From the NCBI RefSeq assembly GCF_006345805.1, contig NC_043001.1, positions 7,378,001 to 7,442,000 on the forward strand: DNA of 64,000 nucleotides, given 5' to 3'. Numbering within the stretch: position 1 is the first letter of the stretch; every line of letters begins with the position of its first letter. The position numbers and the translations under genes were made by a program. Below are positions 1 through 64,000 of the stretch, in pieces. A model generated the notes under the pieces. The model was not told the DNA's origin, made no database searches, and was given only the letters and a program-made list of their open reading frames with translations. The DNA comes from Octopus sinensis (taxonomy: Eukaryota).

Positions 1-1766
1 CTGGAGACCAGAAACTAAAGTGGTTCAGCTTGAATGTACTTTTGTGCGCGTTTATTTAGTCACTTACTGAAATGCGTTTACTGATGTCATTACATATTTT
101 CATTTTTTTTTTGTTTTAATATCCTCCATGAAAAATAAACAATAGTATACGGTAGCGTTGCAGGTAAATTACGAGATATGAATGTAAAATATATTTCTGC
201 GAAATGTTTGAGAGGTCGAATTTTTGGGAATTCAAATCGTGTTTTACTACTCCTGATCATTATGTAGGGAAATAACGTGACGAGGCCGTATAGAAATTGA
301 AGAGTTTGTCACCACATACTTCATTAATGAATGAATACATACATACATTCATACATACAAAGCTAATTCGAAGACTACGGATACAATCCATCACTGCAAC
401 TATAAAAATATGTAAAGATTTCCAGGAATATATCATTTAAATATAAAAATGTGCATGTCTATATATGTAACTATATGCATGAGAATACATATATAAAACA
501 TATATAAACCTGCACATACATGCATACATGCGTACTATTAAATATAGGCAAAAAACGAAGTAAAAACATAAACAAATAGTTGTTATTATTACAATTTAAA
601 TAGCATATAGTTGATGTGACTATAAAGATGAGAGGAGTGAAGGTGAAATAGGGAATAAAGGTAGGAATACGGAAAAATATAGAAATCAATGTCGCGGAGA
701 TAAATGAGCAGGGAATGAAATTAGTCAATAGATATAAAGGTTTAATTTATTTATGCATTGATATATATTTTATTTATGTATTGATACAGTAGCTGTGTTT
801 TAGTATAAATAAAAATGTATTAATAGATAAAAAAAAAACTAACTTAGTATCATGTGAGAGGCATATGCAATGGTTTTAGGGTATTAGTGATATTCAAGTA
901 ATTGGTGGGTACTGTCAGTTATGTATATAAGAAATGATACGGTTAGAAGGATGCTCATAAGTGTACAAAATATTTATACATGATGTGGGAAAAAATAATC
1001 TTAAAAGGAGAAATGTGTTTGTATATTTACTCATACGTGAGTAGAGGCATATTTGCACATTAGTATATATAGATATTGGAATTCTAGTTGTTGTATGATT
1101 AGGTTATACATAAATACATCCTACAAAATTATAAATATACGGTACAAAGATAGAAGAGGCACACACATAGAAAAAATACACACATATAATAAGTAGTATG
1201 CCTATGTATGCGGAACATACGTATATACGCAAATACACACGTCCATATTAAAAATATATGTTGTTATTAACATGTAGTAAACAAACTCAAATCAATATTT
1301 ATACACACATATATGACTTATAAGGTCCATACCTATATATACACACATGGTTGTAGACATTTTGGGCGCCAAGAAGTACTATATGTGCATACATGTGTGC
1401 ATATATCAGCAGTAAAATATATGTAATTATAAGGTAATATTTAGAATGGGTATATTGAGGGGGGGGGCACGTTATCCAAATAATATAAAGTACAAAAACT
1501 TATAGGTATATTACATAGTAAGTAAAGATAATTTCCTTTATCCTGCCATATATAGAGAAAAAATGTTTTGGGAGATAAAGATAAAGTGATAGCCCTATAT
1601 ATGGTGGGTCATGCAATTGTTAGAAGGAATTGTTTAATAAAAAAGTACAAAGATAGGGTAAGATGTAGTGATGTAATGGGGACGTGATGAGTGATTATAT
1701 TCCATAAAAAGGGTGATATATAGATTTATTTTAAAAGACTAATCTAAACAAGAAAAGAGTGAAGAA

Positions 1767-2462
1767 TTATTTAAGATTGATTAATAGGAATTTGGTCATG
1801 TGTTTACATGACTAAACTTTTCTATCGCTAGTACTAAGCAAATTTCCATACGTTCTTATGTTATAGTTTTCCTCCAAACACAACCTATAAATGTTATTAT
1901 TTCTGTAAGAGGGGGCAGAAGATAGGATTTTCCAAGAGATGGAGAAATCAGTATTATTTCTTTTGAGGTTCCAAATTCTTTTACATAGACTTGTACTATT
2001 CTCTTTTCTAGGGTGCCTAAAAGAAGATCTTTAATGATAACCCACGTATATGTATCTAGAGGAGTCCTGATGAATTATCGTTGCTTAGTATACAACTCCT
2101 TTCATTTTACAATTTCTATCTACTTCATAGGCATTTCGTTCTCTGCAATTACAATTTGAATTAGTTGGTGGTACTATCCTGTTATGTCTATACTTTTGGG
2201 GGATGGATAATGGAGTTATGGTTATTGTCAGTATTATATTTGTTAATTAAAGGATTATTTGATGTACTAGATACCGTTGGCGTAGTTTTCTTAATTATAC
2301 AATAGATCCAGTTTCTTATTGTCAAAGGAAGAGATTATCCTAAAGAAAGTTGGAGAAGCTGGAAATCCAAATCTATTTTTTTTAATTATTAAGTATTTTA
2401 GCATATTTACAATTTTGAAGTTTTTATTAATTATCATTCTAATGGATCTAAAAAAGTTAGAT

Positions 2463-2463
<1 letters not shown>
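1767..2463 (-). mobile_element. Penelope-like retroelement remnant: linker plus GIY-YIG endonuclease (pseudogenised)
   Basis: Minus-strand translation across stops and frameshifts reads FPASPTFFRIISSFDNKKL...SNCNCRERN...GVVY*ATIIHQDSSRYIYVG...RSSFRHPRKENSTSLCKRIWNLKRNNTDFSISWKILSSAPSY...RLCLEE...CKHMTKFLLINLK*. This matches the PLE Cys-linker/GIY-YIG C-terminus. It abuts (TA)n at ~2470. Confidence 0.85.
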
Positions 2464-2532
<69 letters not shown>

Positions 2533-2549
2533 GTGTGTGTGTGTGTGTA

Positions 2550-2800
2550 CTGCTAACGACATCGATAAGAATGCATTTTGCACATAGCAGCCAAATTAAG
2601 GGTTTCATTCACTGTATCTACCGCAATAGGGTTTGTTCAACAGAGCATTCATTTTTAAGTGAGGATAAAAATTATCACTAGGTATTAAGACTGCCTTTGT
2701 CACTAACATATTGTCTAACGAATGAGCTGTCTAATCGCTGCACCAGCGCCTGTGCCTAGCAATGTCAATGTATTTATCACTTACAGGACCTGACCTGATA
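2550..2800 (+). mobile_element. Possible decayed Penelope-like RT thumb fragment
   Basis: QIKGFIHCIYRNRVCSTEHSFLSE resembles the PLE RT C-terminal 'LIHRALRICS...LDEE' motif; heavily decayed. Confidence 0.35.
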
Positions 2801-4472
2801 TTCTGCTGACACTAGCGGTCGAGAACCATCATTCATAAGACCAAACAAACCAGAAATCATATGAGCTGGTGGTATTGGCACTGAAGCTAGCAGACATTTG
2901 TCACCCTGATAGTGATATAAACAAGAGTGAATTTCCAACCAAACCATAAAGCACACATTAGACTTTCATGAAACACTGCAGTAAAATTATTTCTAATAAA
3001 GCGTCCATCCTTTCCATATTAATATTGCCTCTGTCGTTAATATACATAAATATATATTGTATATACAAAAAAAGAAGAAAACTGCTTATCGAATCCAGAA
3101 AGGACGAAAGGAATATATAGGTTCTCGTCAAAATATTCTTCCGTTTTCTGTCGCGTAAAATCACATTCCAGTTATACTATAACAGAAAGAAAAGGAATTG
3201 AAGTAAATTAAAAATTATCCTTTAATCACATAAGTATAAACATTTCAAATGTTTCTCTCACAAAAATCACGTGACGTGGCAATATCTGTATTACCGCATC
3301 TTAGTAGCAGCAGGAATAGCATTTGAAACAGTTGTAATTGTCGCTTTTCCTTGACTCTTCCCATTTTCTCTTTAAGCTTCCAGATGACTGCCTATAGAGC
3401 AGTTGCATGACACATTAGGGTTGTCAAAGGGTTGAAATTTGGTTGCTATTCATCTGACGGATCCAGTAGAAAAGGTTTTTCCCTGTCCAGCCGTTTGCCT
3501 TTGTTTGCTGATAACTTAGCTTCATAATTATTAGTATGTACTATATATGTATATGTACTTGTGGTACTAAATCTACGTGCGTAAGAACTTTAGCTTAAAC
3601 TTGTATTAATGTGTTTATCCTTGTAATTCATATATATATATGTGTGTATGTGCATATATATGTGGGGGGGGGGCGTGTGTGTTTATGTGTTTGTGCCTAT
3701 ATATGTGCATCTATGCGTACATGTATGTCTGATAACAAATATGCGTGTATACATGTACGGTAGTGTAGTTCTGTGTGTAGGTGTATATATGATCGTCTCA
3801 GCTGTTCAACAAGACTACTTCACATATTCCAATCCCTCTTATCAATGACAACTACCAGCATGTGCTCCAACGTTAATTAATAATCGTCATATTGCTAAAG
3901 GCGATGATACGAGAATAAGTTGCAGAATTTAAATTTGACATAGAAATTAATGTATCACCATATTTTATTAAACATATAATATATACTGTTAGTCAGAATT
4001 TTCGGGTATTATATATATTTTTGACCTTTTGATCGGCGAGCAAAATACATATTTCACTTGTCGATGAACCATTCAGCACTGCGAAATGGAGTTGTAAGTT
4101 ACGTAAATATTATACTGAAACAGAATGTATTGTTAAACGATGAAATGTTATCTTCCGTAGAGCAGTAAACTTTGAATTTGTGCTGCAGTATTCAATTCGT
4201 CAAGATAATGTATAACGACATCAAGGACGAATATTGAGTAGTATGCAAAATATTTCTAAACCATAGCCAGATATGAATAATGTGTAATTGCATCTCTATA
4301 ATTTTCTTGCTTCAAACTTAACAGCGCATGAAGATGAAATAGAAATCGCACATATCTACTATAACTATAATATTAAGTCATCTAATTGCCAGAATGATTA
4401 ACACATGCAATACAAAATACTAATCAGAAAATCTTTCAGCTCTTTATGTTCCCAGTCGATCTCACGCAATTA

Positions 4473-4703
4473 GCGGCGAGCTGGCAGAAACGTTAGTACG
4501 CCGGGCGAAATGCTTAGCGGTATTTCGTCTGCCGCTACGTGCTGAGTTCAAATTCCGCCGAGGTCGACTTTGCCTTTCATCCTTTCGGGGTCGATTAAAT
4601 AAGTACCAGTTACGCACTGGGGTCGATATAATCGACTTAATCCGTTTGTCTGTCCTTCTTTGTCCTCTCTGTGTTTAGCCCGATGTGGGTAATAAAGAAA
4701 TAG
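4473..4703 (+). mobile_element. SINE family A (tRNA-like head plus MetaSINE-like core)
   Basis: GGCGAGCTGGCAGAAACGTTAG head, GAGTTCAAATTCC B-box, GTCGACTTTGCCTTTCATCCTTTCGGGGTCGAT core and ...GTGGGTAATAAAGAAATA tail. Near-perfect 14-bp TSD GAT(C/A)TCACGCAATT at 4458-4471 and 4703-4716. Confidence 0.9.
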
Positions 4704-5266
4704 ATATCACGCAATTTTGACTTTTAGCTGTTCGAGGCTGATAACGTAAGATACTATTCAAGAACAGACGCTGATATAATTGTTTTGCACCTTTCCCTCG
4801 AGATTTCCGGTCTTATGCCCAACGAAATATCAGCATCCGCTTCAGTGAGATTCCTATGATGATAGCCATAAAAGACAGGTGATTGGCATTATGAGTCTTT
4901 GGCCTTGACAAAATTCTATTTATAAATTGTAAAATTCTTTTAAACACAAAATGCCTTGCAAAAATAATATAAAATTACCTAAAGTCTGATAAAAGATTAT
5001 AAATGGATCATTACTAAAGTATACGAACAGTTTTTCATTTTGTGATTATGTTCGTAGAAATTACACGGACATTTCTAAAAATTGTATACCTGGATGTGAC
5101 TGAATAAGTGACCGAGATAATTAGATACACCATTTACTGGGGGACCGTTCTGTTTTAATATCTCATATTTCACACTGTGTGCTTAGTAGCAATAGAGTAT
5201 GTAGAAGTAGCTTATATACATGCCTAAAAATGTGTGTGCTTTTGTGAGCGTATACATATGTATGTT

Positions 5267-5306
<40 letters not shown>

Positions 5307-5372
5307 TACATATATCAATATCAGTATATATATATATGTATATATATATATATGTATATGATATATATACGT

Positions 5373-5414
<42 letters not shown>

Positions 5415-5419
5415 TATAA

Positions 5420-5879
5420 TAATAAATATTAGGGATTAAATCCAAATTTACAGGGAAAAATCAGATTTAGGACTGAATCCAATTTTATAGTAAAATATTA
5501 TATAATATTAATTAGAGACAAAACCATACAAATCAAACAAAGAAAGACTTAATCAAATACATAAAAAAATTTATATAAATTAAATAAAATTAAGTTATCC
5601 ACTACAATTGTTTCGTGTCTCTTCTAAGGACATTCATCAGGTGGTATTCAGATCTAAAAATAATCAATATTTTAAGATATAAATTTAAAATGACTAAAAA
5701 ATATAAATAATATAAATTTATCAATGAAAAAATATATATATAATCTATATATAATCTATATATAATCTATATATAATCAAGAACTAAAATAACCTCTATA
5801 AACAATTGAATATAATGAAACCTAGTATTGGATTAAGTCTTTCTTTGTTTGATTTGCATAATAGTGGTTTTGTCTCTAA

Positions 5880-5890
<11 letters not shown>
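5420..5890 (-). mobile_element. Short Penelope-type (pLTR-like) insert in (TA)n with inverted terminal segment and hammerhead
   Basis: 5500-5560 is the reverse complement of ~5825-5890. Contains the hammerhead at 5599-5644 and is flanked on both sides by (TA)n. Confidence 0.65.
5599..5644 (-). ncRNA. Minimal type I hammerhead ribozyme
   Basis: Reverse complement reads CCAC-CUGAUGA-AUGUC(cuuagaaga)GACAC-GAAA-CAAUUG-UA-GUGG. All core nucleotides and stems I and II are present; stem III is palindromic (ACAAUUGU) with a GUA cleavage triplet. Confidence 0.8.
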
Positions 5891-5918
<28 letters not shown>

Positions 5919-5940
5919 TATATATATAATATATATATAT

Positions 5941-6298
5941 TTATTATATAGAAGGAGCTTCTACAGGACTAGAACTGTTTCATTCAAGAGAAATCTTCAG
6001 GAAGCTAGTTAAAAGAATTGTATTGGCATTTATACATTTAGGCAGGTTTAAAGGGGTGGTGGTGGGGGACTTTTTGGGGGTAGGCATAGCGCAAAAAAAT
6101 CATACTTGGGGGAGTGGTCAAGGAGTCAGTGGTAAATTAGACAGAAGAATAATAAAGAATAAAAAAAGGAGAATAAAAAAATATATAGAGGAATAGAGTT
6201 TTAGGTAAATAAGGAAAATCTCACTTATACCTATACACAAATGTATACATATACACACACACACACATATATACATACTCACATACATACACACACAC

Positions 6299-6343
<45 letters not shown>

Positions 6344-6372
6344 TACATATACATACATATATCTACACAGAC

Positions 6373-6415
<43 letters not shown>

Positions 6416-6559
6416 CTATATATACATACACATATACATGCACATACATATACACACACACATGTATATATACACACACACACACGACCACACATACACA
6501 TATACACATATGCACACACAACACACAAGTCCCTATATACTCATATGTACTTATACACA

Positions 6560-6596
<37 letters not shown>

Positions 6597-6700
6597 TCTA
6601 GTCCTGTAGAAGCTCCTTCTATATAATAAATTAATTTTACTCTGCTATGTATTGAGTACCTTATTTACTGTGGTTAACCCCGAATCAACCCGGGACCTAC
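5941..6700. mobile_element. Second short Penelope-type insert with inverted partial copy, microsatellite-interrupted
   Basis: 5941-5974 is the reverse complement of 6596-6629 (TTCTAGTCCTGTAGAAGCTCCTTCTATATAATAA). Hammerhead at 5956-6006; (TA)n flanks. Confidence 0.6.
5956..6006 (-). ncRNA. Type I hammerhead ribozyme
   Basis: Reverse complement reads AGCUUC-CUGAAGA-UUUC(ucuu)GAAU-GAAA-CAG(uucuaguc)CUG-UA-GAAGCU: 6-bp stem I, intact core, stems II and III, GUA triplet. Confidence 0.85.
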
Positions 6701-7559
6701 ATATATATATATATATATATATATACTAATCACAACAATTGCTTCAACACTTTATCAGCTGTTAACTCTTGTGTATTGCAAATATTGTATGCACTATTTT
6801 ATTAATATGAGTCAATAAAATTAATAAGTATATCAACGCAGTTATAAATGCGAAATTTGGTGAGACAAGTCTCAATGCACTGCTGCAGCAACTTTAATTT
6901 CTCCACATTTTATAAACCAGACAGAAATGCTATTCTTAAAATTCCTCAAAGCGGAACAACGAAATACATAAATAAATAAATACGATCATTAATGCAATTT
7001 ACATCGAAAATTCTTTTATCGATTACAATATGTAAAGATTATAATTTTTTTTTCAGAAATTGCATAAAAATCGGATTGAGCCCTTTGGTATCTTCACTGA
7101 TAGCGGGTCAAAAAATAAGAAAAAATATAAATAAATATAAATAGGTTAATAATTATAAAAAAAGAAACACCCTTTCCATGCAAGCAAAGCGGTAAAAATC
7201 GAATATCAAAAGTAAAATCTCTTTATGTCTAGAAATCTAAAATATTACAAATGTTATAAATACTGTACGTCTATAGACTAGAGTTAATAAAGGAGTTTGG
7301 TTTAACGGAAGGTTGGATTTTAATGATTTTTTTTTAAAGTTGACACCGAAAAAATGTTTTTGAAGCTTTCGAGGTAAAATATCATTCCATATGTTAATGC
7401 TCATATAAATTGATATATAAGGGTGTTTCCAAATTCAAATCAGTGACACAACATGTTTGGTGGTTATGAGGGAATGAATGACAACGGATAATTTCGTACA
7501 AATAAGAATGGTGGTGAGGATGAAATATTCGAGGAACTTCATGGCAGTGATGTATATAT

Positions 7560-7692
7560 AATAACAACAACAACAACACAAATAAAAATAATGATAATAA
7601 TATTAATTATTATTATTATTATCATTATTATTATAATTATTATTATTATTATTGTTGTTGTTGTTGTTGTTGTTGTTATTGTTATTATTATT
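7560..7692. repeat. Compound (AAC)n/(ATT)n/(GTT)n microsatellite
   Basis: Trinucleotide runs seen directly. Confidence 0.9.
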
Positions 7693-7769
7693 AAAAGAAT
7701 GTAATTTTCATTGAGGATTGTTTATCTTGAGTATTTCATGATTTATGAATGGCATGGGTGAGTAAGCGA

Positions 7770-8050
7770 CATTGTTTAAGCCCGTTGTTTATATGCGTGT
7801 GTATATATATATGCGTGTGTATATGTATGTATGTATATATGTATATATATATATTATATATATATATATATATATTTGTGCGTGTGTGCGTGTGCACTTA
7901 TGTGTGTGTGTGTTTGTTCCCCACTATCGCTTCACAACATATGTTGGTGTGTTTATGTCGCCGTAACCTAGTGGTTCGGCAAAAGAGCACGATAGAATAA
8001 GTAATTGGATTACAAAGAATAAATTCTGGGTTCGATTTGTTCGACTAAAG
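7770..8050 (+). mobile_element. SINE family B, 3' partial
   Basis: Microsatellite followed by GTTTGTTCCCC...GTGGTTCGGCAAAAGAG...GATAGAATAAGTA, matching the full copies. Confidence 0.7.
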
Positions 8051-8509
8051 TTTAAGGTACATACAATCGTACACAAATATATTTATCTAGACATAAAATC
8101 GCAATTTCCAATCTCCTCAACGTGTACCAATTCAAAAGACTCCATTTACGAAACCAACAATTCCACTCAAACATTAATGCTTTGCTCTATTTATATCCAT
8201 TCATTTGGAATTACAAGTTTATGTTTAAAGTGGTATTCAATTCTGTATGCTAAACTTATATGCTTTGCTCGTCCTTAAGTACATGCTTCTACATATTGCT
8301 AAGCGTATAATAAAACCGCTATAGAAATACTTTCAATGTTTATTCTATGATTACACCTCGTAAGTGCATACAGATTTATACTCAATGATAAATACATCGA
8401 TCGTGTAGTTGCTTCGTTCTTAAAGTTCAATCTTATAGACATATAACCTATTAGGAAATTACATGTATACGTATGTAGCTACATAGTTCCGGCTTTGTTC
8501 CCACAGCGT

Positions 8510-8835
8510 TGTACCTTTGGTGTCTCCTATAATATCCCCCAAGTAACTGTAACCACGACAGTGAATTTGATAGACGGAAACTGGAAAAAAATAAGCGTGT
8601 CGTATATGTGTATGCACATGTGTATGTATGTGTGTTTATCTATTTCTCTGTGTGTCTTTGTCCGTGTTTGTCCCCCACTACCGATTGAAAACCGCTCTTG
8701 GTGTGTTTACGTCGTCGTGAGTTAGCACTAAAGACGCGAGAGAGTACGTACTAGGCGTTAAGAAGGCCCGTTTCCTCGGACTAAAACCCTTTAAGTTGGT
8801 GCCCCAGCATCGTGTCAGTCAAAATTTCTGAAACA
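8510..8835 (+). mobile_element. SINE family B, diverged
   Basis: GACGGAAACTG...GTCGTATATG...GTTTGTCCCC...GGTGTGTTTACGTC...GGTGCCCCAGCAT. Confidence 0.6.
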
Positions 8836-8839
8836 GTCA

Positions 8840-8927
<88 letters not shown>

Positions 8928-8995
8928 GTCTATCTATCTGTCTATCTATCTGTGCGTGTGTGTGTGTATGTATGTGTGTGTATGTGTATATGTGT
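8840..8995. repeat. (TCTA)n plus (TG)n microsatellite
   Basis: Seen directly. Confidence 0.95.
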
Positions 8996-11233
8996 AGAAA
9001 AGCCAGTCGCCACATAGATGTGGCTGTTGAATGTTACTACTACGTTCAACCCAGGCAGTTTCCCCACCAGCTTGTTATCAGTGCAGCTCTGCACCCTTTG
9101 TATGCAATATATATTTAGCACGTGGAGAGCGAGTTCCTGCCACCCTGCAGCAGGTATCAGGATCGCGTGATTGACTAACTTTCAATCTATATGGTTCATC
9201 GTCAGTGGCAAGATCCTGTACGCCAGGGCTATAGCCAGCCTCCTCAGACGCTTAGAATATATTGTAAACAAAGTAACCACCAGTCTCTGATTTGCAACAA
9301 CCAAAATAACTAGCTCTAAAATCTCAGAAAGGACTAGAATAGCAATTATACTAAACAATAAAGTTAATCGCCTCATTATATATATATATATAGAGAGAGG
9401 GGGGAGACATGTGTATGCATGATAATAACAATAATAATAAATAAATACGTGAATAATTACATTTATAAGTACAAATAAGTTATTTCATTGTATGTCCAGT
9501 TACGTCATTAATTTTGGTAGAGTAAACCTTCATTTAAGACCTATAAGGAAATTTCACGGTGACATTTAAGATTCCTACATATATATCGTTATATCCATAG
9601 CGAAAATATTACATAATTCAATCTTTCACTTTCGAATTCGCAAATCGTGTCTCAAATATATGTGAATTGTGTATTATAAATCTTTCGATCCGCTGGTATT
9701 CCATTTCTCGAAAAAACAGTATTAAACATATTATTATTTATACAAATTTGTGGCTGATTTTAGCTGTGTTTAATTTTGTCCCTCGGGTCTATGTTGAAGT
9801 TATTTCACAAGTGTCTTTTCCATATTTTAGTCGTTTTACTATGATGTTTGTTCTGTTTTAACTACATTGTCTATTAAACAGAAGAACCGTTTATATATTC
9901 TCGTACTGAGGCGAGAACGTATATTTCTTTGTTTCAGTCGTAATGTCTTCTACGCCGTCCTGTGATGGTGGAATCTTGTTGTTTTAAGCGCATTATTTTT
10001 ATAGTCACACGGTGAGATAAAACAACCAGATATTAATTAAAGAAACATGAAAAAAAAACCCACACACAAAATAAAACAGAGTAAAGAGAATTTTATATAT
10101 GTGTTTCTTTGAGAAAAAGAGTATGTGTAAGTCTGGCGATATTGCTGCGCAAATGAATTAAAATAATTCATTGCTATATAATGAGATATCATAATTGAAT
10201 AGAAATAATATAATGGATATTACTAAGATTGAAGAATATTAAAAAAAATAATAAAATGAAAATATTTATGGAAAAAAAATAGACGGGTGTAATATTTGAT
10301 TAGAAAGAAGTGGCAAATTATAAAGCTGTATAAAATAAAAAATCGTATTTTCATGTGAATAAGTCAAAATGCCGACTGAAATGTCTGGCAGTGAATTATG
10401 CTGCGTTACTTGCGAATAGTTCACAAGGTTTAATGACAAACACGCATCAAAAGATTATTTTATTCCCGGTTGATTTTACATGAATGTAGCCAGACATGCT
10501 GTCTACACACTGGGGAAATGTGGCGCCAACATCAAAGAATGATGTTTGTTTAGTTAAGCACTTGACCAATGAATTTTATTATCTGCAGTCTACTCATTTC
10601 TAATTCACAATACAAACGTTGAATTCATCAGCTATTTTGTACAGCTGACAATTGTTACAGCCTTATGGTGATTACGAAAGAAATGATCGGATGGATTAAT
10701 CGGAAGTTCCAATCATAAAATCAGCCGACATTATTTATTATGATAGCTCTCTATTTCTAATTTACCATTTTAATGTTGTTGTTGTCGTTTTTTATTCAGA
10801 CATGTAAGGTTTCTATGGTTCCGCTGATGACAATGTGTACCAATGTTTTCTCTAGGATTTTGTTTGTATGAAATAGAATTCTCTTGCCGAAATATAAAAG
10901 AAAGAAGGTAAACAAAAACAAAAACGAACAATTAATGAATATGGCTAAAATATAAATAGACAGTACTAAAATTGAAGCATAGAAATTATTCTCATTATAA
11001 CAACGGATGGCATCATCACTGATAAATTAAGCGATGCGCATATTATAGTCTACCTGGGTTCATTTCTACATGCGTAATTTCGGAAAACATAAGAAAGATT
11101 AAACACAAATGCTCAAAAACAAGCGTGCGCACTCGTACACATATAAATAGAGGGAGACATACACGTATCTGTTGCTTATGTCTGCACAAAGTTATATCAC
11201 TATCTCAGTTTTCTTATACACAATATATATATA

Positions 11234-11311
<78 letters not shown>

Positions 11312-11970
11312 GAGACGGAGTGAGAGTGAGAAGGAGAGATAGAAAGAGGGGAGAGAGAGGGGAGAGAGAGAGGAGAAGAGAGGATAGAGAGATAATTGCA
11401 TATATGTATATATGTATATATATATATATATTATATACTATATATATATATATATAGTCTTTTCACAGTCGAACAATGATGATGATGACATATATATATA
11501 TATATCAATCTATAGATTTATATTTCTATTACTTATCACTATGTCCGCTTTATACACACACACACATACATACTTACATACATACATATATATATGTATA
11601 TGTTTGCATAAGCATTCACGAGTGCGTGTAAATTTGGGTTAGCACACACACACATACTCACACAAACACATACATAATACATGGCTTTTATATAGATATA
11701 TTCTAAAGTAAGAATGTTCTCTGCACTTTAATATTTTAATGACAGAATGTTGTGTTTCTTTAAGCAAAAAACAGTTGGTTTTTCAAACGTGTGTGTGTTT
11801 CTGTCTATCTATCTACCTATCTATCCGTCTTGGCTCGAAAAGTTAAAAACTTTTTCACTTCCCGAACGTTAAACGAAAATATATGTCAGTTGTCTACACC
11901 ACCTGTCTTGGTATTTTTGTTTATATATATGCCTATAAGTAATATATAACGTATATACAACACACACACC

Positions 11971-12028
<58 letters not shown>

Positions 12029-12041
12029 GTATGTATATATA

Positions 12042-12073
<32 letters not shown>

Positions 12074-12078
<5 letters not shown>

Positions 12079-12601
12079 ATAGTAAAGTGTGAAAAAACGA
12101 CAGAAGGCTTAAATGTTAAAAATATATATATTTGTGTCAAAATGTCTGGAGAAATATTGGAAAATTTTTTTTCCTTTCCTTAAAATGACATAATTTAAAA
12201 TTTTTTAAAGAAATTACCGGTTTCGCGTGTAGCTTTTTCAAATTTCTTGTGACGTTATATTTATATTGCATGGAATTATCGTTGTTTTTATTTCCAGGAG
12301 ATTTCTAAATAAGGGGAGGTAGTGAGTGATTTTTTCCGGTGTAGGGGAGATAATCGCTTAAAAATTTTTTTCCCTTTTCCCTTGTTAATTTCTCTGTGTC
12401 AGTATGTTCGGATGGTTGAGTCTGGGTTTGTACTTTTCAATGAAGAATGTTTCCTTGTTCAGTCTCATTTGTGTTGATGATCCGAAAGCACATTGGTAAA
12501 ATGGGAAGATTATAAATTGTGGCAGTAGTTGCTTTGCGCATTTCTCAATGTGCTCACTAAAAGGTATCATATTCTGGGAATGCAATCTGTTGTCGATGCA
12601 G
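12074..12601 (-). mobile_element. Penelope-like 3' fragment: GIY-YIG C-terminus plus 3' UTR with hammerhead
   Basis: Minus strand reads HRQQI...MIPFSEHIEKCAKQLLPQFIIFPFYQC...RLNKETFFIEKYKPRLN, typical of a PLE endonuclease end. The hammerhead lies ~135 nt past the stop on the same strand. (TA)n on both flanks. Confidence 0.75.
12208..12248 (-). ncRNA. Minimal hammerhead, U3-A8 core variant
   Basis: Reverse complement reads AAGAAAU-UUGAAAA-AGC(uacac)GC-GAAA-CCGG-UA-AUUUCUU: 7-bp stem I, palindromic ACCGGU stem III, very short stem II. Confidence 0.6.
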
Positions 12602-12624
12602 TATATATATATATATATATATAT

Positions 12625-12665
<41 letters not shown>

Positions 12666-14349
12666 ATGTATGTATGTATGTATGTATGTATGCATTAATG
12701 TACATAACGCTAAACTTACAAACACTGTGCCCGGCTGAAAATCACGTAGAATTTTGTTCTCTAAACAGTCGCTCCTGACGCCTGGCCTGTAGCGTAGAAT
12801 TCTTCACGTAGCTAATACTTTATCATATTCTTCAGTTTCCACCATGGTATGGAACAGAGCAAACCACTGTGTGCTTCTTCAACATTATCGAAATGGTGAA
12901 TGGTAGAAGCGCCAAGTCTAGATGTCTTTCTAATTGGTTGTTCGCGTGGACAGCCATTTGGCTATATAATATCGAAACACTGAACCTTACATAAAATTAT
13001 CTTAATATTATATTTATTGAATTCCGGTGGTTAAGTTGGATATTGAATTTACTGTAATAAGTTAACCAAGATTAACAAACGTAATATAATGACCAAATTG
13101 CCCATAAATCTTCCTTTGCTGCACATACTGATGCGTTCAACCCTCATAGAATCCAGTTATGCCACACCTGATACACATGTATACACTTACATAACACACA
13201 CTTGTCCATATCATAGAAAATGCGTATGCTGAACGCTGGTAGAAGCATAGATGTATGTATCTGTATATATATATAACTTATGCAGAAATTGAAGAAAATT
13301 CTTCATCAACAAACAAAATGTCTACCAACGGCTATTATTTTTTAATACAAATCGTTAATATTTCTAACAGTCGTTTCTGTTTCCAAAGTCTGTCAGCGCT
13401 GCTAAAGAAAATTATGAGAATAATATATGTTATATTCTATAACTCATCCCATCTGGTACATGGAGATTCATCAGAGTGAAGACAAATGCATAAAATAAAA
13501 GAAGAGAAGAGAAAAGAACAGGGCTTCGAGATGAAGAAAAAAGAAGGCTTAATATATTTGAATCATAACATTTTGCTGTTAAGCGCTTGAAGTCGATGAG
13601 CAAGTGATTAAACTACAAACGTAATTGGCGGGGGTGAATCTTTCTTTAGGTGTACAAGGGTGTATAAATGATTAAAAAATATAACAAGTACTTTAGTATA
13701 ACGCGATTCACCAATAGGTTTAGAAACAGAATTGTACTCAAGTTTTCGTAACTAGCATTAATTACATTATTTACATTTAACGGATATTTGTTCTCACCTT
13801 GTTTGTTGTTAGCTGTAGTACTAATTAATGTTTATCCAAATAACATGCCCATAGAATAATTACATTAATATATTTACTGATATATTTGAAAGATCAACCA
13901 CCTGTTGTTCGTAATGGGATTGATCAAGGTCCTGATACCAAGAAAATGTATATATACATATATGCATACGCATACACACACACACACACACACACACACA
14001 TATTTATTTATATATAAGAGGGATTCGGTGTGTTTGATGTTTGTCCCACAAATCATAAGTGAGACACCATTTCATTTATAAGCGTAGGCGTTTTGTTTAC
14101 TTTCACATTTTAACTATAATGATGATAATGATGATGACGGTTTGACCAGAGCTAAATTGCCAAAATTCCAAAGAATCGACACCTTTCAATCTCTCTCTCA
14201 CCCCGTCTCTCTATTTATCTTTCTGTCTTTCTATTTAACCGGAAATTGTCCTGTGATGAGAATGGTCACCGTACGAAAAAATGACAACCACCACACCATA
14301 TATATTTATTCATTTATTTATTCAAGGATGCATAATTAAACACAGTCAA

Positions 14350-14388
<39 letters not shown>

Positions 14389-15655
14389 AATGAGTTCCAC
14401 AATTAAAAATAGAAAAAAATGGGGTATGTACGTCCAACTAAAAATTCTTGTAGGTGTTGCCCCAGCATGGCCACAATCTCATGACTGAAATAAGTAAAAG
14501 GCGAAAAGAAAGGATACTTAAAAGAAAATTATAACAGTAGGTGTTTGGTCCACTTTCACCAGCAGAGCGGAACTCTAAAAAATGGCGCCGCTATTTTATG
14601 TATCTGTCTCTCTCTTTCTCTCTCTCTCTCTGAAAGAACACACACATCACACACGTGCACGCACATACACACACACACACAACACACTCACACACACATA
14701 CACACATATTCATTCATGTTTCAGATATAACCATTTTTTACTAACTTCTCCGTACCGATATAAATATACACATTTCTTTTACATAAGCAGAGACAGTCTA
14801 ATTGTGAAGCCATCCGCACAGAGACATAAATTCTCAGCGAAGCGAAAATCTTCGACACGCCAACAAAAAGACAACAACACAATGTCTTGCTCAGCATTCC
14901 TATAATACAATATAAAAAAACTGGCACAATTCAGCATTTGGGTTGAGTAGATTTATTTGGGTTTCGTAGATTTATTTGGGTTTAGTAGATTTATTTCTCT
15001 ATTATTCACTGACACTCAAACCTCGTTCGTACTTTCACTTCACTACAACGTACTGATATTCATTACCAATAACATTTCTCATTCCCTTAAGCTGTTCTTC
15101 TATATGATACACCTATTTTCCTTGCATTACTTTAACATAGCGTCCGAATTGCATTTCCGTATTACTTACTGATATTTATTATCAAGAAAACGTTTCATAA
15201 AAAAAAAAGACCGACACAAAGCGAAAATCAAACAAACGCATGATGTACATCAGGAAACATAGATGAGACACGCGCACGGCTTGCAGATCAGCGACAGAGA
15301 AAGAAAGCTCGACGTGCATCTGAAATTGAACATCAATGGAACGCTAGGTAAATAAAATAACACAAACAACTCACTTATTATTGTCATATGACAAACAAAC
15401 ACAAGTTCATGTACGATATTGATCGTTCATCTACTTCAATTATTACAAAGTTTTCTCTTCTAAAAATGCAAACATAAACAGCAAAGTAATTACCCGATCA
15501 ACGACGGGTTTTGCTGTTGAATCTGGAACTCGACTGGGAAAAGAAATCTTCGAATGACTCGTCCGTGATTTTTCTTGTCCCATTTTTGTATCATCTAGCT
15601 GTATGGATGTTTTGTGTTCCTGTCCCATATTTTGCATTTCTTTATACATACCTAC

Positions 15656-15703
<48 letters not shown>

Positions 15704-16265
15704 CATGCAGATATATCGCGATACACCTATGGATTATATTATATTATACCATATATTATATATACTATATACATTTAAAAAATATAGACTTATATATATA
15801 TTATATATATATATATATATATACAAAACAAATGTATACATGTAATTACACTCACATCTATCCTTGTCGATAAATATATATATATATGTTTATCGAAGAC
15901 CTACACGATAAATTCATAATATATTGATATATTTGTAATATATTAAACGTTGTCACCATTAACAAAAAGCAATTGAGAACAGCTGCTCTTAAAAAGCGTG
16001 AAGACATCTCCATCCCCCCCTCTCTCTCTCCCTATCTGTCTTCCTATTTATCTCAATATCTATACACACACAAACGCTCACACATACACGCACATGCACA
16101 TACAGACACACACACATATATATATTCGTCTTCATATTTACGAGTCTAGCCTTGTATAGATATTAATATTTTATGTTTTAGAACAAAGCGTTTAGGTTAA
16201 TAACGAAAAACGTTACCAAAAGGAGGGACCAAGGTAGAACGATTATACTATGAACTTCTTTGCTA

Positions 16266-16310
<45 letters not shown>

Positions 16311-16453
16311 ATATATATAGATCAATAAATGGTGGGGTTGTGTTGACCGCACGTGGAAATGATAAGTAAGGAAAATTTTTTTTTAAATGCAGAATGCTCA
16401 AATGAATAAAATTTAATAAAATGAGAATTGAAAAATATATAAAATATATATTT

Positions 16454-16490
16454 TTCAACCGGTTTTCGTCATTGTATGACTTGTCAAGAA
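16454..16490 (-). ncRNA. Minimal hammerhead, U3-A8 core variant, within a short (TA)n-flanked insert (~16320-16530)
   Basis: Reverse complement reads UUC-UUGACAA-GUCAU(aca)AUGAC-GAAAA-CCGGUU-GAA: 5-bp stem II and palindromic stem III, with one extra A after GAAA. Confidence 0.5.
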
Positions 16491-16941
16491 TATTTATGTT
16501 TTAAAAGGTTTTTTAAAAATTAAAAGGGGATATTATATATTATAATATATATATCTATATATATATATATATAATATATATAATATACAGGGAGAGAGAG
16601 AGAGAGAGGGGGAGAGATGGGGAGCGCATGAGAGATACGTATAGAAAGAAGATAAGTCTGTATTCCCATTCAACATACGGAAAAATAGAGAAGGATATAA
16701 GATATAACGTTAGATCCTAAGAGGAGAATAATCATTCTATCTGCGTCTACTTCTTGTTACAAAACGGAAAGATCTGTAACAAATCTGAAAGAAAATGCCA
16801 CAACTACCATGCACATAAATAGGAGGAAATGACGTTTAATAAACAGAAATATTAAGAAACTGATACTGACAACAAAAACACATAGGGAACATAATTTATT
16901 ATTCATATTCGAAAAATGTATTTTGTAAGGTATTGCACTGA

Positions 16942-17025
16942 ACATTATTTACATTATTTATATTTGACGGATATTTGTCCCCATCTTTGTTGTTAAGACA
17001 ACGTTTCGGCTGATATACCCTCCAG
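16942..17025 (-). repeat. Dispersed repeat ending in a truncated hammerhead half (related copy at ~13760-13812)
   Basis: ACATTATTTA(C/T)ATTT(G/A)ACGGATATTTGT is shared with ~13763. The reverse complement ends CUGG(agggUAUA)UCAGCC-GAAAC-GUU-GUC; the CUGANGA half is missing. Confidence 0.5.
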
Positions 17026-18491
17026 TGGTTTGGTGCAGTAACGATCACAAACCGAGTTAAATAACTATGGGGTGTTTATAGGAATGGGGCGATTTAAACT
17101 AAACTTAATTCATCCATACCTTAAAGTAAATGATGCTTCGAATTATTCAAATTTAGCCCCCATTTCATTGTGCGAAAGTACATTTATACGCATGTAGGTA
17201 TCTTGAGAGTCTTTCAGAAATTCTATTAATGATCTTCTCATATGTATATGGGTGTCTGTGTTTCTCTGTGTATAAGCACACATAGAGAGAGACTCATGCA
17301 TACTTACACATAGAAATATATACAAGCAAATAAGTATATATGCGTATGTAAGTGTGTGTGCGTGTGTGTGCTGTTATGTATTTCTGCGGACATGTTCCTC
17401 GCACGGTATTTATATTCACTATCTTGTCTCATGTTTCTTTATGTCAAAAATAAAACAAGCTCATTTGAATAAGGAACATCTATTACATAGCAGATTCATA
17501 AATATTTGTCTCGAGTATTTCCAGTCGTACACATTCTAATGGTGGTATGGATATTTTCGGCAATTGAATGCCGAAAATGACGTGAAGGAATATTAAAAAT
17601 CGCGTTTCAAAAGTAACCAGGTTCATAAAGCTCATAATGTACTGCCTAATATCTTTGGGTAACGTAATTCCCATTATTATGGACCCAATAATTCATTGCA
17701 AAATCTATAAAGGAATTTAATATTACTGTTTTCCCCTCACCTTTTTTTACACACTTTGTCGTGTGCTGCCATTTTCCAGCAAAATAACATCGATACTTGC
17801 ACAATAATCTGAATTTCTTTCCGTTTGTATGTGACAACGCCAGTCTGCATTATCAACGCAGTTTGATCTAGACACGTTATGTAAAGAATATAATAAGGTT
17901 TTAGGCAGCAGTTTTCTTTTAACTCAGATCGGGTGAAAGGATACAAACGGAAAGAAATGAGTTAAAGACTATTCCCTTGTCTTCTTTTACAGCATTTTTC
18001 TTCTCATAGTGCCGTTAATACGATATGATTGTTTTCACATTCCAGTATGCCCAACATTGCTATAATGGAGGGGATACTCGTCCGTCGATCAAATAGCTAT
18101 TTCTCATGCTTCCAGCTAAATGGACTCTACTAAAGTCATGTAACAATGAACTGCTGGTCTTAAACCTGTCAGCAAATATGTCACGGAAGCAATAAGTAAA
18201 AAGTTTCCCCGACCGATTTCTACGATGTTTCTATGAAGTAGTTTTCATTGAAGACAATTTGGAAGTAGATATCCTGGTACCACACACAGGTAAAATATTC
18301 CATGTGACCAAATTTAATTCGACACCAACTATACACAACGCGTACTTCTTAGAATTAATGACATGGTCTTAACACTTGAACTATTCAAACACTAAACTGT
18401 TTCTAACTATCTTACAGAAAAAATAGGCAACACCTAGCTTAAATCACCAAAACTATTATATATATTCTTGCTTCACTGCAGCATGTGTTAC

Positions 18492-18612
18492 GGCAGCAAG
18501 CTGCAGAATCGTTGTTGATCCAGACAAAATACTCACCGGCATTTACTTCCGGCTTTATGTTCTGAGTTCAAATTCCACAGAGGTCAACATTGCCTATTAT
18601 CATTCCAGGGCC
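18492..18612 (+). mobile_element. SINE family A, diverged partial
   Basis: GGCAGCAAGCTGCAGAATCG...TTCTGAGTTCAAATTCCACAGAGGTCAAC. Confidence 0.65.
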
Positions 18613-18744
18613 CATGAAATAATTAATTTATTCGATATAATTGCTCCAACTCTCCACATAATGAGTTGAAATCCTTGTGATCTCATCACAGTGGGGTCAG
18701 TAAAATATGAGAAATATGCCATGAAGATGTCATCTACTAACCTA

Positions 18745-18964
18745 GAGCTGGCAGAAACGTTAGCATGCCGGGCGAAATGCGTAGCCGTATTTCGTCTGTC
18801 GTTACATTCTGAGTTCAAATTCCGCCGAGGTCGACTTTGCCTTTCATCCTTTCGGGGTCGATAAATTAAGTACCAGTTTCGCACTGGGGTCGATGTAATC
18901 GACTTAATCCCTTTGTCTGTCTTTGTTTGTCCCCTCTATGTTTAGCCCCTTGTGGGTAGTAAAG

Positions 18965-18969
<5 letters not shown>
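18745..18969 (+). mobile_element. SINE family A
   Basis: Near-consensus copy from GAGCTGGCAGAAACG to AAAGAAATA. Confidence 0.9.
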
Positions 18970-19007
<38 letters not shown>

Positions 19008-20121
19008 GTATTACATTGATATATTAAATCATCCTTTTATAGACATGTATTTTCTTAAAACATCTTAGAAGAATATGTTCGCGTATACAAGTGCTAGATA
19101 ATGTTGCCGCTGACCGGCCCTTGCCAGATTTATTATTGAAGTCATAGTAACGAAAATATGTAGAGAGATAGATGAATTGCTCCAATAGTATTCCACTGTT
19201 GTGGGTTGACACGTTTTTGTGGAATGTATAGTGCATTATACAATAATGTGCGCTTTGTCAGTGTATTGGAGAACTCGAATAAAGCAAAGAGTGCACGCTA
19301 ATAATACTTATTAACCGTTGCTACTCTGAGTTCCACACATTTGTGAGTTCATAGCATGTCATCTGCTGAGTATCGGTAATTACTGAATTGCATAATACAA
19401 AGTTCAAATTATTGTCAGAAACACACAAAAAGTTGCTGTATCAACATTTATTATTAAAATTTGCTCAGATAAACAGAATATTTTAGTGAATAAGGGACAA
19501 AAAATATCTGTTTGTCATGTTAGAGAGCAAACAGCTATTAAAATATAATATTATTATTCCAGGGAATATATTATGAAATATATTTTTATTTTATTTGCAA
19601 ATAAAGCAACATTATTTCTTAACTCACCTATAAACTATCACATATTAAGCAAATTACCGTAATTTGGTGCATAGCAGTTTTCAGTAAATAACACTGGTAG
19701 TTACTGAAATATAATAGATAAATAATGTTTTGTTATTACGAAGTCTCTTTTCTGTAAAATGTTTTTTCAAATATGCACGTTGCTACAATGGAGTAAAATA
19801 GATATGAAAATAGCATATATTTGATAAACAAAATAATGACTTTTGGTAACATGAAATTAAATGTTGTAATACTCGTAAAAGTAAATGCATTATTAATAAA
19901 TAGGAACGTTTACATACATGTACGTAAACGTGTTCGTATACATTCATAATTATATCTATGTATATATAAAACACATACACAAATACAAATATGTATATAT
20001 ATATATATTCGTGTATCAGTACACACACCCACAAACTCACAAAGATATATATATACACACACATACATGTATATATATTATATATATATATATATATATA
20101 GATATATATTATATATACGAT

Positions 20122-20320
20122 GAGCTGCCAGAATCAGTTGAATGCTGGGCGAAAACATTAGCCGCGTTTGCACCACCATGCACACTAAGTCCAAACTCCA
20201 CAAAGGTCGACGTCTCCATTGATCCAGTGTGGGTTGATCAGAATAAGTTTACGTCGAGCACTGTTGTCGACGAAAATGTCCCTCATCCGAAGTTGCAGAT
20301 CTTGTCCAAAAATTGGTATC
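20122..20320 (+). mobile_element. SINE family A, old diverged copy
   Basis: GAGCTGCCAGAATC...GGGCGAAA...AGTCCAAACTCCACAAAGGTCGAC; ends in (ATT)n. Confidence 0.5.
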
Positions 20321-20661
20321 ATTATTACAATTGTTATTTTTATCATTATTATTGTTATTGACTGAGAGCATGCTATCAAAATGACACTGGGGTAGAATAT
20401 ACGAAGCCCAGTATACCCATCATGACTACCCGTCTGATAAGAGTACACCAGGCACATGCGTCGCAAAAAAATATGTGCCCGACATGGTGACCTTATATTA
20501 AGATAAACTGAGCAGGTAGGGCGCGGCTAGCATTTTCTTCAGGTTGCGTAACACATCACGCTGTTCGTTTCTGGAATGAGAAGACTCATTGCAAAACTGT
20601 TATCTTAACGAGCTGTGTCTATTTATCCCCCGACGACACACATCTGCACCGCCAGATGTTC

Positions 20662-21913
<1,252 letters not shown>

Positions 21914-21918
21914 TATAT

Positions 21919-22170
21919 AAGAAAGTTGGTTTTTGTGAAACACGTGGGTGAATATATAAAAAATAGTAAAGAGTGAAAAAACGACAGAAGGCTTAAATGT
22001 AAAAATATATATATTTGCGTCAATAGTCTGAAGCATATTAGAAATTTTTAAACAAATTTTTTTTCCTTTATAATGAATTTCATCAACACAAATTAGACCA
22101 AACAAGGAAAAACTCCCACTGAAAAACAAGCCAGACTCAACCATGAAATACTGATACGAGAAATTCACAC
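21919..22170. mobile_element. Second copy of the 12.1-kb Penelope-like family with internal inversion
   Basis: 21960-22075 matches 12076-12190 in the same orientation. 22079-22170 matches the reverse complement of 12385-12480 (endonuclease end). Confidence 0.75.
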
Positions 22171-22448
22171 TTAATGTGAATTTCTTTGTATCATACACGT
22201 GCGGGCGTACGTACTCACGCAGACACAAACACAAAACTTCTGCGCGCGTGCATATACTTTTACGTGTAAGAGCGGGGGATTGTGGCCATGCTGTGAGTTA
22301 ATGTGTGCATTTCTGTTCTTTTTGATGTCTCTCAATTTGGTTTGGATTTGGTGGTTGATTGAGGAAAAAGCCGAACATCATTACTGTTTCTTGGAGAGCT
22401 GGGTTTTCATTCGGAATGCAAGGTAAAATAGAAAAATCCTGAGTTACC

Positions 22449-22666
22449 CTTTTACTCTTTACTCTTTTACTCTTTTACTTGTTTCAGTCATTTGACTGCG
22501 GCCATGCTGGAGCACCGCCCTTAGTCGAGCAACTCGACCCCGGGACTTATTCTTTATAAGCCCAGTACTTATTCTATCGGTCGCTTTTGCCGAACCGCTA
22601 AGTGACGGGGACGTAAACACACCAGCATCGGTTGTCAAGCAATGCTAGGGGACAAACACAGACACA

Positions 22667-22749
<83 letters not shown>

Positions 22750-22901
22750 GACAGGCTTCTTTCAGTTTCCGTCTACCAAATCCACTCACAAGGCATTGGT
22801 CGGCCGGGGGCTATAGTAGAAGACAGTTGCCCAAGATGCCACGCAGTGGGACTGAACCCGGAACCATGTGGTTGGTTAGCAAGCTACTTACCACACAGCC
22901 A
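22449..22901 (-). mobile_element. SINE family B (tRNA head, CORE-like segment, internal microsatellite, TAAAAGAG tail)
   Basis: Reverse complement reads TGTGGCTGTGTGGTAAGTAGCTTG...GGTTCAGTCCC...TTGGGCAA...(TA)n(TG)n...CCAGCATGGCCGCAGTCAAATGACTGAAACAAG(TAAAAGAG)n. Confidence 0.9.
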
Positions 22902-23289
22902 CAAGACGCAGCAACAACTGCATACTTAGGAGCTCAACGATCTTTTGAGAAGTCGCTGGAAAATTCTAAGCTTTGGAAATGTAAAATGTTACCATATTCT
23001 GCTCTTAATTTAATGCACGGTGTTGGGCATTTTGACGCATTTTCGGTATCCAGTTTGTGAGTTGTTATTCGGTTCACTCTGATATGTACACACACAGATA
23101 GAGACATGCGCGCGCACAAATATATATGGAATGCGCGTGTGCTTCTGTACGTGTGTGTGTTTGTGGGTGTGTGAGTGTGTGTATGTGTATGTGCGTGTGT
23201 GAATGGTTGTGTGTGTTGGTTTATGTTTATGGGGATCGACAGTCAGGCACGACACGCAAACGCATACACATACACACACATATATATAG

Positions 23290-23321
<32 letters not shown>

Positions 23322-23330
23322 AGATACGAG

Positions 23331-23573
23331 GACGCACCAGCAAGCGATGCTGGGGTGACAAACACAGAAACACAAACATATACACACACATATATATATA
23401 CACATATATACGACGGGCATTTTTCAGTTTCCGTCTACCAAATCCACTCACAAGGCTTTGGTCGCCTGAGGCTATAGTATATTGCACTTGCCCAAGGTGC
23501 CACGCAGTGGGACTGAACCTGGAACCATGTGGCTGGTAAGCAAGCTACTTACCACACAGCCACTCCTACGCCT
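23331..23573 (-). mobile_element. SINE family B, 3'-truncated
   Basis: Head to internal microsatellite matches the other copies. Confidence 0.85.
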
Positions 23574-24075
23574 GTATATGTAGCTTGGTGTTCGCTTGCC
23601 TTTCACTATTTACAACACAAATTCATGTGCCAACATAAAATATGTGATAGCTGAATGGAGGTTCTCACGGTTAGTGTGATTGGTGCTATGTAGAATTTGC
23701 TAGAAAATGATTGGTCGATGGTGCTTCATATGATATTACAGATGTTTACGCATTTGTAAACTACATTATGTGTACAAGAGTAAGAAAGAAAGAAGAGTGC
23801 ACAGTTAAGTTCGTGTGAAACGTTTATATGATTCGAAAAAAAAATTCAATACCAAATCAAATAACAACATGCACTGTGAACACCAGAGTGCAATATTTTA
23901 ACATGCTACGCATGTGGTGAGAACTATTTTGGGTGTTAAATATTTAAATTCGATCTAACATGGTGAATTGTTGTTTTGCTGTCTCAGATGATAAAGTGTA
24001 AATGTTTTTCAATTAAACATTTTCTCTGTATTCAATGCAAATCATTGTTTTTTTAATTCATATATAAATACATTA

Positions 24076-24452
24076 TGGAGGCGCAGTGTCCCAGTGGTTA
24101 GAGCAGCGGACTCGCGGTCGTAGGATCGTGGTTTCGATTCTCAGACCGGGCGTTGTGAGTGTTTGTTGAGCGAAAACACCTAAATCTGAAGAAGGCTTCG
24201 GCAGGTGAAGGAGGCGAACGCTGCTGTATTCTTTCACCACAACTTTCTCTCTCTCTTTCTAACTGTTTCTGTTGTACCTGTATTTCAAAGGGCCAGCTTT
24301 GTCCCACACTGTGTCACGCTGAGACTCCCCGAGAACTACGTTAAGGGTACACATGTCTGTGGAGTGCTCAACCAATCACAAGCTAATTTCACGAGCAGAC
24401 TGTTCAGTTGAATGGATCAACTGGAACACGCGTCGTCGTAACCGACGGAAAG
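24076..24452 (+). mobile_element. SINE family C (tRNA-like head)
   Basis: TGGAGGCGCAGTGTCCCAGTGGTTAGAGCAGCGGACTCGCGGTCGTAGGATCGTGGTTTCGATTC head with A/B boxes; tail ...CGTCGTCGTAACCGACGG. Confidence 0.9.
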
Positions 24453-25161
24453 CCAAGATCATAAATACCGTCTTGTAAAGCTTTTCATGAGATAAGAACC
24501 AAGATGCTGTTGATTCCGGTATAGATCTGTGATAAAATATGATGCGCTAATTTAAATCTTACATACGCTATGCATAGTATTAGTTCTGTCCAATTCGTGG
24601 TTTGCTCCGCTAATCATTTACAGATGAACAGCTGAATAAAACTACCTTTGATTTATCTGAAGCGAAATACTTTAATTAAAAATATATATATATATATATT
24701 TCACTGTTTTTTACTATATCCATTGGCTGAAAATTCACAATTTCTATATCTCCTTTTTTAATTAATTCTAATTATGATCTTCTATGTCATTCTGTCTCTG
24801 ACTTTGTTGTTATTAGTTTAAATGTGGAGACTGCATTTTCTCTTTATCAGCAAACTAATAGTCGTTTCTTCCTTTTAGCAGATGAAACTTCAAAACCTTT
24901 TTTCATAATTTGAAAACAGTTAGATGATGGGAGAAGTTGACAGTTATCTTATAACATGCATGTTGTCTGCATCCTGAATCTAGAGAGACATCATTACTGC
25001 ACCTATTGTGACATCGCTAATATTTCTGACATATTGATTGTGATTGCATCATATAATTTTCAATGACAACTATGATATATTAACGAAGAATTTTGCACTG
25101 GAATCGTCTTCTTAAAAGATTTTATTGCTGATAGTCTGAATCTAAACGCACTGACAGACAG

Positions 25162-25193
<32 letters not shown>

Positions 25194-26824
25194 AAGCATG
25201 CACATATACCAAGACACGTATGAATGAGGTAGTCTTTGCTAGGAAACATTTCATTATGTTCTTGTCATAAGCAAAGCAAAGCAAGAATTGTTCTCGTAGA
25301 CGTAGACAGTTCTATGAATTCTTAAAATAAAGCCGAAGACTATAACATTATCTGTAAGATTTCGCTAGAGCTGAATTTTATTCTATTCTGCGTTCTATGA
25401 CTGTGTGTACCTGCATGCGTATATCTGTGTGTGTATAGAAAAGTCTTAAAGTCCATCTTAGTAATTATTGGTCCCAATTCACGAATAACTGCAGCTGTAT
25501 TGAAACTATGACATGCTACACATCTGATATTTATACTCCTTTATGTTGTCAACTAACCTCATAGGATGATTGTATTCCGCTAAAGAAATGTGCTCTGATA
25601 TTTTGTACAGACAGCGTATAGCTTAGAGCTTGTGATAATTATATCGAGCATTACAAAAATATAAATGCTGAGAGGTTGAAATATTTGGAAACTTTATAGC
25701 GTAGTTAGTGTGACATGCTTGCAAAATTACTGTAGTAGACAGGAATAATTAAATTTTCCGAGAAATAATCAACAATATAAATATTCTGATACACATACAG
25801 GCCGAACATTATTTACCACCGAAAATATATCGTATATCTTGTCATATAGGTATGTGTGTATTAGAAATATATATATATATATATACCTACATATATATAT
25901 ATATATTATATATATGTGTGTGTGTGTGTGTATATATACACATATACATATATATATATGTATATATATATATATACAAACATACACATATATATATATT
26001 TATATATATATACATATACACAGACACGCAGACGCATTCACACACATATACATGCGTGTGAGTCTCTGTACATATATTTGTAAGTGCGTATGAATACGGA
26101 TACCTATATGTGTGTGTTTGTGCGTGTGTTTCAGTGAGTATATGTGAGTATATGTGAGTATATGTTTGTATAAAATCAATAGTATGACCGCGTAAATATA
26201 TGCGTGTGTCTTCATGAATCAAAAATTTAATAGGAATTAAAATATATGCTGGAATTTTTATTAAAGCATAGGTTAATATATGCATATATACACTCAGATA
26301 AAGAAAGAAATTATGAAAATATATACTGAGGGAAGAGAAAAAGTACTTTAAAATTGTCTGTATTGGAATATTCCGAATTGCAAACACAAATTGCTTTGCG
26401 TAACATCATAGTGATTATAATACGTTGTTTAAAAAAATGCAATATATATTTAATATCGTAAGTTAAATTGTTACATTTTTCAATTCAATAAAACTTTCCC
26501 AGCAATGATATATTAATATATTATTCATTTCCAACAGATTTTCTATAAAACGTAACGCATCGCAATAACAGAATATTAATATACACATTGGATTACGGCT
26601 TATGTTTTTTGAACTAGAAAGATTTGTAATATTGGCATAAATTGTACATATGTATTACACAACGAAATTTTTGAAATTCCATTCATATGTAGAGATATAT
26701 GTGTATGCGTGTTTGAGTCTGAGTGAAAATATGAATCTGTATATATAAAATATGAATCTGTATATAATATATATATATATATTATATCATCGCCGGCCGG
26801 CCTTGTTTTGTATACGAAATATAT

Positions 26825-26889
<65 letters not shown>

Positions 26890-27174
26890 CACACACATAC
26901 ATATATATATATATATAATATTATGTATGGTTGTATGTATGTACCTACATATATTTCATTAGTTTATAATAATCCAATTATGCTGCTTCGTGTACTTGGG
27001 TATTCCATGCGTAATTGGAGTAACACAGAATTATCGGTGCAATAATCTACGTGCTTAGTTACTTGAAGGCACACTCTACATTGTAACATTTTTAGATGAG
27101 TGTTCAACCTTCATTTCCTAAAAAATTCTGATAGTCTGTATTCCACTTCTCAGAATACGAAGCTCGCATTTCAT

Positions 27175-27206
<32 letters not shown>

Positions 27207-27524
27207 TTTATATATATATATAATAAACCAAACTTCTTATATCTTGAACGAGTCAATGAACACATCGATATAATAATTTTCACTTGTTACTTCTTTTAAG
27301 GGTCTCATTTGTCGAACAAGTAGGTTCAGGTGTGTCAAGAAAGCAACGATTGTTGAGTGTGGTGACAAGCACAAACGATGTGCCACTGACGTAAGCACGC
27401 ACGAAATCTCATAGACACTTACAGTTTCCTACATTAAAAGGGATAAGCACGAATAGTCTCCGCTCAACATCTTTTCATGCAATTCACTGGAAAGTTAGTG
27501 GCCATGTCGGGTCTATAGTCTATG

Positions 27525-27888
27525 GTAAGGGCAGCGGACTCGCGGTCGTAGGATCGCGGCTTCGATTCCCACACCGGGCGTTGTGAGTGTTTATTGAGCG
27601 AAAACACCTAAAAGCTCCACGAGGCTCCGGCAGGGGATGGTGGTGATCCCTGCTGTACCCTTTCACCACAACTTTCTCTCACTCTTACTTCCTGTTTCTG
27701 TTGTACCTGTATTTCAAAGGGCCGGCCTTGTCACTCTCCGTGTCACGCTGAATATCCCCGAGAACTACGTTAAGGGTACACGTGTCTGTGGAGTGCTCAG
27801 CCACTTATACGTTAATTTCACGAGCAGGCTGTTCCGTTGATTCGGATGAACCGGAACCCTTGTCGTCGTAACTGACGGAGTGCTTCCA
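27525..27888 (+). mobile_element. SINE family C
   Basis: Matches the 24076 and 61612 copies. Confidence 0.9.
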
Positions 27889-28022
27889 TAGTAGATATTT
27901 GTTCGATGTGCCGTGCAATGGGTCTGAACCAGAAATGTGGGAACAGGCCACGCTCCTGAGTTTCACAGCCATTCCCATACCCTTCTATGTATGCACATTT
28001 ACACGCTCACACATACACATAC

Positions 28023-28063
<41 letters not shown>

Positions 28064-28221
28064 ACACACACACACACATTATATATATATATATATATAT
28101 ATTATACATATATGTACATATATGTATATCGATATATGTGCGTAAATATATAAATCGTATATATCATATAAATTCATATATCTATACATATACAAATTGC
28201 GTACGTACATATGCGTACTTA

Positions 28222-28269
<48 letters not shown>

Positions 28270-28275
28270 ATATAC

Positions 28276-28306
<31 letters not shown>

Positions 28307-29143
28307 TATCTGTGTGTGTGTGTGTGTGTGTATGTGTGTGGAAGCTTATACACCTTTAGTGTGTGTTAAACCAATGCGAAAAGAAATGTTTTAACACCTT
28401 AACCTGGACTTGTTCGCTATTACTGACAATTTCCTTGTGTAGAAGCATAAATATTTATAATTAAATATATGTATGAATAGTCAGCGAATTGAAATGAGTA
28501 TGTATTAAAATGTTTCACATCTGTCTAGACACCTTGTTACAATTTGTCACTTGGAGAAATGACCCTAGTTATTTTGTATAAACTGTAAGTATTAAAGAAA
28601 TGGTTGAGACATTTCTTATGATGCATCATTCAGACATTTTGGAAAAAAGAAGTGGATAAAACTGTTTATTTAACACTAAACTAATTTGTTATTCTCGGAA
28701 ATACAGTCACAGGAAAAATCAATACAAACATAGTGTTATATTCACCAGTATTCAAACTGCAATAAGTATGGATACCCGTCTTGCAGGTGAATAATTTGTA
28801 TACATTATAATCATTAATGAAGAGCAGAATTAATGATGTACACGGTAATCGTGAAGAAAAGTAAATGTGAGATACCAATGTCTATCATTATCTTTCACTT
28901 GTGGTTATTCGTTGCACCTGGCTTTGAGGAATGCAATGCTTTTTTTTTAATGTAAAATTACACGTCATTAAAGGGATATTCTCAGGACAAATTACCATTG
29001 CTGGAAACGTTTGACAGAACAAAATCAGTAAGTGTGTGATATCACATTATAGGTAAGCTTCTAACACAAAATCTAAAATTGAAATCTATCCACCAGCCTG
29101 CCTATCAATTTGCCTGGTTATTTGTGTATATATATATATATAT

Positions 29144-29175
<32 letters not shown>

Positions 29176-29204
29176 AATATATTATATATATATATTAATA
29201 TACT

Positions 29205-29282
<78 letters not shown>

Positions 29283-29283
29283 T

Positions 29284-29315
<32 letters not shown>

Positions 29316-29994
29316 TATATGCATTTATATGCAAGTTTATATATGTAGGTATTTATGTGTATATGTATGAAAATGTAGTTAGAAATTTATATGTACGTGG
29401 TTTCCATAAAAAAAATCAATCGACGAAAATGCAAAATAACAGTAAGCATTTCATTTAAACATATAAGAGATTTTCACCCAATCAGATGTAGATTTATCAA
29501 TTGAAAATATATATTGTTTACATTATGGTATCTAGCCTACAATATTAGGGTACGTTATAGGTAATGAAAGACATTGTTTTTAAGCAGCAAATTAGGGAGC
29601 TACGAATTTAAGTGGATAGTACTGATTTCTAAACGAAATACTGCTATAGATTGATAGGCAGATAAATTGCAGCAGTCAGATCGTTGGATACGTAAATTGC
29701 TTCTTAAGCGAAGCAATGGTTAGCTGAACTTTGTTTTTAGGCAGGTCACAAGCCTATCTGTCCCATCCTCACCGTAGAAACACCAGCACTCCATACACCA
29801 CCACCATAAAGGCAAACACATGCACAAAGGAGCATCAAAACTGGCCGTGAGAAGAAATACGTTATCAAATATGACGGAACGAACTACGATGAGATAGACA
29901 CATGGGACAATATAATAAAAGTAAATGCCTCCGTATAGTGAGGATTAGCATGGCGATACCATTGTGAGGGGGCAAACGTAGAACATATATAGAG

Positions 29995-30405
29995 AATACT
30001 AAACTCATTCCCTATGGATACCGTATTTATTACAACGAGTGGCTTGTAAACGTATCTAACTCGCTTTCGCTCGTTAGATACGTTTACAAGCCACTCGTTG
30101 TAATAAATACGGTATCCATAGGGAATGAGTTTGGTATTTTATTTATTACACACGAATAAACGACCATATTTTATTAACCCAATAACTAAATTATTCACGT
30201 TTAGTTGTAACTTATGAATGACAAAAGTAGTGCCGTCACCGTGACCTCGGGTCATCACCATGAATTGACCAATCAGAAGCAGCGCTGTCACCGTGACCTC
30301 GGGTCATCACCATGGATTGACCAATCAGAAGCAGCCCTCGCAGTATCTGACATATGTTAGATACCAAAAATATCTCAAAGTGTTCTCACTCACATGTGTG
30401 TAATA
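29995..30405. mobile_element. Non-autonomous palindromic DNA element (Crypton-like/MITE-like)
   Basis: Perfect 60-bp inverted arms at 30001-30060 and 30073-30132 with loop TCGCTTTCGCTC. A 52-bp tandem duplicate containing CCAATCAGAA follows, then TTATTACACAC...GTGTGTAATAA inverted ends. Family assignment is tentative. Confidence 0.55.
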
Positions 30406-30711
30406 AGTCGAGAATAAACGACTAAGTTATAGACTATGAATACTGGGTCAAGAATATAGACACCCGCGAATTACCAAAGTGGAAAGATTATTGTGATCTT
30501 CGCGCTGATTATAATATGGACGTTCTTCAGGAAGATGAAGTTTAACTGTTTAAAGTCGTACAAACTGGTTCCATGAAGTCGATCGGAGTTGGGGGCCGAA
30601 CGGCTTCATAGCATTTTTCGTTTTCATCTATTATTCGTCACTTACATTAGTTTTATCTCCCCACCTCTATGTTGACCTCTTGTGGGTAATAAATTATTTT
30701 TTTACATTTAT

Positions 30712-31913
30712 TTGTTACTTACACTTATGTACATCAGTTGAAATCATTTGTAATTCAAAATGTGTTCATTGCTGATGGCTTCGTGTTTTTAAACACTTTG
30801 ATTTACACTTTATTTTTCTCTGTTATGGCACTTTGTTGAAGCCTACCCTTTCTTCGAAAGTGGTAGCACTGGTGCCACAGATGGAGTATGAAAACCTCAG
30901 TTCCTCCGAGCTTCCGTCTTCCGAGGAGGAAATACTGGAGGTTGTGAATGCAATTGAGGGACAAAAGAAGAAGAAAAGGAGGAAAAGAAATTTTGCCGTA
31001 GTGGCCAAGAGCCACAGCAACGAAGCTGAATTATCGGAATTAAGCAAGTATTATAATATGCTTCGTAGAGAGAAGTGCGATGTAAAGGTGTCCCATCCTA
31101 AATAAAATTTAAAAGCATCTAAGGACAGAAACCTCATGTACAAGACATACTCTGTAAAAACAAAGAAAATAAAAATCATGTCGACCGTGCAAGTCGAGGA
31201 AGCTTTAAAACCAATCTGGCAGGGGAAGTTTACCTTTTCAGAGGAAGAAAGTTTGGAAGGATGGAGGTGCAGTTCCGAGAGGCAGTTATAGCCAGGCTAC
31301 ACACGGCCACAATATTAAAGACGGAAGAAATGGTACTTCTATCCATATGACTTGGGACGCGTGTTCCATGGTTAGGGTAGAAGATAATACCTGAGAGTGA
31401 TGTAACCTGGCTAGCACCTACCGTACTGCTGGGCAAGGAAGAAAAAATAGCGGTCCTACAAGAACGGCGCACAAGAACTGGCAAGGGCACAACCTGGTCA
31501 TGGTAATCCAGGCGGCCCCGAAGGACCGTGAAATCATAGGGGAGACCTTCACCATAGAAGATGTGACATTCGAGAGTCAGAGTGGAAGGCAGGACACCGT
31601 GATGCTAGAAATGGGGTCTGAAAGAGCGGATTTTCGTCCGCCGCCCGTAAAGACCAGAGAAAAGCTTGTAACCCTCAGCGCCGACAAGAGACAAATAAAA
31701 TTCCGAGGAAGTAGAAGAGGGGTCTATGAATACCAAAGTGGACAGATGATCATAATCTTCACGTTGATTAAATATACACGTTCTTCAGAAAAATGAAGAC
31801 TAACAGTTAATCATCTTAATCCATTATCTTCTTCATTCATTACATTCGTCTTCTTGTCCCTATGTTGTATTGCCCCCCCATATATATTGACCCTTGTGGG
31901 AAATAAAGAATTC
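30712..31913 (+). mobile_element. L1/Tx1-like LINE ORF1 pseudogene joined to a 3' tail (no ORF2)
   Basis: MEYENLSSSELPSSEEE...KKKKRRKR...VEEALKPIW...RGRKFGRMEVQF...PESDVTWL, with stops and frameshifts, resembles an ORF1. Ends CCCTTGTGGGAAATAAAGAA. TTTACATTTAT direct repeats at 30701-30711 and 31914-31924. Confidence 0.5.
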
Positions 31914-32640
31914 TTTACATTTATGGATTACATACTGAAGAGAAAAGGCATTATGGCACTTCTATCTGCACACAGCCATTATGGATTTCTACAAAGGTAT
32001 TTTACAATGGATTTATATTATTTTTTCAATATTCTAGCCCAAATTTGTACCAATACACATCTACACCAGTAACGTTTTAAACAACATCTTTATCATAGGA
32101 TTTGAAATAGCATCTCTCCCATTCGGAAATTTCATTTCTGAGACGAGAAAAAATGATCATCAATTTTATAATAATGATTACCTCCTAATAAAGATTGTCA
32201 ATTTTGGATTTCATTTCGAAAGGTAATACATTCCTGAAACGATGGTAAGATATCTGAAACTGTTTCATATAATCATACATTATATATTTATCTATTAATA
32301 CAACATTACTTATAGTATGGACGACTATCTTCTTAAATTGTTTGATGAAATTTTTCCTGCATTTACGATATAATAAATAATCTCTTTAACTGAATCCCTA
32401 AATATCTTTAAGGATTTACGCATTTCTCATACGAGGAGCACTTATCTGAAAACCAGTACACTTTATTCGCATTATATATATTTGAGAAACTATATATATA
32501 TATTCTTGGTTGTGATTTCTCATTTTATTAAATTTTTATTAAATTAAATTTTTTACATTCTCAGTATAGTTAAAAGAAAAAAAGTTGCTTTTTATAATTA
32601 GCCAACAGGCTAAACTACATCATATAACTAGTAATACATT

Positions 32641-32750
32641 CAGTCATCATCATCATCATCATCATCGTCATCCTCATCATCACCATCACCATTATCTTCA
32701 TAATGAGTAGTAGTATTAGTAGCAGCAACAGCAATAGCAGCACGTAGTAA

Positions 32751-32793
<43 letters not shown>

Positions 32794-32830
32794 GGTGGTG
32801 GTAGTAGTAGTGGTGCTAGTATTAGTAGTA
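32641..32830. repeat. Compound (TCA)n/(TAG)n/(TGG)n microsatellite
   Basis: Seen directly. Confidence 0.9.
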
Positions 32831-33650
32831 TTTGTTCAGTGAAAAACCACACTCTTGTTTCACAGCGACGGTTTTAAAAGCTGTAATTTATATTACATTT
32901 TCCTAACAAATTACTTTCTCCTTCTCTCTTTCTTTCAGTGCCCATTCACAAATAAACCCCTCCACACACACACACACACTTACACACACGCACACGGGAC
33001 CACACATATTGACATACCCACACAAACACTCACCCACACTCTTTATGTCATAAGTAAGTATACCTTCCTTAAATATAGATTACAATACATAAATTTTCGA
33101 TTATAACCTATGTAAGGTAAGTTTATGCATGAAAACCTAATGAGAAGTTTGATCGACCGTGTCCAGCTTATATGAGGATATTCATACAAGTGTGACCGCT
33201 CCCTATTGTGTTATCATCCTGATGAGATCCTACTTATGATTATAACTGAGTGTGGCTTTTGCGTGTGTTCTGTGCTCATTTCTTCGTTTAAAATATCTAT
33301 TGTGTTTTAACATAAATGTGTCCACTGACATGTGTTCTGGTTTATCTCTTGCTATATTTGAAGGTGTAACATATTCATGGCTATGTGCTTCTTGGATCAT
33401 ATGTGTATGTGTGAAAGCGTACTTCATTTACCTACTATATTGTTGTTCCGGAGTCTTCGATGACGCTCTCTGTGACGCTGATCCTGGCTTGGTTATTTTC
33501 TCTCCTTCCCTTTCTCTCTCTGTCTCTCTCACATACAAATACACATATGCAATCACAAGCACACATACACATATAAATAAGTACAGTAATACCTGGACTA
33601 TCGCGGGTGTGACGTTCCAAAATCCTTCGTGATAGAAAATACACGAAATA

Positions 33651-34943
33651 TTGCATTGGCAACTATGTTCACACCGTTTTTTTTAAATTTTGGAATTTAT
33701 TGGGTTTTTAGATTTTGGAATCCATTTTTTTCGAGAATTGTGTTTTCGAATCATTATGGAATCTATTTTGTTGTTTTTCTAGTCAATTTTAGTTAATTTT
33801 TATTTATTTTCAAATCATTAAAATGGAATGTCAATTTAAGAAAAACGAGCATATTCGACACCTCGTTCTTTTTACTTTTAATCAAGGTTCTAAGGCCGCC
33901 AAAGCAGCTCACGACATTTGTGCTGTGCATGGAGAGGGTTGCCATAGCTGAAAGAACCGTTCGTGCTTGGCATGCCAAGATCAAAAATGGAATTTTTGAC
34001 CTCAAAGACACACCTCGTTCTGGCCGTCCAGTTGAGTTCCATGAGGAGCGATTAAACCAACTTATGCACGACAATTCTCCTAGGATAAGGGAACTGGCAG
34101 AGAAAATGGAATGCTTCCAAACTGCTATAGAGAAGAATCCTCACTCGGTGGGAAAGGTTCAAAAGTATGGAGCATGGTTTCCGCATGCTTTAAGTTACAA
34201 CAACAAAAATCAACGAGCCACAATTTCCGCTGGTTGCTTGCTTGTCACCGCTCAACTCATGGACATAAGCAACGATTTCTTTACCGAATCGTTACTGGCG
34301 ACGAAAAAAGGGGCCCGTACATCAATATGAAGAAGCGTAAGGAATGATTTAGCCCTGGTAAACAAGTGATACCGCGTGTGAAACAAGATTTTAATTCGCG
34401 TAAAACGATGTTGTGCGTATGGTGGGACTGGGAAGGATTATCCATTACGAATTGCTTGAACGGAACCAAACGGTCAACGCGGAACTCTATATTCAACAGA
34501 TGGAATGACTCAACACGGATATTCAAGAGAAATGACCTAATCGGCAGTATAGAGTTCTTCTGCTGCACGACAACGCCCGCTCTCATATCGCCAATATGAC
34601 CAAGAAAGACATTCAAACGCATGGGCGGGGAAGTGCTGCCACACCTATTGTACTCTCCTGATTTGGCACCAATGGATTTGCACATCTTTCGATGTCTTTC
34701 AAATTCAATGCGCTGAGTTTAATACTGATGCAGAATTGAGAGCTTGGTTGGATCAATTTTTCGAGTGGAAATCGGGTGATTTCCACCAACAGGTATTGAA
34801 AATCTTGTTGAACGTTGTTGGGAAGAAGTTGTAAACAACAAGGGTGAATACATTATTGATTAATTAGTTGTCATTGTTTATTAAACCTGTTAAAACATAT
34901 AAATTATTTTTAAAAAACGGCGGGAACTTAGTTGCCCACCTAC
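33651..34943 (+). mobile_element. Full-length decayed mariner (Tc1/mariner, DD34D-type) transposon
   Basis: Imperfect ~30-bp TIRs (TTGGCAACTATGTTCACACCGTTTTTT / AAAAAACGGCGGGAACTTAGTTGCCCA) with TA at the left end. Frameshifted transposase ~33823-34863 carries PRSGRP, WFPHAL, IVTGDEK, LHDNA and YSPDLAPMD. Confidence 0.95.
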
Positions 34944-35265
34944 AAGAAACAGTTCTGTACTGTATATTTTTATTATTGTTATAATTTGTATACATTTCTT
35001 TCATTTTATCATAAAGCAAGACAACACCACGGAGGAATCAGCGTAAGCTTAAATAAAAAAAAAAAACGTGATATGTGTATCGCGATATGGCGAAGGATTA
35101 CTCTACATAGACAGACCGGCAAGCAGATAGACAGACATGCAGACATACAAACAGCCAGATAGGGAGGTAGGTAGGTAGATAGGTATGTAGATAGATAGAT
35201 ATATAGATATTTATATATATATTATATATATACATACATGCATATATATATACATATATATATAT

Positions 35266-35341
<76 letters not shown>

Positions 35342-35862
35342 ACAGACGCCTGTTAAATCGCGTGGGTCTTCTCAATATTATAGGTACATGATTATCTGTT
35401 ATAGGTGATCTCATTTTATCAGGTGAAAAGGATAAAAGTCCCATTGAATAACCGCTTTATCGCTGTGCTATATTGGAAATTCTCTCATGAATGTAACATA
35501 GGATTTAATTATAGGAAAACTACAGGCCTTGCTCTTTTGTAAACCGTCAAGTAGAGATTTATTCTGCAGAGATTAATTCGGCTTTTTACTCAGTACGATT
35601 AATTATGGTACGCAGCGACCTACTTGGAAGATCGAAACGGTTGATCGTAGAATCTGAATTCGGACAAAAATTTCACATTGAAATAGTGACTACATAGCAA
35701 CTAGAAAATAATAAGTAGGAAAATTAAAAAAAAACAAAAACAAAAACAAAAACAAAACAATGTGTACACTTTCATTATCTGAACATAGATTGCGTTGAGA
35801 GTATTTTATAGAATCAAACATTTTTAAGAATACTAGTTGTAGGATTAATGTCTGGGAATGAA

Positions 35863-36294
35863 GGCGGCGAGCTGGCAGAAACGTTAGCACACCGGGCGAA
35901 TTGCGTAGCCGTATTTCGTCTGCCGTCACGTTCTGGGTTCATATTCCACCGCGGTCGACTTTACCTTTCATCCTTTCGGGTTCGATAAATTAAGTACCAG
36001 TTACGCACTGGGGTCGATGTAATCGACTTAATCCATTTGTCTGTCCTTGTTTGTCCCCTCTGTGTTTAGCCCCTTGTGGGTAGTAAAGAAATAGAATGAA
36101 GGCAGCGAGCTGGCAGAAACGTTAGCACACCGGGCGAAATGCGTAGCCGTATTTCGTCTGCCGTCACGTTCTGGGTTCATATTCCACCGCGGTCGACTTT
36201 GCCTTTCATCATTTTGGGGTCGATAATGGACTTGATCCGTTTGTCTGTTCTTCTTTGTCCCCTCTGTGTTTAACCCCTTGTTGGTAATAAAGAA
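35863..36294 (+). mobile_element. Head-to-tail dimer of SINE family A
   Basis: Copies at 35863-36093 and 36101-36294 share one 19-bp TSD, AGGATTAATGTCT(G/A)GGAAT, at 35841 and 36296. Confidence 0.9.
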
Positions 36295-36878
36295 AAGGAT
36301 TAATGTCTAGGAATAGGACGTCACGAAATTTTAGTGGTATAATAAAGATGACAATTACTGCAGCAGTAAAATCCCGTTCTCGGAATTTGTGAAATGAGTA
36401 TTTTACCAATTTGGTGATTTAAAGACGTATACAAATTCAGAGTTAAGTACCAAACATCGTTGGTTACCTAGAATATAAATAGCTGTTTGTTTTACCTTCG
36501 TGTGTTGACACATTAACATCGTGAAAATAATTTGTCGGATAATGTACACCTCAGAATTTAATTAAATTATGACATTGCGTGGAAAATTCGGATATAGCCA
36601 CGTCATGTACTTGTTTATATTCATGGTTTCGTTGTATACTGCCAATATTTCAGATGTTTCACAAAATTACAAACGGTAAAGTAATGTTATTGCCCTGTGA
36701 GATATTAATAGACATAAGTCCTACGCTGACCTTTCTATCTACATTTCTATGTCAGGAAGCAAATCCTGTTTTTGACCAAATGAAATGGTGTGACGTTAGC
36801 TGAGAAAGAACAGGGTAACACTAGGTATTAATATATTGTTTTGACCAGGATGATAGATGTTTTCAATCAAATATGTAT

Positions 36879-37475
36879 TCCTTTCTTTCTACTCTAGGCA
36901 CAAGACTCGAAAAGTTTTGGGAAGGAGCCATCCGATTAGATCGACCCCAGTATCCAACTGGTACTTAATTTATTGACCCCGAAAGGATGAAAGGCGGGTT
37001 TTGAACTCAGAACGTAACGGCAGAAGAAATACCAATTTCTTTACTACCCACAAAGGGCTAAACACAGAGGATAAACAAGGACAGAGAAACGGATTAAGTC
37101 GATTACATCGACCCCAATGCGTAACTGGTACTTAATTTATCGACCCCGAAAGGATGAAAAGTAAAGTCGACGTCGGCGGAATTTGAACTCAGAACGTGAC
37201 GGCAGACGAAATACCGCTAAGCACTTCGCCCGTCGGCAAACGTTTCTTATTTCTTCAATGTCCACAAGGAGCTAAACACAGAGGGGTCAAACAACGAAAG
37301 ACAAAGGAATTAAGTCAATTACAACAACCCAGTGCGTAGCTAGTACTTAATTTATCGACCACGAAGGGATGAAAGGCAAAGTTGACCTCGGCCGAATTTG
37401 AACTAAGAATGTAACGGTAGACGAAATATCGCTAAGCATTTCGTCCGTCATGCTAACATTTATGCCAGCTCGCCC
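36879..37475 (-). mobile_element. Nested/tandem array of three SINE family A bodies
   Basis: Three GAA(A/G)GGATGAAA...GAACT(C/A)AGAA cores; TTTCAATCAAA TSD at 36861 and 37477. Confidence 0.85.
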
Positions 37476-39419
37476 CTTTCAATCAAAGAAATATTAATAG
37501 GCTTCTGATAACTTAACCATGAAACCACGTAAGTAATGAATACGTTCTAAAGAGAACCAAAAACACGACCACTTTTCGCAATCACGAATGAACTAAAACT
37601 GAAGCTAGGAGGTCATATCATCTGGTTTCCAGAACAGCACTATTCTAAAACAAGTATTACCAGTGAGATAAGAGAGAGAGAGAAGTCGTCCGATAACTAC
37701 GTGTTGCAGAACATGCATAACCGACATGAGACAGTCCAATATCAAACAGGCGGATGTAGAGAAAACTGCACTGAACGGCAACCATTATCCCCTGGCTCAG
37801 CACGGATTATTTTCGCGCCAACTGACAAAATACAAGATCCTTAAATATGGCTGTATTACTTGCTTTAAATAACAGTGAATAAACTCTTATTTAGTAGCAA
37901 TATTTTGATGTGTCCCATTTTTGTTGATCCTTATATATGCATGTTCAATAAATAAGTATCATCAACTCTGCCTGCTCTTTACCGTTACTTTAAATAACTC
38001 AAGTCTGTCGTATGCAATTTACCAAAAGTGCCAAAATATCATATATATATATATATATGTGTGTGTGCGTGTGTATAGTAAACAGGATTCTGTATAGTAA
38101 ACAGGATTCTAGGCAACATCGCTGGAACCGAATAGTTACGGTGTAGCTGATTTTTCAAAATATTTCATTCTCATATTTAGCACCTTACAAAACTCATTAA
38201 ATCTCTTTATTTACACAGATATTATCTAATACAGCGTCGAGTCTAAATACAATACGATGAAATACTGGGCTTTTGTTTGAGAAGCAACTCTTCATTATTA
38301 AATGCAGTAAGACATATCTTTGTTTAAATAACAATTTCTAAATTAACAAAAATTAGCACAAATTCTCTCGAGTGATAAACTACAGATCTCTTTTAAATTG
38401 TGAATGATGGACGCTTGACTGTTCCGGTTATTTGCATACATGATGAGAGGGAGTTTCCTTTATTGTCAATTCAGTATAACTACAACTACATTTCAGGACA
38501 ATACTTTCGAAAGGGACTAATACAGTGTGTCCCTGTTTATCGGTTTCCAGGAATTTGTGATTTTCCTGTTTTTGACATTTATATTATTTAGTAGGCATTT
38601 ACATATTAATCCAATTTCACTCTTCGTTGCGTTCATGCTCTCTATAATATGTTAACGTGGTATAAGCTTCACGCTTCGTTAAACATTCTATGGCACTATC
38701 TACTTTCAAATTCCACAGTGTATCTTCAATTTTCTTATAGATATCGATAAAGAAGCTAACTGAAACCTTACTGCCTCGCATTCCTTCTTTAATTGATGTA
38801 AATATACGTAGACATAAGATGATATGAATTCATAAACTGTAATATACACGTATTGTTGTAACAGAAGTATGTATAAAGTTATCTGATATTTATGACTTCT
38901 CAACTCGTGACGTCGTTCAATGAAACTAATCCTTCTGGAAGCAAAATGACACGAGAAACATTTATTTTAGGATATTCACATTCATATTCAAATTGTAGCA
39001 AATGTTCAGAATCATTCAGACACTTTATATATTTCGCATCATATATTGATACATGCAACACATTGAAAATGCGTGGTGATAATACTTGTGTTGCATTCAT
39101 GTCTACACCATGTAAAATAAATTAATATTCAATGGTACATATATGCCATTTTGTCCGTTTCACGGACATAGAAATATAATTTGTGTGAAGTTTTGAATTA
39201 CAGAAAAATACGTTTCGGTAAATAATTTCACGAAAACGACTTTCATATTTATGCCACTTAAGTTGAGATTGATTTCACAGCACGGGTAATTTATTGTAAT
39301 GAAAATATTACATGACTTCTCAAAATATGTAATTTTTTTACAAGGTAAAAGCCACTTTTTCCAAAGCATTTTTCTCCTACTTCTTTACGTCATGGGTTCA
39401 AAACACATCAACGTTAATA

Positions 39420-39835
39420 TATTTCTTTACTGCCCACAAGAAGTTGAATATATAGGGGAAAAACAAGGACAGATAAAGGGATTAAGTCGATTACATCGAC
39501 CCCAGAGAGAAACTGGTGCTTTATTTAATCGACCCCGAAAGGATGAAAGGCAAAGTCGACATCGGCGGGTTTTCAACTCAGAACGTAACGACAGACGAAA
39601 TACCTATTTCTTTACTACCCACAAGGGGCTAAACACAGAGGAGACAAAGAAGGACAGACATAGGTATTATATCGATTATATCGACCCCAGTGCGTAACTG
39701 GTACTTAATTTATCGACCCCGAAAGGAAGAAAGGCAAAGTCGTCCTCGGTGGAATTTAAACTCAGAACATAGCGACAGACGAAATACCGCTAAGTATTTC
39801 GGCCGGCGCGCTAACGTTTCTGCCAGCTCGCCGCC
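39420..39835 (-). mobile_element. Two tandem SINE family A bodies
   Basis: Two cores joined at GACGAAATACC|TATTTCTTTACT, with diverged AAACAC..CAA.GTTAAT flanks. Confidence 0.85.
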
Positions 39836-40191
39836 TTATAAACACACCAAGGTTAATTGTACCTTTAATCGTTACGTATCCGATAAAATAAAGGGACAGA
39901 GAAGATCATGTAATCGACTATTCTCTTCGATCTTTTCATTTCTTACGAAAGCCATATTTTCTATTTTTTAAATCTGTTTAAAAAGTCAATATTTCGAAAT
40001 GTGAGTCCACCAAAGTATTTGATTGATTAATTTATTGAAAGGATGCTATTTCCGGTTCCTCTATCTTTTCATGCTTCTATTCGTTCAGCTAGTTATAGGA
40101 ACCTATTTCCTCGAAAATTTACTTTATTTTTTGTCAGTTCAATTTATTATTTCTTTTGGATATAAATTTCGTTTGGAAATTTATGAAAGAT

Positions 40192-40598
40192 AGGCGTAGG
40201 AGTGGCTTTGTGGTAAGTAGCTTGTTAACCAACCACATGGTTCCGGGTTCAGTCCCACTGCGTGGCATCTAGGGCTAGTGTCTTCTACTATAGCCCCGGG
40301 CCGACCAATGCCTTGTGAGTGGATTTGGTAGACGGAAACTGAAAGAAGCCCGTCGTATATATGTATATATATATATGTGTGTGTGTGTTTGTGTGTCTGT
40401 GTTTGTCCCCCTAGCATTGCTTGACGACCGATGCTGGTGGGTTTATGGCCCCGTCACTTAGCGGTTCGGCAAAAAGAGACCGATAGAATAAGTACTAGGC
40501 ATACAAAGAATAAGTCCTTGGGTCGATTTGCTCGACCAAAGGTGGTGCTCCAGCATGGCCGCAGTCAAATGACTGAAATAAGTAAAAGAGTAAAGAGT
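40192..40598 (+). mobile_element. SINE family B, full length
   Basis: GGCGTAGGAGTGGC...GTAAAAGAGTAAAGAG. Confidence 0.9.
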
Positions 40599-41048
40599 AT
40601 ATCCTGATGCCTATGCTAAAATCTGTATGCACGTATTGCTTAAGCCCCCCACCCTTTCATTTCGTATCTTGATCTTCTGGGAAGTTCTGTACGTCTTTTA
40701 TAAACAAGAACACTTTCACTGTTGTCTAACTAAGACAAAAATTGAGTTGATTTTAATTTATATTTTCAGAAATATTTCAAGAATTATTTTGATGCAATAT
40801 TTAAATATAATATCTTAATAGATTATATATTTGCCCTTTGAAAATAAACCGCTTTTTTTGTCCCGGAGAAGGACGAGATGCAAGGGGGCCGATACATACA
40901 CGTACCTCCGTGCATAAAATGAACTAATTCTTTTGTTTTTAGACTCTTACTGCCTTGAAACAACATTCTATATTTTTTGGAGTAAAACATGTCAGAAGCC
41001 AGTTTTCATTAGAACCTACCAGTCCTGCATGGTTGTGCTTTACCTACC

Positions 41049-41279
41049 TATTTCTTTACTACCCCCAAGGGGCTAAACACAGGGAGGAAAAACAAGGACA
41101 GGCAAACGGATTAAGTCGATTATATCGACCCCAGAGTGTAACTAGTACTTAATTTATCGACTCCGAAAGGATGAAAGGCAAAATCGACCTCGGCGGAATT
41201 TGAACTCAGGACGTAACGACAGACGAAATACGGCTACGCATTTCGCCCGGCGTGCTAACGTTTCTGCCAGCTCGCCGCC
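41049..41279 (-). mobile_element. SINE family A
   Basis: Consensus match; TSD TTGTGCTTTA(C/T)CTACC. Confidence 0.9.
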
Positions 41280-41411
41280 TTTGTGCTTTATCTACCATTA
41301 CCAAAGTATATTAGAAATTGTAATATCATGTCCCTGGCAAGATGGATATTAATTTCGAGAAAGTCGTTGGACATTTCTGTTTTACTCATGTCTGAGAAAT
41401 GAATATTCATG

Positions 41412-42230
41412 CATCGATGCCTCCAACAAATGGGACCTGTGTCTGAACGTGTCAAAGTGATGTCATCTGCCTGTTGGCTCTCCTCCTGCAACTCAACTTG
41501 ATTTCGAGCCGGGTCGTCTGCTGCCGGAGAGGACCGATCAGGTAAAGGACCTGGGTATCTTGGTGGATTTCTCCTTTTCGCCTACCGCTCAGTGCGTCCA
41601 CGCTGCCAACAAAGCACGCGGAGTTCTGTTCTTGATTCGACAGTCATTCGGAATGCTCACAGCAACCATATTCCTACCGCTCTATGTCACGCAGGTGAGA
41701 CCCATATTGGAGTACGGGATTCAAGCCTCATCTCCTTATCTCCTCAAAGACATACAGCATCTCGAAAGAGTCCAGAAGCTGGCTACCTGCATGGTTCTTG
41801 GTCTCAAGAATTTGTCTTATGAAGAAAGGCTGAAGACGCTCGATCTTTATTCTCTAGAAAAACGACGACGCCGTGGAGATCTCATCCTTGCTCAAAACAT
41901 CATAAACGGAAAGTGTAACCTCTCGAAAGAGCTGTTCTTCACTCCTGCTCCAGAGGGTCGGCTGCGGGGTCATTCCGAAAAGCTCTATCTGAAACGATTT
42001 CATCTCAATCGAAGGAGAGGGGCTTTCTCCGTCCGGGTTGCGGATCCGTGGTATAAGCTGCCAGACGAGATGGTGAAGATACGGACGACCGCTCGGTTCA
42101 AAATATCCCTTGACCTCAAGTGGCCTGAACTCTTTACATGAACACCACCCTGTACATAACTCTATGTCCCCCTACATGGCCTTGATGCTTGCTTTTTGAG
42201 CCAAAAAATTTACTAACTAACTAACTAAAA
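41412..42230 (+). mobile_element. 5'-truncated CR1/L2-group LINE (RT C-terminus plus 3' tail)
   Basis: KWDLCLNVSK*C...KDLGILVD...AANKARGVL...LYVTQVRPILEYG...LERVQ...LSYEERLKTLDLYSLEKRRRRGDLI...FSVRV; (CTAA)n tail. Confidence 0.92.
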
Positions 42231-44324
42231 AACAAAATAAAACGATTTTGAATTGCCGGAAATCTGCCGCAATATATGTTTTTATTTCATCACTGTAGTT
42301 TATTCATTGTTGAGTCAAGTATTGTAATGGTGGTTTTTTACAATCTAGTTCTCACAAATCGTATAGTGGTATGGTCGTTATGACCATAGTTTTGCTTCAC
42401 TCTTTCACTCATTTTTGCAGCATTCTGACTGAGGAACTGTATTAGTTCTTACTTCTTGATTAATTCATGGGTTTCAATGTACTACACTCCTCACTTTCCC
42501 AGATTTATTTGAAATAGATGTAATTATTTAATTCCCAACAGCTTCAAAATATCTGCTAAGAAGCTTGATGCTCTAATCTCAGAAATAAGCCTCACATACA
42601 ACACATTCTCTTTACAACATAATCGTATTTATTATCTTTGGAAATACTGTTGTTGCTGTTTCTTTTTTTTTACTTGGAGATGAAGCATTTTGTATTGAAA
42701 TGACTACAATGTTAGGTTTTATATTATACACAGTAAAATTATATCAATATCTAATTATGAAAAAATCTGGATTAATAATTAATTGCTCAGTGTTTGTGCA
42801 TCGCCATATAGCTTCATCGGAATTTCAAAAATGAAGTACAATTCTATTGAGGAATCATTGCCAATTATATCTGTATAGACAAATGTTCTGGGGGTAAAGA
42901 AAAGAGTTTGAGATGCAGAAGACCCCCCGAAATCTGAATTAAGGATTTAAACAGACTGTATGTTTTTAATACTCATTATATACTTCATATATTTCCATTG
43001 TTTGAATTATGGGCAAAAATGAGGTACCATATATATCAGATTTCGTCAAACATTTCATTAAATCATTCCCCTCAACTCAGGCAAGACTACTGCTCCTGAT
43101 ACGTATAGGTTTTATTACGAAGAAGTGTATTACGGAAATCGGTTAGATGTTTTCATGAATCATACCAGCATATCAAATAAATATATAAAGCAACCTATTA
43201 ATCTGGTTGTTGACCTGCTATCAAACTGAACAATTTGCTTACATTTATCACTTAAAAAGACATCAATCACGAACTAATAAAACAAAAAACAAAACTTAAT
43301 TTCTTACACAAATAGTGCTGGATGTTTAATCATTTTGTTTCTACGTAATTAATTTCACCTTAAGCATATATAAATCAATGAGGTTTCTGATAAATGAGAG
43401 ATGCCGATAACATTATCGAATTTCAACACAGCTGCTTGTTTAAATCAAGATGGCACACTATGTATGATTACTCTAATAGGATATTTTAACTGCATTTACT
43501 TAGATAAACGTAACTATTTATTACACTGGGTAAAATATTGTAACATTTAAAATGGCGTTTGAAATGTAACAAATAAAGCACTTGATAAAGTCACATAATT
43601 TTATCAAAATGTATATCAATGTAATCTTAAAATCAACTCCCGAACCTATTCTACAAGGCATAAATGTATACATACAAGGGTACGCATTTGTATGTGTGTG
43701 TCCGTGTGTGTGTGATCGTGCATTTGATTTTTGGTTATCTATATATCGATGTGTATCTGAATGCACATGGCATACTGATTACAACGACGGGTTTATACTA
43801 TGAGAAAAACAGTTTGTGACAGATATTTTCCTTTCACGTTGCTTCATTGCTTTCAGCTGTTGAAAAAAGATACTACGTCCCAAGTATCAATCCGTATCGG
43901 ACTTTATCTTTCCCTTGGATACCATCGGTGGCGTGGAGTAGAGGGACTGATCAGCAAGAGCGACTTCCGCTCTCCTAAAACAATCGCGCCCGGATCCCTG
44001 CCTCGAAGGGGAAATTTCAGGGTCCAGTCCCAGCCAGCACGTGACCGAATTATGTCGTTAAATATAAGTACACGCACACATACACACACACACTACATGC
44101 TTTGACCTTTTTCCCCTTCACACACCATTTAAACTTTCATTCGAACGATCGAAATTGACTTAATTTGTTCTTTTTTTTCCTATTTATTTTCTTATTTCAC
44201 ATTTTTCACTTACTGTTGGTGCTTTTTCCTTCTGTTGAATACTTGAGTGTGAAAGACCATTTCGAAAATGTGGCACCTTAAATATGTATGTGTGCATATA
44301 TATATAGATATATAGATATATGCA

Positions 44325-44467
<143 letters not shown>

Positions 44468-44662
44468 GCCAAACATGAACAAAGAAAAAACACAACGACG
44501 CGAGTACGTGGAACAAGTATAGTGTTATTGGACTCTCAGCAAAGGAAAGAAAGACAGAAAGAGGATTTAACGTCTCGAGCGAAGCTCTTTGCCAGAAATA
44601 TATAAAAAAGAAAAGTCTAAGGAAGGGAAGACGGAGAAAGAAAATTACCAACGATATAAACG

Positions 44663-44709
<47 letters not shown>

Positions 44710-46022
44710 AATACTTGCATGCATTTGCATGCGTACACTCGGGTAATTCTAAGAAGCAGTGAGATTTTGAATCCAATTTTATCATTTCATGTTTTCAGAG
44801 GATTCGGTCTACAATTGAATGGGTGTGTTCCAGGCTTCCTTTGTTCTATTAGCAACATTTTATCATTCACCTTGACTGCGATGCATTAGGCTCCGATGAA
44901 AATGAATTATTCTTGAACGTAACGAAAGTAGAAAGTATCGTTGTGTCTCTTAGAAAATCTATTTGGAAGAACCTGCGTTTCCTCAATTTATGAACAACAT
45001 TGCACTTACATTTGCCAATAGTGTACACTTACGAAATGGTGCTGAAGAGATTTAGGTTTTTGCAAAAGAATATAAAGAAGGATCATTTAATTATGATTTG
45101 TTCTTGAATATAATTTCCTTCTATATTCAAACACTTATTGCTGCGGTCCTTCAATTTTTCTAAGACATTTGAACGAAAACGCAGTACAGCTAAACGGAGT
45201 ATTTGGAACTCTATAATGCTTCTCTAGCATATATTTAAGCGTAAGTGAAGAATAAGATGGCAAAGAATTTTGAGAGATTAACATCGTGCTTAGATCTCTC
45301 TCAAATAGGAAAGAAATATCAGAACGAACATCATCGTAATTAAATTTTCCTTGTTCACCTTATACAAGTACATAATGACAATTGAACATGACCAAGGAAT
45401 TTAAAGTGTCATAATGATCCTGGAAAATTGCTCCCAAGGTAATTTTTGCCAGGAAGTGAGGAACATTACGGAGCTCTTTTGGTGTTCCCGCAGTTCCTTC
45501 AGGGCTAGCAGGGACGAACAAAGTTTAGAGCTTCTCTCGCTTTCTCCTCAGACTTTACATCTTAATGCATGCAATAATCTAATGCACTGATATGGATGGC
45601 ATTCTTCAAACGACACGGAAATTGTTTCCCATAATTGACACTTGATTCAACGATGACTCAAGTACACCAACTTTTGACCTCTTTTGGTATGAAAGAGAGG
45701 TGATTGAACTTTCTTATAAAGTAAACCGAGCGCACTACAACGCTATATATATATGTGTGTGTTTGCTTTTGCACGTGTATGTATATGTATGATTTATGTA
45801 TATGCAAGTGTGTGTATATATATGTGTGTGTGTGTGTTTGTATGCAAGTTGTCGTAACATATATACACATTTTGTGTAGCTGATGACGTTCCATTTCTTT
45901 CAGAGTTCTTACATCAGTAATGAAGGGAATCTGTCTAAGCACTGAAGGAAGAAAATTTAGTTTGACGTGTAACATTGCAACAACGATAATAATAACAACA
46001 ATAACAAAGATAACAATAATAA

Positions 46023-46435
46023 TCATTTCTACTGAAGGCACAAGGCCTTAAATTTAAGGGTAATGGACCAGTTGATGATATACTTATTTTACCGACCCCC
46101 AAAGGATGAAAGGCAAAGTCAATCTCGGGGAAATTGGAACTCAAAATGTAGCGACTGGCGAAATACCTATTTCTTTACTGCCCACAAGGGGCTACACACA
46201 GAGGGGACAAACAATCACAGACAAACGGATTAAGTCGATTACATCGACCCCAGTGCGCAACTGGTACTTATCCGAAAGGACGAATAGCAAAGTCGACTTC
46301 GGCTGAATTTGAACTCAGAACGTAACGGCAGACGAAATACGGCTAAGCATTTCGTCCAGCTTGCTAACGATTCTGCCAGCTCGCCTCCATAACAACAACA
46401 ACAACAACGACAACGATAATAATAATAATAATAAC

Positions 46436-46517
<82 letters not shown>

Positions 46518-46521
46518 TTTA

Positions 46522-46552
<31 letters not shown>

Positions 46553-46557
46553 TAATA

Positions 46558-46594
<37 letters not shown>

Positions 46595-47048
46595 CCTTTC
46601 TGATATAAGTATAAGGCGTGAAATGTTGGGGTATGGGATTATCCGATAATGTAGACCCTAGTTCGCAATTGGTGCTTAATTTATGGACCCTGAAAGGATG
46701 AAAGGCAAAGTCGACATTGGTTGAATTGGAACGATAACGTAGTGCCAGACGAAATGTCGCTAAGCATTTCGTCCGGCCAAATAACAATTCTGCCAGCTCA
46801 CACAAAAGAAAGATAAAAAACAATGATAATAATCCTTTCTGTTATAGGTACAAGGCCTGGAATTTCAGTGGTGGGGATGGGTGGATTATATATTGATCCT
46901 ACTGTTTTACTGGTACATAATTTATCGACCTCGAAAGGATGAAAGAAAAAATCGACCTCGATGAAATTTGAACTCAGATCGTAGCGACTGGTGAAATACC
47001 GGTAAGCATTTCGTCAAGCGTGCTAACGATTCTACCAGCTCACCGCCC

Positions 47049-47079
<31 letters not shown>

Positions 47080-47120
47080 AATAATAATAATCCTTTCTAT
47101 TATAGACACAAGTCCTGAAA
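46023..47120 (-). mobile_element. Cluster of SINE family A copies (standard and alternative-tail variants) separated by (AAT)n/(AAC)n
   Basis: Cores at ~46100, ~46270, ~46695 and ~46935. Variant tails TCCTTTCT...TATAGGCACAAGGCCT are followed by (AAT)n, including the ~200-bp run at 46390-46592. Confidence 0.85.
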
Positions 47121-48285
47121 TTGTGTGTTGTGTTCTTTTTCTTTCTTGAAAACATCGCATATACATTTCCGATCTCGAATCGTTTTCTATAAGCAACTGG
47201 ATAAAATATTTACCTATATCTAAACATGAAACGGATTCGTCAAAAAACTTTGAGGTAGGTATTTTAGTTGATAATACCTTTCAACGTGTAAGCAATTCAA
47301 ACTTTACTATCGAAACAGCAAAGCCATGTGTTCCACATTCTTTACATCGTGTGACTAATGTAGACTTCATTTAAGCTAACGTAATACAGTTGTATATACT
47401 GAAAGCTCTCTATCTATTTAGTTATATTGTTAATACCCAGAACGGGAAAATTAGATTAAAAGCGCAAAAACATATGGCCTTTTAAAATTCCTTAAATGTC
47501 AGTTTATGGCGATCTCATTAAAACAAATCCGTTTCTGCTTTCTCAGGCGTATCTAAAGTCATCACCCTTTGAAGGTTAATCGATCGTCTTTAACTGACAA
47601 AATGCTTAGATGAAATACACGTGACTACGGAATTTAAATACTTATATGTGATATAATTTCCGAAGCCAAGTTGCACAAACACCTATGCACACATTATTGA
47701 GTCACTACATTTATTTGACCGTTCCGTGAATCGTTATATGAAGTGCACGTTTATATGTTGCACTATATTGAATTACATTTGAAAGATTTACTAATATAAA
47801 AACAGATATGTATTTCCTTTAATGTAAAGTTATAGGCACGTAAAACGAACGTAGGAGTGTGATCAACTTGCTTCTCTCACGAAATAAAAATTAGATTTAA
47901 AACTACCTTTTAACACTTGCGTTACTGCATAAAACAACATGACAGTTCTTCATATTATCCTCCTCCTCCTCCTCCTCCTTTCTCTCTCTCTCTGAAGAAG
48001 CTCGTTGAGATAGATTTCTTGAGTCATTCTCTAGAAATATAAATAATATAAAAAGGAAAAAAGTTTCTTGTCATTTGAACTACTTTTGCATCTATCGGTA
48101 TCGATCTGAGAGTAGATTAATTTGTGATATGAGTTCCCAATCATTGCTGGAAAATCTCACAATTAATATACACCGATACACACAAACAGAGAGGCACATA
48201 GGTGTGTGCGCAAGCAAGAAAAATACCAGCACCCATACACACACTTAAATAAAGAAACATGGCGTGAAATATTTCATCTTTAATC

Positions 48286-48505
48286 TCTCTTACTCTTTAC
48301 TCTTTACTCTTTTACTTGTTTCAGTCTTTTTACTGCGGCCATGCTGGAGCACCGCCTTTAATCGAGCAACTCGACCCCGGGACTTATTCTATTGTAAGCC
48401 CAGTTCTTATTCTATCGGGCTCTTTTGCCGAACCGCTAAGTAACGGGGACATAAACACACCAGCATCGGTTGTCATGCAATGCTAGTGGGACAAACACAG
48501 ACACA

Positions 48506-48587
<82 letters not shown>

Positions 48588-48752
48588 TACGACAGGCTTC
48601 TTTCAGTTTCCGTCTACCAAATCCACTCACAAGGCATTGGTCGACCCGACGGGGCTATAGCAGAAGACACTTGCCCAAGATGCCACGCAGTGGGACTGAA
48701 CCCGGAACCATGTGGTTGGTTAGCAAGCTACTTACCACACAGCCACTCCTGC
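48286..48752 (-). mobile_element. SINE family B, full length
   Basis: Near-identical to 22449-22901. Confidence 0.9.
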
Positions 48753-50030
48753 GGCGCCTGATAATATATTTTGAAATGTCTCTCAGATATTTACTTGTAT
48801 AATCTTTATTTTGTCCACACGTATTTCAGATGATAGAAATCGCAAAAAGTCATCCATATTAGCACTTCGTCTTCCGATGTAATGTTGCGCCTCATTACGT
48901 CCGTTGGAAGTAGATTAGTAGAAATTCTAACGCATTGATCAAACTATTTTGTGTTATCTTTTCTGATTCAAAATCTGTGTCCAAATACGTAACGTTTCGC
49001 CTTTACTCATTTTCTTATCGATTAGAGTGGGAACCTACTTGGGAATGATATATATTAATGAAGCTTTATTCGATTATGTAATATATTGTTTCGATGCCAA
49101 GATTTGAAGTCAGATGAAGTAATAGTCGTGCTGTAAGTCTTTATATAAATCATGTTATTCCCTTCCAAATACACAAACGTAAGTTAATGCAATATTAAGT
49201 GCTTACAAACGACTGCATAAAAATCACTCCTGTCCACAAAGGACTACATACGAACGGCACGTGTCTGCTCTCCCAGCAGACAGATTAAACTTGGCGTGCC
49301 TTGAATATAACTAAATATGTTCGCTCAACCATGTCGGTCCTCTTTTTAGGCGCAAAATATACTGTTACGTGACTCCAACGCAAGAATGTAGAGGGAAAAA
49401 TACAGACGGCTATAAACTTAATCATGAGATTATTCTCTGCAAAAGTTTCACAGAAAACATTTAGAACATTGATTGTTTGTACTTGTTCAGTCAACTGTGT
49501 CAGCCTTAACTTACGACGCCAAAAGTTGTCACCTGATACTAACACACGGACGTAGCCGGGAACCAGTCATGTGACTATCCTCTACCTATTCAAATTATAC
49601 TAATTTAAACCATGAACATCCTATAAAAACAGAACAAACTTCAAAAGCAAGATAGCTGCGACATAAGCCACGTCTTTTTATTAGCAAATAAATCAGTGTA
49701 AACTGTGAAACCGATGAAAGATTAAAAAAAACTATGGAATAGTAGCGTGTGTGTGCATGTGTGTATATGTTTGTGCGTGCTTGCGACCAAATTGTACATA
49801 TATGTGTATAGTCTATATTTGTGGGCGTATGTTATCTTTGTCTATATGTGTTGCTTGTGTATATATATATATATATATATATATCGTCTGTGTGCAGGTA
49901 TTATGTGTGTGCGTGTATATATTATATTATATTGTGTGGGTATATATGTCTGTGTATATATTTTCTGTGTTCAAGTATTATATGGATATATAAGTCTCAA
50001 ATATTTTCATATAGTTTTATATCTCTGTGA

Positions 50031-50145
50031 AATTAACGCGCAAGTGGCTGAGCACTCCACAAACACGTGTAGTCTTAACGTAGTTCTCGGAGATATTCAG
50101 CGTGAAACAGAGTGTGACAAGGCTGGCCTTTGAAATATTGGTACA
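50031..50145 (-). mobile_element. SINE family C internal fragment
   Basis: GAAATTAACGCGCAAGTGGCTGAGCACTCCACA...CTTAACGTAGTTCTCGG. Confidence 0.8.
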
Positions 50146-50574
50146 ATACGTACGACAATAGTTAAGTCTTTAAATGATAATGCTTTTATAGAGAAAGGTT
50201 TTACTGCAAAAACATGGTAAGTTTTCGTATAAAAAAAATATTTACTGAATAAATGGCAGAACAAGCTTTGGAAGATGTATTACAGGCAAAGTAAGATCAT
50301 ATTTAATTATCACCTTTACATTATTCTCTCTCAGCTTCTGAAAGTTTAAAAATGTACAATGCAATTTTTAGGATTCTTTGAACTTGTCAACTCCCTGAAA
50401 TCATACGCGCTCCCGCTTGAACGGTCACGCGTATCATGCTTCATGCGCGGGGGTCTCATTGTGTGTGTGTTTGGGCTTGTGCGTGCGTGTGCGTCTGTGT
50501 ATATGTATATATGTATTTAATTACGTATCTATTTCATTATATATAGAGAAAGAGGGAGAGACAGATAGACAAAC

Positions 50575-50619
<45 letters not shown>

Positions 50620-50622
<3 letters not shown>

Positions 50623-50752
50623 ATTGATAGATAGATATAGATATATAGATAGAAAGGTAGATAGACAAACAGATACGTAGGTAGATAGATAAATAAATCG
50701 ATAGATAGATAGATAGATAGATAGATATATAGATAGATAGATAGATAGATAT

Positions 50753-50815
<63 letters not shown>
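50620..50815. repeat. (GATA)n microsatellite
   Basis: Seen directly. Confidence 0.95.
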
Positions 50816-50816
<1 letters not shown>

Positions 50817-51174
50817 GAAGCTATATATAGAACGGAGACAGAATGAGATGCAATGATGAAGTCTGAGATAATGAGCGGTTAATCATAAATGCGCTGTAAA
50901 ATTAGAACGTATAATTAAGTTTAATTTATTTGAATTTCGCTTATCAAATCATCATACACACTCTTAATTGAAGATTGTATCTTCATATTGATATTCATAT
51001 GCCGTATTCATTTTATAAGAATCGTAGGTATTTATCACATCTGGAATTTGCTTTCTAATACTGTGGTATAGAATCATTTAATTATTGCTTTGCGTAGCAC
51101 TCAAAATCTGTCCTTATAAGTCACACAAAATAAAGGTGCTCAACAGAGTCAAATAAGGAAGTAATGCTGGAAAA

Positions 51175-52124
51175 AGGCAGAGTGGATGTGTGGTAAGTAG
51201 CTTGCATAGCAACCACATGGGTCCGTGTTCATTCCCACTGCATGGCACCTTGGGAAGTGTTGTCTACTATAGCCTCGGGCCGACCGAAGCCTTGTCAGTG
51301 GATTTGGTACACGGAAACTGAAAGAAGCCCGTCGAGACCTGGGTGGTGTAATTGTTGATGACGATCTCAGTTGGAGTGCACACATCAACAAGAAGGTCGA
51401 TATAGCTCGTAGGATGAGTTCCTGGATCTTAAGAACTTTCCGGTCCAGAGAACAAGGTGTCATCATACCACTTTTTTCATCCTTTGTACGGCCACACCTT
51501 GAATACTGCTGCCCACTGTGGTCTCCTCACACAAGACAAAACATCTCCAGAATTCAGTCACCCCAGAGGGCACTCACTAAACAAATTGAAGGCATGGCTG
51601 CTCTCGATTATTGGGATCGCCTTAAAGCCTTGAAACTTTACTCCCTCCAGCGTCACCGTGAGCGGTACATAATTTGTACGATGTGGAAAATATACCGCCA
51701 ACTTTGCCCAAACGACCTAAACATTAGCTTCAAGGTTCATCCAAGACTTGGACCACGGGCTATACGTCCCCTGCCCAATTCAAGATCACAACATACATGT
51801 GCACTGCAACATAATTTCTTTTCCTCAACAGGCCCTGCCCTATTTAACATTGTCCCGAGGGAGATCAAAGAGGAAAAGGATCCCATCAACTTTAAACAGA
51901 GTCTGGATAGATTCCTTCAAAGAATACCAGATAAGCCACCCATAATTGGATACAACTCACCCAACAAGAACTCAATACTTGAACAAAACTTCACTTAAAC
52001 AGGATTCGAATAATTCTATCAGGTGGTGCTATTAAGTTAGACATGGCCTGGACCAATCTTTGGTCGAAACATATCTAAGTTTATCTAAGTTTATACACGA
52101 CGGGCTTCTTTCAGCTTATATATA

Positions 52125-52156
<32 letters not shown>

Positions 52157-52383
52157 GCATGTTTGTATATGTTTATGTTTTTGTCCCTCCAACATCGCTT
52201 GACAACCGATGCTTGTGTGTTTACGTCCCCGTAATTTAGCGGTTCGGCCTAAGAGACCGATAGAATAAGTACTAGGCTTACAAAGAATAAGTCCTGGCGG
52301 TCGATTTGGACGATTAAAGGCGGTGATCCAGCATGGCCACAGTCAATTGACTGAAACGAGTAAAAAAGTAAAAGATTAAAAAG
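51175..52383 (+). mobile_element. SINE family B split by a LINE insertion
   Basis: Head at 51175-51334; remainder at 52117-52383. Confidence 0.85.
51335..52092 (+). mobile_element. 5'-truncated CR1-group LINE (RT C-terminus plus 3' tail)
   Basis: DLGGVIVDDDLSWSAHI...FVRPHLEYCCPLWSP...DYWDRLKALKLYSLQRHRERY...FKQSLDRFLQRIPDKP; tail (TTATCTAAGT)2. Confidence 0.92.
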
Positions 52384-52723
52384 TATGTGTAATGAGACTG
52401 AAGGTCTTTGCTTAAACGTATCTGATGATTAAAGGATGTATTATAGACGCATTCTGTAAAAGACGCCCTATGGTTGATTAGCAGCATTTCGTCAGTCTGT
52501 GTGTAGTCTGTATTCTACTGAGATCCACTTTGCCTTTCAACCCCACTCGGTCGATAAATGAAATACCAGTTGATCAATGGCTTCGATGTAATCGAGTAAC
52601 CCATTCCTATAAATTGCTGGCCTTGTGCCGACATTCGAAATCGATATATAACGTAATATTCAACAAGAGAACAACTGATTTTTAGTCGTATCGGTTTTAA
52701 CCAATATATATATATATAAGTGT

Positions 52724-52992
52724 GGAGGCGCAATGGCCCGGTGGTTAGGGCAGCGGACTTATTGTCGGAGGATCGTGTTTCATGAGGATCGCGTTGTGTG
52801 TGGTTATTGGGCGAAAACACCCAAAGCTCCACGAGGCTCCAGCACGGGTGGTGGTAACACCTGTTATACTCTTTCGACCCAACTTTCTCTCACTCTTTCT
52901 TCCTGTTTCACAGGACACATACACAATAGAAACCGGAATACCGGGCCCATGAGCCTGGTTAGGCTTGAAAAAGGCACATAAATAAAAAAAAT
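52724..52992 (+). mobile_element. SINE family C head with alternative tail 1
   Basis: Family C head and body to AACTTTCTCTCACTC, then AGAAACCGGAATACCGGGCCCATGAGCCTGGTTAGGCTT...poly(A). Confidence 0.8.
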
Positions 52993-53890
52993 TCACGCGA
53001 GAATGACACGGATACTGTTTTAAAACATAACTTGAAATAATATTCCATGCAAGTTTGGAATGGTTGAACTCATAATTATTTTAATTTCTGTTATCACCCT
53101 TCAGGTTTGAAATTTACACGAAATCCTTGGAATCTGTTTCCTAGTGACTGTTACATGAACATTTGAATTTTAGGACAAAATACTTTTCCCTTCTATCTCC
53201 TTAACAAAGTAGATTAACATGTGTCATCGATCATCTAATAACGTTACTAGGAAGTCAGAGGTTGAGCAGAACAAATTCTATTGACAATTTTCTTTGTAGT
53301 GCCGTTGGATTTGAATAAAAATTAATGAAATAAATAAGTTCAATCTTATTTTAAAAGGTGTAAATAAATAATTCGAGTTAAGCCGAAAATATATTATTTC
53401 CAATCGCACTATGAAAACAGATTACTGTTTTTTTTTTATTTATTTCATTGTAATTGGTACATTGTCAAAAGAATAGAAAATTCGGTGTAACGTATTGAAG
53501 GAAACTTGGTAAAATTCCATATTTAAGTAATTCAAATGTTTCCAAACCTCTGTTTAGTCTACGTCTAAGTTTTTTGAAATGTCAGTAAGTGTATTAAAGA
53601 TTTTCAAGATCTTTCTTTTGTACAGAAAGTTTATGATAATAGAATAAAATTGAAATTTTTTGTAAGAGGAACAATAATATCTTTGAATGTAAACAGTTAC
53701 ACAGGTTGAATCAGTTACGATTGAAAACAGTTACCCAAGTTGCTTTGCTGCACTTCTGATTGGATTCTCGATAGATATTAATAAACACTGATCTGCGACG
53801 GAAAGAAATTCAATAAAAAATGTTCAAGTGTTTACTGGAGAACATTTCATATCCGTAATATATATATATATATATAAATATATATATATA

Positions 53891-54201
53891 TCACCGTGAT
53901 CACCATGACCGACCAGGCTATCAGATGTTGCTACACATCTCTGGTCACAATGTGCTTCGCATTGTTTTAGCCTTGAAATGACGCCACCCCGCTGGCAAAG
54001 CAAGCAGGCCAACAGAAGAAAGGTTGAGAGAAACTTATGGCGAAAGAGTACAGCAGGGATCGCCACCACTCTCTGCTGGAACAACGTTGGGCTTTAGGTG
54101 TTTTCGCTCAATAAACACTCACAACGCCTGGTCTGGGAATCAAAACCGCGATCCTACAAACGCGAGTCCGCTGCCCTAACCATTGGGCCATTGCGACCTC
54201 C
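53891..54201 (-). mobile_element. SINE family C head with alternative tail 2
   Basis: Family C head, then GGCCTGCTTGC...GCGAAGCACATTGTGACCAG...GGTGATCACGGTGA, ending at (TA)n. Confidence 0.8.
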
Positions 54202-54387
54202 ACACGCACACACGCACACACACACATATATATATATATATATACATATTTACATATATATATATATATACATACATACATATATATATATACATATATA
54301 TATATATAAATATATATCTATTTGTTTTGCACACCACTAGTCTTCGTCTTTTGTTTTTTCGTAAACATTCCCTATATATATATATAT

Positions 54388-54421
<34 letters not shown>

Positions 54422-54913
54422 ATACATACATATAACCACCTAGAGCATTTATTTCCATTAAAATTATACCCCGAAGGAATGTTACTTGGAATTAATCAGC
54501 AAAAAACAAGATGTTCTGAGAAAGATCCAGGTGATCAGTATCTTGGAATTACGAGTTTATGTATTAGTACGTGCGAACAATTTCTGCAATAGAATCAGGA
54601 ACGAGACCTTGATTTGTCGCGGAATTTAGCAACTCGTGTAGATCTGCATAGAATGGAAGATAGATGACCGACGGCAAGTAGGTTCTGGTCTGCGAGAGTA
54701 CTGTAATCAGTCCCGTTGCTTTTCATGCTAGTCTTCTCTTGAATGCGGCACTCCCCTTGGAAACAGACTTAACGATTTCGTGTAAATTTCAAACCTGAAG
54801 GTTGATAACAGAAACTAAAGTATTTATGAGTTTAACCTTTCCAGTCTTGCATGGAATTCGACTTCAAGTTATGATATAAAAGAATATCCGTGTCATTCTC
54901 GGAAGAAAATACC

Positions 54914-55144
54914 TATTTCTTTACTGCCCACAAGGGGCTAAACACAGAGGGGACAAACAAGGTCAAACAAACGGATTAAGTTGATTACATCGAACCCAGT
55001 GCGTAACTGGTACTTATTTAATCGACCCGGAAAGGATGAAAGGCGAAATCGACCTCGGCGAAATTTGAACTCAGAACTTAGCGGCAGACGAAATACCGGT
55101 ATGCATTTTGCCCGACGTGCTAACGTTTCTGCCAGCTCGCCACC
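54914..55144 (-). mobile_element. SINE family A
   Basis: Consensus match; TSD CGGA(A/T)GAAAATACC at 54900 and 55148. Confidence 0.9.
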
Positions 55145-56104
55145 TTTCGGATGAAAATACCATCCTGGTTAAAATCATACGATGAAAAATAGGATATTCT
55201 CTTGTGTAGTTATCCAGGAAATGCAACAAAAATTGTGAAATCTTTCAACCGTGTCATTTGAAGGGACGGATTAAACATGGGTAGGCGTTAGACTGTTAGT
55301 AGAGTGAAATATTATACTTTAACGTGTGAGAAGCTAATTTCAGTTTAAAACATACTGATTAAACGCAATGAATATATTATCTGTTCGGATGTGTATAAAT
55401 ATATGTAGCCTAATTATATAATATCAGTATTTCATATATCGGAAGGAATAACTTATTCAAAAATATGAATATTGTTATTAACTCTCAAAAATATACCCCA
55501 AATCTCTCGACTGGAGATTAATTTTCATAAGCCATCAGCAATAATTTTATAATTAAAACATATTCTTGTGAAATATATAATTCTACGGGCCAAAAATCAT
55601 TGAGAGTTTTGTAAAAATCCATTTTGAAATACTTTTTCTTATTATATATATATAAATATATATATAATTTCTATATATTCATACAATATATTTTTTTCTA
55701 TAAAACATATTTTTCATATTAATATTCATCATACGATGCATCACATTAATTCATAGATACAAATATGGCATATCAAGCAAGAAAAATTATTTTCATATTT
55801 GGAATTATTTGAATATCTGAAACATAAATAATATTGGGAAGTATTTTCAGTCTGAATGGTGTTATGTTCTGTATGAACAATTTTCACATTATCAAAGTGT
55901 TTTCAGATAGAAAATTGTAAAAGTTATTGTTAATCGACACTATAATATTTTAGTGATTACACACATATATGCATACATGCATGCATATAACTAGTCCATA
56001 CACACACACCACACATATATATATATATATACTTATATATATATATATATATAGTTGTATTTATATATATATATATATGTGTGTGTGTATATATATATAT
56101 GTAA

Positions 56105-56149
<45 letters not shown>

Positions 56150-58068
56150 CATGCATATATGTGTGTGTGTGTGGTGTGTGTGTGTGTGTGTGTGTATGTG
56201 TGTGTGTTCGAGCCATTTATAATGCATATATGAATATATTTTCATACGCTCCAGTACATATTAAAACTCGAAGCTGAAAAGATATAGCAGAATGTAATAT
56301 TTTAATTAGTATCTTTCAGTTATGAAATATTAAAATATATTTCAGACAAAATGAATCTATTTCTAGGAATATTGAAACGTGCACTGACGAAGAATTGCAA
56401 AGTATGTTGCATATTTCGAAAAGATAGTTTCAATCTACCAAAAAGCCTAGAGCTTATGCTTTAGTGATTGCGTCACTTATAGTAAAATTATCTAATTTAT
56501 TGAAGGAATTTTGTTTCTCTTGGCATCACTTATTTTCTAAACATTTATGCAATTTATATATCTATGTATGAAAGTTTATCTAAATATATGTGAGTGTGCG
56601 CGCGTAAGTGTATATGTGTATATGTATGTATCCGTTAAGTCCGTTTTATTTGGAATTCTTTTGAGTGTGCTCATAAAAAGCTCATAGCCTGTTTATTCCA
56701 GCAAATGCTTATTGTTGCCATCTTCCAAAGAATTTTAAGGGAAGATTGTTAGCCTGGTGCCGCTATGGCGTAGGATAAATATTGTAAGAACATAAACTTT
56801 GGATGTACATTCTTAAATCTTCAGCGAATTGCTACGGACGTTTCTACAAATACCATGGGCTGGTTGTTATATTCACCATTCATAGCATATTACAAATATG
56901 ACTTACAATATCTCTGGTTTTTGAGGGGAATATTAATATGTTTCCGTTTTCTCAGCCAATCTTAAATTGTGAAGTTTTATATAGTTTATTCATCTTTCTG
57001 TTATTTCTACATCGCTCTATTTCTTTACTTCTCTAGTACTTTATTCAAACGTTCCTTCTTTTTTCACTATTTTTTCTGTTTCTTCCCCTTATCAATTTTT
57101 GCATCCGCCAAACTCTCATCGCTCTTCTCCTGCCTTCTCTTGCTCTGATCGACTGTTTGTAAGTTGTATAGACCATGGAACAGAGCTTGAAGGTTACTTG
57201 GGCACACCAGGCGTAGTTTTATAAGCTGTAGATATAAAATCACTGCAGTATGAAGCTATGGGTTTCTCTTAACTATATACTGAATACATAAAGCAACGTA
57301 TGTGTGCGTGTGTATACAATTAAGGACAGGATAGATTGGCGTGCATAAATATAAATATATATATATATATACATATATATAGGTAGGTTGGTAGATATCT
57401 ATCTATCTATATATATATATGTATATATATATATATAATATGGGGATTTAGTACGCAGGTGATCTAAACGGATAGGTATGCTGGGTAAGTGCTGTATCGG
57501 ATTACCAGGCTTCCAAGCACGTAACTGTGACAGAAAATATGGAACTAAGGAACTATCGTAGATTTACGATATAGCGGATATAAATTTGTTAAAAATATGA
57601 GAAATATTACCTTACTTGGATTCACAAATGATTGTACATAAAGACTGATGGATTAGCACCTGGATTATCGGAAACTTAAACTGTGAACATTTGTATATTT
57701 TTTTTCCTTTTTTCTGTTATTTCTACATCTCTGTATTTCTTTATTTCTCATAGTATTTTGCTCCATCGTTTCCGTAATCTGCACCCTTTCATTTTCGCAC
57801 CATCTAATCTACGATTATGGCGTATTCTACATGTTTTGGGGATAACTAAAAAACAGTTGTGAAACTTTAAATTTGTTTAATGACTTTTAATAATAATAAA
57901 ATATATTACTTGAGTTGTCTTCCCTTGGTGTTTATTATCATTTGTGCTTATCTGTATATTCATACACATTTGAACATAGATGGCTATACATGTATGAGCA
58001 AATATGCTAGTGCTCATATAGTGAAAATAATATGTTTCATTTCCTTCATGCGTCGATGTACAAAATTC

Positions 58069-58487
58069 ACTCTCTTTTACTCTTTTACTCTTTTACTTGT
58101 TTCAGTCATTTGACTGCGGTCATGCTGGAGCACCGCCTTTAATCGAGCAACTCGACCCTGGGACTTATCCTTTTGTAATCCCAGTACTTATTCTATCGGT
58201 CTCTTTTGCCGAACCACTAGGTGCCAGGGACATAAACACACCAGCATCGGTTGTCAAGCAATGCTAGGGGGACAAACACAGACACACAAACACACACATA
58301 TACATATATATATATACATATATACGACGGGCTTTTTTCAGTTTCCGTCTACCAAATCCACTCACAAGGCATTGGTCGACCCGTGGCTATAGTAGAAGAT
58401 ACTTGCCCAAGGTGCCACGCAGTGGGACTGAACCCTGAACCATGTGGTTGCTTCGCAAGCTACTTACCACACAGCCACTCCTGCGCC
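58069..58487 (-). mobile_element. SINE family B, full length
   Basis: Consensus match. Confidence 0.9.
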
Positions 58488-58929
58488 TGTTAGTATATTA
58501 TGAATGAGATCGATGCCAGCTGTTTCCAAACTCTTTTGTTCGATTCAGTGTACAAAAGGCCAAGCAGCTCGCTACTCATTCATAGTTTTTATTGAAATGG
58601 TAATTTCGGAAAATAAAGAGTAATTCCCTGCCCTGCATCAAACTATTTCTCTTGAGATCGCTGATTTGAAGGCTCACCTCCTAAATTTCCCTGTCACAGT
58701 CCTTAGCTAACGTCATGTTCAATATATTTTATGCTGATATTAATGACTTGAATTATAATTTCGGAATGGTAATTTTCATGTAAATATAAGGTCTGTCATA
58801 TCAATTTCATTGTTTTCAATACAATTCCAATATATGATTTATAGACATCGAATTCTGAATCTAATCATTGTTACAAAATTGTGCAAGGGTACATTGGTTC
58901 TGTCTTGAAAGTAATTGAATATTTATCAG

Positions 58930-59100
58930 TTTGCTATGTGATAGAAAGCGATACAAATACAGAAGCTGAATGGGAATACAAAACGAATAGATATGGAAAA
59001 GAATTAAAGATAGAAAAGTGGAATCACAATATAATGAGAGTGATCCCAGTGAAAACTGCAGGGCATTGAAATAACCCAGATACAATATTAGGGGAGGTCA
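58930..59100 (+). mobile_element. Possible decayed R4/NeSL-type LINE restriction-like endonuclease C-terminus
   Basis: DTNTEAEWEYKTNRYGKELKIEKWNHNIMRVIPV resembles the 'D.N...KE.EK..KY..L..EI..MW....VIPVVIG' motif. Confidence 0.3.
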
Positions 59101-59861
59101 GTATTAAGGTTGGAGTATTTAAAGCTCTAATCAATTTAACTTTTTTTATGTATTTTGACGTCTGACCTACCTGTGAATCTGCGTTTTTAACGTTGGAACA
59201 ACACAGAGCACATCACGAAACTTCACGATGCATAATTACAGACATTGAACTCTTCTGCTCGTAGAGTCACAAAACCTGAAGTAAAGAGAGAAGCGTAAGA
59301 CAACCATTTCCCAAAGCAGTTTATAAGATACTCTAATAGATATACGGAATATCTAGATTCTATGGAATGTCCACTATACGAATTATACTTATCAGTATAG
59401 CTTGGAGGCCAGTGATCCAAGTCGACATTTATCAAAGAGTTGCTACTTAACAAAGTGAAATTTATCTAATAAATTCTTGCAAGACGCAGAGAATGCATCA
59501 AAGAAATATAGAATTAGTAGTCAATCACCAGTAGCAAATCTCTGATATTGTGTGACATAATAGTTAGAATATAAATGAGATGATTAAAATATTGTAAGAT
59601 GTTCACATGAGAGATTGATGGTAGAAGATAATGTATTTTAATTTCGAATAGGAAATTAATAATCGTCGCAAATATACTTAAATAGAATATCTAGGTAATT
59701 CCTGTTTAAGCTTCATTTGTAAGACAAGAATTTATAGTGTATAGAACAGGATATCTTACAGCGATGAGTTTGAAACGAAGCTATTTCCATATTTTTACCT
59801 AGCAAAAACAACAGCATAGATAATTTGGAAAGAAGTCTAGTCAGAGAAGATAAATACCCAC

Positions 59862-60268
59862 AGGCGCAGGAGTGGCAGTGTGGTAAGTAGCTTGCTTCCC
59901 AACCACATGGTTCCGGGTTCAGTCCCACTGCGTGGCATCTTGGGCAAGTGTCTTCTGCTATAGCCCCAGTCCGACCAATGCCATGTGAGTGGATTTGGTA
60001 GACGGAAACTGAAAGAAGCCTGTCGTATATATGTATATATATATATGCATGTGTGTGTGTATGTTTGTGTGTCTGTGTTTGTCCCCCTAGCATTGCTTGA
60101 CAACCGATGCTGGTGTGTTTATGTCCCCGTTACATTAGCGGTTCGGCAAAAAGAGACCGATAGAATAAGTACTGGGCTTACAAATGAATAAGTCCCGGGG
60201 TCGAGTTGCTCGATTAAAGGCGGTGCTCCAGCATGGCCGCAGTCAAATGACTGAAACAAGTAAAAGAG
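59862..60268 (+). mobile_element. SINE family B, full length
   Basis: Consensus match. Confidence 0.9.
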
Positions 60269-60465
60269 TGTTTGATTTAGGGCCGACAGCTCGGACCTGC
60301 AAGTAGGCACTGGGGAATGTACTTTCTTACAGGGTAACATTAAGCGATTCAAAGACGGAAGTAATATTTAACCAATTGATTTATCGAGATATTAATATCG
60401 GTAAAAAGATCTATTGAACAAGTAACCACTACATTGTAAACTATCTGGTTTCCTTAGAGTGAAAT

Positions 60466-60820
60466 TTAAGCCTGGCATTTCTTCATAATTTTCTCAATGT
60501 TTGGTCGAATATGAGACAAACAAACCTTTATTTCTTCTTCCGTTGTACGTAATACCTGGTGCTTCTTGTTTTTGATGTCGTTTAATCTTGGGAACCATAA
60601 ATCATATAAATAAGAAATTGAAAACATTGATAAAATGGCTGAAGCTCTTTTACATAATATGGGATACTCGTCTTGAAGTGAAATCCAAAATGAATCAATG
60701 GGCAGAGTCGGATGTTTTAATCTTAACACGCGGTCACTAGAACCGGTGGCCAATTCTTCCTGTCACTCAAGTTGGAAGATGATTTATGAAGGGATTTCTA
60801 ATCTAATCATACTTCTCTCT

Positions 60821-60855
<35 letters not shown>

Positions 60856-62055
60856 TTAATGACGGAAATTAATTGTTAATGCTTTCGTCCAGGGATCTCA
60901 GATGAGTAACCACAATCATTTCTCCAATGCAGGTAAAACAATGCAATAAAGGAATCATATCAAGATTGCCAGTGACTGATCTTTTCTTTCCAAATCACAA
61001 TTATCTTTTTGAGGGTAACTCACTTGTCTGTTGAAGTGAGAATATTTTCGTTTTTACCTTGCATACTATTATTTTCTCTATTTAGTTCAATATATATTTC
61101 TATTATGCATTCCGTTTTAGGCATCCAAAATTCGCAGCTAAGTTATTCACAGAACTTCTCCTGCTTTTCCTGGAGTAAAAATATGATAGTGATTCCTTGC
61201 GCAGTTCGTGAACACGATTTAGTAATTTGCATTTTCACAGCCAACAAACCACAGTGTGTATTAACAACTGGACACGATGAGAGTCCATCTCTTTGCACAG
61301 TTGTTCAAATAATCGTGACTTCAATGGCTTACTTTTTACATAATTGACCATTCCAACGACTTGATGTAACACAGCCTTTAAATTCTCCAGCGATATTTTT
61401 GAAACAAGAACGTTTCTATGTAGAAAGTGATGAGTACGAATGAAACTTGGATTTTCTTCTTCTACGAAGGAACCAGATTCTTTAATACAGCCTGCCATGA
61501 AGAAGCTCCTAAACAAGTACATGTTTTAAGGTAGCCTCTTATCAAATCAAAAATATATTGGCCTCTTGTAATTGTGGACATTTATTTACCGCACAAAAAA
61601 TTGATTGATTGTGGAAGCACTCCGTCGGTTACGACGACGAGGGTTCCGGTTGATCCGAATCAACGGAACAGTCCGCTCGTGAAATTAACGCGTAAGTGAC
61701 TGAGCACTCCACAGAAACGTGTACCCTTAACGTAGTTCTCGGGGATATTCAGCGTGACAAGGCCGGCCCTTTGAAATACAGGTACAACAGAAACAGGAAG
61801 TGAGAGTGAGAGAAAGTTGTGGTGAAAGAGTACAGCAGGGTTCACCACCATCCCTGCCGGAGCCTCGTGGAGCTATTAGGTGTTTTAGCTCAATAAACAC
61901 TCACAACGCCCGGTCTGGGAATCGAAACCGCGATCCTATGACCGCGAGTCCACTGCCCTAACCACTGGGCCATTGCGCTTCCACATTGATTGTTTATTCC
62001 ATTCTCGTCAATAAATCATACAAATACAAGCAATTGAATATCAATGGATTCATAT
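60466..62055 (-). mobile_element. hAT (Buster/Charlie, ZBED8-like) transposase remnant interrupted by SINE C
   Basis: ESIDI-QLLVFV*FID (61990-62055); HHFLHRNVLVSK...LKAVLHQVVGMVNYVKSKPLKSRLFEQLCKEMDS...LLIHT; C-terminal dimerisation domain FWISLQDEYPIL...FSISYL...IKNK...LSHIRPNIEK. Confidence 0.9.
61612..61982 (-). mobile_element. SINE family C inserted in hAT remnant
   Basis: Consensus match; ATTGATTG on both flanks. Confidence 0.9.
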
Positions 62056-63215
62056 ACGGTTAAAGCAAATTTAAAATTCTTTAGATTTTTCTGAACATAG
62101 TTTATTACTTGTCATGGTATAGTGAATTCACTAACACGTATACTCTCTATATTTAATACAGGACTTTCTTCTTTGTTGCTATTTTTTTGTTAACGGTATG
62201 GTACGTAATCTTAGTGATAAAGACATGCCCTGTATTCAAGTTCTGTCTTGATGATAATGTTAATTCTATGTTTGGTGTCTTGTACATACAAGTAACGTAT
62301 TCTACATTTCCGTTTGTCGCTTGAGGCTCTAAAGACGTTTCAATCTCTTTTGACTATTAGATATCACTTATCTGCCTTCCATTTTTTTTGTGTGGGATTA
62401 GGCGTGTTGCTCTTGGCTGTCAAAAAATGTCGGTTAATATGAACGACTGGATGCTGGAGTGACCGAAATTCAAAGCCAGAAAACATAAACGAAATAGCCA
62501 TTTTAATTTGAATTACAGACGAATGCTAAGAAGTTACAATTCAAATTAGCATTATGTTAAGAATGTGCTTCCAGGTTCTTATATTTAATCTGATTACACA
62601 AAGTGCAAATTAATGAGTGGTAAACGGCAATAATAGTTGGAAGTGTAGCAAATATCCTAGAAATCACATTTAAATGCATAAGTCAATATTATACCTATGT
62701 ATAGTAAAGTGAACAATAACGGTTACTGCATGTACTGAACCAGAATAATCTATTTATCGTCTCATCTGTTTCGTGTTATATTTAAATTTATTATATAGAC
62801 TATTAGCTTACCTAATATTTTTTTATAGCTAAAAGTGATAAATTAATACAGAACTGATTGACTAATACAGTGTAACGACTGAATGCGCTAATTCCCTGAA
62901 TCTGTAATATGCATGGTGTTGTGAATATATCTACAATAATTATCCCTGTATCCCATAAATATTCTAAGGGTGAATGAAGAAGAAAATATCCTAATTCTAA
63001 AATCGTTAACAAATGTTGCATTCAGTTTCAGCCACAACCATGATTTGCGTACGAAGAACAATGCCCCGTTAAACACTGAGCATCCTCGGTGTTACGTCCG
63101 GCAAATCACAATTGAAAATTTAGAAAATATATAAGAACAGACAGAATACCGATGCAAACAGAATAATAGCTTATTTCGAACACAAAGAGACACACACGTA
63201 CATACATACATAAAT

Positions 63216-63251
<36 letters not shown>

Positions 63252-63255
63252 TATG

Positions 63256-63287
<32 letters not shown>

Positions 63288-63384
63288 CATATATATATAC
63301 ATATATATATACACACACAAACATATATATATATATATATATATATATTATACATATATATATACATATATATATACACACACA

Positions 63385-63431
<47 letters not shown>

Positions 63432-64000
63432 GCATATATAAAAATCTGTCATAAGCTTCTCCACTATACATTTAAAAAAAGGGAATGTAAAAATAATGGT
63501 GAATAAAGCACATCTGTGTGTGCTTTTGTTTGAATATGTGTGTGTACGCGTGTGTGTGTTCGTGCATGCATATGTGTGTGTAAATGTGTCTGTAGATATC
63601 GCTGGAAATAGACATAAGGTCAATAGGAAAAGTTCCATTGATCTTTGATTCAATTCAATGTATGTTATTTAAAGGCATCGTTAATGTGAAAGAAACGGTG
63701 AGTTATTTTGGTATCCCACGCCATTGTTCTACCAATAGCTTCTATATCTTTTTAGAGACCAAGAATACTAGCGAACGTATTAATTGAAGTGGCCAATTTA
63801 TATTACACTTTGATTGGTTGTTGCTCTTTTTCTACCTATACATAAAAGCCCCCGAAATATCATCTTAGCGCCAACAATTACTGTAATGGCAATTTTACCC
63901 ATTAACAGGAATCAATTATGTTATTGATTGTGTTATAGAAAATGTTAACGAAATTGTAGGAGAATATATAAGCATTTCATTGTCATACTTCAAAAATAGT

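What the first reader, a model, noticed from the sequence alone, without database searches (positions are those of the whole stretch)
5420..6700. Two unrelated, intact hammerhead ribozymes in adjacent short non-coding inserts in (TA)n, each with an inverted partial copy
Seen: complete type I hammerheads at 5599-5644 and 5956-6006 (both minus strand), with different stem sequences. Each sits in a 0.5-0.8-kb protein-free module bounded by (TA)n and carrying an inverted duplicate of one end. Established: minimal hammerheads sit in Penelope pLTRs and retrozymes, and inverted pLTRs are a PLE hallmark. Inference: families of non-autonomous, ribozyme-bearing, microsatellite-targeting mini-retroelements, possibly yielding self-cleaved or circular RNAs.
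Basis: partly seen in the sequence, partly recalled or inferred. Interest (0 to 1): 0.75.

Follow-up and report, generated by a model that had tools for sequence, protein, structure and literature searches.

The report
Truncated ends of two Penelope retrotransposons
The two ribozyme-bearing inserts are short, broken-off copies of two abundant protein-coding Penelope-type jumping genes, not new mini-elements; short sister copies elsewhere in the genome lack an intron precisely, so they were likely copied from spliced messenger RNA, which bears on how these elements copy themselves.

Summary
Both hammerhead motifs are real, on the minus strand as stated (0.01 per shuffled window). Exact core motifs occur 2,183 and 5,978 times in the 2.7-Gb genome. 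[quoted passage not shown] Partial tandems (ribozyme, tail, ATG, ORF, long 3' region, ribozyme) were found for family 1, and both halves of that layout for family 2. The protein motifs and (TA)n targets match the Hydra clade of Penelope-like elements. The modules are ordinary 5'-truncated insertions with an inverted second copy; module 1's junction is unique in the genome. The 'non-autonomous retrozyme family' reading is therefore not supported. Side result: family 1 has a ~1.1-kb GT-AG intron ending 9 nt before the ribozyme. The precisely spliced junction has 161 exact genomic matches. Of 77 spliced arms, 76 stop within 34 nt of the donor and none enters the ORF. The scan has already reported such spliced copies on other DNA of this genome. 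Cleavage activity is untested.

The parts
5251..5419 (.). (TA)n-rich target tract flanking module 1
5420..5829 (-). Module 1 direct arm: 5'-truncated 3' end of Hydra-clade PLE family 1 (intron 3' part, hammerhead, short end, tail)
   Evidence: 93.8% over 410 nt to L042; also matches the upstream pLTR of ORF-bearing L106 and L114
5654..5829 (-). Retained 3' part of the family-1 5'-UTR intron; acceptor AG at 5655-5654, 9 nt before helix I, so this copy is unspliced
5599..5644 (-). Hammerhead HH1: helix I 4 bp, helix II 4 bp closed by A-C, palindromic helix III; predicted cut after 5603
5420..5497 (-). Family-1 tail (~78 nt) between the two alternative 3' ends; in full copies it runs on into the 5' UTR and ATG
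5825..5897 (+). Module 1 inverted arm: 73 nt up to the short end (no tail, no ribozyme); 5-nt overlap with the direct arm at 5825-5829
   Evidence: 98.6% to L042; junction unique in genome
5898..5938 (.). (TA)n tract shared by the two modules; likely the target into which one module inserted beside the other
   Evidence: order is inference from identities
5939..6596 (-). Module 2 direct arm: 5'-truncated 3' end of Hydra-clade PLE family 2 (microsatellite-rich 3' region, hammerhead, short end without tail)
   Evidence: collinear with L058, L079, L084; 5945-6235 is 97.6% identical to nearest copies
5956..6006 (-). Hammerhead HH2: helix I 6 bp, helix II 3 bp closed by U-U, helix III 4 bp with 8-nt loop; predicted cut after 5962
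6596..6700 (+). Module 2 inverted arm: 3' half of the hammerhead plus the ~80-nt tail; in full copies the tail runs on about 50 nt to the ATG
   Evidence: 99% to L079
6701..6725 (.). (TA)n target tract flanking module 2

Best explanation
The two modules are independent, heavily 5'-truncated insertions of two different protein-coding Penelope-like retroelements with the motifs of the Hydra clade, each with an inverted second copy of its 3' end, and both were likely placed in the same (TA)n tract by their own reverse transcriptase-endonuclease. Shown: the parent elements, their ribozyme-tail-ATG-ORF-ribozyme layout, two alternative 3' ends per family, ragged 5' ends and (TA)n flanks. Inferred mechanism: the GIY-YIG endonuclease nicks both strands of (TA)n. 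Each nick primes a cDNA at one of two internal start sites downstream of the hammerhead (short end, tail end). The two incomplete cDNAs are joined head to head through 1-5 nt of microhomology. The template was uncleaved at the hammerhead, because the copies read through the cut site. These two copies came from RNA covering the long 3' region (module 1 keeps part of the intron). The same priming on the 5' end of the spliced mRNA likely gives the family's many intron-free mini-copies. The hammerheads in this window are likely passengers: weak, and for HH1 probably dimer-dependent.
For: Family 2: of 12 loci picked for long open frames among 150 listed protein hits, 10 carry HH2 in sense 0.5-4.3 kb after the ORF; one contig ends early and one has none. 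8 of 12 carry an inverted 3' end upstream. L058 has the window's architecture with an ORF piece in between. 14 of 25 loci holding the RT N-terminus have sense ribozyme/end/tail motifs at fixed spacing upstream. Family 1: 8 of 20 loci picked from 40 hits of a 3'-region probe carry the ORF; L100, L106 and L114 read ribozyme-tail-ATG-ORF, and L100 and L114 show the second ribozyme downstream. Hydra motifs RW[KR]/KWK, DKT, CxCX5C, CxxC and CxH are in both proteins (against section 11 of PMC8557442). A TA run follows the 3' end in 30 of 30 and 30 of 30 matches taken in genome order. Neither arm of module 2 can be a copy of the other: one alone has the tail, the other alone has the upstream 600 nt. 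12 of 14 spliced inverted pairs have exactly one tailed arm by the script (counted from its table), as do 6 of 8 inverted ORF-bearing loci. A PLE protein cleaving and extending both strands from two internal start sites, with uncleaved RNA as main substrate, is reported in PMC11167929.
Against: No copy with a complete unbroken ORF was seen. The longest open frames are 652-675 aa in family 2 (5'-truncated) and 761 aa, or 77+748 aa, in family 1, so present-day autonomy is inferred from youth, not shown. Clade placement rests on motifs, not on a tree; Pfam and PDB searches named nothing. 2 of 14 spliced pairs (one with a partial tail by eye) and 2 of 8 ORF loci do not show the one-tail pattern. 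No target-site duplication can be read in (TA)n. The two-strand priming data come from a Poseidon-clade protein, not a Hydra one.
Confidence: 0.93

Rival explanations
1. The modules are members of non-autonomous, self-amplifying hammerhead mini-element (retrozyme-like) families that yield circular RNAs and borrow PLE enzymes.
For: Both are short, non-coding, in (TA)n and carry type I hammerheads. Most family copies are short. Retrozymes derived from PLEs are described (bioRxiv 10.64898/2026.07.22.740005), and the scan noted retrozyme-like families elsewhere in this genome (not checked here).
Against: No tandem same-strand units. The module-1 junction is unique in the genome and the module-2 junction was not found in other held loci. 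All parts map to coding elements. 5' ends vary from copy to copy. A few direct duplications exist (L108, L120, L198, L201) but not as a family.
Confidence: 0.04
2. Same parent elements, but the inverted arm arises by fold-back self-priming of one cDNA (or of an antisense template, as proposed for Penelope), not from two separately primed cDNAs.
For: Many short copies are near-perfect head-to-head palindromes. Junctions show microhomology. The model is in print (PMC3846280, passages).
Against: In module 2 each arm holds sequence that the other lacks. One tailed and one untailed arm is the rule. Precisely spliced copies need a sense, spliced template.
Confidence: 0.15
3. The two adjacent hammerheads act together as a functional unit at this locus (for example RNA processing of a host transcript).
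For: Both lie on the same strand 310 nt apart with complete cores.
Against: Their helix III sequences differ, so they cannot form the usual homodimer with each other (sequence; inference). Folding is weak. Adjacency follows from shared (TA)n targeting: family-1 and family-2 copies also co-occur in L054, L060, L111 and L159. No host exon was recognised nearby by a simple ORF scan.
Confidence: 0.03

Closest known systems
Hydra clade of C-terminal EN+ Penelope-like elements (Craig et al. 2021, PMC8557442; section 11, passages, Files S1, S2 and part of S7 seen), including Hydra-1_Obim of Octopus bimaculoides
   Same: RT then C-terminal GIY-YIG; RWK-type, DKT, CxCX5C, CxxC and CxH motifs; (TA)n insertion; type I hammerhead near the 3' end, often with U-U at the base of helix II; partial tandems, inverted 5'-truncated copy, tail at one end.
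   Different: Neither hammerhead equals that of Hydra-1_Obim in File S2 (compared by eye). Units here are about 5.5 kb with 3-4 kb microsatellite-rich 3' regions, against <3 kb described. Tails are ~80 nt, against 30-40. Family 1 has an Asn-rich insert of ~90 aa and a 1.1-kb intron ending just before the ribozyme.
Penelope of Drosophila virilis (PMC2377424 passages; PMC4209133 parts 1-2 of 4)
   Same: Promoter in the pLTR, short first exon (46 bp there, about 27-34 nt inferred here), 5'-UTR intron whose 3' end lies at hammerhead helix I.
   Different: Intron 75 bp there and ~1.1 kb here. Genomic Penelope copies are described as retaining the intron, whereas family 1 has many precisely spliced genomic mini-copies.
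PAc (Poseidon of Anolis carolinensis) in vitro (PMC11167929, parts 1-2 of 4)
   Same: Two internal reverse-transcription start sites that define the tail; AT-rich target; uncleaved RNA as template.
   Different: Different clade; there the start sites lie inside the ORF, here they lie in the 5' UTR upstream of the ATG.
Metazoan non-LTR retrozymes (PMC7229834 passages; bioRxiv 10.64898/2026.07.22.740005 part 1 of 5)
   Same: Short, non-coding, type I hammerhead.
   Different: Retrozymes are tandem ~170-400-nt units with one ribozyme per unit; these modules are single, head-to-head, uniquely truncated pieces of coding elements.

Membership tests
Hydra-clade PLE | Single ORF with RT followed by C-terminal GIY-YIG endonuclease | tested here: met
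   Translated parent copies L074, L106, L114; domains read from motifs, Pfam gave no name
Hydra-clade PLE | RWK motif and DKT in place of DKG | tested here: met
   Family 2 RWR and DKT; family 1 KWK and DKT
Hydra-clade PLE | CxCX5C linker; CxxC and C-terminal CxH; no CCHH inside the GIY-YIG core | tested here: met
   CxCX5C, CxxC and CxH read by eye in both proteins; absence of CCHH judged by eye, not by alignment to the published set
Hydra-clade PLE | Insertion into (TA)n | tested here: met
   TA run after the 3' end in 30 of 30 matches per family taken in genome order
Hydra-clade PLE | Type I hammerhead in the pLTR | tested here: met
Hydra-clade PLE | Partial tandem / inverted 5'-truncated copy / tail at one end | tested here: met
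Hydra-clade PLE | RT phylogeny groups with Hydra references | not tested
   Reference sequences were visible only in a paper's supplement and were not loaded into a tree
Hydra-clade PLE | Generally short (<3 kb; descriptive, not diagnostic) | tested here: not met
   Ribozyme to ribozyme 5.5 kb in L114 and 6.1 kb in L100; 3-4 kb 3' region in family 2
Neptune-clade PLE | CX2-5CxxC linker and CCHH motif in EN | tested here: not met
   Linker is CxCX5C; Neptune EN rows seen differ
Naiad | N-terminal EN, no canonical hammerhead | tested here: not met
   EN is C-terminal and hammerheads are present
Non-LTR retrozyme | Tandem short units each with a hammerhead | tested here: not met
Non-LTR retrozyme | No link to a coding element's body; fixed unit boundaries | tested here: not met
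   Ragged 5' ends continuing into ORFs
Non-LTR retrozyme | Abundant circular RNA | not testable with these tools
   Only contigs of runs guessed to be RNA were available
Active hammerhead ribozyme | Conserved core and three helices | tested here: met
   10.1-11.1 pair non-canonical in both
Active hammerhead ribozyme | Self-cleavage | not testable with these tools
   Folding predicts weak monomers; needs a bench assay

The most novel reading that the evidence does not exclude
These Hydra-clade families record their copying mechanism in thousands of genomic copies. Reverse transcription starts at two internal sites just downstream of the hammerhead on sense, uncleaved RNA, from both nicked strands of (TA)n, and the two cDNAs are joined head to head. 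On the spliced mRNA this yields abundant intron-free mini-copies that run off at the transcript's 5' end. Intron retention in long copies then follows simply from the intron also lying inside the 3' region of the same mRNA, where it is not spliced, with no antisense template needed. In family 2 the transcript would begin at the first base of the hammerhead.
Probability: 0.7. Interest if true: 0.62.

Novelty: new member of a known kind. Interest (0 to 1): 0.36.

Why it matters
As a locus it is ordinary: two truncated retroelement copies side by side because both families target (TA)n. It is a caution that lone hammerheads in short inserts need a search for a long parent before they are called retrozymes. 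The families matter more. How Penelope-like elements keep introns and make head-to-head inversions is stated as open in the papers read (PMC3846280, PMC8557442). Precisely spliced genomic copies whose junction follows the donor across subfamilies argue for a sense mRNA template. They also give two young families with mapped start sites for an in vitro test. The scan has noted this before on other copies in this genome.

Tried and rejected
Rfam scan at E<=1: 138 matches, all low-scoring miRNA/snoRNA-type hits on simple repeats or hairpins, no hammerhead. The repeat finder was swamped by microsatellites. Pfam gave no family above cut-off for the ORFs or four homologues, only a sub-threshold VtrA_C hit, rejected; PDB sequence search found nothing. 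I first read the proteins as Neptune-like and dropped this after comparing motifs. I first read the non-canonical 10.1-11.1 pairs as decay and dropped this: they are shared across copies and U-U is common in Hydra hammerheads. The short head-to-head family-1 pairs were tested as a MITE-like family with a fixed junction and rejected because junctions differ. L004 seemed to share module 1's junction but does not. An exon 1 for family 2 was sought and not found: no shared upstream sequence in the first 30 G-preceded matches and no conserved donor in long copies, so splicing in family 2 is neither shown nor excluded. A cap-derived G at spliced 5' ends is inconclusive (G in 5 of 15; often explained by the inverted arm). 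Sequencing runs: no RNA holder listed on record, only runs guessed to be RNA. On L106, the longest listed contigs of two such runs from two studies stop at the acceptor AG, and none of the three RNA-guessed runs covers the last intron bin, whereas the untyped run does. This is at most a weak hint, since spliced genomic copies could give the same, and no contig joins exon 1 to the ORF. The intron was not spanned by a read laying, so no direct RNA joint was seen. Literature searches for hammerheads in octopus and for intronless or spliced PLE genomic copies listed no such report. The library lacks most subscription papers, Arkhipova et al. 2003 was not read, and bioRxiv supplements were not seen.

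Full report
Observation. A hammerhead descriptor run on both strands of the 64-kb window returns two hits only: 5599-5644 (-) and 5956-6006 (-), with predicted cuts after 5603 and 5962. 300 locally shuffled windows gave a mean of 0.01 hits and never two. Rfam did not report them. HH1 has a 4-bp helix I, a 4-bp helix II closed by A-C, and a palindromic helix III. HH2 has a 6-bp helix I, a 3-bp helix II closed by U-U, and a 4-bp helix III. Neither is more stable than shuffles. The forced hammerhead folds are -2.0 and -7.3 kcal/mol, and with flanks HH2's 3' strand is predicted to sit in a competing hairpin. Module 1 is 5420-5897 and module 2 is 5939-6700, with (TA)n on both sides and between.

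Copy number. The genome is 2.72 Gb; its size and repeats suggest an octopus, which is my inference, and earlier notes say the same. Exact core motifs occur 2,183 times for family 1 and 5,978 times for family 2, against 2 and 0 for reversed controls. Inverted arms count twice, and the family-1 motif spans several subfamilies. Each family has two alternative 3' ends about 80 nt apart, followed by (TA)n; a TA run follows in 30 of 30 matches per family taken in genome order. Upstream, copies share sequence for different lengths.

Parent of module 2. Locus L033/L058 joins an inverted family-2 end to an ORF fragment, then 3.4 kb of microsatellite-rich sequence and a sense hammerhead. This is the window's architecture with a longer body. 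The fragment has at least 150 scored matches in the genome. I fetched 12 of these, chosen for long open frames: 10 have the sense hammerhead downstream, one contig ends, one has none, and 8 have an inverted end upstream. Of 25 loci with the RT N-terminus, 14 have sense ribozyme, end or tail motifs at fixed spacing upstream, and the tail runs about 50 nt into the ATG.

Parent of module 1. A probe from the 3' region gave 40 scored hits, of which I extended 20. Eight carry an ORF about 38% identical over the RT to the family-2 protein; a ninth hit (L111) is a family-2 ORF and was not counted. L100, L106 and L114 read hammerhead, short end, tail, ~75-nt UTR, ATG, ORF; L100 and L114 also show the downstream hammerhead, 6.1 and 5.5 kb after the first. 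All are broken by a stop or frameshift.

Clade. Both proteins have RT then a C-terminal GIY-YIG domain, an RWK-type motif, DKT, a CxCX5C linker, CxxC and CxH. These are the features that Craig et al. give for the Hydra clade (PMC8557442, section 11), with (TA)n insertion and hammerheads. Their File S2 shows U-U at the base of helix II in many Hydra hammerheads and lists an octopus family with a different motif. No tree was built. 801 homologues at about 40% identity exist in public data, almost all unnamed.

The window's copies. Each part maps onto the parents. The module-1 junction, with a 5-nt overlap, occurs once in the genome at up to one mismatch. The module-2 junction occurs only in the window's own loci among 331 held. 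So these are single truncation events, not an amplified unit. Module 2 is 97.6% identical to its nearest sampled copies and module 1 is 95.3%, so module 2 probably entered the (TA)n beside module 1 later; this is inference. In module 1 the direct arm has the tail and the inverted arm does not; in module 2 it is the reverse. In module 2 each arm has sequence the other lacks, so one cannot be a fold-back copy of the other.

Spliced sister copies. Short family-1 copies carry, directly before the hammerhead leader, a sequence that long copies hold 1.08-1.14 kb further upstream, followed there by GT; the skipped stretch ends in a pyrimidine tract and AG (seven long copies measured). The joined form has 161 exact matches and an unjoined form 52, controls 0; the unjoined pattern needs five T and undercounts. 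Among the first 30 family-1 motif matches, 13 were unspliced, 10 spliced and 7 too short or rearranged to class. In a second subfamily the junction moves by 4 nt together with the donor: long copies L205 and L141 have an upstream GT and L127 has not, and short copies of both junction types exist. That is expected of splicing and not of DNA deletion. I examined 77 distinct spliced arms in 70 loci covering part of the first 100 listed matches. 76 end within 34 nt of the donor, one at 72 nt, and none continues into the ORF. 12 of 14 inverted pairs have exactly one tailed arm. The window's module 1 is not of this class: it keeps the intron's 3' part.

Family 2 short copies. 40 of the first 100 motif matches form 20 head-to-head pairs at most 76 nt apart (counted), that is, ending at or inside helix I. 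706 matches have G before helix I and 2,313 have the genomic T; nearly all of the first 30 G-matches are such short copies. No shared first exon was found. The simplest reading is that the RNA begins at the hammerhead; a very short exon is not excluded.

Mechanism. Shown: parents, layout, two 3' ends, (TA)n flanks, splice-precise copies, read-through of the cleavage site. From the literature: a PLE protein nicks and extends both strands, starts at two internal sites that define the tail, and uses uncleaved RNA (PMC11167929, parts 1-2 of 4). Metazoan PLE hammerheads cleave poorly and mainly as dimers (PMC4209133, parts 1-2 of 4). The D. virilis intron lies 46 bp after the start (PMC2377424, passages) and ends at helix I. 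Inferred: two cDNAs, one per target strand, joined head to head; long and unspliced when primed at the RNA's 3' pLTR, short and spliced when primed at the mRNA's 5' end. An antisense self-priming model was proposed to explain intron retention and head-to-head palindromes (PMC3846280, passages); spliced copies do not fit it. Against my reading: no fully intact ORF was seen, a few pairs break the one-tail rule, and RNA evidence is only a weak hint.

Earlier notes and print. I noted the splicing, before the look-up. The scan's notes report spliced head-to-head leader copies of Hydra-type elements at other places in this genome, and retrozyme-like families that I did not check; nothing was noted near this window. 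Searches listed no paper on spliced genomic PLE copies; an Octopus vulgaris repeat annotation counts Penelope families without mention of ribozymes (PMC13282606, passages). For retrozymes I saw passages of PMC7229834 and part 1 of 5 of the bioRxiv preprint; its supplements were not seen.

Verdict. The motifs are real and the retrozyme reading is not supported. The locus is two ordinary truncated insertions of new members of a known clade. The interest lies in what the families' other copies say about PLE copying.

Noticed in passing
L115-L125, L207-L276 (family 1 short copies): Precisely spliced genomic mini-copies (about 170-280 nt) lacking a ~1.1-kb GT-AG intron; 161 exact junction matches; 5' ends cluster 8-34 nt above the donor.
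   Followed up: yes
L205, L141, L127 versus L131, L140, L145, L149, L153, L155: In subfamily 1b a one-base change creates a donor 4 nt upstream, and short copies show both junctions.
   Followed up: yes
L159-L171, L187-L201, L302-L331 (family 2): Hundreds of head-to-head mini-copies end at or inside hammerhead helix I, suggesting that the RNA starts at the ribozyme; a G often precedes it.
   Followed up: partly
window 5945-5966 (-): A conserved 8-bp hairpin overlapping the 3' strand of HH2 helix I is predicted to outcompete the ribozyme fold; it may keep the template uncleaved.
   Followed up: partly
L106, L114, L100 ORF: Family-1 protein is extremely AT-rich in coding and has an Asn-rich insert of about 90 aa after the RT thumb, like the N-rich inserts described in rotifer Penelope elements.
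   Followed up: no
L095-L100, L106: The family-1 3' region holds an internal ~620-660-bp direct duplication upstream of the inferred promoter.
   Followed up: no
window 1800-2171 (-): Degenerate endonuclease fragment of a third, distant Hydra-like element (31% identity, E 2e-10).
   Followed up: no
window 21240-21415: Long near-perfect inverted repeat (about 55-bp arms) that scores weakly against plant miRNA models; probably a MITE.
   Followed up: no
window 37048-37449 and 39420-39788: Two-copy tandem repeats of 215 and 185 bp of a very common dispersed repeat, also seen at 4500-4720.
   Followed up: no
L108, L120, L198, L201: A few loci hold direct duplications of hammerhead-bearing ends; possible seeds of retrozyme-like tandems.
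   Followed up: no
L075: A family-2 variant with only ~0.5 kb between ORF and hammerhead and a different acceptor-like sequence before helix I.
   Followed up: no
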